Shown here: one piece after another, positions 1 through 64,000 of the stretch
How positions within the stretch are numbered: position 1 is the first letter of the stretch
Layout: the number at the start of each line of letters is the position of its first letter
Assembly: GCA_964016885.1 (NCBI GenBank)
Contig: CAXHJY010001326.1
Coordinates: 23,931 to 87,930 of the forward strand
Reading direction: 5' to 3'
From: Eledone cirrhosa
Taxonomy: Eukaryota
Length of the DNA: 64,000 bases
Notes under the pieces: model-generated
Seen by the model: the letters and a program-made list of their open reading frames with translations, nothing else
The model's database searches: none
What the model was told of the DNA's origin: nothing
Translations under genes and position numbers: made by a program

Positions 1-77
1 TTCCATTCAAGTTCTGGGGTTGATTCTATCATATTTCACCTTCAATGCTGGCTTTGTGCCATTATTATGTATAGAAA

Positions 78-262
78 GGGCGGTGGATTGGCAGTATCAG
101 TAGAGAGTCGGACGCCATGCTTTCCAGCATAGTTACGTCCCTTTACGGTCTGTGTTCAAATCCCGCCGAGGTTAACTTTGCCTTTCATCCTTACGGGGTC
201 GATAAAATAAAGTACCAGTAATGTACTGGGTAATTGCTGGCCTTCTGCCAAAAGTAGAAACA
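78..262 (+). mobile_element. tRNA-derived SINE family A (young, full length)
   Basis: Pol III A-box-like TGGCAGTATCAGTAG and B-box GTTCAAATCC; conserved body CTTTGCCTTTCATCCTTACGGGGTCGATAAAATAAAGTACCAG; 17-bp target-site duplication ATTATTATGTATAGAAA at 61-77 and 263-279. Confidence 0.9.
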
Positions 263-404
263 ATTATTATGTATAGAAATAATTCTATATGTATATATGT
301 GTGAGTATGTTTATCTGTGAGTGTATAAGTATGTACTTATATATTATATATATATATATAATGTAGGAGGTGAGTTTTATTGTAGCACAATAAAGCAATG
401 CAAA

Positions 405-441
405 TATCGGATATGTAGCACTCTGTGCTACATATCCGATA
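405..441. repeat. perfect short hairpin (17-bp arms)
   Basis: TATCGGATATGTAGCAC-tct-GTGCTACATATCCGATA. Confidence 0.85.
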
Positions 442-458
442 TAGGACTGGAGTATAAA

Positions 459-672
459 TAATATAAGATCAAAAGATGGTTAAAAAAGTTCCAAGTATTT
501 TATTATGCGCATTTCAAAAACAAATATCATCATGGGTGTTTTTTAAGCTTCATATCATGTTTCCCTCTTTTATCTGATGAGAACGCAGATATCATCCCAT
601 GATGATATTTGTTTTTGAAATGTGCATAATAAAATACTTGGAACTCTTTTAACCATCTTCTGATCTTATATT
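459..672. repeat. ~77-bp inverted repeat (fold-back), probable PLE terminal fragment
   Basis: 459-536 is the reverse complement of 596-672 with few mismatches; spacer holds CTGATGAG; the arm recurs at ~24933-24983. Confidence 0.8.
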
Positions 673-888
673 ATATATATACAGATATGTCACTATAGTT
701 GCATAGTTTGCTCAAGAAATGTATATTTTCTTAGGATTTCTTTCTTTTGTCTCTCATCATGATTCTGTCTGTACAGTATAGTAGAACCAACATATTTTAT
801 GCGATTATTTATATTGATTTCATACAGATATGTGTGTGTGTATATATATATATATATGTAAGTTATTCCGGGTTGAATCGGAGTTAAA

Positions 889-919
<31 letters not shown>

Positions 920-1364
920 CAAACAAACGCATAAATATATAGACATATATATGTTGGGGCTATGATAAAATATACACAATCCAACATGTAGGGTGGTAGT
1001 GTAGGTGTCATGATGCAAAGCACTCTATCACCCAGTAAATTAGTAGTGCCAGAGTTACAAAATGAAATGTTCCCATTATATACTGTGAAGTGGTTGGCAA
1101 GGACATCCAGCTGTACTAACTAAGGCAAAACATATTCATACTTTTGTCTAAGTGCCCAATGAGAGGCTTCTTCACTCTACAGTGGTGGCCATAACTGAAC
1201 CTCAAAACAAAAGGTCCCGCACACATGTTAAGTGTATGAAACTTTATTAATGCTAAATAAACTCAATTGCAATAGGTTGAGCATTGTTTATCTATGGATT
1301 ACACACATATACATATATATAAATATATATATGTATGTGTATATATATATATATATATAACTTT

Positions 1365-1410
<46 letters not shown>

Positions 1411-1914
1411 TTTATATGTATATAATTATTTTGAGATAGCTATAAGTACATATATTTATTAATATGCATATGTGGTATTCAATGTTTTTTTCAACCATCA
1501 GTTACAACTTATAAATTTGTAAAGATATTTCTACTAAAGAAGATACTTAGTATTTTATTGTTATATATTTAAACATTTATCATACTATCTTCCACCAGTT
1601 TTCTTGTCTTTAAGAACACTGAGAAAAAAGAAAATATTGTCAGGTAATGGATTCCATATCATTCAGATTATTATATATTCAGATGTTATTGTGATGATGA
1701 TGATGTGAAGGAAGGCAGGAAGATTATATGTATATACACACAGACACACATATATATATAGTCACACAAACACACACACCCACACCCACATATATATATA
1801 TATAGACACACAGACACACACACATATATATACCTACAAACATATATATACACACACACACTCTTACACACTCACATATATATTTATATATATAAGTATT
1901 AATTTAACATCATC

Positions 1915-2101
1915 AAGGGTGGGGGATTGGCAGTATCAGTAGAGGGTCGGACGCCATGCTTTCCAGCATAGTTACGTCCCTTTACGATCTGAGTTCAAAT
2001 CCCGCCGAGGTTGACTTTGCCTTTCATCCTTACGGGGTCGATAAAATAAAGTACCAGTAATGTACTGGGTAATTGCTGGCCTTGTGCCTAAAGTAGAAAC
2101 A
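1915..2101 (+). mobile_element. SINE family A
   Basis: Near-identical to 78-262; TSD ATTAATTTAACATCATC at 1898-1914 and 2102-2118. Confidence 0.9.
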
Positions 2102-2472
2102 ATTAATTTAACATCATCTTCATATTTTATTCACTTAAGACATGTATTGGTCACAACCAGGCTTGACTCATATAACACCATCGAGTGCTCAAACTGATGA
2201 ACTACCAATAACAACTATACATGCATATAAATGCACATGAAAATAAAAAAAGAATTGGTTATATCATAGACAGTATATTGGGATAGTAGTAGGAATTAAT
2301 TATCATCATCATCACACTCACTTAAATTACATTTTTCCATGGTGGCATGGGTTGGACAAAGTCAGTATTCAATTAGAACTACTGTTTGCACAGGCGGGTC
2401 GGGGACCACATGTAGTTTAGCAAAGCTCTGATGACATGGTTTCTACATCGGATGACATGTGTATGTGTATGA

Positions 2473-2519
<47 letters not shown>

Positions 2520-2522
<3 letters not shown>

Positions 2523-2690
2523 TTTTTCTTATTCTGCCCTGCCTGTACATTCAATCTTTCTAATTTCTCATTCTTTCTTCTAATGAAGGACTAATGTCCA
2601 AAATGTTAAGAACCTCTTCCTGCTAATTCAAGCATTAAACTAATATGTTCCTTCCATATACTGTACCGTTTGTGTTGTTATTTCTGTTAA
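2520..2690 (+). mobile_element. old dispersed repeat with decayed hammerhead motif (PLE pLTR-like)
   Basis: Homologous to 54230-54440 (GAAGGACTAATGTCCAAAA ... TCAAGCATTAAACTAATAT ... TACTGTAYCGTTT). Confidence 0.55.
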
Positions 2691-2710
2691 CATTTTATTA
2701 TATATATATT

Positions 2711-2808
2711 AGGTTGACTTTGCCTTTCATCCTTACGGGGTCGATAAAATAAAGTACCAGTAATGCACTGGGTAATTGCTGGCCTTGTGCCTAAAGTAGA
2801 AACAATTA
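2711..2808 (+). mobile_element. SINE family A, 5'-truncated
   Basis: 3' half of the family A consensus. Confidence 0.85.
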
Positions 2809-3352
2809 TATATATATTATATCTACTCAAATGTCCTCTACACTGGCATACATTTTCAGGTGCAGATACAGCTAATGCTGTGTCTTTTCTAAGCAGACAC
2901 ACATCACGGGTTGTGTCTAGGAGAATATATATCTATCACAGCGAGAACAATATATTTTTCTGCTGATTTGTTGATCAATGCCAAAGAGCAACAGAACCAA
3001 GAACAATACACCACTTGCTGAAATCATGATAAAATGGAATGGATTATAAAGGTGTTCATGTGTAGGTTGAGGGTCACCTCAATAAACAAAGATAGAGAAA
3101 CATTTCAATAAAACTCACATGAATTGATTTACAATGGTAGTTCATGATTCGGAAACAACAATAGTAACTATCACCTTTATTGGATAACTTTATTAAAATA
3201 ATCATTGCTAGTAGCTTATGTTAAACCTGTGTCATTAATACATATTGGTTCAAAGAATTTCTATTGCAAGATTTAATCCTACTCCTCACTTTTACAATAG
3301 TTAATTCAATACATCAGTGGAGAAGCACGTATATATCAGTATGTGTGTTTAT

Positions 3353-3414
<62 letters not shown>

Positions 3415-4703
3415 GTATATAAAGAAGTTTGACATAGGGCCCTCATGGCTAACCTCTGCATTAGCAGGGAAAATGGCCCTAAAAACGCTTGCTGTCACTG
3501 CTGTGTGTATGTATGAATGTATCCCAGAAAACGCTTACTGTCGTTCATGTGTGTATATATACATACATACATATATATGTATGTATGTAATGTATGTGTG
3601 TATGCCTATATTTTATGTATATTAATATTACTAATGAGACTTCAAGAGAGGAAGTAGCCACTTAAATGAATAAAGAAATGAAACGCTCATATCTAGAAGA
3701 ATATATTAATCCTTTCATGACCATAATTCTAATGAAATACACTGTTCATGTGTTTAAATTAATTTGGAAAATAATCAAGAATTTAATAAAATAACCAACT
3801 CCTGCATTATTAAGCGAGAGTATAGAATATAGCAAAAGTTTCTTAAAATGCACCAAGTGCATTCTGAAAATAGGTAGTGCTGGTACCATAATAAAATACA
3901 TTCAGTACAATCTGTAAAGTGGGAATGCAACTGGCAGAGTAGAGTACACACAGTCAAGTGGTTGGTGGTAGAAAGAACAACCAGCCATTGAAATCATCCA
4001 CAATGGCATGTATGAGCAAGACATGGCCTTCTGATCCATCTAATATCAGCCAGTGACAACCTGTCCAACTTATGCCATCATGGAAAAACAGAAGTATGAT
4101 GATGGTGATGGTGGAGGAGGGGTTGTTTTAAAGAAAGGATTAAACAAATAATGGTGAACTACATCACAATATCAACTAGAAATCAAAATCAAGACTACTA
4201 AAACACAGTCATATACCAACAGCAGTACTATTACCAGTGCCAGCACCAACATCAGTACTAACAACAGCATCAATATCAGCACCAGTGCCAGAACCAGAAT
4301 CAGTACTAGCAACAGCACCAGTACTAGCACCAGCACCATAAGATCGATAAATCCTGCAAAGCTTGCCAACACATTGGACAATGAACAAATACTGAATTGA
4401 AATCCTTGTACTTAAGGCATTTTCTTGTCTTTAAATTTTAGACATTATTACAGTGTTATCATTAACAGTAAGTTTAAGGTACAGAAACTATACGAATATA
4501 CAAAAACAAACAAGGAAATAAACAAAGAAATGATAATAATAGAAAATTAAAAAGAATAATACAGAGGAACTTATGTTAAGATAACAACAAAAAGAAAATG
4601 TAACAAACCGATCACTGTTGGCATTAGTGATAGTTCTATGAAAAATAGTATTTTTAGATCAAAATAACAGTTTAAGAATGATTTTTGGTACTGTTTATTC
4701 CTA

Positions 4704-4777
<74 letters not shown>

Positions 4778-4836
4778 AAATGGCATACCGCCTATGGAAG
4801 CATCTTAGCTACCATCAGACTCACACACACACACAC

Positions 4837-4882
<46 letters not shown>

Positions 4883-5714
4883 TTTTTAAAGTTAGATAAA
4901 TTGTGAGTTGAAATCATGTTGGCAATCGTCGGACATCAATTACTCCTAAGGATACATTTAAATTTTACAATAAAACTCGCAAACAACTGTATGTTGTTTG
5001 CTAAATCATTTCATGATAAGTTACATACCAACACATTGTGTGTGAGAGTGTTTGTCTGCTTCTCTCTCTCTCTCTCTCTCATTCCATATATCATTGAGAT
5101 ATATGGTTAACAATGTGTTGCAAAAGTTGGTACAACATGAATAGGAAATAGAGTAGAATGAAATAAAGACCAAACAATAGTTTTTACCTTATATTTTCGT
5201 CTGACAAAAAACATCTACAAAAATGTCACACCTGAGATATTGAGGTCACTAGAAATGCCGCCATGAGAGACATTGGTAATTTACGCATTAAAGAGGCTAT
5301 TCTTATCAACAGGTATAAACTTATATATAACAGATTTGAATTACATGAGGTTGACTGGCTTTTCATGCAAAGGTGAAAAGTTTTGCTTGAAATGTATTCT
5401 CTTGTTAATGAAATAAGATACAACATATTATTTTCACTCAATAATTATATTTTATTCTGTGTGTATAGTGGTTGGTGTTAAGAAGGTTCTCCAGTTGTAC
5501 AAAACAAGCTCAAATAGGAATGTAGGAGCAGGAAGTGCACCTTCAACCCATATAGGAAGGTATATATGGACCTGTAACTCCCGGGGGAGTCGTATGGGTG
5601 CCAAATTGACATACAGCATTTCTAGGACATTTTAAAACCTGGTGGAACCCATCTCCTCTCAAGGAGATTTCTTCCAGAGAAGGATAGAGAGTGAGAAAGA
5701 GATGTAGAGGAAGA

Positions 5715-5870
5715 ATCAACCCCAGTTCTAGCCAGGTACTTTTTTATCAACCTTAAATGGCTGAAAGGCAAAGTTGACTTTGGCAGGATTTGAACTCAGA
5801 AAACAGAGTTGGAACCAGTGCCACAAAGCATTCTATGTGACGTTCTAATGACTGCTAATTCATTGCCTTT
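5715..5870 (-). mobile_element. SINE family A, older subfamily
   Basis: TGAAAGGCAAAGTTGAC...GGATTTGAACTCAGA, reverse complement of family A core. Confidence 0.7.
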
Positions 5871-5984
5871 GTAGGAAGGTAGTAATTCTTAATAAGAACT
5901 GATTCTCATGATGACAACTCAATCAGCCTATACCAGCATGGAAGGTAGATATAAAATGACTATGACATCATATTAACTAAGATA

Positions 5985-6043
5985 TTCATCCCGCTACTAT
6001 TTAGAGCTGCTGTTTCAGCATGATTATGCTTCTTCAGGACGAA
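5985..6043 (-). ncRNA. decayed type I hammerhead ribozyme-like motif
   Basis: Minus strand: TTCGTC-CTGAAGA-AGCAT aatc ATGCT-GAAA-...-GATGAA; stems I and II pair but the UH cleavage triplet is lost. Confidence 0.4.
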
Positions 6044-6414
6044 CTAAGTAAGGGGACCATTGTATTTATTAAATATATTAAAGATTCAGAAGAAGAAAAA
6101 GAAGATTATTAACTGTAAGAAGAAAGAAAAATAAATATATACTGGCTTGAAACTGATTCCCAACTGATGTATTTAGAGTGTAACAAATATGATTCTGTGT
6201 TGATAAATTTAAGGAGGACAAGTAAGAGAACATCTGAACATTGGACAGCATAATGAATTACATAAGAAGACACAAACAACGAAGACAGAACAAAACAAAT
6301 GTTCATTCAGAGATTTAGTTTAATGGTTAATTGCTTGTTGGTAGTATTCAAGCATGATAGCTTGCATGCATTGATTAAGTAAATATCTTGTGTTTTACTT
6401 TACACACACACACG

Positions 6415-6448
<34 letters not shown>

Positions 6449-8417
6449 AAGCGATGAAACTTACAATTTTATACTGTACTATACAGACCAGGACTAATCA
6501 ATAACAAGACCAATGATCAATATTAATAATGATAATAATAATAAAAAAAATAATAAAAGTAATCTTTTCTTTATTACTGCCATCGGGGTCCTTTCATGTA
6601 TACAATTAATACATTGTACATAGAGTTACAAAGCATGTGAGGATGGACAGACACAAAGTTATATAAAAAAACCCCATAAAAGTGTGGGTGGGTGGTAATA
6701 GAGACATCATACAATCTCTTGTGTTTTGTCTGATAATCCTGTGAGTACAGGTGAAACTCCAGGGTAAAAGGAGTCACCACTTAGCCATAATAAAGAACAT
6801 ATAAGAATATGCTAAACATCTGATATAAATTAAATAAATAGATAATTATTTAAAAGCCCAATTCATTTAGAAAATATAAAAACTATTCAAAGTAACATCC
6901 TCCCAAACAGGATAGACCACACCAGCTCAGGCAGGTAGAGTACCTTATGTATTTTCTTGTTTCATAGGCCATGTAGAAATTTGTCCCGAATGAGTTGCTG
7001 AGTAGTTTCAGAGTAATTGGGTGATAGGAAAGAGCTCATATTCTCCTGAAAGCTCAGATATAATTTTCAATAGACTACAGATATGATGTGTACAAGCAAT
7101 CTTTCTCTCGAGTGTTCTCTGTAATCTTCCATCATTTTTTCACAAACCACCAACTTCTCAGTTCTGTTTTCTTGCCTGGAAGACTTTAGGAAGTTTAGGT
7201 ACTTGTTAAATATTATCAGTAGAGTAAACGTCATGGTTTCTCAGAGGAGGTGGGCTTCTTAGTCTTGGCTCCTTTTGGGGAGGGGGTGAACTTCTTGTCA
7301 CTGTTTTTGTATGCTTTCTCTTAGGATTAACTGTTCTTTTAGGGGTCCCCTTTTCCTATTCTTTGTACTATCCTCAACAGTTTTCCACCGATGTTTGCTC
7401 TTCATGCATGACCTCAATATTGCAATGATGAGGTGGCACTGCAGGTTGTAACTGAGGCTGACTTAGGACTGAACAAAAACAACAGTGGCAGCAGGTCAGA
7501 TATCTATAGAGATAGTGTATCAGACTGTCAGTCAAAGACAAAGATTTCTACCCAGTCATTGGGGTGTATTGTACCCTCACTGATACACTCTAAAATAGAT
7601 TTTTATTTGTTTCAACAATGAGTACTGTGTTCAAATGTTGGACCTTTGAATAACATATACTATCCATCCAACAGTCTTGTACACAATTTCTGTGCAGCCA
7701 ATTTCAATTAAAATGCATGGGTTGACTCAAGGCTTTATTAAAAGATACTTGTCAAAATCCAGGACCTTGTCATTGCAAATCAAACTTCTTGCCATTTTGC
7801 AATCTGCACCCAAGGTACAATCTGCATGTTATTTTTTTGTTTTTATTTTTGGTTTCTTTTTTTGGGGTGGGTGGGTGTGTGTGTATTAACTGTAGACATT
7901 CTGCTTAAACTACTATAGATCCACTTCATTTGGAAGGACATGAACAGAGAAGGAGTTCTAGAAGTTTGATATTCTGAGCACATGGATGTGAAGTGAACTT
8001 CTTGACTACACAACTATGCTTAATAACAACTATTGATAATGATATAAACAAGAAAAGAAAATTAAATGAAAGGATATATGTATACATCGTATATATTGTC
8101 TTTCATTTAATTTAATACGTGTGTGTGTATGTGTATGTGTGTATTATGTTGAGTATCCAAAAGTATATGAAATCAATGGATTTCAACTAGAAAACTATCC
8201 AAGATTTGACATCTTCATTAAAAAAAGTTAATAAACTCATCAAAAATAAAGTTGAATACCTAACATTTTTGATCAATTTTCCAATGACTTATAAACTTCT
8301 GATAATATAATAGATAGATATTTCTAAAGTTCTTCCCAAGTTCTCTTCACTTTCCCACCAAACAACAGATCCTAGCAGCAATGAATAGCAAGCAATTCTA
8401 GTGATTTTCTTTATCTT

Positions 8418-8450
<33 letters not shown>

Positions 8451-8859
8451 TTACCTACCTATCTATCTATCTGTATATCTAGCTGTCTATCTTTCTATCT
8501 ACCTAGCAGCAAAGTTTCATTTGACAAGTAAATGAAATCCATTGTGGTGTGTCTCATATTTCTTTTGCAGGGCCATTGATAACCATTATATCAACAGAGG
8601 AATTAGTGGGCTGGTAGGTAGGTAGCTGTACAGCAATGGTGTGTAATCTAGGGAGGGTATTTTTTGTTAATATTGGCTGTGGCACTAAGGAGTAATGGTG
8701 ACAATGGATGTATATACAGGGGGGGGGGGGGTATTTTCTGTTAATGTTGACTGTGGTACTAGGAGCAGAAGTTACGATGGCAGAAGGATTGGTAGAGTTA
8801 TAAGGGATTTGGATTACATTTTTCTTTAGTATTTCTTCTATTTATCTGTTGTTGCCAAA

Positions 8860-9140
8860 GTATTATAAATGAAAGTTTATACACATCAACATATTACAAA
8901 TGAATGCTTATACCAAGACTTGCCCAAGATAACAACAATTGCTCAAAGACGGTTATGAATTGCAGGACATTGCTGGAGAAGTAAGCAGGAAGTTATACAA
9001 AAGCTACTATTCCGGGAACCAATTCATGAGAGATGCAGTAGAAGAAGACCTGCTCGAAGCTTCATCAATCAACTCTCAGACAAACCTCAGTAGGGAACAG
9101 TTGCCAGGAGCAATGAAAAATTGTAGGGAGACTTCGTGAG
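8860..9140 (+). mobile_element. RTE-clade LINE ORF C-terminal fragment (degenerate)
   Basis: An alternative frame reads HQHITNECLYQDLPKITT..QRRL*IAGHCWRSKQEVIQKLLFREPIHERCSRRRPARSFINQL, typical of the RTE C-terminus. Confidence 0.7.
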
Positions 9141-10029
9141 GAATGTTTGACTGTGGTCACAATGATTATGGTCTCTGTTGAGTTCAAACTCCACCTAATT
9201 CAACTTTGCATTTAATCCTTTCTAGATCAATAAATAAAATATCAATTCATGAGCAGTAGATTGCAGAATTGCTAAAGCATCAGATTCGATGCTTTGCCAT
9301 ATCTGTTCTAGCTCTGTGCATTCTGTGTTGAAATCCCTCATTTTGTTACAGGAAAAATGGTGACACTTCTGCCAGAATATTATCAGCAATGGGAAATATA
9401 GTTTTCTTGATCTCAACTGGTAAATCAGCTTCTTTTCATTATTTTACTTCATTTAAATTACTTCATTTAAATATTATACATTTTACTGATCTCACTTGAG
9501 TAATTTTCCTTTAGCCTGCTAAGTTCTTTTGCATTTAATAACAATTTCTTTCTGCCTTACAGTTGACCTCAGTAGGTTTTGAACTGTCAGGGCAAAGAGT
9601 ACAAATAATTATTTCTGATATCCTACTGACTCATCTAATTAACCAGCTTTTTATGAAAGGCAAACTGCAAATGAGTGCAATGTTTACAATCTTATAGGTA
9701 CAAACTGCATGTAATTGCATAGAAGCATGAATAGCTAAATGTTGGAAAAATTGGCTTCACAATCAGTATGTCTTAGGACTTGCAAAGCCTCTTGAGAGAT
9801 TTTACCATAGACATGAATTGTCACAAGACTTGTGAATGAAATTAGATAGAGGGAAACATATGTGAGACTTATCAAATTCCAACTGGATCACATATGTCAA
9901 ACTGGTTCAACTTAAGATTAGAAGATTAGATTACAGGTAAACATGTCTATAATATGCAATCACTTACACATTAATTCTCAAACTTTATACACATTGTCAA
10001 AACCAATTAATTTCATATACAATAATGAT

Positions 10030-10210
10030 AATGTTTCTACTTTTGGCACAAGGCCAGCAATTACCCCAGTGTATTACTGGAACTTTATTTTATCGACCCC
10101 ATAACGATGAAAGGCAAAGTTGACCTTGGCAGGATTTGAACTCAGAATGGCAAGGGCCATAACTCTATGTGTCAAAGCATGGCATCCAATCCTCTACCAA
10201 TCCACCACCA
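10030..10210 (-). mobile_element. SINE family A
   Basis: Reverse complement of the family A consensus. Confidence 0.85.
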
Positions 10211-10611
10211 ATAATAATAATAGATATAAAATTATTACCATATGATTTTATTGAATAGCACATAGTTGTTTACTTTAAATACATTTTCTAAAGCATTTTA
10301 AAAAGCTAATTAATATTTAATTATATAAACATATACATATAATTAAACTATAATTACATACATACACACACCCACACATATGTATACATACACAAAGAAA
10401 CACACACGCACATATATATTTATGCAATGTATGTGTGTATATATATATATATGTGTGTGTATACATCAAGCATAAAATAATGATCAAGTAACAAAATAAA
10501 GACAAGAAAAAGAATGAAAGGAATATTTAAAAGTATATATCAGATGCAATAATAAAAAGCCAATATAGAACACTATATACAACACACGTGCGAGCACACA
10601 CACACACACAC

Positions 10612-10642
<31 letters not shown>

Positions 10643-10821
10643 CATATGTATATATATAAGTGCTGCTTTGTTAGCAAAAACTCTGTCTCCTGAAATATGA
10701 CAGCTAAACAAAGTTGGCTGTTGCAATATAAAACTTCAATATTCACCCAGCTAGATGTGTATGTTGGTATGGTACTCTCTCTCTCTCTCTCTGTATGTAT
10801 GTGTATATATGTATCTATCTA

Positions 10822-10863
<42 letters not shown>

Positions 10864-11519
10864 TATAGATAGATAGATAGATAGATAGATAGATTTAGAT
10901 ATGTATGCATGTAGTTATATATGTATGGGTGTGTAGATATATGTATGTAGGCATGTATATATGTAGGCATGTATATACAAATAATTATTTGATGTAAAAA
11001 TATTTTTCTTATGCATTTTTACACCAAAGTAGCTGTAGCTGTCTGTTTTAGAAATGGGAATGAATAGACAAATAATTGTCTTTCTTTATTTATACAACTA
11101 CAATAATACAACATAAATTAATATAAACAAATATCATTACATATAAATATATATATATACAGCTTTCTTTCTGCTGCTGCTGCTGTTGTTGTTGTTACAC
11201 TTGGAGAACATTATTTTATATAATCAAATTTTAACTGCATGGCTATTTTATTTATAAATTCCTTTTTTCCTTTATTTCAATTAGGTAGTGTATAAATTAT
11301 TAATGTAAGCTGAGTAGGCAGGGAGAAAAAGATAGAAAGAATTAAGCAAAACGAGGCAAAGGATTGAGATAAAGAGAGAAAAGAAGAGAGAGAATAATTT
11401 CTATAATTTTTTTTAGTGTTCCACGTAGAAAATGTGCACATATTTAATGAACTAATCTCATATACTTATTATGCATTTCATGCATGCATATATATATATA
11501 CATACATATATATATATAC

Positions 11520-11562
<43 letters not shown>

Positions 11563-11583
11563 ATAGATGAGATTATATATATA

Positions 11584-11938
11584 TCATCATCATCATCATC
11601 ATCATCATTTCCTTTTACGTCTGCTTGTCCCTGCTTGCAAGGGTGGGACGGGAACTGATTCTGGCTTGATTTCTACAGCTGGATGCCCTTCCTAACACCA
11701 ACCTCATTTACAGTCAGTGCTGGGTGCTTTTTTGCCGTGGCACCTCCACGACCACTTTACAGTGGAATGATAGGGACCCCAGTCTCTATCATCTCATTTC
11801 TACAGCTGAGTAAACTGGAGCAATGTGAAATAAAGTGTCTTGCTCAAGGAAACAACAACACATCACCCGGTCTGAGAATCGAAGTCACGACCTTTTGATT
11901 GCAAGGCCAATGCTCTAACCACTAAGCCATGCGCCTCC
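11584..11938 (-). mobile_element. tRNA/CORE-type SINE family B with RTE-like (ATG)n tail
   Basis: Minus-strand head GGCGCATGGCTTAGTGGTTAGAGC, CORE-like CTTGAGCAAGACACTTTATTTCACATTGCTCCAGTTTACTCAGCTGTAGAAATGAG, tail GGTGTTAGGAAGGGCATCCAGCTGTAGAAA...(ATG)n; flanked by (TA)n. Confidence 0.9.
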
Positions 11939-11949
11939 ATATATATATA

Positions 11950-12960
11950 CGAGCTGGGTCAGAAAAGTTCCAGGACTGATGTCACAAAAGATTTATTTCA
12001 AACCCAAACTTCACACTAAGAGTTTTCTCCTTCAAAATAATCCCCCTGGAGTATGTAACTGTAATCTTTGCTCTCTGCAGCGATCAAACTTTTTTCTTCA
12101 TAATTTTATATACATGTCCTCTGTTTCAGGTCGTCAAGCAATGAGTACAGAGCAACGAACAAACTTGAAAACTCTGTCAGAAGCACTGGGATTGCTGCAG
12201 CCAGTGTATGGAGATGAGACGATGCCACGCTCACGTGTTTTTGAGTGGTGCAAGAGGTTTAAAGAAGGACTTGAGGACGTGGAAGATGACCCCAGGAGTG
12301 GAAGGCCCTCAACAACCAGGATTGAGGTCAACGTTGAGCCTGTCAGGCAGATGGTGCGTAGCGAACGTTGGCTGACTGTTCAACTGATGGCAAATGAGCT
12401 GGGCATGTATTGGGACAGCGTCTGGAAGATTCTCACTAAAGATTTGGACATGCGGAAAGTCTGCGCGAAGATGGTGCCAAAACTGCTGAACGATGACCAG
12501 AAGGGTCGACACATGCAAGTGTGCCAGGACATCCTCGAGCATCTTGAAGCCGAACCAGACTTGCTAGAGACAGTCATCATCGGTGATGAGTCATGGATCT
12601 TCGAGTACGACCCGGAGGGGACCCGTTTTGAAGTACAAGTATAAACCAAGGTGATGTGCATTGTGAATACACCACAGGAAGCCCTCCAACATTTTCATAA
12701 AGCAGTTTGGAGCAAGAGATCGGATCAGCGGGTCTTAAAAATCTGGCAGCTGCATCACAACAAGATCCCAGCTCATTCATCAGAGCTAATCCAAGGTTTC
12801 TTGGCAAAACAAGACATTTTACTCATTGGTCAGCCTCTCTACTCTCCAGACAGGATTCCTACTGACATCTGGTCGATTCTCAAAATGAAGATGTCACTGA
12901 AAGGCCCTTGCCTTGAGAACTGAGAAGGTATCATGTGGACTGTGGTGGCAGAGCTGAGAG
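11950..12960 (+). mobile_element. mariner-family DNA transposon, internally deleted
   Basis: TA followed by CGAGCTGGGTCAGAAAAGTTCCAGGACT left TIR-like end; transposase remnants downstream; no right TIR seen. Confidence 0.85.
12141..12923 (+). pseudogene. mariner transposase pseudogene
   Basis: RSRVFEWCKRFKEGLEDVEDDPRSGRPST (HTH linker), KVCAKMVPKLL (WVP-like), IIGDESWIFEYDPE (first catalytic D), WQLHHNKIPAH, PLYSPD; deletion and frameshift after EYDPE. Confidence 0.9.
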
Positions 12961-13441
12961 GCTATACACACACGCACACACACATATATACATATTTGGT
13001 ATAAATCTAAGTTATTGCTGCAGCAGAGCAGATATCAATTGAATTGTTTAAGATGGTCACAAAGCACTCGATGGTGCAAAAACCTAATACATTATTCATC
13101 CAGAGTAAACCCACAGATAAGTAAGTGAACGCCATGAAAAAAAACAACCAGGTGTATGTGGCCATAGTGTATAGTCACAACGAGGATAAATACAAACAGG
13201 TGGGATATATATATATCTTTATATATACACAATATGCACATACACATATATACATATACGTACATATATACACACAAACAAACATGCTACAGAATAATAA
13301 AATGCCATCTGGACTGTCTATTCAAATAATGAGAATTTTCTAGTGAATCTATTGAATCCTGACCTGCTGAACCCAACTTCCTTCTTCATAAAGAACATAT
13401 ATATTTATTATTATTATATATTTATTATTATTATTATTAAA

Positions 13442-13632
13442 GGGCGGGGAATTGGCAATATCGGTAGAGGGTCGGACGCCATGCTTTCCAGCATAGTTAC
13501 ATCCCTTTACGATCTGAGTTCAAATCCCGCCAAGGTTGACTTTGCCTTTCATCCTTACGGGGTCGATAAAATAAAGTACCAGTAATGCACTGGGGTAATT
13601 TCTGGCCTTGTGCCAAAAGTAGAAGCAATTAT
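13442..13632 (+). mobile_element. SINE family A
   Basis: Full family A consensus inside (ATT)n. Confidence 0.9.
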
Positions 13633-13909
13633 TATTATTAGAAGATTACTGCTATTGTTTATGTGTATAAAGGTGCCTATATGTGGATGTATGTATATAT
13701 GTATGTATATAGGTATGAATTTTTATCCTTACATGAGTTAATATACGTACGCAAGTACGTATGTTTATTAGTACGTGCATATAAGTATGGACATATATAC
13801 ATATATATATATATATGTATATATATTCATATATACATATCTACTAATATATACATATATATCTAGACATATTTCATCAGTGACTGATAATCTTAAAATC
13901 CAATTCAGT

Positions 13910-14120
13910 TACGAATGACACCATGGGTTTTGTACATATAATGTTCTCTGAGACACAAGCCATAAGACCAGTAACTGCTCATACATACTTGTCTCCCCTC
14001 GCCATGTCTCTGACATTGTCCAAGGGAAAGGCAAAGGCTGATACAGCTTAGCACCATTGACATGGCAACTCATTTCCAGCTGAATGAACTAGAGCAATGT
14101 CAAATAACATGTCTTGCTCA
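13910..14120 (-). mobile_element. SINE family B2 fragment
   Basis: GTCCAAGGGAAAGGCAA...GATACAGCTT...CAACTCATTTCCAGCTGAATGAACT matches 22345-22678. Confidence 0.7.
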
Positions 14121-14624
14121 TGTATATATTTATGTGTGTGTGTGTGTGTGCGTATATATATTAACACTTAACATTTAATATTCTACCATACTATTTCATT
14201 ATAATATCATTATAATTTTAAAGGATTGTAAATAAAATGAGTAAATCAGACAAAGTTGGAATTCCTTTTATTAATATAATCTTCTATACACAATCATACA
14301 CACCCGTGTATATATATATTCATAATTACGCATGATGTGGAACTAGCCTGCTTTTAAATTCCCTTTTGGCATATTGTAAACAGTGGTTTAGGGTTATCAT
14401 GTGTTTAAACTCTGCTGATGATCGATTCCAACCGTGACCATCCCCACTGAAAGTTTCGTGAAATAGTCTTTTAAGACTATACAGAGCATTTGTAGTTTTT
14501 CCAAATTGAAGGATGAGTATTTTAAACTTTATTTTATTCTGAGTTAAGGCTCTATTAATTTTTCCCTGGATTTCACCAAATTCTGTAGATGAATCTATAT
14601 CCTGATTCTTTTTGAATATATATC

Positions 14625-14729
14625 ATTTAATATGGAAATGGTTTCTATAGGACTAGGACTGATTCAACTGTGACGATTCTATATGAACGAAACAGTTCTA
14701 GTCCTGTGAAAGCTATTTCTATATTAAAT
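14625..14729 (+). other. 105-nt hairpin (37-bp arms), candidate structured RNA
   Basis: 14625-14661 pairs with 14693-14729; 6 of 7 arm differences are G-U compatible on the + strand. Confidence 0.6.
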
Positions 14730-15355
14730 AATTATGTTTACAATCTACTAAAGTATAGAGTACCTTTTTAACTGTGGTTACACCCGACTTTACTCAGGAT
14801 CTACACACACACATTATATCTATATCTATATATATATATATGAACTGCTATATATATATGTGAACTGCTACAAATAAAGAGCGTCATGAATATATTTCCC
14901 ATTCACACATTGATTATATTTCAAAGCAGTAAAATAAAAAGAACAAAATGTACAAAAACAAACAAAATCAACAGCAAAAATATATACAACAACATAATCA
15001 TCTTGTTTCCATTATATGCATTTCTAAGATAATATATCCTTTTAATAACCAGCATATTCATGTTTTCATTGCTTTTTGTTTTGCTTCTTGTTGTGTTATA
15101 GTTGTTATTTGTTCTTAGTTTTGAGATTCTATTTTGTAATTCCATCTCCTGAGATTTTGGTTTTTCAGACTCAGGAAATTTACTAATTCATTTCAAATAT
15201 ATCTTTCAAATTTTAATTATTCTCGTTTTAACGAAACATCAGATATTTCAATTTCTTTTGTCTAACAATAAATTCTTTCCTCTCATAAACTCACAATGTG
15301 TGTGCATGTGTGTGTGTGTGTATATATATATATATACTCATATATATATTCACAC

Positions 15356-15386
<31 letters not shown>

Positions 15387-16585
15387 TGAATACATAAATA
15401 TATATATATATACATGCACAGATATTTTTGTGTCTAAGCATGCATAATTGACACAGCATGGCGAAATGTTTACTTAATTCTTTTTACATTCACACAGGCC
15501 TGGGTTCAATCCTATGGCAGAAAATTTTGGAAAAGTATCTTTTACCATAGACTCTCATAAACACACATATTGTCAATGAAATTGCTCAGAAGTTTGTATG
15601 ATGGATTGTGTCTCTAATTCTTATGGACAGGCTTGTCCCACACTGATTCTGCCTGATAATAATGTTCAGCATACATAAATCTGTGGAACACTCAATCATA
15701 TACCTGCACACAGCATATATACCTATGTATATATTGTGCCTCTATTTTATTTACACCATTTTCAATGTAACAAGTATTTTGAATTGAGGTTTTGTAGGTC
15801 TACTACTAAGTAAATTGCACACTAGTTTTTCACATTGTATTTTTGTGGAAAAAATTTGACTTTTCCACAAGTGTATGCAGTGTGAATATATAAGTAATGC
15901 GTGTGTGTGTGTGTATGTGTACACACACAATATAACAGGAAAAGAGAAAGGGATGATGAGAAGGTGGGAAAAAGGGAAGGAGGGGTGGTAGAAAATAATG
16001 AATGAGTGAGAAATATTAGGTGTGCGAGAGATAAAACAGGTATTAAACCAAGAGAAAAACACAGGGAGAGGGAGTGAGCGAGAGAGAGACACTGTGTAAA
16101 TGTTAGAGATATGTGAAGGAGAACTACTTCCAATAATCAACACAAACAGGCCCTGTAGGGAGAATTTGAACCAATTATCTTCATGTTAGGAGAATATGCT
16201 TAAACCAAGTGAGCAGAAATACCAACAAACTTCTCCAGTCAGTCGGCAATATATGTGTACATAAGAAAACTATGACACGGCCCACAGTAAACATGAGAGT
16301 CAACCTAGCAAAGATACAAGTAGGCCAGACAAGACCAGACCAACAGAAGAACTATGGTGGAAAAATAAACACATCACTGTTGATCTTAAAACATTGCAAG
16401 TCTTAATTCACTGAAGCAGCAATAGTGTAACAGTGTTTATCAAAACAGTAGTTAATTAAGCACTGAAACCAGCAGAGCTTTCTTCCTGTTGCCTTTTTAT
16501 ATTTTATTTAATTTCTTCACCATACACCTTAGAACATTCCTCCATTCTTCTGTGTTTGATGATGTTCATATTATCATCATCATCA

Positions 16586-16635
<50 letters not shown>

Positions 16636-16956
16636 GTTATTGATGTTGTTGTTGTTTTTGTAGTGTTGTTTTTGTTGTTGTTGTTGTTGTTGTTGTACAT
16701 TGATTTGAAGAGAACTGGTGTTTTGCAATGAAATCTTTAATTTGTGTAAAATACCAAAAGGAAACAGAAGTCTGTTTGTGGAATCATCTATGAGTTAAAC
16801 AATCTTTGATTGTCATGTTTAATACTGTCACTGGAAAATGATGCCTGAACATGTTATTGTAATACAACACAACAAACAGCACGTATTTCTTCACAAGGCA
16901 TATCATCATTATTATTATTATTATTATTACTATTATTAATGGTGATAGAATAGTAA

Positions 16957-17890
16957 GGGTGGAGGATTGGAAGAATCATGAGAGTGTCAGACAAAATGCC
17001 TTGCAGGAATCGGACTTTTTACATTCTGTGTTCAAATTTGACTAATGTCAACTTTGTTTATCATCCATCCAAAATTGATAAAATAAAGTACAAGTTAAGA
17101 ATTGGGGTCAATATAAAATAAGGTATCATGTTCAATATAACCGACTTTCTCCATTAAAAAATTAAGGCCTTGTACCTGAATTAGAAACTATTATTATTAT
17201 TATTATTGTGTGTTCTTCTCTATATATTATGAAGAGCCCGGTACTTATACGGTGGATTGGCAGTATCGGTAGAGGGTCGGCGCCATGCTTTGCAACAAAG
17301 AGTTACGGCCCTTTGTGGTCTGAGTTCAAATCCCGCCGAGGTTAACTTTGCCTTTCATCCTTTAGGGGTCGATAAAATAAAGTACCAGTCACGCACTGGG
17401 GTCAATTTCATTGACTTTTCCCTCCCCCCAAAATTGCTGGCCTTGTGTCTATATAAGAAACCATTATTATTATTAAAATATGGAGGGTGGTTGATTGGCA
17501 GTATCAGTAGAGGGTTGGACGCCATGCTTTCTAGCATAGAGTTACGTCCCTTTATGATCTGAGTTCAAATCCCGCCGCGGTTAACAACTTTGCCTTTCAT
17601 CCTTACGGGGTCGATAAAATAAAGTACTAGTAATGCACTGGGTTATTGCTGGCCTTGTGCCTAAAGTAGAAACAATTATTATTAAAATATGGCAGTAGAT
17701 TGACAGTATCAGTAGAGCATCAAACAACATGCTTTGTGAAATATAGTTACAGCACTCTAGGTTCTGATTTCAAATCCCGCTGAGGTTAGCTTTGCTTTTA
17801 AAGTATCAATAACACAATAGGATTGCTTTAATCGACTTTCTTCTCTTCCCAAATTGTTAGCCTTGAGCCTAAATCAGAAACCATTATTAG
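16957..17890 (+). mobile_element. head-to-tail cluster of four SINE A copies of different ages
   Basis: Copies at ~16957-17190, 17249-17463, 17482-17675 and 17690-17883, separated by (ATT)n. Confidence 0.85.
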
Positions 17891-18604
17891 AATATCACCA
17901 ATTAATCTATAAGATTTTAAGAAGAATCACATATTTTTCCCACTGAATACCGAAGTGAGATGTCCCAGGCATATACTTATTTTCTACATATCACTAAACT
18001 GAAACATATTACACCAGTTTCAGTGTGGAAGTGAATATTATTCAGGTTTCGTTTTCACTGTAAAAATCGCACTCCTATTGTCTTTGATCTGTTTTGAACA
18101 ACTGGGAATTGGTAATAAAATCATTAAGTAATCATCATCATCATCATCGTTTTTACGTCCATTTCCACATGAGCATGGGTTGGAGTTGTGAAACAAAAAC
18201 TATATTCTAAATGACAATTAAAACATTTTAAATATAAAAATATTAAAACTGTATAAATATATTTAATGCTCATGAGAATTTCAAAACAACATCTAAACAT
18301 GATGTGTTGATTACCTGCCTCAGTTTATTAAATGGGTTTGGATTTTTGCCTATTTCTCAGACAAAATAGGGGGCGGCTTATATTCCAGTATATATATAAT
18401 ATAATAATGATGCGGTTTTTTGATGCTATGATTTTTATGGTTGAATACCCATTCCTGATGCCAAAGATTTTTATCACCTTTTATGGCAACTATTCTAAAC
18501 TATTCTACACATAACATTAAACAGCCATAATTTTGAAGACATCACACTATCAACACATAAGTCTTAATTATTTTGAACAAGAATAACAAAACATTATTAC
18601 CTCT

Positions 18605-18948
18605 CATCATCATCATCATCATTTCATTTTACGTCTGCTTTTCCCTACTTGCAAGGGTGGGACGGGAACTGATTCTGGCTTGATTTCTACAGCTGGATGC
18701 CCTTCCTAACACCAACCTCATTTACAGTGAGTGCTGGGTGCTTTTTTGCCGTGGCACCTCCACGACCACTTTGCAGTGGAATGATAGGGACCCCAGCCCC
18801 AACCATCTCATTTCTACAGCTGAGCAAACTGGAGCAATGTGAAATAAAATGTCTTGCTCAAGGAAACAACACATCATCCGGTCTGAGAATTGAACTCACA
18901 ACCTTTCGATTGCAAGGCCAATGCTCTAACCACTAAGCCATGTGCCTC
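18605..18948 (-). mobile_element. SINE family B
   Basis: Highly similar to 11584-11938. Confidence 0.9.
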
Positions 18949-19339
18949 CTATATACATGTTAATCAACTTGATACAAGGATATGAATCCTTGTCTATTAA
19001 TTGCCATACACACATCAATAACATTGATAATTTATAGCTGATATTATCAATATGATGTTTCATAATACAGCATGATATTAATTAATTAACTATATTAATA
19101 TCATCACCATCATCATTAATGTATCATTATCTAACACTAGGATATTATCAACATGTTTCAATAGCAAAATTTACTAATGATATAACTTTCATTTTCGCTT
19201 TCCATCTTCATAGGTGCTGGCATAGTTGTAGCTGTGTGGTTAGGATGTTTAGTTTGAAACCATAATGTTTAGGGATCCATTGCACAGTCCAGCAAAATGT
19301 CTTACTAAAGCCTTCAGCAATATTTGCCTTGTGAGTGAA

Positions 19340-20025
19340 TTTTTAGCTCTTTCAAAGAGTTATCCCTTTCTGCATATGCTGCAGCAAATAAAAAAAGAAA
19401 AGGTCATGCTCGTGCAGCACACATGAAAGTCATTTAGATCAAGTGATACCTGCGCTCGAAGCTATTTTAAGTTAAGAAAGGCCTTGTACTGGACCAATCC
19501 CACTCTCTGAACAATAGTGTCCAAAAATAGAACAGTATGCATGGTGGAACCAATGTGATCTGATTTGTGAATATGGTAACATATGCCAAGATGCAAGGAA
19601 ACTTGGAGTAACGTTACACCATCGAATTTTATGTTAAACCTAAGAAAATCAAACCTATGGAATGCTAGAGGAGAGCTATGGGGGAGAAAACAAGTTTCTA
19701 AATATGATTCACGTTATTTTCTGAAGGAAATGACAGGTTGGGGATGAAAGCAGATGTGGAGCACTAAACAGCACACGAAAGGAGGAAAACACTGAGTGTT
19801 AGTGATGCAAAACCATCAAGTAACTGTGAGGATGACATCTGAAGCTATTGGCACAGTAGTCACAATTTTGACCAAAAGTCATGAGCTCCACAAAATCTGC
19901 ACCAAGTTCACGTCAAAGATCCTCACCCACGACCAAAGATAGTTTTGTGTGGAATGTTGCACTGACATTCCTGATATGATAGTGACTAATTCTGGTTTCC
20001 TGAATAAAGTAGTGACTTGTAACAT
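19340..20025 (+). pseudogene. second, heavily decayed mariner transposase
   Basis: From ~19590, across frameshifts: MQGNLE*RYTIEFYVK..YGMLEESYG..VTVRMTSEAIG..HKICTKFTSKILTHDQR*FCVECC..FLNKVVTC; boundaries approximate. Confidence 0.7.
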
Positions 20026-20885
20026 TATTTTAAGTATGGTGCTTGCTTCATTCATCTACCTATTGGACTGGTGAGATGCATGGCCTAAACAAACTGCACC
20101 ACTTGCTTAAACGGTGTCATTGTAAAGACATGTGGAGACTCACAAAAACACACGTGTGTGTGTGTGCATGTGTATTCAATTGGCTTTGCCACACTTTGTG
20201 TCAACCAAATTTCAATTGTAAATCATTGGTCAGCCCAAGGTTAAAAATTCCTGGCAAAGGTGCCACACATTGGGACAATATCAGACAACATGTTTGTGAA
20301 GTAATCTTTATAACCACATAATCAGATGTGCATATATAATATACACAAACACTCAGACACACTCACTATTATCAGCTGCTTTGTTACCTAATTTACTACA
20401 TTTTGTCTTTTATCTCTTCGTTATGTATATATATGTAACAGCCAGGAAATAACTGTTGGAATTTAGCTACTTGATGTTCTTTAGTGTTGGACGATTCATC
20501 ATCTTACATAGATTATAGATGATCAACAAATGGCCTACAATATTCTCCAAGGATATTAAGACAGCATTTGTCATTAAATGAATCAAAACTTTCCCCATGA
20601 TAATTAAGTGTTAATATATCTTTGTCGTTTGTTCTCTATGTAATTTATTAGTCCCTCAACTTCTTCATAACAGCAGATACAATAGTGAATCACAAATTGG
20701 ATCATCCTTTGGGAATTTTAATGATTCCAAATGAAAGATTTTTTCAATTTAGAAAATGACACTATGTAAGATCAAACTTAAGTGAAACTATATGTGTTTG
20801 CTTTGCATCCATGTGGGTTCAGATTCAATTCCACTCTATGGCACCTTGGGCAAGTATCTTTTATTATAAACTCTGGTTAAACTTG

Positions 20886-21217
20886 TGAAGGCACATGGAT
20901 TAGTGGTTAGAGCATTGAGCTTACAATTGGAAGGTTGTGAGTTTGATTCTCGGATTGGGTGATGCGTTATGTCCTTGAGCAAGACACTTTATTTCACGCG
21001 GCTCCAGTTTACTCAGCTGTAGAAATGAGTTGCAACATCAAGTATCAAGCTGTATCGGCCATTGCCTTTCCCTTGGATATCATCGGTGGAGTGGAGAGGG
21101 AAGCATGGTATGCATGGGTGACTGCTGGTCTTCCACAAACAACCTTGTTCGGACTTGTGCCTCTGAGGAAAATTTTCTAGGTGCAAATCCCATGGTCATT
21201 TGTGTCCAAAGGGGGAC
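20886..21217 (+). mobile_element. SINE family B2 (same head and CORE, different tail)
   Basis: GGCACATGGATTAGTGGTTAGAGC head, CORE-like segment, tail ...GTGCCTCTGAGG...TTTCTAGGTGCAAATCCCATGGTCATT. Confidence 0.85.
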
Positions 21218-21509
21218 TTAACTTGGTTAACCAATAATTTATGGGTGAGATTTGGTAGATGGAAACTGTGTGGAAGCATCTTATGCATGTGAGTTTTGTC
21301 CCACAAATTAAAAGTTTCACAAAAAAGATATTGATAAATTAAGTACCAGACTTGAAAATAATATGTAGTAGGATTCACATGACTGATTGTATTGAAGAAA
21401 CATCTTATCTAGTGTTGTATGACAGACTACATCTACCAAATCTTTCACCATATCCAAACACGCACACACATATATGTGTTATGTGCATGTTTGTGTGTGT
21501 ATATAATAA

Positions 21510-21790
21510 TAATTGTTTCTACTTTTGGCATAAGACCAGCAATTATCTTAGTGCATTACTGATACTATATTTTATTGATCCTATAAGGCCAGACATTTTG
21601 GAGGGAGGGGCAAGTCGATTAAATGATCCCCAGTATATCAGTGGTGCTTTATTTTATCGACCCCATTAGGAGGAAAGGCAAAGTTAACCTCAGCGGGTTT
21701 TGAACTCAGAACTTAAAGGCCATAACTCTATGCTGCAAAGAAGTGTGTCTGAGGCTTTATCGATACAGCCAAGGAACAAAGTATCAATAC
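21510..21790 (-). mobile_element. SINE family A (nested or rearranged copies)
   Basis: Two overlapping family A 3' segments in reverse. Confidence 0.7.
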
Positions 21791-22172
21791 AGCACCATTA
21801 TGTTTATTCACATGTCCAGGAATCAGAACCCAAACTTTATGATTTTGAGACCAACAGCCAAAATACTGTGTATTTGTATGTGCATATATGTGGCATCTGT
21901 CTCTTCTTTGCTTAATGATTTCCATTCCTGCAATTTTGTCTGTACATTTTTTTACCATGTTTGTTCCTATTTTGTTACTCCTTTAATTTATTCATCTATA
22001 TATCATATATTGCTCTATCTCTCGCTCTATATATATTATATATATATATATCTTTGGATAAACATCCATTGAGCTTTTCGAGAAACACAAGCATCATACA
22101 TAGTATATATGTTGTGACACCTTAAATTAGCATACATATATATTATATATACTTATATAGATACATGCACAC

Positions 22173-22224
<52 letters not shown>

Positions 22225-22328
22225 TTTGCAAACTAACTGAAGAAAGGATTAACTACCAAACTAATAATAATACTGTGGTGCATATATTTTTATTGGCAAC
22301 ATGACCCACCCAAATTATAACAATATAT
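22225..22328 (+). mobile_element. short 3'-terminal fragment of the PLE family at 36710-37560
   Basis: TTATTGGCAACATGACCCWCCCAAAKTATAACAATATAT shared with ~37523-37561; flanked by (TA)n. Confidence 0.7.
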
Positions 22329-22344
22329 AGGGTAAAGGGTAAAT

Positions 22345-22678
22345 ACCCCCTTTAGTCACAAATGGCCCTGGGATTTGCATCTAGAAAGCTTTCCTCAGAG
22401 GCACAAGTTCGGGCAAGGTTATTTGTGGAAGATCACCAGTCACTTATGCATAACAGTTTCCTCTCTCCATGCCACTGATGTTGTCCAAGGGAAAGGCAAT
22501 GGATGATACAGCTTGGCACCAGTGACATCACAACTCATTTCTACAGCTGAGTAAACTGGAGCAATGTGAAATAAAGTGTCTTGCTCAAGGACACAACTTA
22601 TCACACAGTCCAAGGATGAAACTCACAACCACACAATTATAAGTCCAATGCTCTAACCACTAAGCCAAGTGCCTTCAT
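22345..22678 (-). mobile_element. SINE family B2
   Basis: Reverse complement of the 20886-21217 type. Confidence 0.85.
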
Positions 22679-23212
22679 GAACTATATATATATATATACA
22701 TATATAAAATACAGGTGGTTATTTAGAGATGGGCATATGTTTCATTTGTATGAGTTTTTAATTTTAATGTGTGTAGCAACATTTTGATGCACACAACATT
22801 TCAAAGCTATTCACTGGAAGCATTTTTATATGTCCAGCACCAATGCAAGAACTGCATATCAGTGCATCACATTACCAGTGACTGCTTTGTCCTTTTGCAC
22901 TGATGAAGGAGACAAGATAATGATCATGTCTCCATTAGAGAATGTTCTGGAGGTTTCTGTTGAAGGAGGCAGGCAGTACAGGTTTGACATGTCTAGGTTA
23001 TGTACATAACACACATGTGTGAGGAGGATTATGGGGAAGCATAGGAAATGGTATCATCTTCTTAAATAGAGTGGGCATTGTTTGAGGTGACAGCAGGCAG
23101 GAGTAGTTTGCTGATATATATATATATATATATACACCTATATGCAACTATATATAAATATATATATATATATTTATATATGTGTATATATATAGTTGCA
23201 TATAGGTATATA

Positions 23213-23245
<33 letters not shown>

Positions 23246-23416
23246 TGTTGCATGTAGGTATATATAATATATACATATTGTTGCATGCATGTGATTGAGT
23301 GGAGATACTTTTCTAGTAATTGTGGCAGAGAGAAAATATACATATATTTCTTATTTGCATTATAAATGTATGTATGTGTTTATTTGTATGTGTACACATA
23401 CATGCACACACACACA

Positions 23417-23507
23417 CATATGTGCATGTTTGTATTTTATATGCACATGCAATCCAGGTACAATAATCAAACACACAGATGCATAATTACACACATTCAT
23501 ATGTGTG

Positions 23508-23553
<46 letters not shown>

Positions 23554-23657
23554 TATGCACACAAATATATGTATATTTGAATGTATGTAATTATGCATCT
23601 GTGTGTTTGACGATTGTAGCTGGATTGCATGTGCATATAAAACACAATGCACATATG
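23417..23657. repeat. ~80-bp inverted repeat flanking a (TA)n tract
   Basis: ATATGCACATGCAATCCAG...TCAAACACACAGATGCATAATTACA mirrored by TGTAATTATGCATCTGTGTGTTTGA...CTGGATTGCATGTGCATAT. Confidence 0.8.
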
Positions 23658-23977
23658 TAGCCATATGCAAGTGGGACGGGATGGGAAGAAGGGGCTACTA
23701 AGATGATTGGGCTAGTAGACAGCAAGATATGCAAATCAACCCACAATCATCTACAAGCTACAGCCACCTAGTGCAACATTAATTTATCAACTGGCTTTCT
23801 TTTTCTCTTTTGTTTCCAGATTATGTATGTGTGTGGTTGTATACATACACACCCACATATCCATATACACACACAGGCATATATATATACATCTACACAC
23901 ATATACCTATGTCTAATATATATATATATATATATACATGTCTATATATGTAGATATTGTCCATATAAATATATATA

Positions 23978-24025
<48 letters not shown>

Positions 24026-24639
24026 CACATATATATATATACATACACATATATATATACATACACACACATATACATATACACATATATATATATACAC
24101 ACACATATACACACACACACATATACACACCCACACACACACATATATATATATATATATGCATATATTTATGCATATGTTTGTGTGTGTGTGTGTGTAT
24201 GTTATTTGCTCCATACATTGATTAGCCTGAAAGCAGATAATCAATAAGCTGTCAACCAATCTTGTGTAGCCATTGTGAGCAACTGCCATTGTCCACCGAA
24301 TGAAGATTGGCAACTTAGAAATAAAAAAGATGGGGACAAAGGACTCTTAGTATATACTGCTTTGTATTCTTTATCATATATATATATACTCGTGAGATAT
24401 ATATACATATAAATGTACACATGTATATCTCAATAGTATATACATACATATATCCATACATGTACCACATGTATATATCAGAAATATCTATTTCACTAGT
24501 ATCAACATACATAGTGTTATATATTTATATACATACACTGAGTAGGATGTACATGCATATTTACACTGAGTAGTGTATACATATATGCATACATACATTT
24601 TCAATGTATATTTATATGAGATATCTATCTCAGTAGTAT

Positions 24640-24741
24640 GTACATATGTAGTGTATATATATATATATATGCATATGGTTATATATATATATGCATATGG
24701 TTATATATATATATATATGCTTATATATATATATATATATG

Positions 24742-24774
<33 letters not shown>

Positions 24775-24875
24775 ATATATATATATGTTATATATATATA
24801 TGTTATATATATATATGTTATATATATATATGTTATATATATATATATATGTTATATATATATATATATATATGG

Positions 24876-24922
<47 letters not shown>

Positions 24923-24981
24923 ATATATAATATATAAGATCAAAAGATGGTTAAATGAGTTCCATGTATTTTATTATGCGC

Positions 24982-25040
<59 letters not shown>

Positions 25041-25080
25041 TTATATATATTTATATATATATATATATATGCATATATGG

Positions 25081-25129
<49 letters not shown>

Positions 25130-25136
25130 TATGGTT

Positions 25137-25167
<31 letters not shown>

Positions 25168-25170
25168 AAT
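24640..25170. repeat. long interrupted (TA)n microsatellite
   Basis: (TA)n punctuated by GT/GGT/GC, including a run of 14-bp TGTTATATATATAT units. Confidence 0.9.
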
Positions 25171-25549
25171 ACAATCATTTTTGTACCAGAAGTACATACA
25201 GCCCATAGTACATATACATATATATCTTCAAACATCCATCCATGTATACAAGTTCAATATGGTGTGTATGTGCTGTGTGTGTGATGTTTTATCAAACTAT
25301 ATCTATATGACAAGACTCCTTACTTGTTGGGATGGTGTTGGAGGACTATATCTCAATGGAGTGTCAATTGTTCTTATAACTTCCAATGTCATTGTGACCT
25401 AAGCTGAGCAGTAGAAAACATGAAGTGAGGAAAGTTTCTAGGTTCACTTTTTAGGATAAATTTTATTTATTTAAAAATAAAGTTACATGGATTAATAATT
25501 ATTTCCTTTAATCTACTAACTCTTCTTATTTTTTTAATTATTATCATCT

Positions 25550-26119
25550 GTAGAACATCGGACACCATTTTTTGTGGCATAGAGTTACGTCTCTTTACGT
25601 ACTGAGTTCAAATGCTGCCTAGGTCAACTTTACCTTTCATCCTTATAGGGTTGAGAAAATAAACTACAAATAATGCACTGGCATTGGTTTAATCGACTTT
25701 CCTCCCCGCCAAATATAGTTGTACTTGTGCCTAAATCAGAAACCATTATTATTATTTTCAGCAGTGTCAGGCAACATGCTTATGGTATAGAGTTACATCC
25801 CTTTACATGATTATTTCAAATGCTGCCAAGATTAGCTTTGACTTCCATCCTTACAGAGTCGATAAAATAAAGTTCCAATAAAAGACTGAGGTCAAGTGTA
25901 TCGCCTTTTCCCCCCAAAAGTTATTGGCCTTGTTTATTATTATTATCAGTATCGGTAGAGGGTCTGACGCCATGATATGCAGCATAGAGTTATGGCCCTT
26001 TATCGTCTGAGTTCAAATCCCGCTAAGGTTAACTTTGCCTATCATCCTTACAGGGTCGATAAAATAAAGAACCAGTAATGTACTGGGTAATTACTGGCCT
26101 TGTGCCTAAAGTAGAAACA

Positions 26120-26179
<60 letters not shown>

Positions 26180-26362
26180 GTGGTTTGGCAGTATCGGTAG
26201 AGCGCCAGACACCATGTTTGCAGCATAGAGTTATTAGCCTTTGATTCCCGAGTTGAAATCCAGCTGAGGTTAACTTTGCCCTTCATCCTTACGGAGGTCG
26301 GTAAAATAAAGCACCAGTAATGCACTGAGGTAATTGCTGGTCTTGTGCCAAAAGTAGAAACA
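25550..26362 (+). mobile_element. head-to-tail cluster of four SINE A copies
   Basis: Copies at ~25550-25745, 25760-25932, 25947-26120 and 26180-26362, separated by (ATT)n. Confidence 0.85.
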
Positions 26363-26380
26363 TTATTATTATTATTGTTA

Positions 26381-27150
26381 TGAACTTTCAGGCTGGGGCC
26401 TATGGACAATTTCCAGAAATCCTGGCAGTGCTACCGACGAGCTTTGCCAGTTCGGGATAAACTCTACAGGCATGGAAGTGCCAACAGCCATGCATGTCCG
26501 AGATGCACGCAAGGCAAACCGTCCTGCATGCACTCATCCAGTGTCTGAGCATTGCTGACTTGTGGGTTTATGTCAAACACCTGCTGTCGCATGTAGAACG
26601 GATGTGGCTATCAGCTGAGTCCATCGTGAGGATTGCCCTGCCCTCTTCCTTTAGCCGGGAAGGACAGGCAGTTATTATCTGTCTGGTGGCCATGGTGAAA
26701 GAGATACTATGGTGGACGCATCTGAAAGGGATGAAGATGAGCACTTACCTCTTCGGTGATGCCCTGATTAACTTTTTCAAATTTCATTTGAAAAGGAAAA
26801 TCAGGGTAGAGAGGGAAGTGCTCTCTTCCCAGCATTTTGTTGAAAGATGGGTGAGAGAGGCAAAAATGGCCCGAGCGAATGGGCCTACCCTGAGTATATG
26901 CCTGTAAATTGAACGTGGAAAACTGTGAGAGGGCACTTGCCCTGGTGGTCAGGGTCACCGTGGCTTTTTCTAATGGGCTTTCTCCACGATGGCCCTCGGA
27001 AGTCTCCCCCTATTGGGGTATTTTTCATTGTTCTTTTTTGTTACATCCGCTGTTTTTGTTTTTTTTACATGCAGAAATGCCCATTTGTACCGTCCTGTAC
27101 TGTCCTTAATGTCTACTTCGTGTAAACCCTTGTGGTTAATAAAGAAAGCA
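26381..27150 (+). mobile_element. L1/Tx1-clade LINE 3' fragment (ORF2 C-terminal CCHC zinc knuckle plus 3'UTR)
   Basis: Across a frameshift: WQCYRRALPVRDKLYRHG...ACPRC...TVLHALIQC...LW; LINFFKFHLKRKIRVER...FVERW; ends AATAAAGAAAGC then (ATT)n. Confidence 0.8.
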
Positions 27151-27659
27151 TTATTGTTGTTATTATTATTATTACTGATGGTTTGTATTGAAAATATGAT
27201 AATAACTGGATCTACTATCTGTTGAATCTCAACAAGGACCTTATACAGATAATAGTTTCCAGAGTATATATGCAGTGTCCAGTATGACACTTGTTGGAGA
27301 GCAATTTGTAATTTTAGATCTATTTGCCTAAGACACCTTCTCAGTGGTATGGTGCCTAAAGCTCCAATGCCAAATAGAATTACCTAGTTAAGTGGTACTG
27401 TCCACGTTTATTCAATGCTTCTGCCAACCTATCATCTAGATAATAATATGAACAATACTTTCTAACATTATTACAAGAGCAGAGGTTTGAGGAGAAGGCA
27501 GAGTAAATTACAATGATGTCAGTATTGATTGGTACCAGAAGGATGAAAGTTAATCTTGGTGTGATTTGAACTCAGAGTAAAAGAGGTTTGAAATTAATTA
27601 CTAGGCATTTTATACCATCACCAACATAACCAATAATAATAATAATAATAATAATGATT

Positions 27660-28172
27660 GTTTTCTTTATTAACTACAAAGGGTTCACATAAATTAAACA
27701 TTAAGAACAGCACACTCTGATGCAGTCTGGGTTTTTTGTGTACAAAATTTGTCAAACAAAAAACAACAAAATAAAACGTACAATTGAAGCACAAGAAAAT
27801 TTCTCAATGGGGGAGACTTCCAAGGATCAATCGTGGAGAAAGCTCACCAAAAATCATGGCTAGCCTCACAACAAGTGTCCTCCTCACAGCAAGTTGTCCT
27901 CCTCCAATCTACAGTTGTTTACTCAAAGCAAGTTTGTTCAGTCAGACAATATTCACCACTCATATCCATCTTTCAACAAACTGGCTGGAAGGCAGCATTT
28001 CCTTTGCTAAATTTTCTCTTCAAGTGAAATTGTAAAAAGTTAATCAAAGTCTCACTAACAAGGGAAAGTGCTTGTCCTCAACCCTTTCAACTGCATCTAC
28101 CACACAACCTCTTTTAACATGGCCAGCAGGCAGATGAAAATTGCCTACCCTTCTCAGCTAAGGAAGAAGTTG
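27660..28172 (-). mobile_element. second, older copy of the L1/Tx1-like 3' fragment
   Basis: Minus strand ETLINFLQFHLKRKF; 3' end CCCTTTGTAGTTAATAAAGAAAAC resembles 27127-27150. Confidence 0.75.
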
Positions 28173-28191
28173 GGAATAATAATAATAATAA

Positions 28192-29024
28192 TGATTTCTT
28201 TTATAGGCACAAGGCCAGCAATTTGGAGAGAGGGTAAAGTCAATTAAATCGATCCCAGTGCATTACTGGTGCTTTATTTATTGACCCCGTGAGGATGAAA
28301 AGCGAAGCTAACCTCAACAGGATTTGAACTCAGAAGTAAAGAGACGTAACGATATGTCACCAAGTACATTGTCCAATACACTACCAATTCTGCCAATCCA
28401 CAACATTGTCATAATTTATTATATAAATTATAATAGTTATAGAATTATCATCATTTACCATTCAATTTTCCTTGCTGGCATGGGTTATCACAGACCAGGT
28501 CAGTATTTAATCAGAACTTCCAAGATAGCCTATAATAATATAGAAACAATGCCAGTAATTTGTGGGGAAGGGAAAGACAATTATACAGATTCCAGTTTTT
28601 GATTGATGCTTTATTTTAGAGGCCCCAGAAAGATGAAAGGCAAAGTTGACCTGAGTGAGATTCGAACTCAAAATGTAATTAGCAGGAACAAATGCCACAA
28701 AGCATTTTAGCTGGTAGCCTAACGAATCTGCCAATCCACAAAACATTACTTACATATAATAATAAATAATATTGATGATGATAAGATTAATAATAATAAT
28801 AATAATGATTTCTACTTTAGGAACAAGGCCAGCAATTTGGGGAGAGGGAAAAGTCGATTAAATCGACCCCAGTGTATTACTGGTGCCTTATTTTATTGAT
28901 CCCCGTAAGGATGAAAAGCAAAGTTAACCTTGGTAGGATTTGAACTCAGAATGTAAAGAGACGTAACTATGTCACAAAGCAAGGTGTTTGACGCTCTACC
29001 AATTCTGCCAATCCACCGCTCTAC

Positions 29025-29059
<35 letters not shown>

Positions 29060-29248
29060 TAATAATAATAATTGTTTCTACTTTAGGCACAAGGCCAGCA
29101 ATTACCCAGTGCATTACTGGTACTTTATTTTATCGACCCCGTAAGGCTGAAAGGCAAAGTCAACCTCGGCGGGATTTGAACTCAGATCGCAAAGGGACAT
29201 AACTATGCTGGAAAGCATGGCGTCCGACCCTCTACCGATACTGCCAAA
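28192..29248 (-). mobile_element. head-to-tail cluster of four SINE A copies (reverse)
   Basis: Copies at ~28192-28402, 28540-28740, 28806-29020 and 29070-29248, within (AAT)n. Confidence 0.85.
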
Positions 29249-29828
29249 ATAATAATAATGATAAATTTTAAAGATGAAAGGATATATTGCAATAATCCTG
29301 AATTTATTCTTTATTTACTGTTTTCCACACCAAATGAACCTACAGTATCGTTAAGACTCTAATATTATAAAATAATAAAGGTTGTTTACTTACTCATGCG
29401 ATAGTAATGAAGACAAAGTACATTGTTCAAGAAACAATCAATAATGATAATAATAGTATCGATATTAATAATATATAGTATATCAGTTTTCATCTGGGTT
29501 AAGGGATACATTTTGGTCTTTGTGAATGTGGTTTTCCCCAATTAGAAGCAAATATTTGAAGATGTTGGTCTATGTTTCTTGAAAATTGTCTTGTGTAAAT
29601 ATTTTTGAGAGAAACATACTGCTTTATATATATATATATTATTCTTATTATATGATAAATTATTTTTGTTGTTATTAATATCAACAACAATAATATTTTA
29701 TTGTTGCTGTTGTTTGTATTATCATCATTATTATTATTATATCTAAACTGTTGAAGCATCTCAACAAATAAGCAAATATTGTTTTCCATTTCCTAAGAGG
29801 AGTAAATAGAAATGATTATATAGTGTGT

Positions 29829-29873
<45 letters not shown>

Positions 29874-31429
29874 TATATATACACACACATATATACATAA
29901 AAACATACATACATACAATTACTTATTCATACAAAAAGGAAGACTGATAAAGAGCTAGAGACACACAGACAGGTACTTAGATATAATATACCAAAAGACA
30001 AAGTAGATGTGACAAGATGACAGACAGTCACCTAAACAGACCTATTGATAGGAAGTAAACAGATAATAACTGTCTTTCTCTCCACCATCTCACTCTCTAT
30101 TTCTCCATGTGATAATTCATTTTTCCTAATTTGTTCCTCACACCTGTTTCCAATCTCTCTCTCTCTCTCATACATACACACACACACATTGTGCAATCTT
30201 CATATTAAAATAATTCTCAGTTCAAATGTTTCCTAACATGGCAAAATTTTCTATTTTGTCCTAACACCTATATTTTCCCTCACCAACATTTCTCCTTCAA
30301 CATTTTTAGCCATGTTTTTGGGGGGGCGGTCTTCCCCATTCTCCAACTCCCTCCACATTCCTTTCCATCACAAAATACTGGGTTACCAGGTTCAAAGCAT
30401 TAATTTTAATATATTTTCATTAACTCTCTTAATTCATTTCAGATTAATTTATCTTTGGTCTCTTAATTTTCATTTTTATCTTAAGACCTACATTTTTGCC
30501 CATCAGATATGATCCAATTTAAATATTAGATATTCCTTTCCATATCTGTATGACACTATATCTTTCAGCAGTAAGTAGTGGTGCTAGAGAACCAGAGTGA
30601 CTGTGTGTGAATAGCCTCGAAGTTAAAAATGTCAATATATAAGATCTGTTGTAATAATTGTCAAATGCTGACCAAGCCATTTATGCTGTGTGTATTTGAG
30701 AGAGGCCATCAGATCAAATGGTTTTGTATAAATCAACTGAAATAAATTTGCTTAGATCTTTAGATCTTTTATTCGACCACTTCTCTTTTAAAGCTACGCC
30801 AAAGAGTAATTGTTGATAATAGATTTTTGTCTCTTTTTTCTTTCTATTTCAATGAAAGAGAGGAAAAATCAATTTATTGTTGAAGCAGCATATTCTGGGC
30901 ATCCTTTCTTTTATTATACACAATTTTATGCATATAATGTATAGCTTATAGGAGACATTTTCTTGGCTCCATATGACAGGCAAAAGTATTTGTAACAAAT
31001 ATATCTTTTGGAGGTATCAAAAGAATGTATCAAAGCCTTATATATGACTGTCAATTGGCCTGAAATATTAAACATTGATTCAGTTTGACTTCAATCTCCA
31101 CCTTCCAATCCCCCCAAAGAAATAAATAGAACAAAAATAGGTGAGAAAGAAGGAAAAAGCAGATGGATGCAAAATAAAATGATTATAACCAATAGTGCCG
31201 TTATATTCTGACCTGCAAGTGTCTTTGTTCAACCTAGTTGGTGATTACTGTCAAGTGGGGTGACAGCTCCCTCTTCAGGGAGAAACTTTCACAAACTGAA
31301 ATATATTAGTATTCTTTTCTGCATCCACTCCCAACCCAGATATCAAGAAGTACAACTTACTGTTCAAGTTAATATGGTTTCAAACTACTGACTCACTACT
31401 GTTTCATTATTATTATTATATTCAACGCA

Positions 31430-31803
31430 GTGAAGAGCGGTGGATTGGCAGTATCGGTAGAGGGTCGGACACCATGCGTTGAAGCATAGAGTTACCTCCC
31501 TTTACGATCTGAGTTCAAATCCTGCCGAGGTTAACTTTGCCTTTCATTCTTACAGGGTCGATAAAATAAAGTACCAGTAATACACTGGGATAATTGCTGG
31601 CCTTGTGCCAAAAATAGAAACAATTATTATGTTCAACGCAAAGGGTCATAACTCTGTGCTTTGTAACACAGAGTTATAGCCCTTTATGATCTGAGTTCAA
31701 ATCCCGCTGAGGTTAACTTTGCCTTTCATCCATACGGGGTCGATAAAATAAAGTACCAGTAATGCACTGGGATAATTGCTGGCCTTGTGCCAAAAGTAGA
31801 AAC
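31430..31803 (+). mobile_element. two tandem SINE A copies
   Basis: 31430-31622 with TSD ATTATTATRTTCAACGCA; 31641-31803 is 5'-truncated. Confidence 0.88.
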
Positions 31804-32102
31804 AATTATTATGTTCAATGAGTTGTGTAATGCCAATAGTCTAAGATTCTTTCAAATAAGTTCTTGTTTTTTAGCCCCAGATCGTATTAGAGTGCCAGAC
31901 TTTATTTCAGCTTTTATTACATTCGAAAATCTACAGGGGGTAACACTGCTTTTTTTTCCTTATGGGATGGAGAAATAACGCAATAGTTTAGGGCATTAAA
32001 TTGGTAAATTACCAGAACATCAGTTGAAATGCCTCGCAGTATTTTTCTGACTTTTTGTGCTCTGAGTTCGAAATCTCACTGTGGTCTATATAGGTGACAG
32101 TC

Positions 32103-32322
32103 TTAACATTCTTGATATTAACCTTGTCAAAATATGCTTTAGTTCTATGAAACAAAGTCACCCATATTAAAATATTCCAACATAAATTTATACCAGGGGT
32201 GCATGCTATGTTACAATGTTAGTAAAGAAATATGTTAACAGTTTAGTAAATCCATCAAGATTCTTCATTAATTAATTATGAAATAGTGTATTTATTTAGA
32301 AATAAAGTTATGAAAGGGTCAA
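32103..32322. mobile_element. possible old TTAA-ended non-autonomous DNA element (piggyBac-like); relatives near 51348 and 59766
   Basis: Degenerate TTAACCCTTT-type start followed by ...GTTCTATGAAAC, and AAAGGGTCAA end. Confidence 0.35.
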
Positions 32323-33051
32323 TCTACTACCTAGTTTAACACCCCTTCTTGGCTCTTGTATACTTTTAGTGGCATCTAATATGTTGCAAGCATACACGCC
32401 TGGTCACTGAATTGAAGACACCTTCATCCAAATCTCCCACCAGTTTCAGAGTTACTGAAAAGTGTCATTAAAGGATACAAAACAAAGTCTGTCCTGATTG
32501 AGCAAACTTATCAAAGATATTTTTCTAGCTATGATCATCCCAGCTTTTTATCCAGCATGTCCTTTTCTAATTTAAGATGGTGATTGTCTGAGAGAATTTT
32601 GGTTGCTATTTCTAACAGGTATAACAAACCTGTATAGGCACGTTTTTAATATTGATGGTAATAAGAGTATCTAGGTCTACATTGTCCAATGCATCCTTTC
32701 CTTTTTTAAGACAGTAGTTTGTGATTGAGAGAGATTTGGCTGTTATTTTTCGCTGGTCTAATGATTATGTAAAATCTGTAACTAGATGCTATCCTTAAGT
32801 ACAGCTCTTACTGATGGTAGTAACTTATCATTGGATAAATATAAGTTTTATTGACATTTATATATTAATATAACTTGCTTATCGTTCAGTTAAAGCTTCA
32901 ACTGTGTGGACATGTTTTAGGGTTCAAACCTTACTGTTGCATTGCAGTCATCATGTCATCATAATATTGTGCTGCTCGCTATAGTGTTTCTATCTATCTC
33001 ACACATTCCATGTGTATATTTGAGGGTGAGTATGAGAGAAAACTATAGAAA

Positions 33052-33489
33052 AGGTCTGTGTTCACCTGCTGAGGCCCTAAACTATATGAAATTTGAGGCC
33101 CTCCTCTAAAAAAATATCATTACAGGGCGGTGGATTGGCAGTATCAGTAGAGGGTTGGACGCCATGCTTTCCAGCATAGTTACGTCCCTTTACGATCTGA
33201 GTTCAAATCCCGCCGAGGTTGACTTTGCCTTTCATCGTTACGGGGTCGATAAAATAAAGTACCAGTACTGCACTGGGATAATTGTTGGCCTTGTGCCAAA
33301 ACTAGAAACAATAATTTTTTATATTAATGTTAATGATAAAGTATAAATAATATATATAATTGTTCATGATTTAGTGTTAAAGAATAAAATCAAATGATAG
33401 AATAAAAATATAATTAAAAAAATGAGACCTCCAAGGGTGAGTAGCCTTAAGCTATAACTTATTTAGCTTATAGGTAAGTCTGGTACTGT
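33052..33489 (-). mobile_element. non-autonomous DNA transposon (CAGGGC-type ends) interrupted by SINE A
   Basis: Reverse-complement homologue of 56918-57189 (TAAGCTATA..TTATTTAGCTTATA.GTAAGTCT; TTCACCTG.TGAGGCCCTAA). Confidence 0.65.
33125..33311 (+). mobile_element. SINE family A
   Basis: Full consensus, nested in a DNA element. Confidence 0.9.
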
Positions 33490-34185
33490 GTGTACATGTG
33501 AATGGGAAAACACATCTGTGGATCTACTACATGCAATTCTAAATACGAATAAAGACATACATATAGATATTACTATGTGTGCGTCTGAGTGTGTGTTTAA
33601 TATTACAATGTATGGGTGTGTGAGTGCATCTGTTGAGTCTGAAAACTAGTATAATTTATGTGTAGATACTACTCTGTGTGTGTGTGTGTGTGTGTGTGGT
33701 TGTGCATGCATGTGTATAAAGGAATGAATTTATCAGTCAAACAAAGACAATAATTACGAATGATATATTTGTTTTCTGAGATTACACGTATCTCTTTATG
33801 TATCTGTGTATGTATGTGTGTGTGTGTGTGTGTGTTTATGTGTGTGTGTGTGTGTGTTTGTATGTATTTATATGTGTGTGATTATGTGTATGCAATATTA
33901 GAAACTTATACATATATCATTAATAAAACAATTTGCTGAATGTGATAATCTAATTTGGTATATGAACATTTCATTAGTTTGTTAAACTATCTAAAACTAT
34001 CTATATGGCATTGCTCCAGATGCTGGAGAAGGATATGGATAAGGATGCAGAAGATTAATGAGTGGGGTGAAAGAAAAAAAATAATGGGCCCAGCAATATG
34101 ATGCAGATTAATAAGATAGAGAAAGAGTGATGGTGGTAGTGGTGGTGGTATAGGAGTGAGAATGAGTTAAAAGACTGTCTGAAAG

Positions 34186-34252
<67 letters not shown>

Positions 34253-34750
34253 ACAAAGAACAAGAGGGAAAATGAAACAGAAAGGAATGAGATTAAAAAT
34301 CAAGTGATAGGGAAGGCCAATGAAAGAGAGGAAAAGGAAGTCATGGCCATGTGGTTAAGTAGTTCATTTGATAATTACATTTAAGAGAAATAGATAGAAG
34401 AAATAACATAAGACAGCTCAGCTGTCTAGCACTCTATCGATTCTGGAGTCCATTGTCCTACACTGGTACTTCATTTATTGACCCTGAAAAGGTGAAGGGC
34501 CAAATAGCCAAATTGACCTTAACAGAACTTGAACTCAGAATGGGATGTCCCAAAATACATACCACAAACAGGGCTGGATTGGGCACTAAGTAAAATAAGC
34601 ACATGTCCAGGGCAGTATTTGTCATTAAAAAAAAAAACCTTTTGCAGATCTTATATATTTGGGGGCGAGGAGTACCATAATCATATAAGTGCTTAGGGCC
34701 TCAAAAGGAATTAATCTAATCACATTTCAATCCGTGATTTTACCCTTCTA

Positions 34751-34810
34751 ATAGCAAAGTATCTTTGGTACTATGATACGATAGCAAAGTGTCCTTGGTA
34801 CTATGATACG
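34751..34810. repeat. 30-bp tandem duplication
   Basis: ATAGCAAAGTRTCYTTGGTACTATGATACG x2. Confidence 0.85.
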
Positions 34811-34911
34811 AAACTCTCTATTTCAGAGTGTTTATATCTATCTAAAACGTTTCCATCATTATTTTACATAAGAACCTTTATCAAGCTAAGTTCTATGAAC
34901 TAGCTTAATAA

Positions 34912-35118
34912 TAGTTTCTGATTTAGGCACAAGGCCAACAACTTGGGGGAGGGGAAAGTCAATTAAATCGACTTCAGTGTCTTACAGGTACTTTATTTTA
35001 TCAACTCCATAAGGATGAAAGGCAAAGCTAGCCTAGGCAGGATTTGAACTCAGAACATAAAGTACTCTAACTATATGCCACAAAGTCTGTTGCCTGATAC
35101 TTTACTGATACTGCCAAT
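34912..35118 (-). mobile_element. SINE family A
   Basis: Reverse complement of the longer family A variant. Confidence 0.8.
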
Positions 35119-36217
35119 AATGTGAAAGTTATGTATATTACTAAATTATTCTAAATTCATTATTTTCAAAATGATTTTTAAAATTATTGGCAGTGTCTTC
35201 CATGAGAAATATAGTAATGAAAGTATTAATGCTTCTGACAATTTGTTGACTACAAAAACAATCATAAATGTTATTAATTCCTACAGTGGTTTATTACTAT
35301 AGCCCTAGGCTGACAAATGCCTGGAGTGAATTTAGTAGATAGAAACTCTATGGAATCAATCAGGCCTTATATGCAAAGTTGAGCTGCATGTTTTAATAAC
35401 ATTAGTTGTTTACTAATAATTACCCCCCCCCCCCCCAAAAAAAATCCCAAACCAAATTACTTCTTAATATTTCCAGTTGAAATCAGAGTGATTGAGGGGT
35501 TGTTGTTATGCATGTGGGTCTTATATACTATCAAAAGCAGTACATTAAACAACTTATTTGTAGCAACTTCATCATAAACAACAACAGAGGTTACAGAGAA
35601 ATGCCTTGACCACAGACATATAACAACATAGGTAACAAGTTATAAAACATTTACCCTCCACCAAGATTACTAGGTCATTTGCTTTGCTGCAATAATCACC
35701 TTACAACTAGACAATCACTTGTAAATTGAATGCTAATAATACGCAAATAGAATCAACAATCGTTTTTTTTTTATATATAATTTTTCTTCATAATTTACTT
35801 TTTGTTCTGATTTATTTCAGTTTCCAATTATGCCAAAAAACAAAAAGAGGATTTCTAAAGAAAAAAGAAAAAGAGAAAAGAAAAAAGAGTAAAATAATCG
35901 AAAAACAAATAGAATTATATCTGTGAAGATATTAATTTTAGATAAGGTATATATTCATTTTTCTCCAGTTTTAAAAGTTATTTCTAAAGTTATATGATGA
36001 TATTGTGACTAGCCAAGAAAGATTATCCAGCACACTCTATCACTCCTCCTCCTCCTCTTCCTCCCATACCAAAGTACCTTGATGCAATAAAGTTTCTTCT
36101 AGAATCGATAACAATTTATTTTGAGTAATCAAATGTGTCATGTTACACATTGGTGTCTGATGACGACAACCTCATAAATATATTTACCAACAGGGAAATT
36201 AATTGTGCTACTAAATA

Positions 36218-36249
<32 letters not shown>

Positions 36250-36302
36250 GTATATAGACATATATAGACATATATATACACACACACACATATATATATA
36301 TA

Positions 36303-36628
36303 CATCATCATCATCATCATTTCATTTCACATCCGCTTTTTCCCTGCTTGCAAGGGTGGGACGGGAACTGATTATGGCTTGATTTCTACAGCTGGATGCC
36401 CTTCCTAACACCAACCTCATTTACAGTGAGTGCTGGGTGCTTTTTTGCCGTGGCACCTCCACGACCAGTTTGCAGTGGAATGATATGGACCCCAGTCTCT
36501 ATCATCTCATTTCTACAGCTGAGTAAACTGGAGCAATGTGAAATAAAGTGTCTTGCTCAAGGAAACAACACATCACCCGGTCTGAGAATTGAACTCACAA
36601 ACTTTCGATTGCAAGGCCAATACTTTAA

Positions 36629-36631
<3 letters not shown>
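36303..36631 (-). mobile_element. SINE family B, head clipped by (TA)n
   Basis: Highly similar to 11584-11938 but stops at ...TACTTTAACCA. Confidence 0.9.
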
Positions 36632-36687
<56 letters not shown>

Positions 36688-36709
36688 TATATATATATAT
36701 ATATATATA

Positions 36710-37147
36710 GGTACCTACGTAAAAACACTTATTAGCAAGACATACCCATTCCAAAGACCCTCATGTATAGATAAGAAATGTATAACCTGTAAAATAAGCC
36801 CCCATATTAACTGTAAAACTAGAAATGTAGTGTATAGCATAAGATGTACTGAAGGACAATGTAGAAACAAAAATATAGTGTACATAGGTGAGACAGCTCG
36901 TAGTATAGGGGAACGGATAAATGAACACTGGCGAGACCTTTAAGATAATAAAGAATCATCTGTACTCTACCAACATGCTAAGATAGAACACAAGGGTAAA
37001 TTAGAGAACATAGAAATAAAAATAGAATCCACACACAGAAAAGATGCAATGTTTAGGCAAATTACAGAGGCAGTAAGCATAAAAGAATTACAACCAAAAT
37101 TAAATATAAAATATGAGTGGAACAGCAACATCACAACTTACAATTAA
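36710..37147 (+). pseudogene. GIY-YIG endonuclease domain (PLE), one internal stop
   Basis: Manual translation: ..CITCKISPHINCKTRNVVYSIRCTEGQCRNKNIVYIGETARSIGERINEHWRDL*DNKESSVLYQHAKIEH..MFRQITEAVSIKELQPKLNIKYEWN; VVY..YIG, R and E motifs plus CCHH residues; TAA at 36941. Confidence 0.88.
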
Positions 37148-37349
37148 GGACAAAATGAAAACACACACACATAGAACAAACAACCAACCAACAACATGTA
37201 AATAAATAAACAAATAGATAAATGAACACAAACATACACAGACACCCGGATGTGGCGCATGCGCAAACTGAGCACACAACACACACACAGAAACAAAATG
37301 GCGTAGGACAGAAGAAAGGAAAGGCACAGAAACAAAGAAAGGAATCCCC

Positions 37350-37394
37350 AGTCACTGAAGAGGTCACAGAGTGTGTGACGAAAGGACTATGACT
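37350..37394 (+). ncRNA. minimal type I hammerhead ribozyme
   Basis: AGTCA-CTGAAGA-G-GTCACA gagtg TGTGAC-GAAA-ggac-TA-TGACT: stem I 5 bp, stem II 6 bp, minimal stem III, core intact. Confidence 0.75.
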
Positions 37395-37575
37395 ATATAT
37401 AAACAACTATCTGGTTGTGGAACCAACCAACCAACCAGAAATTTATAAGTTTGTAGATTTGTAAATTTATAAATTTATAAATATATAATAAATTGAAGTG
37501 AAAGCAACTGGTGCGTGTGTTTCTTATTGGCAACATGACCCTCCCAAAGTATAACAATATATATATATATATATA

Positions 37576-39841
37576 TTCTGTGACGCAAATAACCTAACTA
37601 TCTGTAACACTAACTTCAAAAAATGTGACAATCACCTGATCACCTATAGATCCGGGGAACACACAAGCCAGGTAGATTATATCCTTACCAGAAGACGCGA
37701 CAGAGTGTCTGTTGTAAACACTAAAATCCCTCCCCCATGAAGAATGCACCTCCCAACATAGACTGATAATTAGCGACCTCATAGTCAGGATGAGACGTAC
37801 TCGACAGCAGAAGAGGACTATCCTCAGGAGAAAAATATGGAAGGTAAAGGACCCCACAGCCAGAAATAAATTTCAAAGCATATTAATTGATGCTTTCGAC
37901 AGTAAGGAAGAGCATTTAGAGTCGGACAATATAGATGGACAGTGGGAATTTCTGAAAGCAAACCTGCTGATGGCGACAGACGAAGTCTGTGGCTGGAGCA
38001 GGCCTGTAGGCAGGAGGAGAGTAACATGGTGGTGGAACAGTAAGGTGGAGGAGTCAATTAAGGCCAAAAAGCAGGCTTGGAAAGTATGGCGGGATGGGGG
38101 AAGTAGAGAAGACTATCAAGTGGCCAGGAGGGAAGCTAGGAGACAAGTGTACTTCGCAAGAAGGGAAGCAGAGGAAAGAAAGTTCAAGCATGTTCTACAA
38201 CGCGAGGACCAAAAACGTGAGGTGTTCAGGATTGCTAGGCAATGCGTCAAGGAAAACCGTGATATTGTCGGGGAGAAGTGTGTACTTAATGATGACGGCG
38301 TACTTGCCATCACCGACGCTGATAAGAAGGTAGCTTGGAAGTGTCACTATGAAAGGCTACTAAATGAGGAGAATAAATGGGAGAAAGACAGTCTCCCCCA
38401 CATCGACCCAATAGAGGGACCAGCAGTGTTAGTCGAGGGGAGTATAATAAGTAAGGCAATCAAGGATATGAAGACGGGTAAGGCGGCTGGGCCTTCGGAA
38501 ATAGTTGCTGAGATGCTGAAGGCATCTGGCACGGTGGGACACACCATGGTCACCCTCATAGTTAACCAAGTCGTACAGAATGGGGTTGTTCCGAAGGACT
38601 GGTATAGCAGCATCATCGTTAACTGTTATAAGGGTAAAGGAGTCCCCCGCTCCATTATCTGGTGGGCTCTTAGAAAACTAGGGGTTGACGAATGGCTTGT
38701 GAGAGCTATACAAGCCATGTATAAAGAAACAGTCAGCAAGGTTAGAATTAACAACGAATATAGTGAAGAGTTTAGCGTAAAAGTTGGCGTCCATCAGGGC
38801 TCTATTCTCAGCCCCCTACTATTTATTATTGCCCTTCAGGCTATAACAGAGGAGTTGAAGACCGGCTGCCCATGGGAACTCCTATACGCAGATGACCAGA
38901 CACTCATAGCTGAATCAATGGCCGAGCTAGAGAAGAAATTCCAAACATGGAAGCATGGCCTAGAATCAAAAGGACTTAAAATTAACCTGGTTAAGACTAA
39001 AGTTCTAGTTTGTAGGAAAGAAAATAAGGCGGCGGTCCCTTCTGGGAAATAGTCATGCTCAGTGTGTAGGAAAGGCGTAGGTAGAAACTCCATTTTATGT
39101 CCCAAATGCAAAGTATGGGTGCATAAAAGATGTAGTGGGATCACAGGTAAGCTAACTAAGAACATAGATTTTACATGTGGCCGGTGCTCTGGTGCAATAA
39201 GTAGCAGCAAGTGCCCACAAAATACTAGCTCTTTCAATTGCGCAGAGGGTTCTATAGAAATAGTGGACAGCTTCCGTTACCTGGGCGATAAAATCAGCAG
39301 TGGGGGAGGGTGCTCTGAAAGTACAGTAGCTAGAGTCAGAACTGGTTGGAAAAAGTTCAGAGAGCTTATACCACTATTAGCTGCTAAAGGGTTCTCCCTA
39401 AAAATGAAAGGCAGGTTGTATGATGCCTGCATACGAACAGCAACGTTGCATGGCAGTGAGACCTGGGCACTGTGTGCAGAGGATATATGCAGACTAGAGA
39501 GGAACGAAGCTTGCATGCTCCGCTGGATGTGTAACAGTAATATACGTGAACGGCAAAGCATAAACGAACTAAGGAAAAAATTAGAAATAAGAGGGATCAG
39601 ATGTTGTTTACTCGAGAGAAGGCTACGTTGGTATGGACACGTGATGCGCATGAAAGTCGATAGCTGTATAACAAAGTGCAGGGCAATAAAGATAGACGGT
39701 AGCCACGGAATAGGTAGACCTAGAAAAACCTGGGACGAGCTGATAAACTCCGACCTCACACACTTACACCTCTCCAAGACAATATCACTGGACCGAGACC
39801 TTTGGCGGTACTCAGTAACAGAGAAGACCCGCCTTACCTAA
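37576..39841 (+). pseudogene. RTE polyprotein (APE endonuclease end, reverse transcriptase, PHD finger), disrupted
   Basis: FCDANNLTICNTNFKK..LITYRSG..SQVDYIL (APE); +1 frameshift at ~37724; QHRLIISD; GVHQGSILSPLLF; LLYADD; in-frame TAG at 39050 (the two track ORFs share a frame); FRYLG; in-frame deletion at KGKG|VPRS. Confidence 0.93.
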
Positions 39842-40238
39842 ATACATAGTAAAACCTACTACAGCCAGTAGGCATCTCTAACAAAATACACCCCGTCCCA
39901 CCTCCCCTACCCCATCGACACCACCCCGTTCTATGTAAAGTTATGTTGGTACCGCGCCATCCAGGCCGAAACAAATGAGATCGTGTAGGTGTCACGACAA
40001 AAAAACACACAGTCCACGCTGTAATGTGGCCGTGTAGGCAACACGGTAAAAACCTCCCAGACCCACACTGTAAATGTGGTTGGTGTTAGGAAGGGCATCC
40101 AACTGTAGAAAACCTGCCAGACAGTCCTATGCGAGCAAGACAATCACTCTTGCCTCAAGTGGGAATACCCCCGTCCAAACCATGCAAGCGTGGAACACGG
40201 ACGTTAAACGTTGATGATGATGATGATGATGATGATGA
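37576..40238 (+). mobile_element. RTE-clade LINE, 5'-truncated, (GAT)n tail, inserted in (TA)n
   Basis: APE C-terminus, RT, PHD, C-terminal RRLRWYGHVMR/GRPRKTW, ~400-bp 3'UTR ending GGACGTTAAACGTT(GAT)n. Confidence 0.95.
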
Positions 40239-40250
40239 TATATATATATA

Positions 40251-40633
<383 letters not shown>

Positions 40634-40748
40634 CAATATATATATATATATATATATAACGAAGTGAATGTGGTAAGGAACCAGGTGGACCATAACGCTT
40701 GAGCTCAGCCGTCGGGGTCCTACTCGTTCCTATATATATATATATATA

Positions 40749-40790
<42 letters not shown>

Positions 40791-40899
40791 TGTATGTATA
40801 TATGTATGCATATATTTGTATATATATATATTCATATACACACACATATATATATATATGTATGCTGATTTTTTTCTGAATGAAACAGTTCTGGCTCCT

Positions 40900-41420
40900 T
40901 TGTGAGAGATCAGTGGGAGGACTGATTTGCTCACATAGGACTGATTTTAGCTTGGTTTCTACAACTCGATGTCCTTCCTAATGCCAACCACATTTACAGT
41001 GTGTACTAGGTGCTTTTTGTCATGACACCTACATGACCAATTTACAGTGCAGCTGGACACCTTTTTTCATGTTACCCACTCGACCAATTTACAGTGTGGA
41101 CCAGGCACATATATATATGTGGGAAGGGTATGCATATTATATGCCCCATCATCATTGTTTTATAACCATTTTTCTATGGTTGCATGAGCTGGATAGAACT
41201 CTTGTAGCTGAGTGTCTTGCTAAATGTTGCAGACTCTTGTCACCACCTTCTTGAGGTTTGACCACTTCAGATCATCAACCACCATTTCTTACAAATTCTT
41301 CTTTGATCTTCCTATTCCATAAGTTCTTTTCAGTCATCTCATTTTCCATTCTCTTATCACTTCACAGGTCCATACCAGCAAAGTCTTCTCCCACGCTCAC
41401 CACATCTGATTCTTCTCATA
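40900..41420 (-). mobile_element. old RTE 3'UTR and C-terminal fragments
   Basis: GATGTCCTTCCTAATGCCAACCAC tail motif; minus-strand RRLCWYG and GIGRSKK remnants. Confidence 0.6.
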
Positions 41421-41616
41421 TGAGGATGGGCTGAAATATTCATAGGGTGACTATGAAGGATTGATGCTAGAGCAGTGAAATCTGGCGTGCATTATTTTCA
41501 ATTCTTCTTAATAACTGCTTTGTTTCTTTCCAAGAACTATGTTGATAAATAAACCTCATTTTGATCATTCCATGAGAGTATCTTGGTCAGCCTATGAACC
41601 TTTCAGCTGATCCTCA
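41421..41616. mobile_element. mariner-derived MITE
   Basis: Imperfect ~30-bp TIRs TGAGGATGGGCTGAAATATTCATAGGGTGAC / GTCAGCCTATGAACCTTTCAGCTGATCCTCA, preceded by TA. Confidence 0.75.
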
Positions 41617-43054
41617 TTCCATGCTTCAGCATATACTGGCACACTGATAAAATACCTAAATGCCTTACATAGTTTGCTTTAACACTTTAGCATTTATTCT
41701 ATATTTACTATTGTATTTTCATGGTAAAGGCTTTATCTCACATAATATCAAATCTATGAGATTTTGATGTTATTTATTTTGAGAACAATACTTCAACATC
41801 ACTATGAGTGGCCAGTTACAACCAGTTTAGACAGAAAGGGGTGAGAGAATTCTGGCCAGATATGGCTGATTTAAATGCTACAATTTTTTTATGCATAATA
41901 CTGTATCTATAGTATCCTAATATCCAATCATTAAGTAATTTATTCTTATATCATCATCATCAATTTTACATATGTTTTTCTATGCTGTTATGGGTTGGAC
42001 AAGATATTTTTAGGCAGTAATCTGTGGCAAAATGCCTTGCCTGATGCCAACCCTTATTGTTAAATATGGTACTTTATTCTACTGACTTTCACCTGTCAAA
42101 CTCCTATGTTGGGCGACTTAAACAAATGGCACCTATTGTTTTTTTACAGTGTCATTATGAAGAAATATGTGGAGACAACACACACCTTTCTATAGTGTAG
42201 GATTCAATTTGGGACCATAGTCAATCATGCCTTTTCTGAGAATATTAACAACAATATAAGGAATATAGATACAATAAAACATAGAATTGGATCACAGACA
42301 CCATTCATTTTGCCAGCCAGATTTTGGCTCAGACCACACCTACATTAACCACCAACTCCTCCTCCTCCTATATAAAAATTACATTTCTTTCACACAGAGT
42401 TTAAAATTTGTCTTTTTTTGTGGTTTTTTGAGTGACAGCTAACTTCAGGAAGATGTCTAGCTAAAGTGATTATTAAGCTATGTGTCACATTGTGATTATA
42501 TCTCAAATTTTATTTAAGTCCATGCAACTTGTTAATATCTAGTAAAGTGTATATACAAGAGATTGACGGCAATTATAAGCCTGAGATGTCAATCCATAAA
42601 GTGGTTTTTAAATGACCATCAACTTATGGGATAGTAAATTTAAGTTAATGTAGAAATATGGTTAAAAGCACGCACGGGGGAAGGGAAAAGTCATACTTTG
42701 AAGTGATAATGGCGTCTTTGAAAAGAGGAGATTAGAAATAATTATTTCATAAGGATTTTGTTTCACAAATGGAGTAATGGAGTCTTTGATGGCAGAGTGG
42801 GCAAGACACTGGTTTACATTCATGTGGGGTTGTAGAGTCAGTGTTCACTGAAAGTCTTTCATTACTCATATGATTCTTGCAATATGGAGTAATTCTATGA
42901 GATTCAAAATTCACTAAGGTATGAGGAACATTTTCCATCTAACAAATGTTTACTCACAAGTTGTTACTTAAAGTACCACCGAGTGGGACTGAATCCAAGA
43001 CTACAGCTTACAAAATGAACTCATTAACTAAAAGGTCATGCCTATGTCTTTATA

Positions 43055-43430
43055 TCATCATCCTTTAATGTCCATTTTCACGCTTGCATGGGTCAGACAG
43101 GTTGTCATATTATGAGACAAGTCAGGTCTGGAGACCATGCCTTGCTCATACGGATCACTATTTTGACTTGGTGTCTACTGCTGGATGCCCTTCCTAACAC
43201 CAACCATATTACAGTGTGGACAGGGTGCTTTTTATCATGACACTAAAATGACCACCTTACAGGATGGACTGTGTGCTTTTTGACATGTCATCAATATGAC
43301 CACTTCACAGTGTAGAGAGTGTGTTTATTGTCGTGTCACCAGCATGACTATCTTACAGTTTGGACTGGACGATTTTGTCATATCACCAGCATGACCATCT
43401 TACCATGTGAACTGGGTGGTTTTTATTGTG
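43055..43430 (-). mobile_element. RTE-type 3' tail with an internal ~47-bp tandem array
   Basis: CTGGATGCCCTTCCTAACACCAACC followed by ~5 diverged units (ATGAC at 43249, 43297, 43344, 43391). Confidence 0.7.
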
Positions 43431-43550
43431 AACCCGTCCAGGGTTGACTAACCACTTTTTAAAAATATATTTCTATATTATTGTTTTTTTTCTTTTTATA
43501 TTTCAATTTAAGAGTGAATTTAATTTTGAGTTTGTATTTTGTACTTTTAG

Positions 43551-43661
43551 GAGAGAAAACACACACAGCAACATCAATACAACAACAACATCATTCAGAG
43601 ACCCCTTGGGGCATTAGCAAAGGAGGCAGTTCAAGCTGACTTCATTTCTAAACAGAAGTAG
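43551..43661 (+). CDS. candidate terminal coding exon of an unidentified host gene
   Basis: Good acceptor TATTTTGTACTTTTAG|G; open frame ERKHTQQHQYNNNIIQRPLGALAKEAVQADFISKQK*; no homology recognised. Confidence 0.25.
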   Translation, partial: ERKHTQQHQYNNNIIQRPLGALAKEAVQADFISKQK

Positions 43662-43850
43662 TAGTAGTAGTAGTGAGTGTTGAGCAGTGAAGTGGAGGCA
43701 CTTTGGAAGTTGGGTAGATGGATTGAAGTTGAAGTAGATTTATTTTAAAGAAAAAGTAAAAACTAAAGCAAAATTTTAAAAATAGATGATAGTGAAGGAA
43801 GAAAATGTGTGAAAAAAGTTTAGATAGAATTTCAAATCCAAGATTTTACA

Positions 43851-43899
<49 letters not shown>

Positions 43900-44678
43900 G
43901 AATAATAAATAAATAAATAATATTTTATTGGAATTTATTGAAAGTTATTTACAGTTGGGGGAAAAATAGTTGTAGCAAGTGTGGGATGTCTGTGTGTGTG
44001 TTTTATGTTCATTGCAGTATATAGAGACAATGATGATGAGAAGGATGATGATTATTATGATGATGATGTTTAGGAGAATAATTATATTGAGTATAACGAT
44101 GAGGTGTTAGAAGAACTTGAGAGTAATAATGATGCAGATTATGACAATTGTGATGATCATACCTTGAATAATAATGTGAATGGTGCTGGTAGTTAAAATA
44201 GTAAAGGAGTAGTGGCTACACTGTGTATGATAATGATGATAATGCTGATGTTGGTAGTGGTGGTTCTGACAATGATGATGATGGTTCTGGTGATGACAAC
44301 AATAATGATAATAATCAAGGTGATGGTGATGAAAGTGATAATAATGATGTTGGTGATGTTGGTGAGGAAATAAGGATGGGGTCGGTGGTGGATATGGTGA
44401 ATCCAAAACAAGATGACAAGAACTACATTGACAAGTATTTTGACAATTATTTTGGCAATTTTTCACATTTAATAAAACTTTTTCTTTTACTTTACTATTT
44501 GTTATTCCTTCTCAAACCTGGAAGTGAGAGTATACAGAACATGCACACACACACATATGAATACACACGCACACATACATATGAACACATAAACACAAAG
44601 AATATAAATACACACACATGAAAACATACATACAAACACAAACATATATATATATACACACAAATATATATACACATG

Positions 44679-44740
<62 letters not shown>

Positions 44741-44747
<7 letters not shown>

Positions 44748-44822
44748 TCACACAAATACACAAACACTTTAAACAAAAATACAAAAATACACATACACAT
44801 GAACACATATGCACAAACAAAA

Positions 44823-44853
<31 letters not shown>

Positions 44854-44939
44854 TATGCACACAAACACAAACATATATTCATACAAAAAAATATATGTAT
44901 ATATAATAAAAGTATGTGTTTCTACATGTATTTCCCTTG

Positions 44940-44996
<57 letters not shown>

Positions 44997-45080
44997 TCAC
45001 ACAAATACACAAACACTTTAAACAAAAATACAAAAATACACATACACATGAACACATATGCACAAACAAAAATATATATA
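44741..45080. repeat. exact ~90-bp direct duplication following (TA)n tracts
   Basis: CACACTCACACAAATACACAAACACTTTAAACAAAAATAC...GCACAAACAAAAATATATAT at ~44741 and ~44990. Confidence 0.85.
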
Positions 45081-45119
45081 CACATACACAAATATATATA
45101 CAAACCATATATATATATA

Positions 45120-45198
45120 CAGGGTGTCCCCAAAAAATGTCTACACAAATTTATTAGAATGCTGTTGAAGTGTGTATAGATTTTTGGGGGACACCCTG
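45120..45198. mobile_element. 79-bp Tc1/mariner-type MITE
   Basis: TA-CAGGGTGTCCCCAAAAA...TTTTTGGGGGACACCCTG-TA. Confidence 0.8.
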
Positions 45199-45334
45199 TA
45201 TATATTCATACACTCATACAAATACACACACACACATGAATGCACAAATGCACTCAGACATATATGTATATATCAACACACATACAAACACGAACAAAAA
45301 TATATATATACACACATTCAAATACCCCTCCCCC

Positions 45335-45452
<118 letters not shown>

Positions 45453-45998
45453 ACTTCACACACACACACATATGTATATATAAACACATATAGGTAAAGA
45501 GAAAAGTGAAAAGTTTCTTATGAACCATTGCAATGTTTAACTTTGACAATATGGTGAGGTCTGAAGAATCTCTTAAGTGACAGACACATCCAATCATCTC
45601 AATTCCACAGCTGATCATTGTCCATCCATCATTATTGATATATAGACAGATGACAGCAGTTTTTTTGTTTATTTCTTCTTCTTGCTTTTTTATCCTATAC
45701 TTCTCATTCATATTCATCATCATCACCACCATCTTCTGTTTTTATCTACTTCTACATCTATTTCTTCATCTTTGTCATCTCACTTCCTGCTCTTATTCTT
45801 TTTCTCATTCTCCTTCACAATCTATCTTCTTCCTTCACCCCCTCTCCTCAACCTGTCTTCATTCTCCTCTTTCTGTTATTATAGATATATTTTTTAAAAA
45901 TTGTTTAATATTTATATATATATATATTAGCCTAATTCATTATTAATTATATTTGTATTATTTCCATCATCATCTATCAAGTAGTTTTTTTTAATTTT

Positions 45999-46033
<35 letters not shown>

Positions 46034-46153
46034 TTATATATATAATTGGTACTCATAGGGGAACGGATGAAGAACCCAAAAGCACACACTTCGTCCATTC
46101 CCATGTCGATTCAACTTGGATTGCCTCGGAAACATAACCTTATTATGTAACAA

Positions 46154-46227
46154 GTTGCCTGATGATGTCACGACACTCGCACACAGAACAGTGTGGCCAG
46201 TGTCATCATTGAAATATATATCACAGC
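46154..46227 (+). ncRNA. type I hammerhead-like motif (stem I weakened)
   Basis: gttgc-CTGATGA-t-long stem II-GAAA-tatata-TC-acagc. Confidence 0.5.
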
Positions 46228-46393
46228 ATTATTATTAAAGGACTTGAACATCTGAAACTACTTCGCTTTTACTTATTCTATATATATATAATGCTGTGAT
46301 ATATATTTCAATGACGACACTGGCCACACTATATATATATAGAGAGAATAAGTAAAAGCGAAGTAGTTTCAGATGTTCAAGTCCTTTAATAAT

Positions 46394-46583
46394 AATTGTT
46401 TCTACTTTTGGCACAAGGCCAGCAAATACCCAGTACATTACTGGTACTTTATTTTATCGACCCCGTAAGGATGAAAGGCAAAGTTAACCTCGGCGGGATT
46501 TGAACTCAGACTGTAAAGGGGCGTAACTATGCTAGAAAGCATGGCGTCCAACCCTCTACCGATACTGCCAATTCACCACCCTA
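46394..46583 (-). mobile_element. SINE family A
   Basis: Full consensus; 19-bp TSD CAAGTCCTTTAATAATAAT at 46378-46396 and 46611-46629. Confidence 0.9.
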
Positions 46584-46629
46584 GTGGTTTAATAATAACA
46601 ATTCACCACCCAAGTCCTTTAATAATAAT

Positions 46630-46703
46630 GCTGTGATATATATTTCAATGACGACACTGGCCACACTGTTCTGTGTGCGAGTGTTGTGACATCATCAGAC
46701 AGC
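46630..46703 (-). ncRNA. type I hammerhead ribozyme motif
   Basis: Minus strand: GCTGT-CTGATGA-t-stem II (ACACT..CACAC agaaca GTGTG..AGTGT)-GAAA-TATATA-TC-ACAGC; palindromic stem III; base of stem II non-canonical. Confidence 0.6.
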
Positions 46704-46936
46704 TTGTTACATAATAAGGTTATATATATATATATACCTAGCTGTGCCCATAAATCTGACCACACAGAAAAGCACCTCTTATTTATGTGTGTGTGTCTGT
46801 GTGTGTAAATATATATATATATATTCTGTGTATGAACAAATAAATAATATAATATATCACTTCTCTTCCTGATTGAGCACTGTTTTCCTTTTTCACATCT
46901 ACCAATATTTATATATATATATACATATATATATAT

Positions 46937-47277
46937 ATCATCATCATCATCATCATTTTATGTCCGCTTCTCCCTGCTTGCAAGGGTGGGACAGGAACTG
47001 ATTCTGTCTTGATTTCTACAGCTGGATGCCCTTCCTAACACCAACCTCATTTACAGTGAGTGCTGGGTGCTTTTTTTTTTCCGTGGCACCTCCACGACCA
47101 CTTTTCAGTAGAATGATAGGACTCCAGTCTTATCATCTCATTTCTACAGCTAAGTAAACTGGAGCAGTGTGAAATAAAGTGTCTTGCTCAAGGAAACAAC
47201 ACATCACCCGGTCTGAGAATTGAACTCACAATGATTGCAAGGCCAATGCTCCAACCAATAAGCCATGTGCCTCCATG
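46937..47277 (-). mobile_element. SINE family B
   Basis: Highly similar to 11584-11938. Confidence 0.9.
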
Positions 47278-47558
47278 AAATATATATATATATATAAACG
47301 GAAAAAATGAAACAATATTTCATTTCCCACTCTTAGTACGGCTGTTACTTAAATATAAGTATGTACACGTACATACATATATGTATACCAACGTACAGTA
47401 GTATGTATATATATACATACATGCACACATATATATATGCACGTATGGATTCACCGAACATTTATTATAATGCTCGGTGTGTTTGTAAACAAACATCCCG
47501 TATTAAGCCGTAGTGTCTAGCAACCACCGTTGCTCGTTTGTTCAACACTGACAAAGGA

Positions 47559-47601
47559 ACGCTGTACTAGTTTCAAGCTTGTTAGCTATCGTCAGCAACG
47601 T
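47559..47601 (-). ncRNA. minimal type I hammerhead ribozyme
   Basis: Minus strand: ACGTTG-CTGACGA-t-AGCT aaca AGCT-t-GAAA-CTAG-TA-CAGCGT. Confidence 0.72.
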
Positions 47602-48332
47602 ATACCTTCCTGCCAGATTGTTGAACGTATATACTTACCTTATGCATATTAACGGCTGAGTAGCCCAATTTGCATATCGAGTGGGTTAATCGGCCGGGTG
47701 CACCGAAAACGATAAACGGAAAAAATGAAACGATATTTCATTTCCCACTCTTAGTACGGCTGTTACTTAAATATAAGTATGTACACGTACATACATATAT
47801 GTATACCGACGTACAGTAGTATGTATATATATATATACATACATGCACACATATATATATGCACGTATGGATTCACCGAACATTTATTATAATGCTCGGT
47901 GTGTTTGTAAACAAACATCCCGTATTAAGCCGTAGTGTCTAGCAACCACCGTTGCTCGTTTGTTCAACACTGACAAAGGAAATCTGTACTAGTTTCAAGC
48001 TTGTTAGCTATTGGGATGTTTGTTTACAAACACACCGAGCATTATAATAAATGTTCGGTGAATCCATACGTGCATATATATATGTGTGCATGTATGTATA
48101 TATATATATACATACTACTGTACGTCGGTATACATATATGTATGTACATGTACATACTTATATTTAAGTAACAGCCGTACTAAGAGTGGGAAATGAAATA
48201 TCGTTTCATTTTTTCCGTTTATCATTTTCGGTGCACCCGGCCGATTAACCCACTCGATATGCAAATTGGGCTACTCAGCCGTTAATATGCATCAGGTAAA
48301 TATATACGTTCAACAATCTGGCAGGAAGGTAT

Positions 48333-48375
48333 ACGTTGCTGACGATAGCTAACAAGCTTGAAACTAGTACAGCGT
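48333..48375 (+). ncRNA. minimal type I hammerhead ribozyme
   Basis: ACGTTG-CTGACGA-t-AGCT aaca AGCT-t-GAAA-CTAG-TA-CAGCGT: stem I 6 bp (one G-U), palindromic ACTAGT stem III. Confidence 0.72.
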
Positions 48376-48594
48376 TCCTTTGTCAGTGTTGAACAAACGA
48401 GCAACGGTGGTTGCTAGACACTACGGCTTAATACGGGATGTTTGTTTACAAACACATCGAGCATTATAATAAATGTTCGGTGAATCCATACATGCATATA
48501 TATATGTGTGCATGTATGTATATATATATATACATACTACTGTACGTCGGTATACATATATGTATGTATGTGTACATACTTATATATATATATA

Positions 48595-48623
48595 TATGTA
48601 TGGTTTCCTTGTTGACTTTTCCC

Positions 48624-48667
<44 letters not shown>

Positions 48668-48693
48668 GGGAAAAGTCAACAAGGAAACCATAC
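48595..48693. repeat. perfect fold-back around (TA)n
   Basis: TGTATGGTTTCCTTGTTGACTTTTCCCATG-(TA)n-CATGGGAAAAGTCAACAAGGAAACCATACA. Confidence 0.9.
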
Positions 48694-50184
48694 AGGAGAA
48701 CAATGCAGTGCAAAAAAAAATATATATATATAAGTTTAATTCTTGATATAGTAGGAAAAACGTTGTTTTGCATGCTAGTAAGCCATCAGAAGATGGAATG
48801 GGAAATAAAAGAAGCAACAGAAAGTTAGAGAAGATTGAAAATTGGAAGAAAAGGAAATACAATATTTGGATATTTATATATATATATATATGAAAAATCT
48901 TGGACCTCGATGGTTGAGTTATAGCCGTTTCAATAGCTAGATCTGAACTGAAGTAGTAGTAATAATAATAAATCTATAGATTAGATTATTATTAGAGATT
49001 AAAATTTTAAGCCAAACATTTCTGCTTTCTCCTTAAAGTGGGATATTCTGAAACTGATGTTACTAAGTTAAACTGCCTGAGATCGCTGTCGATCCTCTAC
49101 TTCTCTAATATATGCTTATATATATGTATTTACTCAAGTATCTACCTGTCTATGATAGGGCTAATAATGTTCTTAGAACTCCATGTAGTACAGAAGTAAT
49201 AATTCCAACGAGGATGGAGATGTGGATCTATATTATTGTGACTAATAGTATGGAGTTACATAACTACTATTAGTTAGTCAGTATATCGATTTATCCTGAT
49301 CAATCAACTTTCTGAGATGACCATAAAACAATGAACTAATTAAGCACATAACTTTTGTTTTTGTTGTTCATCATACACACACACACATATATATATATAT
49401 AATAACTGGTTCAGTTGATTCATGGTTTACTGAGAAGGGTATCAAAATCATCACTCAGTGCTATGGCAGAGTAATAAACAAGCAAAATGATGGTTTTACT
49501 TGATTAACAATTCTAATGAGCAGATTGGGCTGCAGTGGTGTCTATAGCATTTACATGGATCCTGAGCCACCCATCTGTGAAACAGTTGTAACTGCATAAT
49601 TAATAAGGATCTTAATGTGAAACCTCATGTTGGTCTTTATATATATATATATATATATATATCATCATCCTCATCATCATTTTACGTCCGCTTTTCCCTG
49701 CTTGCAAGGGTGAGACGGATGTATATATATATAAACATACATATAGATATATGTATACACATTTATATGCATATACACACACATATGTATATATATGCAT
49801 ATATATATATACCCATATACACACATACATACATACTTGTATATACATGTATATACACATGGGGTGGGTGTGCGATAGGTCATAATTGATGGATCAGATA
49901 TCAATCCTTGTCATGACTATAATATTTCGCTCTAAAGTGTTTGTGGTTTAATTTTTCATAACATAATCCTTGAATTATTCATGTCTCATTGTGTGAATTT
50001 TCTAAGAAAAATTTGAAATTGTTTTCTTTTGTTTGTAATGAATTTTTTTAATTTTTTTTTTATTCCTTATTGCAAGAATGTATTTCTTGGGCATTTTTTA
50101 AAACTCAGCGGAATACAGCAGATTTTTTCCAGAGAAGGATAGCGAGTGAGAGAAAGGTAGTGAGAAAGAGATACATAGGAAGAA

Positions 50185-50345
50185 TCGGTACCAGTACTAG
50201 ATTTGTAATGTTTTTTTATTGACCTCGAAAGAATGTAAGGTAAAGTTGACTTTGGCAGTATTTGAACTGATAGAACAGAGAGCCAAAACAAATACTGCAA
50301 ATCATTCTATCTGATGTTCTGATGACACTGCCAATTCGCCACCTT
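50185..50345 (-). mobile_element. SINE family A, older subfamily
   Basis: AAGGTAAAGTTGACTTTGGCAGTATTTGAACT core in reverse. Confidence 0.65.
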
Positions 50346-52024
50346 TATTACATAAATAGAAAATCTAATTATATAAACAAAAAGAGCACTTTCGAATTAA
50401 AACCGCCAAAATATTTTAATTTGGAAAATGTAATTTAAAAACCAAATATTTCTAAACTATTGTGAAATTATTATTTCACAGCAAAAAGTTATAGAATCTG
50501 AAGGATATTTACATAGCTAAAACTTTTCACCAATACACATTCATTTGAATATTTAATGTTTTGTTGAAAACAAAATATTGTGATGATGCAACTGAAAGCT
50601 GGTAAATTTTTAACTAGTTTTAAGATTGATTTCAGTTGGAACTAAAAAATAATATTAATTATAATAATAAATATATTAATAAATGGATAAAGAGTTAAAA
50701 AAACATCATCTTCCTGTCATTTCAGAAAGTTTGACAATGCAAATAATGTTAACTATGTTTAAATCATCATAAACAATTTAAACTTTAAAATAATAACATT
50801 AACAAATAAATACTAGATAAATTTAATTCCAGAAATTTCATTTTTCTTTCAGTTTTTGTTTTAAATTAATTATGTAGTCTTTTTCTTTTGTTAAGTAAAT
50901 TGATTTTTCTGTTAGTAAAAGAGAATTATTGAAATTCTTTATTTTTTAAGTATGTGTTTGTGTGTGTCTTTTGTTTTATTTTATTATTATTTTTTTTTCG
51001 TAACTATCAAAACTTCCATCTCAAAATATCCCACTAGAATAAATAACTTAAAACAAATCTGAGATATGAGAATCTTGTATTTATTATGGGAGGCACTATT
51101 ATCCAGAGATTTAGGGAGTTAACAAAACTATGGTTCCCTCCCATTTTGAAGATATTAGGGTGTTTAATGTAAAGAAAATTCGGTAAAGAAAATTTGGTTG
51201 CTGGTATGTCTGTGTGGTTAAGAATTTCACTACAGCACCATGCAGTTTTGTGTTCTATCATACCATGTGACAACACGAGGAAGTGTTTTCTACTCTAGTC
51301 TTGGGCTGACTCATGATTTGGGAGTAAAATTGGTGGATAGAAATTATATTAACCCTTTTGGTACCAACCCAGCCTTATATGGCTCTGCCTCTATGAAACA
51401 ATCCATTTGAATGAGTTCCTATTTATATTAAAATCTTCCAATATAACCTTATACAAGAACCATATGTTCTTTAAAATCCAATTGATCTATATTTTCACTA
51501 AATAAGCTCAGAATTTGACTCATTTAACATTTTGTTATTCTCACTGTCTCCATATTAAAATTTCAAATCATTTAAAAAATTTGGAGGAAGTTAGGAATAT
51601 AATTAAGTTACTCATTATAAAGCTAGTGTTTGGAGCATGATTCAACAAATATTCCTACCTAAAATTATTATGTAAGGTGTTTAAAAATATAAATCCTTTT
51701 TTAAAATGTGTGTGTCAATGTGTGTGTGTGTGTATGTGTGTGGAGGAATTTTCCATCTTTATGAAGACAGCAGACACAACAACAGTTATAAAAAATCATA
51801 AATTTAATTTAATTAGAAATATAGATTTACCTGCAAAGTTTTTCAGCAATTAAGTCTTCAGTGATCGTGAGAGATAAAGAGAACAATGTTCAGGAAGAAT
51901 TTAAAACCACTTACCTAAAATTAAAAATACAAATAATTAATATTATATTATAATAACTATTGTAATTATTATCATTCTTGTTTCTTTTTTGTAAAATATT
52001 TCAAAAGCATTGTAAATAGGTATA

Positions 52025-52210
52025 ATTGTTTCTACTTTTGGCACAAGGCCCGCAATTATCCCAGGCATTACTGGTACTTTAGTTTATCGACCTCGAAAAG
52101 ATGAAAGGCAAAGTTGACCACGGCAGGATTTGAACTCTGAGAGCAGAGAGCCAGAACGAATACCACAAAACATTTTATCTGACGTTCTAACAACTCTGCT
52201 AATTCACCAT
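52025..52210 (-). mobile_element. SINE family A variant
   Basis: Family A tail and core in reverse; TTGTAAATA flanking duplication. Confidence 0.8.
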
Positions 52211-52757
52211 TGTAAATAAATATAATGATTAATTCTAAGAAACCATATCAATTGTTTGTAAAAACCATCAAAATGTATCAAGATGGCTTTCAGTAACTAA
52301 AAATTATGATTATGTATTTATTCAATTCTATTTATTTATCTTTAAATGCAAGTGATGTTTGACAAAGCAATTTGCCAAGATTGCACCTATCTCTAATCCA
52401 TTCTATTCCAATATCTTTAAACACATCGATGCACAGTTGCTAAGCAATCTAAAACATTACATCACTCCAAACACCATAGTGCAGAACATAAACCCCTTTT
52501 TTTAGCTTCTCTTTTCTTGCTATGTATAAAAGGAAATGGAAGCACTCTTTACTCTTGATAAAGTCATAGGGTCACCATCCTGACATGTCTTAGGCAGCTT
52601 AAACTTGGTGCAGCCCAAGGTTTGAACATAGCAAATTTCTTTCAGAGAGAAAGAGAAATAGAAGTAGACTCAACCCAGTACTGTAAGAGTGACAGAGTAT
52701 ATAAACGGACAAGTGTTTGTATCCCTAAAAATATATATATATATGTATATACATACA

Positions 52758-52952
52758 TACACTGTAAACGTGGTTGGTTTTAGGAAGGGCATCTAGCTGT
52801 AAAATACCCAGCCAAATATACAGTCCTCACTGGAGCAAGAGGCGAGATATTGCCAACCCTGGCCAGACTTGCCTCCCAGAATAGACGATCCATCTAATCC
52901 ATGCAAGCATGGAAAATCGACATTAAATGGAGATCATAATGATGAAGGATGA
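52758..52952 (+). mobile_element. RTE-type 3' tail fragment
   Basis: CACTGTAAACGTGGTTGGTTTTAGGAAGGGCATCTAGCTGTA...CCATGCAAGCATGGAA, similar to 40065-40200. Confidence 0.75.
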
Positions 52953-53099
52953 TATATATATATGTATATATATACACACACACACATATGTATACACACA
53001 CACACACATATGTATACACAAACACATGTATATACATACACACACATGTATATATACACACATGTATACACACATGTATACACACACACACACATGTAT

Positions 53100-53133
<34 letters not shown>

Positions 53134-53659
53134 TTACTTTGGTAAACAACATTAAGGAGAAGTACCAAAGCCAATCATGCATGGCAAAAATCCAAAATGC
53201 TTTCTTGGTAAACTGAAAAACAAAAGTTTAAAAAAAACATCTGTTCTCCCTTCCTCTACCCTCCTTTCCTCTTTTTTTCATCTCCTTGCCCTCAATTATC
53301 ATCAACCTTTACCTCTCCTTCCTCTTTTTCTCCCTTCATCCACTACACTTTCACTCCATTATCTACTACATCACTTTCTTCTCCCTATTCACCCCCTTCA
53401 ATCAACCTTCCCTCCTGCTATTACCCCTCTCAACACCCATCCCAATTTTGTCTGACTTTCCTGGGTTTCCTATGATTGAAACAAATCTAGTCATGTCGAA
53501 TTTCTATATAGAATAAGGATACCTATACACTACTAATGTATTGAATAACTTGTTTAATAGTGGTCAGCTCCTGACACTCATTGGGAATCCACCTATAATT
53601 ATCCAGCTCCTTAATGGGCCCTTAACAACCACTGTTAGTGAAAATGGTCACCGCATTTT

Positions 53660-54000
53660 GATACATCTATGAAGAATATCCTCATACCACATAAAATACA
53701 TTATCTTCAAATTTTAATCAGGAAAACAGATGAGTACATCAAGAGGATCAGATATAGAGTTGTTTTTCTTTGACCATCCTAGAGTAGTATCAAGCAATGA
53801 GGAAACGTTTAGGTTCCAAACCAATAAAGATTAAAAGAAAAACCATTCAAGAATCACCTTTTCCAAATGATTAAGAACCTGAAGTTCCACATGGCCAACA
53901 TAACCTTCCAAGCCTCCCTGAAGAAAAAGCTTCAGGAAATGAAAAACTCTGCAAAGCTCCATGTTCCGTTGGACAAAATGAAAATATGTATGAGGTGGAT
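53660..54000 (+). pseudogene. degenerate N-terminal portion of a probable PLE ORF
   Basis: Across frameshifts: SMKNILIP..LIRKTDEYIKRIRYRVVF..EETFRFQT..MIKNLKF..FQASLKKKLQEMKNSAKLHVPLDK; recalled as the region upstream of PLE RT, not verified by search. Confidence 0.5.
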
Positions 54001-54229
54001 ATACTTAAATGCATACATATACATACATTCACACAGACATGCACATATATATATATACATACAGACATATATACATACATACATATGCATACACACACAT
54101 ATATACATACATGCATTTACTTACATATATATACATTTATATACCTATGAATATAAGTATATATATATATATATACATACACATATATATACAACCTACC
54201 CCAAAATTGTTGACTAAACACACATCTGT

Positions 54230-54440
54230 TTTCTCTCCCCAAAATTTTCTTAGGCCTTTTGTTTCCCTTTTCTTGCTCTCATCTATCCTATCATTCTATT
54301 TCTCCTTTTATTGCCCTTTCTATCTTCTGAAGAAGGACTAATGTCCAAAACATTAAATCTATTTTCTTAGTGTATCAAGCATTAAACTAATATATATCTA
54401 TATTTTACTGTATCGTTTCCCTGTATGTATTTGTTTATTT
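54230..54440 (+). mobile_element. old repeat with decayed hammerhead motif (same family as 2520-2690)
   Basis: CTT-CTGAAGA-A-GGAC taat GTCC-AAAA-CA-TT-AAA at 54324-54357. Confidence 0.55.
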
Positions 54441-54461
54441 TTTTAAACACACAGACGCACA

Positions 54462-54541
<80 letters not shown>

Positions 54542-54977
54542 AGTGCTACACAGATTCTATAACAATAATACATTACAGCAGCCTGTGACTTGAAACTATA
54601 TTTTTTGTTTGTTTGTACATCACTTGGTTTTCATTTCTTTATATTTTCACACATAAAATATAAATTTTCTCTCACCAATTTGTCAGTTTTGTGAAATATG
54701 TTGTGTATGACAATAAGACCATTAAGATTTTATAGTAGACTACATACGTTATTTTATCATAATGTAGTCTAAACGAGAGCCGATTCTCGATTCGACTATG
54801 AATGCAGTATTTATAACAATGATATATATTCTAAGAAGCAAGAGGAGTCAAAGTTACATTTCAGTTGAAAGAACAAGAAATAAAAATAAGACAGGTACAA
54901 CAAACATAAAACTCGAAAGAACTATGACATCATTTGAACATATATATGTGTGTGTACGTGTATGTACATATTTATAT

Positions 54978-55173
54978 ATCATCATCATCATCAGGTCGAG
55001 CTTGCTCGGCTTTCTGCGACACGCTTCCTCCATCCATCTCTGTCTCTCATAGCGTTTGCCAGTTCTTCCGCAGTGCATCCAGTATCGTCCTCAGGTTGCT
55101 TGACGTATGTCTTCTTGGGGCGACCAGCGTTTCTCGCTCCATGAGATGGACTCCATAACAACACATCACCTGC
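54978..55173 (-). mobile_element. RTE-clade LINE extreme 3' fragment (second family), (TGA)n tail
   Basis: AGDVLLWSPSHGARNAGRPKKTYVKQPEDDTGC..ELANAMRDRDGWRKRV..* then (TGA)n; flanked by (TA)n. Confidence 0.85.
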
Positions 55174-55775
55174 TATATATACATTTATATATATATATAT
55201 ATTCATATATATATATACACACATACACGCATACACACATACATATACACATACATATATATATATACACACACTTACACATAATCCTCATCATTTAACA
55301 TGTTTACCCAGCTAGCAAGTGTTGCATAGCTCATCACTGACGAGGTCAGTACTTAGCTGGAGCCACTGACCTTTTAGACAAGCTGGCAGCTCCATCTTGC
55401 ATGCATTCTTATACTCTTCAGGTGTTTTATTATAACACTCTTTCTGTCTTCAACCACTTTCCAGACTCTACATGGTCCATTTTATTGTAGCACCAGTGCA
55501 AGAGAGATTCATGTCATTAACCCAGTTGAGGTGTGGTCTCTACTCTATATGTAGAGTATTGGATAGAGGGAAGTAAGGAGGATGATAGGCATGATGTCAT
55601 GGGTGAAGGGAGGATACTGTCTGGTGTAATGGATGTATGATACATATGTTGGGTTTTAAAATGGTGATGTATATGTAAAAATTACACATAAATTTATATC
55701 AGTGTTAAACGTAGGTTAAACACACACATTTATATATTTGTGTGCATGTGTGTGTGTGTACATATATATATATAG

Positions 55776-56010
55776 GCGCATGCCTTAGTGGTTAGAGCAG
55801 TAGGCTTGCAATCGAAAGGTTGTGAGTTCAATTCTCAGACCGGGTGATGTGTTGTTTCCTTGAGCAAGACAATTTATTTCACGTTGCTCCAGTTTACTCA
55901 GCTGAAAATGAGTACCAGCAATAGCTGGAGGTTTAACCCTGTGATGGACTGGCGTCCTGTCTTGTACTCTCAGTCGCTTCACGCCATGAAACCGGGATAA
56001 GCACCAGCCT
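55776..56010 (+). mobile_element. SINE family B3 (same head and CORE, third tail type)
   Basis: GGCGCATGCCTTAGTGGTTAGAGC head and CORE as in family B; tail CCTGTGATGGACTGGCGTCCTGTC...GTCGCTTCACGCCATGAAACCGGGATAAGC. Confidence 0.85.
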
Positions 56011-56093
56011 AGGCATGCTGTGAATTCTCTCTCCCATGTGTGGCTGGACGGTCGCTTTAGATTCTCTTAGTGTTGTCTGAAATGTATAGCCTT

Positions 56094-56176
56094 ACACACG
56101 CTGATGAACCATGGGCTAATCATTTCTGTCAGCAACCTATTTGGCGAAACAGATCTTTTGGGATTTGTACGTGTGT
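56094..56176 (+). ncRNA. type I hammerhead ribozyme motif with full stem III
   Basis: ACACACG-CTGATGA-aCCA...TGGc-GAAA-CAGATCT tttg GGATTTG-TA-CGTGTGT: stem I 7 bp, stem III 7 bp, core intact except an A-C pair at the base of stem II. Confidence 0.75.
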
Positions 56177-56917
56177 GTTAGATATTTATCGAGGTATGTA
56201 TTTACACTTTAATTTATACTTTTAATTATTGTGTGTCTACTCTGCCTTCCATGGGCTATAGATTACATACACTGGTGGTTTTTCCATGTTTGACTGATGG
56301 CACACTATCTCTCTCTCTGGTGTGTTATCTTTTCTACATATTGTATTATAAAGGGCTCAGGATTCCTTCTCTTTAGAGCACATTACTGACGGGGAATAGC
56401 GAGAGTCTATGGCTCTGTTAATTTATTGTGATATATATATATATATATATTATGAAAAACGATGAAGTTTCATTTACTTGTATTTATGTTTTTATTGAGT
56501 ACCGACCTTTAACACACATTTCACAAATGATTGGCTCATGATCACCTATGGAAGTCATAGTCCCAACTCCAGCATCGATCTGCTAAAGTGTTTGTCATAG
56601 TTTTTTCTTATGTACTCTCTGCCTGTGCATTGATTGATCATCCTACACTATATATATTTATGTGTACATACACGTTTATTAAAGAAACAGATTCAATGTC
56701 TCACAGTGACCAGTGGTTTTATATTATATTAGTGATTTTATATTATATTCAGACAGAAATGGCATTAAAGAGTTGCTGATTTTCAATGGATAAGATTCTT
56801 TGATATTAAACTGCCTTTGATTCTACAAAACTAAAGTGTTTATTTTAAAGTGTTTAGATTTATTTCCAAATCTTTCAACATAATTGTATGTAAGAACATT
56901 TAAGTTAGGCACCAAAG

Positions 56918-57189
56918 CAGTGCTAGACTTACGTATAAGCTAAATAAACTATAGCTTAGGGCCACACAACCGCAGGGGCCTCATTTTAAAGATATATTTT
57001 TATTTTATAATCAGTTTTTATTTTTTAACACTAAATCATCAAAGATTATAATTTATTATTCATCACTAACATTAATATAAAAAGTAATAATAAAGTATAA
57101 TTTTTTTTTTTTTTTCACCTGAACATTTTCAGAGAAAAACCCCAAGTTTCAAATAGATTAGGGCCTCAACAGGTGAAAGTTCAGCCCTG
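56918..57189 (+). mobile_element. non-autonomous DNA transposon (CAGKGC...GCCCTG ends)
   Basis: CAGTGCTAGACTTA...AAGTTCAGCCCTG imperfect TIRs; homologous copy at 33052-33489. Confidence 0.65.
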
Positions 57190-59290
57190 CACCAAAGTCC
57201 AAATTAAGGAGAAAGTTTATATTGCTAAATCCCTCCAAATTCTTATTTTAAAACTGATTAGAAAATCATAAGCAGTGTATTCGATAAGAAATATGGTAAT
57301 GGAAATGTTAGAGATAATGTAGATGGGTTAGAAAATTTCCCTGGGGTGGGCGGTGGCTGATTTGTTGTTTTTATGGCATTTTTGTTTATTTAGCTTTTAC
57401 GATTTTTAATATATATATTCTAATTTTTGGGGTGGTGTCTGTATTGTATTCTATGTATGAGTGTGTGTATTGTATGTATACATGTGTAGGTATATTGTAT
57501 GTACATGTGTCCTGTGTATTGCATATATGTGTGTCTATGTATGAGTGTGTGTGTATTGTATGTAAAAGTATGTGCATTGTATGTATGAGTGTGTGTGTGT
57601 ATTGTATGTATGTAAGCATATTTTATGTAGGAATATGTGTATTGTACATATGAGTGCGTGTATGTGTGTATTGTATATGTGTGTATGAGGGTGTATTGTC
57701 TGTAAGAGTGTGTATACTGTGTGTGTTTAGTCTGTGGGTTAGGGATAAAAGGCTGAAGTCTGACACAAGCCCAGAATTTCAAATAGCCTCAAGTAACTGG
57801 GAGTATACCAGGTTATCATGGCCAGGACTTCACATAATTCTTTAGCTGGGGTGACTGGAACAACTTGAAATGAAAGAAACAATGTAATACTCAATACCCT
57901 GTACAGGAATCAATCCTGCAACTATTTGATAATTAGCCCAACACTTCAGCCAGTAGACTGTGTGTTTGTATGTGTATGTGTGTGCACACGTGCATGCGTG
58001 TTTGTGTGGGCCTTCATTAGTGAAGCAGTTGTTTAATTAATTGAATCCAAATTTGAAATATATTTCTTAGTTATTGGCAGTAGCTTTGATTAAAAGCAGA
58101 ATTCAAATGTCAGAGTGTATATGGAATAGACAAATGATGATGGCAGTAGGAGTCAAGTAGAATGTGTTAAGCAATATATGTGAAGTGGGTAGGCATTGTT
58201 AATTTGAGAAAATAGAAAATGAATCTATGGAATAATAGAAACTAAAGTTGCTGTCTACTTATCTTTTTGTAGTTATTATCAAATGGTCCCCACCTCAGAG
58301 TTCATTTGAGATGCACATAGGTGAAAGGAATGAATGTGTGAGAGTGTGTATGTTTGAGAGTCTGTGGAATTGATTTATTTGGCAGAGCTTTTAGACCATT
58401 TGTCATTTGTTCCAGCTCTCTGTACTTTGAGCTCAATCCCTGCTGAGGTCAATGTCACTTTTTGCCTATTCAGAGTCAATAAACAAAATAACAAACAAGT
58501 ACTGGTGCAATTCTCTCTCTTTTCTCACTCTCACATTCCTGATATTTTGCTTGGGAGGGTTGAGAGTATTTGTGTCTAACTGTGTTTACATGGGCACCTA
58601 AAACACCAAGTGAAGGCATTTATGTCATACTTGATTGAGAGTGACAGAGCCGTAGGGATAGTGTAACTTTGGGGTTGATTAAAACTAAGCTTATTATATA
58701 ATATATATATACTCATGTATAAGTCAAACCCTACTTCTTGTGCAAGAATTTGGATTTTTCCAAATATATCATAGAAACGTTGACTTTCATTCTTCACAGA
58801 AAACAGTGAGCATTTGTGATTAAAGATATCTTGAATATAAATATTACATTGAGGAAATTAAGTTTTGTTTTAATACGATGCCCTGATGTACCTAAATAGA
58901 AACATCTATATAAAAGCTATGCGACCTTATTTATGTGCTTTGTTGTAAGAAAGTGGGTTTTAATGCATAGGAAAATTGGAATTATTACAGTAATTGTTTT
59001 TTTATTTATTTATTTAGAGTCTATTTGAGTTTCTAATTATTGATATAGCATTGTGGATTGTTGTGTGAATTTCAGTCCTCCAAAAGTATTATCTATGTAA
59101 TGTCAAACTAATACATTGTATCTAAGAAACAATAACCTAAAACAATTGATTTTTACATAATAGTGTTTTTAGAGATGTCAAATACAGGGGACCAAGTCTA
59201 ATAAAGAATATGTTGTTCTGTGTCTTAATTATCAAAATAATTAATGATCATAAGAGGTTTAGTGAAATAACTAACTTTTAACATAACAAG

Positions 59291-59620
59291 TGAAGGCACA
59301 CAATTTAGTGGTTAGAGCATTAAGCTCACAATCATATGATTGTGAGTTTGAATCCCAGACCAAGCAGTGCATTGTGTTCTTGAGCAAAACAATCTATTTC
59401 ACTTTGCTCCAGTTCACTCAGTTGTAGAAATGAGTTCTGACATCACTGGTGCCAAGCTGTATCAGCTATTGCCTTTCCCTTGGACATCTGTAGCATAGAG
59501 AGGGGAGACTGATGTGCATGGGCATCTGCTAATCTTCCACAACATATCTTGCCTAGGCTTGTGCCTCAGAGTGGAACTTTCTAGGTGCATAACCATGGTC
59601 ATTCGTGCCTGAAGGGGACC
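59291..59620 (+). mobile_element. SINE family B2
   Basis: Colinear with 20886-21217. Confidence 0.85.
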
Positions 59621-62600
59621 TATGATAACTTAACATAAAAAAAAAATTTAACTAATGAAATCTAATATCAAGTGTGTAATAATAATTTTTTATTAGCCAT
59701 GAGGGCCAAATCTATTGTGTAATAATGAGGTTTCAGTCCAAGATTTGAATTTATATTTGAATACTTTAACCCATTACATACCACCCTGTCCAAAACTGGC
59801 TCTGGTTCTATAAAAACCATAAATGTTAAAGGGCACCTATTTACATTCAAATTTTTAAAAAGTCTTATGTAAGAACCATATTTTAATTTACTATTTTAGT
59901 AAATCCCTCAAAAATTCTTTATTAATTGAATTTAAGTGCAACTTCTTAGAAATATGATTATGAAAATACTATTAGAGGTGTTTTCATGAGGGTAGGTGTT
60001 AAACTGGTTAAATCAATACCAATAGGTGGCTGGTACTTATTTTAGCAAGTGAAGCGGCTTCATAGCGAATATTTTCTTGGCATCATTTGTTGTTGTTCCA
60101 AGTGCATTTCTTTCCATTTACAGAAACTTCAAACGTGTAAGACAACTTAAGAACAGCAGAGATATAAATATAGTGATATAGAAATCAATAAGTCTTTCAC
60201 ACAGCTGGGAGATGTTTAGGTTTGTTTCAAAATAACCTAAATAACCTGAAATAGCATGGGTTGACTTTTTATTCTGGGTATCAAAAAATAATCAAAAAAT
60301 AATTTAGTTATTTCCACATAAAACTAGTTCATTTCATTTCTAAATGACAGACAATTTATTTATGAAAAATTAAAATTATTTGTTTTGTTAGCCTTAATTT
60401 GGTTACAAAATCTAAAAAAAGATTACAATGGTGATCAAATGGGGGGAAGTGCCAGAAATTACAAGTGAAAGAAAACTGCAAAAGAGAAAGACCAAGGATG
60501 ATATAAGCAGAAGTGGTGAAAGCTGAACTACACAATGCATGAACAAAAAAGCAAAGACCGTTGAGAGCAAAAAATGATTATAAGAGGAATCAGGTGCAGT
60601 GCACCTGGGTATAGACAGAATTCATACTGATGATGATTGAGTGAGAAAGTACCAGGTGTATCAAGTGGAAGGAAACATGAAGGAGGAAGATGAAAGAAAA
60701 CATGGGAAAAATAGTGAAAGTTAATCTTAGAATGCATTACAAAGGTGACAATGAAGGGACACAACAAGTGGAAGGATTCTATATTGGAGCAAATTTATCT
60801 AACTCATATAAGCATGAAATAATGGATGTAAAAATGATGATGATAATGATGATTACAAGTAAATTCCTTATAGCCTGGAATTTTATTTTATTATTGTTTT
60901 TTAGTTGCTCTCCACCAAATAGAAACCTGGGCCAAAACTATGAAAAAGTGGGCTTTATGGTGACTGATTGAATTTTTTTCCAGAATATCTTAGCAGTTCT
61001 TAACAATTGTTTTACTCTACAAAGTCAAGACGAAATACTGCTCTCAGACCTAAGATGAGATTGTTGTTGCTCACACTGACATTCAAGATCATATTCAGAG
61101 AAAAGCCACTCAGCTAATTGGCACAAAGTCACTCACTGATACACACTCTCCAACTTAAAACATTGGTTAAGTGTACAAGAATAGTACAATATTTTTGATG
61201 GAAGTTAAATGCCTTTTCATGTAAAACAAATTGAATTTCATTTAAAATAGAATACCCTTTTATGTCAGGTAAAAGATACATAAAAACACTTGGAGAACAT
61301 TTCTGAGAATAGCATCTCTCATATACAATGCTCAATGCTGGTTTGTTGCTCTAATGTCATATTTAAAAATATAGAGAAAGAGTGGAGAGAGAATGAGAGA
61401 GAGAATTAACATGTGGGTTGAAGGAGGAGTATACATACTGAGCAGAGGACCAGGCAAAGAATGAGAGAGATTGAAACTCAAAGAACACTATACTAAAGTG
61501 TGTGCATGCAAACACACACCCAAATGCAGACACATACAAGCAGGCATTCACATACATACACAATTGTCTGCTGAGCATTTGTTTATATGAATTTATGTTT
61601 TCTTTTCCCCTTTTCTTACTCCTCTTTGATGAATGGCGGAATATACACATATTAAAATACATATTCCTTTACTAATTTTTTCTTACCTTTTTCTTCAATT
61701 GCTGCTTTATTTAATATGATATTTATAATTAATATATAAATGATGTTCTTGGCCAATGGCAACTTATTTTTTCCATCTTTAAAGAGTCTTCACCCTATTT
61801 TATAAGCTATTTTACAGCATCCCTACACATGAGCACATCATTCTTTATATTAACTTTATCTTCTCAGTGCTTTGTAAAAGATCAAGAGATCAGTTATATA
61901 TATGATATATTTATATTTGAATATGAGAAACATTGTAAACCAAGTAAGCCAAATGATTGCATAGTAAATTTATTTGTGTTTTTAATTTATTTTTTTTATC
62001 TATTTACTCGATGTTTATTGATATATTTATACATTTATTTACCTACTGATACCAAAAGTGACAAATGTATATGGCCAAATTTATTTATCATATGATGGGT
62101 GTATCGTATAAGCAGTAAAACAAAGTCTCAAAATGGATATCACCAAGATTTTGCAGTAATGAGCATAAATGTTGGCTCTATTTTACATCTGATCCCGGCC
62201 TATTACCAATTTGTACAATGTTATATATAGAGAGAGTTATAAGTATCCTGCTACTTAGAGTGAGTGAAAGTGGGTTGAGAAAAGGAAATGCGTGATGCCT
62301 GAATGAGTATCCTCCACCTCCAATCCTCTGGCACTTTGTGGAGAATACATTGCCCCAAAGGATGGTGAGGGAGATATGTTAGAATAGCCAGCTCCACTCT
62401 ATTAGAAGTGAGTAGGGGCACCGTTCTGAGGCCAAGAACATCATAAGTCACCACTGCTACAGGCTCTACCACAAACCAATCAGAGAGTGGTTGATAATTA
62501 GGCAGTTTGGCCTTTTCGGCCTGGAGGGCAGAAGAGCCTGGGCTGGTAGCTAAATGCACCAGGTTGCCACTAGAGAAGGTGTCACATCCTCTAGTATCCC

Positions 62601-62957
62601 AGATGAGGGGGTCTATCACCAGGAAACAGGAAGATGGTCATGCTAAGTTTTGTTGTCTAGCTTTATTTCATCTACTTTGAACTCTAATTTCCAGCTGTGG
62701 AGAACCTATATTTTCCATCTAGTCTGGACCTATTACCAGCATTAGTAGGACCTGCCTAGAAAGGGTGAAAAGCAAAAGCAACCAGATGAAGATTTGAGCA
62801 CAAAATGAAATTAAGTATGACTTAATATGTCAATGGTATTTTGCCTACTGCTCTACCACCATTAACTTGCATTATAAGTATAATAGCATAAGGATTTTAT
62901 GAGAATACTTTGTAGCATACATAATAGACATATATATTTATACATATACATACACAC

Positions 62958-63044
<87 letters not shown>

Positions 63045-63544
63045 ATGCATATACGTACACATACATACTATATATATATATATACATGCATATATGTACA
63101 TACACACACATAAATACACATGCACACACATATACATGCATACACACACACAAATGTATATGTATGTATGTACAGATTATAACTACACTTGCTTTTTATT
63201 GAATTTGTATCTGTATAATTACTATTTAACAACTCGAGCAGGCTATTATTCACTTATGTTTTTTAAGTTAAATCTTATATGCAAGCTTTTAGTCCCTGTC
63301 CCTTACATGTAGAAACAATTTCCTCCCCTTTTGTTTAATTAATATATGAGGGCGCTGACTTTGACACTTATGGATATATATATTAGTAGTGTCTCACTTG
63401 AGTATATAATTATATGTGTTTATGTGGTTGTTTTTTATATAAGGGTTCTTTATTCGTATCCTTACTGATCTTGATGGTGATAGCAGTAAAAGTTTTAGCG
63501 GGTAAATGTATACGTACACCTGCATGTCCATGTGTATGTGTGTG

Positions 63545-63583
<39 letters not shown>

Positions 63584-63791
63584 ATTTAATTGTGCACTTG
63601 TGTGTGTATGCATATAAGTATAGATACTAGTGTATTGGTAGTTGTATATGTTTATATACATACGTACTATTATGTTTTTCTAAATAGGTACATTTAGACA
63701 TATTTATATATTTGCACATGACCATGCTTTTAGAATATGAACAAATATTAATGTGTGCACTTGTGTATTGTATGCTTTGCTTACATTATTG

Positions 63792-63971
63792 TTTGGCAGT
63801 ACCAGTAGAGGGTCGGACGCCATGCTTTGACGCATAGAGTTACGGTCCTTGCCATTCTGAGTTCAAATCCCGCCGAGGTTAACTTTGCCTTTCATCCTTT
63901 CGGGGTCGATAAAATAAAGTACCAGTAATACACTGGGTTAATTGCTGGCCTTGTGCCAAAAGTAGAAACAA
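63792..63971 (+). mobile_element. SINE family A
   Basis: Near-full consensus; ATTATTGTT flanking duplication. Confidence 0.9.
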
Positions 63972-64000
63972 TTATTGTTATGTTATTACCATTTCCTGCA

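What the first reader, a model, noticed from the sequence alone, without database searches (positions are those of the whole stretch)
47294..48583. Young 418-bp hammerhead monomer in tandem and inverted array: candidate retrozyme / circular RNA element
Seen: about 1.7 copies on the minus strand (47294-48010) joined at an inversion point to about 1.35 copies on the plus strand (48013-48583). The copies are nearly identical, retain many CpGs, have no credible ORF and are bounded by (TA)n. Each complete monomer has one type I HHR with a palindromic ACTAGT stem III. The reverse block reads through the same monomer junction (~48222), so the template was already multimeric or circular. Established: tandem few-hundred-nt repeats with type I HHRs (non-LTR retrozymes) yield circular RNAs in several animals; minimal HHRs with palindromic stem III cleave as dimers; PLE insertions show tandem/inverted pLTRs. 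Inference: a non-autonomous ribozyme retroelement processed to ~418-nt monomers or circles and re-integrated by a PLE RT. I do not know of one described for this lineage.
Basis: partly seen in the sequence, partly recalled or inferred. Interest (0 to 1): 0.85.

Follow-up and report, generated by a model that had tools for sequence, protein, structure and literature searches.

The report
Penelope-mobilised hammerhead ribozyme repeat
A 422-base non-coding repeat with a predicted self-cutting RNA motif occurs in thousands of copies in this animal genome, often as back-to-back arms whose outer ends fall at two fixed sites, which likely marks copying by a Penelope-type jumping-gene enzyme, probably from a circular RNA.

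Summary
The locus has 1.70 units on the minus strand and 1.36 on the plus strand. The unit is 422 nt (418 in one copy), with two intact type I hammerheads on opposite strands and (TA)n at both ends.

It is one insertion of a large family: 1,875 exact ribozyme cores and 7,330 exact 28-mers in the genome. Outer ends fall at two sites 59 nt apart. Of 48 independent two-armed insertions with both ends near these sites, 45 have one end of each kind. This is the 'tail' footprint of Penelope-like elements (PLEs). Sister families and a young autonomous PLE in this genome show it too.

The hammerhead covaries across sister families, no PLE ORF is reproducibly attached, and arms read through the cleavage site. 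So this is a non-LTR retrozyme, likely mobilised in trans by a PLE. A circular template is likely but unproven; an uncleaved multimer also fits. This copy cannot itself release a monomer. The partner PLE was not identified.

The scan reported this family before on other DNA of this genome (e1-8665316).

The parts
47294..48011 (-). Left arm, 1.70 units; outer (3') end at unit position 275 (distal site), inner end at 398
   Evidence: (TA)n flank
48013..48585 (+). Right arm, 1.36 units; inner end at unit position 66, outer (3') end at 216 (proximal site; exact end blurred by TA microhomology)
47294..47352 (-). 59-nt 'tail' (unit 217-275), present at this outer end only; holds a hairpin
48164..48222 (+). 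Internal copy of the tail segment, read through by the right arm
48328..48378 (+). Intact type I hammerhead motif: core at 48339, U.U at base of helix II, palindromic ACUAGU helix III, predicted cleavage after GUA at 48369
   Evidence: activity untested
47556..47606 (-). Intact type I hammerhead motif: core at 47595, predicted cleavage between 47565 and 47564
   Evidence: activity untested
47982..48011 (-). Third hammerhead, cut by the inversion before its core; 3' strand of stem I carries a private change
48011..48013 (.). Inversion point where the 5' ends of the two arms meet
48259..48306 (+). Octamer ATGCAAAT (48259-48266) and TATA-like box (48300-48306): possible U6/snRNA-type internal promoter, inconclusive
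47279..47293 (.). (TA)n target, left
48586..48597 (.). (TA)n target, right

Best explanation
This is one insertion of an abundant non-coding 422-nt hammerhead repeat (a non-LTR retrozyme) whose two opposed arms end at two fixed sites in (TA)n, likely written into the genome in trans by a Penelope-like element (PLE) protein copying a probably circular RNA from both ends of a DNA break. Shown by the DNA: thousands of dispersed copies, (TA)n targets, outer ends at unit positions 216 and 275 with one of each per two-armed insertion, random inner ends, read-through of the cleavage site, a covarying hammerhead, and no attached ORF. Inferred: a source array is transcribed; hammerheads cut the multimer as dimers through the palindromic helix III; a host ligase closes 422-nt circles; a PLE protein (likely a dimer) cuts both strands of a (TA)n tract, primes one end at 275 and the other at 216, copies across unit boundaries, and the two cDNAs are joined at their 5' ends. 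I put PLE-type mobilisation at about 0.9, and the circle as the main template at about 0.6 overall.
For: Copy number: 1,875 exact 34-nt cores and 7,330 exact 28-mers, reversed controls 0. Ends: 45 independent two-armed insertions have one proximal (211-220) and one distal (269-276) end, and none has two proximal ends. Sister families end at homologous sites: B (469 nt, 255 of 476 columns identical) 5 of 5, and C (468 nt) 5 of 5 with both ends at the two sites. A young 4.1-kb element in this genome with a 1,217-aa RT plus GIY-YIG-type ORF (Atlas score 0.97) shows the same pattern: ends at 249 and 292-308 in (TA)n, one of each in 3 of 3 insertions with both ends seen. [quoted passage not shown] Hammerhead: 57 of 60 cells paired and 6 of 15 pairs changed on both sides across four subfamilies; triplets GUA, GUC, GUU. 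A 310-nt family keeps a palindromic helix III with other letters, ACGCGU. Continuous template: 57 crossings of the cleavage site and 3 stops within 10 nt of it, against 2.2 expected (50 arms). Insertion-private variants in both arms: L103 carries two in 9 of 9 units; 14 of 27 such variants are in every covering unit.
Against: No cleavage, RNA or circle was observed. The partner PLE was not found: the 4.1-kb PLE shares no sequence with the unit beyond TA tracts, and a profile of the tail region found no ORF-linked relative in 295 loci. Three insertions have two distal-like ends (L172, L271, L290), each without (TA)n at the odd end. 13 of 27 variants shared by both arms are not in all units. Some long arrays alternate two diverged units (L265, L266; also parts of L032-L033), which points to later DNA-level amplification or a non-monomer template. 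The tail is 59 nt against 30-40 nt in the papers. The U.U pair and 2-bp helix III predict weak cleavage, and 8 of 9 Xenopus retrozyme dimers did not cleave in vitro (10.64898/2026.07.22.740005). For the anole PLE, unprocessed RNA was the main substrate and hammerhead mutants still inserted (PMC11167929). The covariation rests on four related sequences.
Confidence: 0.6

Rival explanations
1. Same PLE-driven insertion, but the template is an uncleaved linear multimeric transcript of a source array; the hammerhead only trims RNA or is incidental, and circles are not intermediates.
For: Read-through of the cleavage site fits equally. Young homogeneous arrays of 9-10 units exist as possible sources (L103, L104). 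13 of 27 both-arm variants are not in all units. Unprocessed RNA was the dominant substrate for the anole PLE in vitro (PMC11167929).
Against: The hammerhead fold and helix III palindrome are kept across families about 54% identical, so cleavage matters somewhere in the cycle. Retrozyme RNA in coral, mussel and axolotl is largely circular (PMC7229834). Every unit in both arms of L103 shares private variants.
Confidence: 0.3
2. The unit is only the pseudo-LTR of an autonomous PLE, seen as 5'-truncated fragments.
For: PLE-type ends and hammerhead. PLE ORF fragments lie near 21 of 73 sampled loci. In L035 and L277 a PLE endonuclease end lies upstream of an arm in the same sense.
Against: Arrays of up to about 21 units follow head to tail with no ORF between them. 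Of 30 copies of the L035 PLE family, 24 have no unit within 1.5 kb, 5 with a downstream unit lie in one 340-kb duplicated region, and 1 is in the opposite sense. 5' flanks of 30 single-strand clusters share no common PLE untranslated region.
Confidence: 0.04
3. A satellite spread by DNA-level processes (unequal crossing-over, rolling-circle DNA, fold-back rearrangement), with no RNA step.
For: Alternating-dimer arrays and duplicated insertions show DNA-level amplification after insertion (L265, L266, L108, L295).
Against: It does not explain fixed, paired, strand-specific 3' ends in (TA)n with random inner ends, shared with an autonomous RT element, nor the covarying ribozyme.
Confidence: 0.04

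Closest known systems
Metazoan non-LTR retrozymes (Cervera and de la Pena 2020, PMC7229834, parts 2 and 4 of 6 and passages read; Li, Clavereau and Pollet 2026, bioRxiv 10.64898/2026.07.22.740005, parts 1-3 of 5 read)
   Same: Non-coding tandem unit of a few hundred nt, low GC, one type I hammerhead per unit, thousands of copies. The U.U pair at the base of helix II is described for axolotl HHR_Amex2, and a palindromic short helix III with dimer cleavage for amphibian motifs. Both papers propose PLEs as partner or origin.
   Different: In the parts read, neither paper describes two-armed insertions, fixed paired ends or a tail; the PLE link rests on co-occurrence and pLTR similarity, and no cephalopod was studied. 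Expression and circles were shown there and are untested here.
Penelope-like elements, insertion structure and mechanism (Frangieh et al. 2024, PMC11167929, main text read; Craig et al. 2021, PMC8557442, passages read)
   Same: Two internal RT start sites bounding a tail found at one end only, inverted 5'-truncated copy, partial tandems, (TA)n or AT-rich targets, hammerhead upstream of the start sites.
   Different: No ORF. The tail is 59 nt (72-74 nt in sister families) rather than 30-40 nt. The whole unit is the repeat. Non-autonomous PLEs with head-to-tail copies are known in Chlamydomonas (MRC1, PMC8557442 passage), where they resemble their partners; no such resemblance was found here.
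Newt satellite 2 and schistosome hammerhead satellites (seen only as cited in PMC2220036 and PMC6765202 passages)
   Same: Hammerhead-bearing tandem repeat; an internal promoter in the unit is reported for them and is possible here (octamer plus TATA upstream of the hammerhead).
   Different: The promoter here is unproven, its spacing differs from this genome's U6 genes, and the repeat is dispersed as discrete insertions.

Membership tests
Non-LTR retrozyme | Tandem units of about 150-450 nt, non-coding, GC below 50% | tested here: met
   422-nt units, arrays up to about 21 units, no credible ORF, region GC 32-37%
Non-LTR retrozyme | One type I hammerhead per unit with intact core and helices | tested here: met
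   Motif, fold and covariation; no Rfam match
Non-LTR retrozyme | At least two consecutive same-sense intact hammerheads ('active' copy in Li et al. 2026) | tested here: met
   Met by the family (L101, L103, L104 and others); not met by this insertion, which has one per strand
Non-LTR retrozyme | Self-cleavage of the RNA | not testable with these tools
   Needs an in vitro assay
Non-LTR retrozyme | Expression as unit-length linear and circular RNA | not testable with these tools
   Needs RNA data for this organism
Penelope-like element (autonomous) | ORF with RT and GIY-YIG endonuclease | tested here: not met
   None in the unit; none reproducibly attached
PLE-mobilised element | Two fixed 3' end sites bounding a tail, tail at one end only | tested here: met
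   45 mixed, 0 proximal/proximal, 3 distal/near-distal
PLE-mobilised element | Inverted 5'-truncated arm, partial tandems, microsatellite or AT-rich target | tested here: met
PLE-mobilised element | Sequence shared with the pLTR of an autonomous partner | tested here: inconclusive
   Two PLE families tested, no similarity; many other PLE families in the genome were not examined in full
snRNA-type internal promoter (newt satellite 2-like) | Promoter elements matching the host's snRNA genes upstream of the hammerhead | tested here: inconclusive
   Octamer and TATA present as in U6 upstreams L220-L223, but 33 nt apart against 37-39; best 22-nt matches not above shuffles; octamer altered in many of the youngest units and in family C

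The most novel reading that the evidence does not exclude
A PLE protein dimer binds one small circular ribozyme RNA, primes both ends of a double-strand break at two fixed sites on it and rolls round the circle from both sides, so each insertion is a direct genomic record of rolling-circle retrotransposition; the unit may also carry its own U6-type promoter, making it a self-transcribing, viroid-like parasite of PLEs.
Probability: 0.35. Interest if true: 0.8.

Novelty: new variant of a known kind. Interest (0 to 1): 0.55.

Why it matters
The papers read propose that animal retrozymes are copied by PLEs but infer it from co-occurrence and similarity. Here a non-coding retrozyme carries the PLE-specific footprint itself, as a nearly strict one-end-of-each rule. 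That rule also speaks to an open step of PLE biology: how the tail and the inverted arm arise. A 422-nt RNA with two mapped start sites, and young intact PLE ORFs in the same genome, make both questions testable in the existing in vitro PLE assay.

Tried and rejected
Rfam: no hammerhead match; the microRNA hits are TA-hairpin noise.

Expression: no RNA holder listed, which is no evidence either way. The four runs laid were contigs of unknown kind and show only presence of the family and its variants; their depth was not used as a copy number.

Partner search: the PLE next to L035 was rejected. The apparent PLE-like flank of L005 was not that family. The 4.1-kb PLE shares no sequence with the unit. 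A tail-region profile over 295 loci gave 876 hits, 3 outside known families, none ORF-linked. PLE endonuclease ends in the loci are followed by a different hammerhead-like motif. Pfam and PDB sequence searches did not name the PLE ORFs.

A-to-I editing scars: not seen in this family. Shared variants A>G 4 against T>C 0 (p=0.125), private 51 against 56. The raw excess of 103 against 73 is matched by other purine biases.

Purifying selection on the core within the family: not seen (0.047 against 0.036 events per site), but the sample was partly chosen by the core.

Run-off at the cleavage site, expected from a cleaved linear monomer template: not seen.

snRNA promoter match: inconclusive. A six-T run at unit 263-268 would be expected to stop RNA polymerase III before a full unit (recalled knowledge).

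Full report
OBSERVATION. The element runs from 47294 to 48585. I number the unit from the base after the predicted cleavage site. The minus arm covers unit 275 back to 1, then 422 to 6, then 422 to 398 (718 nt). The plus arm covers 66-422, then 1-216 (573 nt). Pieces are 97.5-100% identical to the reference unit. The unit is 422 nt; the outer minus unit has lost 4 nt of the TA tract, which gives the 418 spacing. Both outer ends run into (TA)n. CpG observed/expected is 1.40 against 0.37 for the window, and no credible ORF is present. Two hammerhead cores are intact, one per strand; the third is cut by the inversion. No transcript of this locus therefore has two same-sense ribozymes, and it cannot release a monomer.

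THE RIBOZYME. Rfam does not report it. The motif has a 6-bp stem I, CUGACGA, helix II with U.U at its base, GAAA, a palindromic ACUAGU helix III and a GUA triplet. Relatives in the genome test it: family B (469 nt, 255 of 476 columns identical), family C (468 nt, the bulk of the 100 listed rows of 5,363 pattern hits) and an older subfamily at 84%. Across these four, 57 of 60 cells pair, 6 of 15 pairs change on both sides, 0 of 500 shuffles reach the covariation score, and slid controls pair 35-52%. Four related sequences make this a modest test. A 310-nt family has the palindrome ACGCGU in the same place, which fits cleavage as a dimer. Dimer cleavage of short palindromic helix III motifs is reviewed in PMC6765202 (passages). 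U.U at helix II is described for axolotl (PMC7229834). Activity is untested.

THE FAMILY. The genome is 3.0 Gb. From its SINEs and (TA)n density I take it to be an octopus-like cephalopod; this is recalled, not shown by a call. The exact 34-nt core occurs 1,875 times and a 28-mer 7,330 times, with reversed controls 0. Arrays reach about 21 units. A 300-nt search scored 40 of 1,318 candidates at 96-100%.

THE ENDS. Three samples were mapped: 30 loci by similarity, 43 loci from the first 100 core matches, and 42 loci from the first matches of the 28-mer. Outer ends cluster at unit 211-220 (proximal) or 269-276 (distal), nearly always in (TA)n. Two-armed insertions with one end of each kind number 17, 19 and 13. 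After removing 4 duplicates, 45 are independent. None has two proximal ends. Three have two distal-like ends (L172, L271, L290), each lacking (TA)n at the odd end. About 20 further two-armed or complex clusters had an end elsewhere, in several cases where the alignment broke in the TA tract, and were not classed. Inner ends scatter round the unit. Family B ends at 225-231 and 296-299, and family C at 230-235 and 303-305, homologous to these sites; 5 of 5 insertions in each with both ends at the two sites are mixed.

LINK TO PENELOPE-LIKE ELEMENTS. Frangieh et al. (PMC11167929, main text read) show that a PLE protein cuts and extends both strands of AT-rich DNA and starts reverse transcription at two internal sites that bound the genomic tail. 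Craig et al. (PMC8557442, passages) describe inverted 5'-truncated copies, a 30-40-bp tail often at one end only, and (TA)n targets. This genome holds a young 4.1-kb tandem element with a 1,217-aa ORF whose nearest Atlas clusters carry RT, GIY-YIG and HTH_animal families at 0.97 (Pfam and PDB gave nothing). Its ends fall at 249 and 292-308 in (TA)n, one of each in 3 of 3 insertions with both ends seen. It shares no sequence with the 422-nt unit, so it shows that the machinery exists but is not shown to be the partner.

NON-AUTONOMY. PLE fragments lie near 21 of 73 loci, as expected for elements sharing (TA)n targets, but not in a repeated arrangement. The one suggestive case (L035) was tested on 30 copies of that PLE: 24 had no unit within 1.5 kb, 5 with a downstream unit lie in one duplicated 340-kb region, and 1 is in the opposite sense.

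TEMPLATE. In 50 arms the cleavage site was crossed 57 times, with 3 stops within 10 nt against 2.2 expected (P=0.37; arms were chosen by a 28-mer at unit 56-83). A cleaved linear monomer is therefore not the template; a circle or an uncleaved multimer is. For one shared template: both arms of L103 carry two private variants in 9 of 9 units, and 14 of 27 variants shared by both arms are in every covering unit. Against a pure monomer circle: the other 13 are not, and L265 and L266 alternate two diverged units, most simply by later DNA amplification. In L030 the distal arm covers exactly 216-275, as if it stopped where the second primer sat on the same RNA; this is a single case. No A-to-I editing signal was found.

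PROMOTER. Prompted by earlier scan notes, I compared the unit with this genome's snRNA genes. The U6 upstreams L220-L223 have an octamer-like element near -77 and TATA near -31. The unit has ATGCAAAT and a TATA-like box, which would start RNA about 40 nt before the cleavage site. But the spacing is 33 against 37-39 nt, the best 22-nt matches do not exceed shuffles, 48 units at 97% or more have ATGCATAT against 32 with ATGCAAAT, and family C lacks the octamer. This is inconclusive. An snRNA-type promoter in newt satellite 2 is cited in PMC2220036 (passage; the original paper was not read).

COMPARISON AND NOVELTY. By anatomy it is a non-LTR retrozyme (PMC7229834, parts 2 and 4 of 6 and passages). 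Those authors propose RT copying of circles by PLEs. Li et al. 2026 (bioRxiv 10.64898/2026.07.22.740005, parts 1-3 of 5) link retrozymes to pLTRs by distribution and phylogeny in vertebrates. In what I read, neither describes paired fixed ends. Searches returned no paper describing an octopus retrozyme; giant squid has 235 Rfam hammerhead hits (PMC6962438, passage). The library is partial, Repbase and Dfam were not searchable, and I did not see the supplements of these papers, which may list such families. My reading was recorded before I looked up earlier notes; note e1-8665316 reports the same 422-nt family and reading at another place in this genome. That is not independent evidence.

VERDICT. 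A real, young, abundant retrozyme with a clear PLE insertion footprint: a new variant of a known kind, interest 0.55. PLE-type mobilisation is about 0.9 likely. The circle step is the main open question.

Noticed in passing
L100:2320-6433, L091, L094-L099 (G000 C1, C2, C7): Very young autonomous PLE, 4.1-kb unit, 1,217-aa ORF with an Asn-rich stretch, many copies 99-100% identical, missed by Pfam; ends at 249 and 292-308 in (TA)n. Its pLTR has a hammerhead-like core with helix II but no clear helix I or III.
   Followed up: partly
L128, L203, L204, L070:3200-3451, L032:165-3265: Sister hammerhead repeats in the same genome: 469 nt (B), 468 nt (C), an 84% older subfamily, a more diverged relative, and a 310-nt family with an ACGCGU helix III lying about 600 nt from a 422-nt array.
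   Followed up: partly
L265:1015-5763, L266:1137-3273: Arrays in which two diverged units alternate strictly (420/422 spacing): an amplified dimer.
   Followed up: partly
window 48597-48694: Perfect 98-nt palindrome with a TA centre directly after the right end; no other copy in the 295 loci held.
   Followed up: partly
window 46134-46723: Nested inverted repeats (113-nt and 63-nt arms) interrupted by a SINE-like repeat that is common in the loci.
   Followed up: no
window 36713-37102; 37718-39841; 11919-12644: Fragment of a PLE endonuclease region (62% to the 4.1-kb PLE); a LINE-type RT (RVT_1) in two frames; a mariner-type transposase fragment (HTH_48, below cut-off).
   Followed up: no
L220-L226 upstream of U6: U6 promoters here have an octamer-like element only about 77 nt upstream; in 6 of 15 U6 loci a SINE-like sequence replaces the upstream region up to the TATA box.
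   Followed up: no
L035:2954-4663: A second abundant PLE family (2,568 first-look candidates) with a C-terminal GIY-YIG-like region and no hammerhead core within 1.5 kb downstream in most copies.
   Followed up: partly
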